Assembly (NCBI GenBank): GCA_964362395.1
Contig: CAYIER010000007.1
Span: 5,177-20,840, forward strand
Reading direction: 5' to 3'
DNA from: an uncultured archaeon
Lineage (GTDB): Archaea; Iainarchaeota; Iainarchaeia; Iainarchaeales; GW2011-AR10
DNA: 15,664 nucleotides
How positions within the stretch are numbered: position 1 is the stretch's first letter; each line of letters starts with the position of its first letter. Made by a program: the position numbers and the translations under genes. Positions 1 through 15,664 of this stretch are shown here, piece after piece. The notes under the pieces are model-generated. The model was given only the letters and a program-made list of their open reading frames with translations, was not told where the DNA came from and did no database searches.

Positions 1-6877: not shown

Positions 6878-7462
6878 TTATTTGTTTGCAGCGATTTTTT
6901 TCACGCGTTTTTGCACCCAGTTAGGGGATTTCTTCAGGTAGGCAGCCAGCAGCTTTTTGTTTGACTGCTCCAATAATTTGCCCGCAACGCCTGCAGGGAT
7001 TTTTTGGCGAAAATAAACAAAATCAATGAGTGTTTTTTCTGGCGTTGAAACAGGTAGCCAAAAATCATAATGCTTGACGAGTTCAAACCCAAAAAACATG
7101 CCTGCATCAACCCTTCGTACAACCACGTTTGCGCCCATTATTGCCCTCAAGCCAGGCCGCACCTTTTTTTGGGTAACTATCACCGGGTTTGCCGCCTGAT
7201 CCCACACATTGTGGAACGAAAGGGCCTGGTGCAGCCCATAATAAAAAGGCGAAAAAGCAAACCCGCAAACCAAAATGTCATCTTTAAAAGAATAAAACCC
7301 TTTGGCGATTTTGCGGAGTTTTCCTTTTTTTTGCAGGTAATGAATCAAAAAATACAGGTATTGCCTTGAAATTTTTTTTTGCTTCAAAAAAATCCGCGCA
7401 TCACGAATTGAAAACACTTCGCGGCCGCCAAAATGCCTGACAAAATCTGAAATGTACTTCAC
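6878..7462 (-). CDS. AbiEi-like (COG5340-type) wHTH transcriptional regulator/antitoxin of a type IV TA system
   Basis: The N-terminus MKYISDFVRHFGGREVFSIRDARIFLKQKKISRQYLYFLIHYLQKKGKLRKIAKGFYSF fits the AbiEi N-terminal wHTH pattern (fs..dl...g.s...L..L.k.G.l.ri.rG.Y). GTG start overlapping the upstream TGA (GTGA) implies translational coupling. 194 aa. Confidence 0.55.
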   Translation of the reverse strand: MKYISDFVRHFGGREVFSIRDARIFLKQKKISRQYLYFLIHYLQKKGKLRKIAKGFYSFKDDILVCGFAFSPFYYGLHQALSFHNVWDQAANPVIVTQKKVRPGLRAIMGANVVVRRVDAGMFFGFELVKHYDFWLPVSTPEKTLIDFVYFRQKIPAGVAGKLLEQSNKKLLAAYLKKSPNWVQKRVKKIAANK

Positions 7463-8106
7463 TGCAAAAACCTCCTTTTCAAAACAACAGCCATTTGTTC
7501 AAATGAAGGGACAGCGCCTGCCAAAACCAAATTTTTGAGGTTTTGTTCATCAGCCGGTTTTGGAAGATTTTCAAGCAAACCAGCAACCATTTTGGAAAAT
7601 TTTTCATCATTTGAAGAAAAGCGGCTCAAATGAAAAACGTCATAAATGTCCCGAATCAGCCTGCGGTTTTTGAATGCATTCAGTTTTTCAACCAGCAATT
7701 CATCAGCAGAAGGGGTAAAAATATCAATTGAAGTGCCGTCTGCTTTTTCGTATTCAGAAACAGCCGGCTTTTTGAATTCACGCAAAGCAATTTCCAATGC
7801 AACACTGACTTTTTCTTTTTCAATTTTTGAATAAACTGCGTTTTCTGTTTTGCGGAATTTTGTGATTTTTAAACCAAGCAACCCAAGTTTTTTTTCTAGC
7901 AATTCCTTAAAATCCGCCTTGGGCTTTATATAAAAGTCCAAATCCTCTGAAAACCTGTTTCCGCCAAAGCACCGCCAGATGGCTGTGCCGCCGTGCAAAA
8001 CCGCATTTTCTTCAAGCGAATATACAGTTTCAACCACAATGTCCTGCAGTTCTGCAATATCCTTGTGAAGAGTGCGCTTCAGCCTGTTGTGCAAAGGAAT
8101 CTTCAT
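7459..8106 (-). CDS. AbiEii/DUF1814-family nucleotidyltransferase toxin (COG2253-like)
   Basis: HGGTAIWRCFGGNRFSEDLDF (nt about 7941-7994) matches motifs I (hGGt) and II (RxSxDlD) of DUF1814/AbiEii nucleotidyltransferases. A downstream EK...RDIYD motif is present. 215 aa. Its own TATA is at 8127-8139. Confidence 0.7.
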   Translation of the reverse strand: MKIPLHNRLKRTLHKDIAELQDIVVETVYSLEENAVLHGGTAIWRCFGGNRFSEDLDFYIKPKADFKELLEKKLGLLGLKITKFRKTENAVYSKIEKEKVSVALEIALREFKKPAVSEYEKADGTSIDIFTPSADELLVEKLNAFKNRRLIRDIYDVFHLSRFSSNDEKFSKMVAGLLENLPKPADEQNLKNLVLAGAVPSFEQMAVVLKRRFLQ

Positions 8107-8126
8107 AAATTAATGAATCAACCAAA

Positions 8127-8139
8127 CTTATAAAAAAAC
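8127..8139 (-). promoter_or_regulatory. TATA-like element (tttttttataag on minus) about 25 nt upstream of the abiEii ATG (leaderless)
   Basis: Spacing to the ATG at 8106; consensus-like TTTATAA. Confidence 0.4.
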
Positions 8140-8194
8140 CTATGTTTGGGCGATTCAATAAAAAGTATGGTTTTTGGCGGTTCCAGCTATTTTT

Positions 8195-8977
8195 TCACTC
8201 GCTTTCTATGCGGGGCGCCAAGAAGTAGCTGATTTTTGCCTTGTCGATTTCGTATGAGACCTGCACGGGGGCATTGTTTTTGAGCTTCACGGTGACAGGC
8301 CCCTCTGCTGACGAGGCCTTGACCATGTCTGCAAGGTAGTCCAGCGGAAACATTGCCTCTGCCTCCCGCTTTGATTTTATTTCGTAAATTGACTTGTTGT
8401 CCTTTGCAAGCGCCTCGTTGTTGACCTTCCCTTTGCTCGAGTGCGCTTTCATGAAAAACTTTTCCTCATCCACGCCAAGTGTGATATGCGTGCTGATGAG
8501 GGCAGCGTCCTTTAAACCGTCCTTTAAAACATCCGCGTTAAGCTTTATTTCCGCGTCAAAATCAATTTTTGGGCTAGGCAGTTTTGAGGAACTAATGTCA
8601 ATGAGTGGGACCTCAAAAACCCTTTTCTGGCTCCCGACAAAAGAAACCAAAAGCTTTGACTTCTGCTCGTTTAATGACAGGCGCAGCGAATCCCCTGCCT
8701 TTGCCCGATTTAAAACCGAGCCAAAAAAATCAAGGTCAATGCCAAGCTTTGTCTCGCCGTCAATTTTGTATTCCTTAAAGGCCTTTTTGTCAAGCGAATA
8801 ATCAATCATTGCAATCTGGCTTGGGTCAGTTGCCTTTAACTGCAGGCCAGTTTCACTGACGTCAAATTCTGCCTCGTCAATAAGCACAGAAATCGCGTCA
8901 ACGCTTTTCTTAAAAGAAACAGCATTCTCCAAAACAAGCTCCACGAACAAACCCCTCTTTTGATTAATGTTCCTCAT
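8195..8977 (-). CDS. DNA polymerase sliding clamp PCNA (paralog 2, divergent)
   Basis: LFVELVLENAVSFKKSVDAISVLIDEAEFDV..DPSQIAMIDY..GIDLDFF..PLIDI..FLAP aligns position-for-position with PCNA1 and with canonical PCNA. The listed ORF start at 9046 is TTG and would overlap the signal peptidase gene by 44 nt. The in-frame ATG at 8975-8977 (MRNINQKRGLFVEL...) is preferred. Confidence 0.75.
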   Translation of the reverse strand: MRNINQKRGLFVELVLENAVSFKKSVDAISVLIDEAEFDVSETGLQLKATDPSQIAMIDYSLDKKAFKEYKIDGETKLGIDLDFFGSVLNRAKAGDSLRLSLNEQKSKLLVSFVGSQKRVFEVPLIDISSSKLPSPKIDFDAEIKLNADVLKDGLKDAALISTHITLGVDEEKFFMKAHSSKGKVNNEALAKDNKSIYEIKSKREAEAMFPLDYLADMVKASSAEGPVTVKLKNNAPVQVSYEIDKAKISYFLAPRIESE

Positions 8978-9002
8978 ATCCTTAAAAATCGTTTTATCAG
9001 GT

Positions 9003-9770
9003 TCAACATATTCCCGAAAAAGCGGCCGGCAGCTTTCCACGGACAATCAGGCTCAACAAGTCATCAAAAACCCAGAGTTTCACGCACCCGATTCTTGGCA
9101 GCCAGAAAAGCGCCTTTCCCTGAATTTTGTCTGCCCTAATTGCGCCGCGCGTAATGCCGACCTCTTGGTCAATTTTTGAATTGCATAAGTTGTCCCCCTT
9201 GGTCAAAAGGTATGTGCCATCGTTTGCGTTTATTTTTGAAACAACACGGTGGATAATCGGCTCGCCAAGAGTGTTCGAATTGTAAACAATGATGTCACCG
9301 GATTTTTCAACAGGAAGTTTTTTGCCCTGATAAAACTGTATTGAAGTCGTGTTGTAATTGGCTGGACAGCTTAACGGCAGCGGGGCACAGTCAACTTCCT
9401 GCGCAAAACCGGTTTTTGTGCAAAGCGGCCTTGCATATGCCTGCAGCGGAAGCGCATCAACGAGCACCAATTTCAGTTCAACTGACTGAGCCTTAATGCC
9501 AGATGGTTTCACGCCGGAAATAAAAACAACGTCTCCGCGGAAAAGAACCGGCTCCATGCTGTCGCTTACAACAATCACCATCGGCGAACTCGTGCCAAGG
9601 AGCAGCCCAAGGAGGTTGAAAATAATGAACGCAAAAACAAACGCGGAAACAATGTAAACAGCCATCGAAATTGTGCCATTGTTTTTGGGGTTCACCACAG
9701 GCAACAAGTACTTGTCAACGTATGTGAATGGGTCAAGCCATTTGAGGTTTTCAAGCAACTTTTTCAACAT
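9003..9770 (-). CDS. Signal peptidase I (archaeal S26/Sec11-type)
   Basis: The N-terminal TM segment is followed by VVSDSMEP (catalytic Ser box). Conserved GD, HRV and KGDN segments. 255 aa with an insertion between boxes. Confidence 0.7.
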   Translation of the reverse strand: MLKKLLENLKWLDPFTYVDKYLLPVVNPKNNGTISMAVYIVSAFVFAFIIFNLLGLLLGTSSPMVIVVSDSMEPVLFRGDVVFISGVKPSGIKAQSVELKLVLVDALPLQAYARPLCTKTGFAQEVDCAPLPLSCPANYNTTSIQFYQGKKLPVEKSGDIIVYNSNTLGEPIIHRVVSKINANDGTYLLTKGDNLCNSKIDQEVGITRGAIRADKIQGKALFWLPRIGCVKLWVFDDLLSLIVRGKLPAAFSGIC

Positions 9771-9832
9771 TGGCCATTCACCGAAAAATGATGATTAAAA
9801 TCAAAAAAAAGAAAAAAGAAGAATTAAAAAAA

Positions 9833-10108
9833 TTATTTGAGCGCTTTCTTCATCCCTTCTTCAAAAGAGTCAAGGCCTTTTTCAACCTGCTTTAGCGCGT
9901 CTTCAATTGCCTTTTTTGGCGACTTGCCGCTTGTGCGGATGACAAAATGGGTCTTGTCCAAAAGAAAGTGGTCAAGCTTGTTTGCAACAAACGTCACGCT
10001 TGGGTCATCAAGCAGCCTGCTTTTCAACAGGTTTGGGAAAGTGTACCGCTCCCCTTTCAGGAAAAATTCCAGATAGTTTTTGTCTTCGCTAATTGTTTCA
10101 ATTTCCAT
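9833..10108 (-). CDS. rpoL: DNA-directed RNA polymerase subunit L (RpoL/Rpb11-like)
   Basis: MEIETISEDKNYLEFFLKGERYTFPNLLKSRLLDDPSVTFVANKLDHFLLDKTHFVIRTSGKSPKKAIEDAL matches the archaeal RpoL pattern (EGEDHTLGNLL..L..DP.V.FA.Y...HPL...). The listed ORF has a 36-aa non-homologous upstream extension. Start is the ATG at 10106-10108, with a TATA 25 nt upstream. Confidence 0.75.
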   Translation of the reverse strand: MEIETISEDKNYLEFFLKGERYTFPNLLKSRLLDDPSVTFVANKLDHFLLDKTHFVIRTSGKSPKKAIEDALKQVEKGLDSFEEGMKKALK

Positions 10109-10126
10109 TCTTTTCACCTTTTTTGC

Positions 10127-10138
10127 TTTTATATAAAT
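10127..10138 (-). promoter_or_regulatory. TATA box (atttatataaaa on minus) for rpoL, leaderless spacing
   Basis: Direct reading; 25 nt from the ATG at 10108. Confidence 0.5.
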
Positions 10139-10204
10139 CCAAAAACCATATAATAATATTATCGCCCCGCCTTCAGGCGGGACACGTCTGCGGTGCCAGC
10201 TGCA

Positions 10205-10249
10205 ACACTTTGGCAAAGAAACAACCTTTTTTATTCACTGCCAAAGTGT
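10205..10249 (-). terminator. 11-bp perfect stem (acactttggca / tgccaaagtgt) with a 23-nt loop, 17 nt downstream of the csl4 stop. Possible 3' end structure or terminator (a T5 tract follows at 10141-10145 on minus).
   Basis: Direct reading: 10205-10215 is the reverse complement of 10239-10249. Confidence 0.3.
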
Positions 10250-10265
10250 AAACGCAAACGCTGTT

Positions 10266-10835
10266 TTAATGCAAAACCAAGTAATCTGAAGAAAATTTTC
10301 TATTGGCCGGCTGCGCGCACACCGGGCACTTAAACCCGTTGTCAAACTTCCTAACCGGTTCCTTGCAGGACGTGCAAAAACCCTTAATTATTCCAAGCGA
10401 TTCATCGCTCTTTGTTTCAAGCTCAACCGTAAAACGGTTCACTGCCATTACCTTTGCCTTCACAAGGTCACCTACCTTGAACATTTCCTCAAGCGATTCA
10501 ACGTAACCATTCATGACGTTAAAAACCATCAACACAGAGCTTGCACCCGGCACCATGCGCGGGCTGCCATTGCTTTCTGCCTTAAAAATGTCAACGAAAA
10601 CCTTTGATTCGGTCACCAGCCCGATGCGCCCAAAAACCAACGAACCCGCATCAAGCGGCTCTAGGTTCCGCGCAACGGACCTGACATTCACTATCTTTTG
10701 CTGGTCGTCAAACTCGGCCTCGCCCACAGCCGCCGAACAAATGTCCCCCTCGGCGTTCTCAAATGCATTATTTCCCGGAAGGTATTCCTCGCCAAAACTC
10801 AAAAAAGTGCCAGGAAAAATAAGTTTTTTTGTCAT
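10266..10835 (-). CDS. csl4: Exosome complex RNA-binding subunit Csl4 (S1 domain + Zn ribbon)
   Basis: 189 aa. LIFPGTFL..EEYLPG N-terminal domain, central S1-like GDLVKAKVMAV, and the C-terminal CTSC...CPVC zinc ribbon. Adjacency to rpoL matches the known archaeal exosome/rpoL neighbourhood. Confidence 0.8.
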   Translation of the reverse strand: MTKKLIFPGTFLSFGEEYLPGNNAFENAEGDICSAAVGEAEFDDQQKIVNVRSVARNLEPLDAGSLVFGRIGLVTESKVFVDIFKAESNGSPRMVPGASSVLMVFNVMNGYVESLEEMFKVGDLVKAKVMAVNRFTVELETKSDESLGIIKGFCTSCKEPVRKFDNGFKCPVCAQPANRKFSSDYLVLH

Positions 10836-10889
10836 TAAAAAAATTGCCTAAGAAATCTATTTAAATCTGCGTTTCACTACTTATTTCTG

Positions 10890-11867
10890 ATGGTTTTAGA
10901 AGAACTGATTCGCCCGGCCGTTGCTGAAAAAAAGCCCATAGGCATTTTTGCAATGGCTTTCATCATTTCAAGCATCAGCATCTGGATATTTTACCACGTT
11001 TTCCCAACCTCCTCAAGCGTGCTTGCACTGGCATTCCTTACAATCGGCTTTGTGCCGCTCCTTCAAAGAGTGTTTTTGGACGAAACACAAAAAGAAATAG
11101 AAGCACCAGGCTGGGCACCGGGGTTCATTGCCCGCCACTCGGACCTGTTTTTCATATATTTCTTCCTGTTCCTTGGCCTTATTGCAAGCTACACATTCTG
11201 GTTTGTCGCGCTGCCATCGAGTGGAAGCCTCTGCCAGGCAAGCCCCGGCTCGATTGCATGCTTTTTCCCCACGCGCGAAAAGGTTTTTGCCGAACAAATA
11301 AACACTTATAACGCAATTGACCCCACAAACGCGGCACGGGCAACTGGAAAGGCAATTGCAATGGACGAATGCAAAAACCCGCAGACACGCTCGCTTGAAA
11401 AATGCACCATGTTCATTTTCAACAACAATTACTTTGTGCTGATACTTGCAACCCTGTTCTCGTTCCTTTACGGCGCCGGGACAATTTTTTTAATTGCATG
11501 GAACGCAAGCGTGATCGGGACAGTGATTGGCGCGGAAATAGTTTACTCCAACATAAATTCCGGAATCACAAGGTTTGTCGGGCTGATTCCGCACGGGACA
11601 TTTGAAATTGGCGGCTACTTCATCGGCGCGATTGCAGGAGGGGTTATTTCAACCGCTCTTACAACAAAAAAGTATTCGCACCACGAAAACTCAGTCATCT
11701 TTGCAGACACCACAATCCTCATCGCACTGGCATTTGTTTTCCTGCTGGTTGGCGCAATAATCGAGGCAGCCACAATAATCAACCCTTCGCTCTCAGAAGT
11801 TTTTTTCATGGCAGAAATACTCATATTCCTAGGAATAGGGATTTTTGCCGCTTTTAGAAAAAAATAG
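10890..11867 (+). CDS. DUF95/SpoIIM-family integral membrane protein
   Basis: Multi-pass hydrophobic protein with the GLIPHGTFEIGGYFIGAIAG motif typical of the stage II sporulation protein M (DUF95) family. The TATA-like ctatttaaatc at about 10856-10866 suggests a leaderless start. Confidence 0.65.
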   Translation: MVLEELIRPAVAEKKPIGIFAMAFIISSISIWIFYHVFPTSSSVLALAFLTIGFVPLLQRVFLDETQKEIEAPGWAPGFIARHSDLFFIYFFLFLGLIASYTFWFVALPSSGSLCQASPGSIACFFPTREKVFAEQINTYNAIDPTNAARATGKAIAMDECKNPQTRSLEKCTMFIFNNNYFVLILATLFSFLYGAGTIFLIAWNASVIGTVIGAEIVYSNINSGITRFVGLIPHGTFEIGGYFIGAIAGGVISTALTTKKYSHHENSVIFADTTILIALAFVFLLVGAIIEAATIINPSLSEVFFMAEILIFLGIGIFAAFRKK

Positions 11868-11872
11868 GCACA

Positions 11873-13012
11873 CTACCTTTTGCGCTTTTGATTATTTTTT
11901 TCATGGCTTTTTGATTCCACAAAATCCTTTATTGCAGGAACATACTTTTGGAACAGCCTTTCGATTTCGGATTCGTCACGGACCTTGGCTTTCCCGCCGA
12001 TTGCCAAGGCAATCTGGCTCAATTCCATTGGAAAAATGAATTTGGTCGAGCTTCCTTCCCCGAGCTTTTCAAGCGCCTTGATGTAATAGTACGAAATCGC
12101 CCTGTCGCTTAAGTGCTCGGCCGCCTCGCGAACTGTTTCAATTTCCCTCTTATGGGCCAAGGCATCCTCAAACCTTGCAAGCTTGCGCTGCTCCGCGGCC
12201 TTTTCATTGTGCATTGCATCAATCACGGTTTTTGGGATGTCAACATCCCTTATTTTTACCGCCTGGACTTCAATCCCCCAGGCAGAAGAAATTTTTTCCA
12301 GCCCCACAGTCAGGCGCGCATTCATTTCCTCAATGTTTATAATCAGTTCATGCAAAGTCAGCCCGCCAATCGCATCCCGAATCAGCGAAATTACATAAAG
12401 CTCTGAAGCCGCAAGGTAATCCCTTACTTCAAGAACCGACTTTTTCACGGACTCGTTGTCACCCTTTATCTTCATGTAAATTATTGCGTCAACTTTTATT
12501 TCAATCTCGTCCTTTGTAATGACTTCCTGTGGCGCGACATCAATTGTGTGGGTCCGCAGGTCAACGGCGATGAAATTTTCAATGCCAGGAATTACAAGCG
12601 CCCACCCAGGCCCGGCAACACGGTTGAGCTTTCCGAAACGAAAAACAACTGCGCGTTCAAAGTCCTTCAATTCGACAAGCACATTAAACATTGCAAAAAC
12701 GAAAACAAAAACAGCCAGCATGGAAACCCAAAACAGGCTTGCAAAAAGCTCATCGCCACCCTGCAAAAACATGGACAAAAAAAACAGGCCCAAAAGAACA
12801 AGCCCGGCAAAAATCCACGCCTTTTGCCTGCCAATTGGACCCGCATGGCTGCCGTGCGCTTCACCGTGCCCGACAGAAGACTGCTCGCCGTGAATAGCGT
12901 GCGGCTCATGGCCAACATGTGTTGCTTCATGGCGCAAAGAAGCGCTGTGCCCGTATTCCATGCCCAACGATTCGGCGTGCCCGCCATGCCCTTTGGAGCC
13001 CCCTTCAGCCAT
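11873..13012 (-). CDS. SPFH/band-7 (stomatin/prohibitin-like) protein with a His/Gly-rich N-terminal extension
   Basis: The SPFH core (FERAVVFRFGKLNRVAGPGWALVIPGIENFIAVDLRTHTIDV...) follows a TM helix. The N-terminal 50 aa read MAEGGSKGHGGHAESLGMEYGHSASLRHEATHVGHEPHAIHGEQSSVGHGEAHGSHAGP. The listed ORF start at 13054 is TTG. The ATG at 13010-13012 with GGTGG 6 nt upstream is preferred. Confidence 0.8.
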   Translation of the reverse strand: MAEGGSKGHGGHAESLGMEYGHSASLRHEATHVGHEPHAIHGEQSSVGHGEAHGSHAGPIGRQKAWIFAGLVLLGLFFLSMFLQGGDELFASLFWVSMLAVFVFVFAMFNVLVELKDFERAVVFRFGKLNRVAGPGWALVIPGIENFIAVDLRTHTIDVAPQEVITKDEIEIKVDAIIYMKIKGDNESVKKSVLEVRDYLAASELYVISLIRDAIGGLTLHELIINIEEMNARLTVGLEKISSAWGIEVQAVKIRDVDIPKTVIDAMHNEKAAEQRKLARFEDALAHKREIETVREAAEHLSDRAISYYYIKALEKLGEGSSTKFIFPMELSQIALAIGGKAKVRDESEIERLFQKYVPAIKDFVESKSHEKNNQKRKR

Positions 13013-13106
13013 TGTTTTCCACCAAAAAAAGGGTTTTAAAACACCTAAACCCAATATATTTTTATTGTAGAAATCAATTATAATTCATTGTTTTAAGGCG
13101 AAAAAA

Positions 13107-14354
13107 ATGGTACAATACGAAAACATACTGGTTGTCTGCATTGACCGCGACAACGACCTTGGAAGAAAAGCACAGGTCAACGGGCCGGTCATTGGCCGCC
13201 AAAACAATCTCAATGCGGCAGGAAAGCTCGCGCTCGCCGACCCAGCGGACAGTGACGTGAACGCAATTTTTGCGGCAGTAAAAAAATTTGACGAAATAAA
13301 ACCATACTACAAAAACATTGAAATCGCGACATTCACCGGAGTAAGCAAGCTTGGATTTGAGTCCGACAAAAAAATAAACGAACAACTGGACTATGTGCTT
13401 GAAAAATTTCCAGCAGACGCATTCATCCTAGTGACCGACGGAGCAGAAGACGAACAACTGCTCCCAATCCTCCAGGGAAGGGCACCGGTAATGTCAAAAG
13501 AACTCGTGATAATCAAGCAGGCAAAAGAAGTTGAAGGGATATACTACTCGATAAAAGAAGCGCTTTCAGACCCCGAAATCGCAAGGATTGTTTTCCTTGT
13601 CCCAGGAATTGTTGTCCTGCTTTGGGGTGTTTTGTATTTCTTGGGAATGGAACGCATTTTTATTCAGTCAATTTCACTGGTAATCGGAGTATACCTGATA
13701 CTGAAAGGAACCGGCCTCGAGCAGGCAATTGCATCAGTGATTTCAAGCGTCACAAAGGCAATTTCGCTGCAAAGAGTCAGCTTCCCGTTTTACCTGACAA
13801 CGATTTTCATATTCATTATCGGCGTATACGCGTCGTTCCTTGCATTCAACGAAAACGCAAGCCAAGGGCTTGCCGGGCAGATTTCAACTGCAGCAGAGCA
13901 GCTCATAAACTTCACCGCCATTTCCGCATTATCCTTTGTCGCAGGCAAAAGCATTGACGCGATACAACTCAAAAAAGCACTTTTCATCAGAAAGTATTTT
14001 TTAAGCGGAGCCGCAATAATTCTTTTCTGGTTCATTGTCGACTCCGGCAGAAGGGTACTGATAGGCGAATCCTTTGCCGGAATAGAATTCTTTGCAACAA
14101 ACGTTATAATCAGCTTCCTTGTAGCATTCATAGCATACAGGGTTTCATCAGTGCTTGACGTGCAGCGCAAAGTAACGGCACTACTCATCGGGCTGCCGGT
14201 GTACGACAATCACGGAAAATGGATAGGCAAGGTCCAGACAATCTCAAAAAACAAAAAAACAATAGAAATAGAAAACAATAAAACAAAAGAAAAAAACACG
14301 CTCACAAAAGAAAAATTCGTGTTCAAAAACGGGAAAATAATGCTTGTGGCGTGA
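13107..14354 (+). CDS. DUF373-family archaeal membrane protein with a C-terminal soluble extension
   Basis: N-terminal ILVVCIDRDNDLGRKAQVNGPVIGRQNNLNAAGKLALADPADSDVNAIFAAV matches the DUF373 signature (LVLCIDRDDDLGRK..V.GPVIGR). It is followed by multiple TM helices and a Lys-rich C-terminal tail (PVYDNHGKWIGKVQTI...KNGKIMLVA). Confidence 0.7.
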   Translation: MVQYENILVVCIDRDNDLGRKAQVNGPVIGRQNNLNAAGKLALADPADSDVNAIFAAVKKFDEIKPYYKNIEIATFTGVSKLGFESDKKINEQLDYVLEKFPADAFILVTDGAEDEQLLPILQGRAPVMSKELVIIKQAKEVEGIYYSIKEALSDPEIARIVFLVPGIVVLLWGVLYFLGMERIFIQSISLVIGVYLILKGTGLEQAIASVISSVTKAISLQRVSFPFYLTTIFIFIIGVYASFLAFNENASQGLAGQISTAAEQLINFTAISALSFVAGKSIDAIQLKKALFIRKYFLSGAAIILFWFIVDSGRRVLIGESFAGIEFFATNVIISFLVAFIAYRVSSVLDVQRKVTALLIGLPVYDNHGKWIGKVQTISKNKKTIEIENNKTKEKNTLTKEKFVFKNGKIMLVA

Positions 14355-14365
14355 TTAAAAAAATT

Positions 14366-15664
14366 TCACCCGACAACTTTTTCAATTTTTTCTTTGATGA
14401 CCTTTGGCAAATTGAATGAAAGTATTCTTTCAAGGCCGTTTATTAGCTTCTGGTTTTTTGCGCTTTTTTCAAAAGCATTGTCAAACACGTCGCTTAGTTT
14501 TTCTGCAGGAATGATTTTTATCCTGCCTTTCTGTTCATCGGTGAGCACCAAGTCACCTACATTTGATTTTGGGATAATGACTTCCCTAAAACCCGCATTG
14601 ATTGCGGCAGACACCTTTGCCGTTATTCCCCCGACAGGCAAAACCTCGCCCTTGATGCTAAGGCTCCCAGTCATTGCCAAAGACTGCTTTACCGGAATCT
14701 GCTCAATAGCAGAAATCACGGCCGTGGCAACACTCACAGATGCAGAGTCCCCCTCAACGCCCGAATAGGTCTGCAAAAACTGGATATGCACATCGTAATT
14801 TGAAATGTCCTTGCCGGACAATTTTTTAATCAAAGCAGACACATTCTGGACCGCCTCTTTTGCAATCTCGCCAAGCTTTCCAGTCGCAATTGTTCTTCCT
14901 TCAGACTTGCTTGAAGCAGGAGCCACTTCCGCCTCAATCGGCAAAATCAGCCCCGCATCCCCCTCCCCTGTGACCGCAAGGCCGTTCACGCGGCCAATCA
15001 TGCTGCCCTCAAACTTGAAAATATCATAATCCCTTTTGTCATCAAGCATCCTTGAAACCATCTGCTGCTCAAGAGTCTTTGCAGACATCTTTGCCTCAAA
15101 CACGTCTTCCTCAAGAACCATTGCGTGGCCCTTTTCCTTTGCAATGTCACCCGCGGCACGCACCAGCCCGCCAAGATCCCGAAGCTTTAACGTCAGGCGG
15201 TTCTTTCTTCCTGCACGCTTTCTTGCCTCAAAAAGAATCGACTCAACCGCCTCATGCGAAAAATGCGGGATCTTGCCATCCTTTTTGACTTCCTGCGCGA
15301 CAAACTGCACAATCTTTTTCCGGTTATCCGGCGAATCAGGCATGTCAACGTTCATGTAAACCTCGTAACCATACCCCCTAATCCTACTGCGCAAAGCCGG
15401 ATGCACCCTTTCAAGCGCCTCATAGTTTCCCGCGGCAACCAAAACAAACTCCGTTGGAACAGGGTCTGTGCGGGTCATTGCACCAGAACTCATCTCGCTC
15501 TGGCCCGTAATCGAATACTTTTTTTCCTGCATTGCGGTCAACAATTCCTGCTGTGACTTCATGGAAAGCGTGGCAATCTCATCAATGAACAAAACACCGC
15601 CGCTGGACTTATGAATCAGGCCCGGCTCCACACGAAAATGCGGCGGAGTGCCAAGGCCGCCGGA
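14366..15664 (-). CDS. lon: ATP-dependent Lon protease, archaeal LonB type (C-terminal part; N-terminus beyond window)
   Basis: The frame is open to the window edge: [34 protein letters not shown] (Walker B region). Sensor and R-finger regions are present. The C-terminal proteolytic domain has the catalytic Ser in VEGDSASV and the Lys in GGITAKV. The listed ORF start at 15631 is an internal GTG (Val). Confidence 0.9.

Follow-up and report, generated by a model that had tools for sequence, protein, structure and literature searches.

By the rule of Dy et al. (2014), the regulator/antitoxin gene of an AbiE system precedes the gene of its nucleotidyltransferase (NTase) (PMC3985639). A gene pair of an uncultured archaeon of the lineage Iainarchaeota departs from this rule (contig CAYIER010000007.1; the whole stretch analyzed, 15,664 nt, is referred to below as the window). 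The locus raises the question of whether a pair organized in this way is a toxin–antitoxin system and, if so, how its components could be kept in balance if translation begins with the toxin. The evidence assembled here suggests, with a probability of about 0.7, that it is a two-gene AbiE/MenAT-type toxin–antitoxin (abortive-infection-type) operon, representing a compact, DPANN-specific branch with the toxin gene first. The host of the pair is itself a DPANN archaeon, a tiny inhabitant of groundwater.

Gene Pair and Junction

The upstream gene, abiEii (positions 7459–8106, minus strand), starts with ATG and encodes a DUF1814 nucleotidyltransferase of 215 aa, the predicted toxin. It is followed by abiEi (6878–7462, minus strand), which starts with GTG and encodes the predicted antitoxin/regulator of 194 aa. 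The abiEi start codon (7462–7460) overlaps the abiEii TGA (7461–7459), and the resulting GTGA (7459–7462, minus strand) would couple the translation of abiEi to that of abiEii. Both reading frames and their junction were found just as the original prediction had described them; the upstream limit of the feature was shifted from 8139 to 8161 to take in the entire promoter palindrome (see below).

The GTG start of abiEi is supported by the antitoxins of relatives, since these begin with the identical M-K-Y. A four-nucleotide NTGA overlap is present at 75 of 81 homologous junctions, in 59 of these 75 as ATGA.

The Nucleotidyltransferase and Its Partner

The assignment of the 215-aa protein to the AbiEii NTases, first made from the motifs GGTAIW...RFSEDLDF and RDIYD, which are indeed present, is borne out by the match to Pfam PF08843 (72.9 bits at a cut-off of 22.5, E 4.8e-20) and to 26 PADLOC AbiEii models (E 2.9e-22). 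The AlphaFold model (pLDDT 94.5) has the fold of DUF1814 toxins, its best Foldseek matches being JHP933, MenT4, MenT3, and MenT1. The Pol-beta motifs I and II, hG[GS]...R-x-[ST]-x-D-x-D as defined by Dy et al. (PMC3985639), are found in AbiEii and in the same register in the MenT4 alignment. Motif I corresponds to G39-G40, motif III to K141-LNAFKN-R148 (an exact fit to KLxAaxxR), and motif IV to D156, with R51, S53, D55, D57, and E105 as further key residues. The key residues are invariant among 23 relatives and likewise in a more divergent set; the whole stretch H38-G39-G40-T41...R51-F-S53-E-D55-L-D57 shows little or no variation across these 23 + 20 relatives.

In Streptococcus agalactiae, the toxicity of AbiEii is abolished by mutating G49, R63, D67, D69, K173, R180, or D192 (PMC3985639). 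The catalytic residues of the archaeal protein are in register with all of them; in the HMM alignment to 9HLO_B (S. agalactiae AbiEii), K141, R148, and D156 are paired with K173, R180, and D192. In addition, S53 falls at the position of the phosphoacceptor T65 (preprint 10.64898/2026.01.19.700257). The abiEii product is thus a DUF1814 nucleotidyltransferase of the Pol-beta fold that lacks none of the catalytic motifs. As originally remarked, it is short; S. agalactiae AbiEii has 287 aa. Its size is nevertheless not unprecedented (JHP933, ~230 aa; MenT1, ~190 aa), and several PADLOC AbiEii models are only 203–220 positions long. The length of ~215 aa is constant throughout the branch, and the alignments with relatives run end to end, with no truncation.

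The partner protein combines an N-terminal winged helix-turn-helix (approximately residues 1–60) with a putative C-terminal antitoxicity domain. It passes the Pfam AbiEi_4 threshold (26.7 bits; cut-off 25), a model also matched by 22 of 23 relatives, matches AbiEi_1 weakly (E 0.016), and is recognized by 21 PADLOC AbiEi models (best E 2.2e-14, residues 13–149). A sequence-only search of the PDB returned nothing significant (E 1.3), and the fold relation came from Foldseek: the best match of the predicted model (pLDDT 94.0) is S. agalactiae AbiEi (6Y8Q, E 4.8e-6), followed by MenA4 (Rv2827c, 1ZEL), the third PDB chain and the second distinct protein matched. As modeled, the abiEi product is thus a two-domain AbiEi-fold protein, in keeping with its earlier description as AbiEi-like. 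A conserved loop, L86-W87-x-Q89-x-x-N92-P93, places W87, Q89, and N92 opposite a loop of S. agalactiae AbiEi, D85-E86-I87, although the alignment, which covers the full length, is weak (E 1.3). Close relatives of the two proteins bear the PGAP names ‘AbiEii/AbiGii family’ and ‘AbiEi family’. The pair lies outside the narrow equivalogs of NCBI, since neither protein reaches an NCBIfam cut-off (no AbiEii match; TAA_AbiEi, 15.6 bits against 150).

Gene Order across the Branch

The toxin signature was detected in 502 of 185,579 GTDB species genomes, and clustering at 90% identity gave 1371 clusters. The genome loci analyzed were the 80 listed of the 502, nearly all from DPANN. The antitoxin gene lies downstream of the toxin gene in every one of the 151 informative homologs of the locus, which stem from DPANN genomes and metagenomes: 79 of 79 genome loci (among the matches listed) and 72 of 72 metagenome loci, the latter representing a more divergent sub-branch. 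Canonical antitoxin-first order appears in remote relatives (L082 and L083) and in second pairs present in L057 and L099. The promoter-proximal position of the NTase gene, predicted from this single locus, hence proved general, and the suggestion of a distinct compact archaeal subfamily proved correct; the ~215-aa length, the toxin-first order, and the 4-nt overlap hold branch-wide. Detection tools do not demand the antitoxin-first order.

A toxin-first DUF1814 pair was reportedly already present among the systems of Sberro and coworkers in 2013. The order has a precedent among DUF1814 pairs in RlegT/RlegA, where, according to a 2026 preprint, the gene for the toxin RlegT is followed by that for RlegA.

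Two homopolymer runs in abiEi had been regarded as potential slippage sites that would frameshift the antitoxin. The runs do exist, an A9 at 7372–7380 (codons Q-K-K-I) and an A8 at 7325–7332 (codons Q-K-K-G), both on the minus strand; a role in slippage is not supported, and it was rejected. The window contains 13 runs of A8 or longer, fewer than the 23.4 ± 7.3 predicted by dinucleotide shuffling, the two in question encode conserved lysines, and abiEi is intact, with no frameshift seen, in all 79 relatives whose loci can accommodate it (among the matches listed). Several relatives have A-runs at the codons of the A9 and likewise at those of the A8, which is no surprise where lysines are conserved and genes are A+T-rich.

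Promoter, Putative Operator, and Translation Signals

The region upstream of abiEii harbors a palindrome (8110–8161, minus strand; TTATTGAATCGCCCAAACATA-ggttttttta-TAAGTTTGGTTGATTCATTAA), a putative operator built on a 21-nt inverted repeat with 81% complementarity. In its general form, it spans ~40 bp, reads AATCAACCAAAC-N16-GTTTGGTTGATT, and is centered on the TATA box 10–49 nt upstream of the abiEii ATG; the half-sites, (G/A)CCCAAAC and GTTTGGTT, are spaced by 16 nt. The consensus AAT.AACCAAAcaTATA.TTTTaTATAA.TTTGGTT.ATT, at about −49 to −10 from the ATG, was recovered upstream of abiEii in nearly all of 79 homologous loci, and upstream of the palindrome conservation stops (both among the matches listed). 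The distal half-site of the window has two mismatches to the consensus, and palindrome variants occur in the divergent sub-branch. Half-site variants such as AACCATTC / GAATGGTT were also noted.

The promoter of S. agalactiae abiE contains inverted repeats bound by AbiEi (PMC3985639). The archaeal palindrome is probably the operator of its own AbiEi. The exact motif did not occur elsewhere in ~560 kb of homologous loci, and its sole comparable match elsewhere in the window has three mismatches, which is at chance level; a wider AbiEi regulon was rejected, the motif being found only upstream of abiEii in these loci and in the window.

The TATA-box-like core TTTTTTTATAA (8128–8138, minus strand) occupies the center of the palindrome ~25 nt before the abiEii ATG, and the corresponding TTTTaTATAA columns form a conserved block of the promoter alignment. 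In archaea, the usual distance from the TATA box to the transcription start is ~26 nt. This spacing therefore implies that the abiEii transcript would be leaderless or nearly so.

The start of abiEi is preceded, at a distance of 8 nt, by a Shine–Dalgarno-like GGAGG (7471–7475, minus strand) located within the last abiEii codons, where it is encoded in K-R-R-F (AAA AGG AGG TTT). A stretch of 4 nt or more that matches the anti-Shine–Dalgarno complement precedes abiEi in 73% of 73 loci, a figure confounded by the conserved Arg-Arg codons; the frequency is 24% at randomly chosen sites within abiEii and 12% ahead of the abiEii start. Scans for sigma-70 promoters and intrinsic terminators gave chance-level results and are uninformative for an archaeon.

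Proposed Mode of Action

Taken together, these features suggest the following scheme. Both genes would be transcribed from a single archaeal promoter, the transcript starting at or next to the abiEii ATG without a leader. The AbiEi winged helix is predicted to bind the half-sites AACCAAAC / GTTTGGTT, where it would block the access of TBP/TFB and thus exert negative autoregulation. Translation of abiEi would proceed by coupling to abiEii, aided by the Shine–Dalgarno-like site, so the supply of antitoxin need not fall below that of toxin in spite of the gene order. The toxin-first arrangement itself stands; the concern about reversed stoichiometry that accompanied it is eased by this site, by the probably leaderless abiEii, and by the auto-phosphorylation evidence considered below.

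By homology to the MenT toxins and S. agalactiae AbiEii, free AbiEii would add nucleotides to tRNA 3′ ends and so halt translation. The C-terminal domain of AbiEi may neutralize it, most likely by binding and induced auto-phosphorylation of the invariant S53. Evidence published in 2024–2026 indicates that AbiEi and MenA antitoxins induce auto-phosphorylation of the toxin (type VII) and do not act by titration; the ‘type IV’ label originally given to the pair is outdated for this reason. Of the type VII traits, the pair has the invariant S53 in the T65 register and, in the weak alignment (E 1.3), a candidate counterpart of the antitoxin loop that contacts the active site.

The system would most likely serve antiviral abortive infection or growth arrest. 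A role in defense is not universal for AbiE homologs, since S. agalactiae AbiE conferred no protection against 32 coliphages in Escherichia coli (2026 preprint).

Genomic Context and Alternative Interpretations

The pair resides between two PCNA paralogs, in a neighborhood of replication genes, and adjoins a Fic/SoFic-like, defense-type gene that is variably present. All-against-all clustering of the flanking ORFs from the 80 loci listed (of 502) revealed no conserved neighbor gene; conserved synteny was rejected, with shared context limited to close relatives. Carriage by mobile elements was rejected as well. A scan of IMG/VR viral contigs found only remote relatives (30–43% identity over partial matches), two of which were checked and showed the canonical antitoxin-first order, and a tblastn search of plasmids gave only two remote matches, which were Campylobacter JHP933-like and lacked an AbiEi partner.

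Where synteny permits comparison, the pair diverges along with its housekeeping neighbors. Relative to locus L001, the identity is 76% for PCNA, 75% for AbiEii, and 73% for AbiEi; relative to L051, it is 58% for PCNA, 44% for signal peptidase, 49% for AbiEii, and 45% for AbiEi. Such parallel divergence in two syntenic comparisons is more in line with a long stay in the chromosome than with a defense cassette of high mobility.

These data give some weight to a different role for the same biochemistry. The pair might be a module for growth control that has long resided in Micrarchaeota and Iainarchaeota, is passed on mainly by vertical descent, and is not primarily antiviral or mobile, which we consider improbable. 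It would act as a tRNA-directed brake, applied, e.g., when an episymbiont is without its host. Apart from the parallel divergence, the location between the PCNA paralogs, and the lack of close relatives on viral contigs, this interpretation draws on the spread of the signature (502 species genomes, nearly all DPANN among the 80 listed, and 1371 clusters) and on the strong conservation of both proteins and the promoter/operator down to ~35–45% protein identity. On the other hand, the surroundings of the pair are not conserved among the 80 genomes listed, the defense-type Fic/SoFic-like neighbor comes and goes, and one MAG carries two copies of the pair (69% identical), as is seen in expanding toxin–antitoxin families. 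It is only a tentative suggestion, then, that the promoter–operator has been frozen since before the split of Micrarchaeota and Iainarchaeota and that the pair is an ancient, largely vertical, domesticated tRNA-directed growth switch and no mobile antiviral cassette. If so, the switch would be tied to the host-dependent lifestyle of DPANN, and its layout, with the toxin first and a leaderless start followed by a coupled one, would adapt the operon to gene expression in archaea and set the ratio of toxin to antitoxin.

A reading in which the pair is not a toxin–antitoxin system at all seems far less probable. Here, a housekeeping function without toxicity, exerted on RNA or a small molecule, would fall to the NTase, and the winged-helix protein would be its transcriptional regulator; the enzyme-then-regulator order would need no special explanation. 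The pair is widespread, chromosomal, and under purifying selection, the toxicity of the branch is predicted from homology, and the palindrome speaks for regulation and not for neutralization. Against this, AbiEi retains beyond its winged helix a predicted full C-terminal antitoxicity domain, with a strongly conserved loop at the site of the one through which AbiEi has to bind its toxin, and AbiEii retains the Ser phosphoacceptor and every toxicity residue of characterized homologs. Furthermore, the 1:1 pairing in 151 of 151 loci, with the 4-nt overlap at 75 of 81 junctions, is a hallmark of toxin–antitoxin systems.

That the order or the short toxin might be an assembly, frameshift, or annotation artifact of a metagenomic contig with ~5x coverage is hardly credible: no support for it was found, and it is already refuted by cross-dataset agreement, i.e., an identical protein in a separate assembly from Logan, 151 further loci from many studies that agree in order, length, and junction, and alignments free of truncation.

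Relation to Known Systems

As a toxin–antitoxin operon, the locus is a tidy variant of AbiE and reveals no new kind of system. The AbiEii/AbiEi names in public annotation, the enrichment of AbiE in DPANN, and a toxin-first DUF1814 pair are already known. AbiE has been counted, by homology only, among the defense systems enriched in DPANN (PMC12988326), where it is reported as one of few ‘first-line’ defense families in organisms largely lacking CRISPR and restriction systems. New are the conserved TATA-centered palindrome, the predicted leaderless-toxin geometry, and the Shine–Dalgarno-like site before abiEi. On these sequence features, DPANN AbiE appears as a discrete architectural variant: toxin-first, with a ~215-aa toxin, a 4-nt overlap, and a TATA-centered palindrome. 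It offers a precise candidate archaeal repressor–operator pair, a minimal DUF1814 toxin for structure and target studies, and a natural case of toxin:antitoxin balance with the toxin translated first, through leaderless versus coupled, Shine–Dalgarno-assisted initiation.

The S. agalactiae/Lactococcus lactis AbiE systems share with it the DUF1814 NTase motifs I–IV, the two-domain AbiEi, the bicistronic organization with a 4-nt overlap (PMC3985639), the promoter inverted repeats, and a Ser/Thr located two positions ahead of the first catalytic Asp. In comparison with S. agalactiae AbiE, the gene order is reversed and sequence identity is <20%, in a DPANN host; of the 287 aa of its toxin, ~30 are missing here before and within the core and ~35 from the C-terminus. 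The S. agalactiae operator has 23-bp arms over bacterial −35/−10 elements, whereas the putative archaeal one is TATA-centered with half-sites 16 nt apart.

MenAT3, MenAT4, and MenAT1 of Mycobacterium tuberculosis resemble the pair in the fold of the toxin (E 9e-8 to 2e-4 with Foldseek) and in the Ser/Thr phosphoacceptor position, and MenT1 demonstrates that compact DUF1814 toxins exist. The MenAT loci differ in having the antitoxin gene first, the antitoxin MenA1 is small and unrelated, and the tRNA targets and nucleotide specificity of the MenT toxins are known. Among solved structures, Helicobacter pylori JHP933 (4O8S/4OK0) comes closest both in sequence (E 2.8e-9) and in fold; it is a protein of a bacterial plasticity zone or conjugative plasmid; its Campylobacter homolog is flanked by small hypothetical proteins, with no AbiEi.

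According to the 2026 preprint, RlegTA (toxin-first), SanaTA, and SdenTA likewise combine a DUF1814 toxin with a COG5340-type antitoxin, and their toxicity, rescue, and partial T7 resistance were validated (Sberro et al. 2013, as cited there); these systems are bacterial. An archaeal parallel is PygAT of Pyrococcus yayanosii, a COG5340–COG2253 AbiE-type pair validated as a toxin–antitoxin system. It differs in its antitoxin-first order (PYCH_15320, 208 aa, then PYCH_15330, 253 aa), in its longer toxin, and in its location on an integrative genomic island.

Gene Pair and Family Assignment

The two genes occupy the minus strand, as the original prediction had it: the toxin gene abiEii (7459-8106), an ATG-started ORF of 215 aa, comes first, and the antitoxin gene abiEi (6878-7462), a GTG-started ORF of 194 aa, second. 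They meet in a GTGA junction, where the GTG of abiEi (7462-7460) shares bases with the TGA stop of abiEii (7461-7459); this GTG is favoured as the start since the second protein of relatives opens with the same M-K-Y. The toxin protein recurs at 100% identity on a 27.5-kb contig from groundwater of the Hainich aquifer (0.1-um fraction) and in a Logan assembly made independently from a related run; the closest relatives are annotated as Candidatus Iainarchaeum or Diapherotrites, i.e., DPANN archaea.

The peptide motifs by which a nucleotidyltransferase (NTase) had been recognized are present in the 215-aa protein, which matches Pfam PF08843 (AbiEii; E 4.8e-20) and 26 PADLOC AbiEii models. In an alignment with 23 relatives, G39-G40-T41, R51, S53, E54, D55, E105, E140-K141, R148, R152-D153, and D156 are invariant and D57 nearly so (at least 90%); G39, G40, R51, S53, D57, K141, R148, D153, and D156 are still invariant in a second, more divergent set, where D55 is nearly invariant. 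Profile alignment to Streptococcus agalactiae AbiEii (chain 9HLO_B) equates K141, R148, and D156 with K173, R180, and D192, and motif III (KLxAaxxR) is literally matched by KLNAFKNR. In S. agalactiae AbiEii, toxicity is lost on mutation of the equivalents G49, R63, D67, D69, K173, R180, and D192 (PMC3985639); S53 sits at the position of its auto-phosphorylation site, T65 (10.64898/2026.01.19.700257). The best PDB matches of the AlphaFold model (pLDDT 94.5) are all DUF1814 proteins, namely JHP933, MenT4, MenT3/TglT, and MenT1, of which JHP933 and MenT1 are likewise compact.

The 194-aa protein scores above the threshold of Pfam AbiEi_4 (winged helix), matches the AbiEi_1 C-terminal domain weakly, and is recognized by 21 PADLOC AbiEi models (best E 2.2e-14). 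A sequence-only search against solved structures placed AbiEi 6Y8Q on top over nearly the full length, at a non-significant E of 1.3. The family assignment is settled by the predicted structure (pLDDT 94.0), for which Foldseek ranks S. agalactiae AbiEi (E 4.8e-6) and Rv2827c/MenA4 highest. Both family assignments stand, since the catalytic residues of the NTase are kept and the top matches of the second protein are AbiEi-like. Close relatives already carry the NCBI names “AbiEii/AbiGii toxin family” and “AbiEi family antitoxin”. Apart from the customary gene order, the pair agrees with the AbiE / DUF1814-COG5340 family on all criteria of sequence and structure.

Toxin-First Order in the DPANN Branch

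The homologue search returned 1371 homologues as clusters at 90% identity; among the matches listed, nearly all have 210-219 aa and come from DPANN. In an exhaustive HMMER search, full-length relatives down to ~30% identity stay within 209-229 aa; proteins of 245-273 aa, with partial alignments, set in mostly past ~E 1e-13, apart from a few earlier exceptions. Both toxin signature peptides were found in 502 GTDB species genomes. In 79 of the best 80 of these 502 loci, the AbiEi gene lies downstream on the strand of the toxin, the 80th stopping short of where it could appear; a 4-nt NTGA overlap is found at 75/81 junctions. When metagenomes were scanned with a profile of divergent members, 72/72 loci with downstream room were toxin-first as well, the overlap being mostly 13 nt. 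The suspected compact archaeal subfamily with toxin-first order is thus borne out.

The antitoxin-first order is found in distant relatives on viral contigs (L082 and L083) and in second, distantly related AbiE pairs of two loci, L057 (5316-6733, plus strand) and L099 (1-911, minus strand), at a distance of 1-2 kb or less from the toxin-first pair. Since both pair types reside on the same DPANN contigs, the two architectures coexist in one genome. PygAT of Pyrococcus and the S. agalactiae and M. tuberculosis systems (PMC3985639 for the latter two) are antitoxin-first, unlike the present pair, and RlegT/RlegA represents an earlier toxin-first DUF1814 precedent (10.64898/2026.01.19.700257). No description of a whole DPANN branch uniformly toxin-first and with toxins of ~215 aa was found in the searchable literature. 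The original prediction was right in its main points: the feature is real, and the toxin-first DPANN AbiE is a new architectural variant within the known family.

One cluster representative (P0172, 309 aa) carries a ~94-residue N-terminal extension ahead of the full 215-aa toxin, which may reflect a fusion or an incorrectly called start. Typical DPANN-type pairs also occur at a few loci (L053, L062, L010, L080) in MAGs whose labels read Falkowbacteria, Chloroflexi, Thaumarchaeota or Promethearchaeota, more probably through mis-binning or record concatenation than through real transfer.

Putative Operator and Translation

The abiEii ATG is preceded by a 21-nt inverted repeat, TTATTGAATCGCCCAAACATA-N10-TAAGTTTGGTTGATTCATTAA (8161-8110, minus strand). 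Nearly all of the 79 loci carry it as well, from about -49 to about -10 (consensus AAT.AACCAAAcaTATA.TTTTaTATAA.TTTGGTT.ATT), with no conservation seen farther upstream in these loci, and the exact half-site pair occurs only upstream of abiEii in ~560 kb of loci. The divergent sub-branch retains the architecture with a variant sequence, e.g., AACCATTC...GTATGGTT. In L131, L137, L155, L168, and other metagenome loci, both half-sites ~40-10 nt before abiEii are altered together, e.g., with AACCATTC ... GTATGGTT replacing AACCAAAC ... GTTTGGTT; this may reflect operator/recognition-helix co-evolution.

The palindrome is centred on a TATA-box-like TTTTTATAA ~25 nt ahead of the ATG. As the archaeal TATA box lies ~26 nt upstream of the transcription start, the toxin mRNA is likely leaderless or near-leaderless. 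An occupied operator would cover the TATA element and exclude TBP/TFB. By analogy with S. agalactiae AbiEi, which binds promoter inverted repeats and autorepresses (PMC3985639), we infer that AbiEi binds the palindrome in this branch. No prior description of a conserved TATA-centred palindromic operator in the DPANN branch was found in the searchable literature; the promoter element is new in this analysis, and its operator role is predicted.

The final toxin codons (AAA AGG AGG TTT) provide a GGAGG 8 nt ahead of the abiEi GTG. In 73% of 73 loci, abiEi is preceded by a stretch of 4 nt or more matching the anti-Shine-Dalgarno complement, a signal confounded by conserved Arg codons; the corresponding figures are 24% for random positions within abiEii and 12% upstream of abiEii. 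Leaderless first genes and Shine-Dalgarno-assisted internal genes are a common archaeal pattern, which this contrast fits.

The toxin-first order had been taken to reverse the usual stoichiometry. The order itself stands; a necessary excess of toxin does not follow if the antitoxin acts by triggering toxin auto-phosphorylation rather than by simple titration, as recent work indicates for MenAT and AbiE (10.64898/2026.01.19.700257 for AbiE).

Homopolymer Runs in abiEi

The A9 (7372-7380) and A8 (7325-7332) runs on the minus strand in abiEi exist as predicted, but the proposal that they are slippage sites shifting the antitoxin frame finds no support. Runs of at least A8 are fewer in the window than expected from shuffles (13 vs. 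23.4 +/- 7.3), the two runs code for conserved Lys-rich segments with similar runs at the same codons in relatives, and no disrupted abiEi was seen in the 79 genome loci with room for the gene; hence, phase variation of abiEi is unsupported. Still within the abiEi coding region, 5 nt separate the A9 run from a T7 run on its upstream side (7386-7392, minus strand), the codons over this stretch being R-I-F-L-K-Q-K-K-I. Since oligo-T tracts are able to terminate transcription in archaea, the T7 run could attenuate abiEi transcripts, an idea that is purely speculative.

Genomic Setting and Possible Role

The neighbourhood is of the housekeeping type, in the order Lon protease, RNA polymerase subunit L, signal peptidase, PCNA, abiEii, abiEi, Fic, RpiB, second PCNA, and primase. 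A Fic-domain protein of 315 aa with the HPFEDGNGRVGR motif (5740-6687, minus strand; Pfam Fic E 8e-18, PADLOC PDC-S04 3e-39, SoFic 2e-25) is encoded on the abiEi strand, 190 nt further downstream, and forms a small defence-type cluster with the AbiE pair. The Fic gene varies independently, being missing between abiEi and RpiB in a close relative (L001) and kept at 67% identity on the opposite strand in another locus (L003). In surveys, AbiE and SoFic are enriched in DPANN (PMC12988326) and rank as first-line systems in groundwater archaea.

The 80 genome loci share no recurrent neighbour gene, and no close relatives were found on IMG/VR viral contigs or on plasmids. A Micrarchaeota MAG (JACROM01) holds two toxin-first pairs (L063, 821-1462; L067, 4001-4645) with toxins 69% identical, stemming either from paralogy or from a mixture of strains in the bin. 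In two loci sharing the window context, the divergence of the pair is similar to that of the housekeeping genes around it. Taken together, the pair behaves like a self-contained cassette capable of a long chromosomal stay. Its role may be either virus defence or growth control.

The PCNA paralogues (8195-9046 and 4296-5132, both minus strand) lie on either side of the AbiE-Fic-RpiB block, the second being followed by a primase large-subunit gene. The long TTG-started PCNA ORF (283 aa) runs into the signal-peptidase ORF; public gene calling uses a later start, giving 260 aa.
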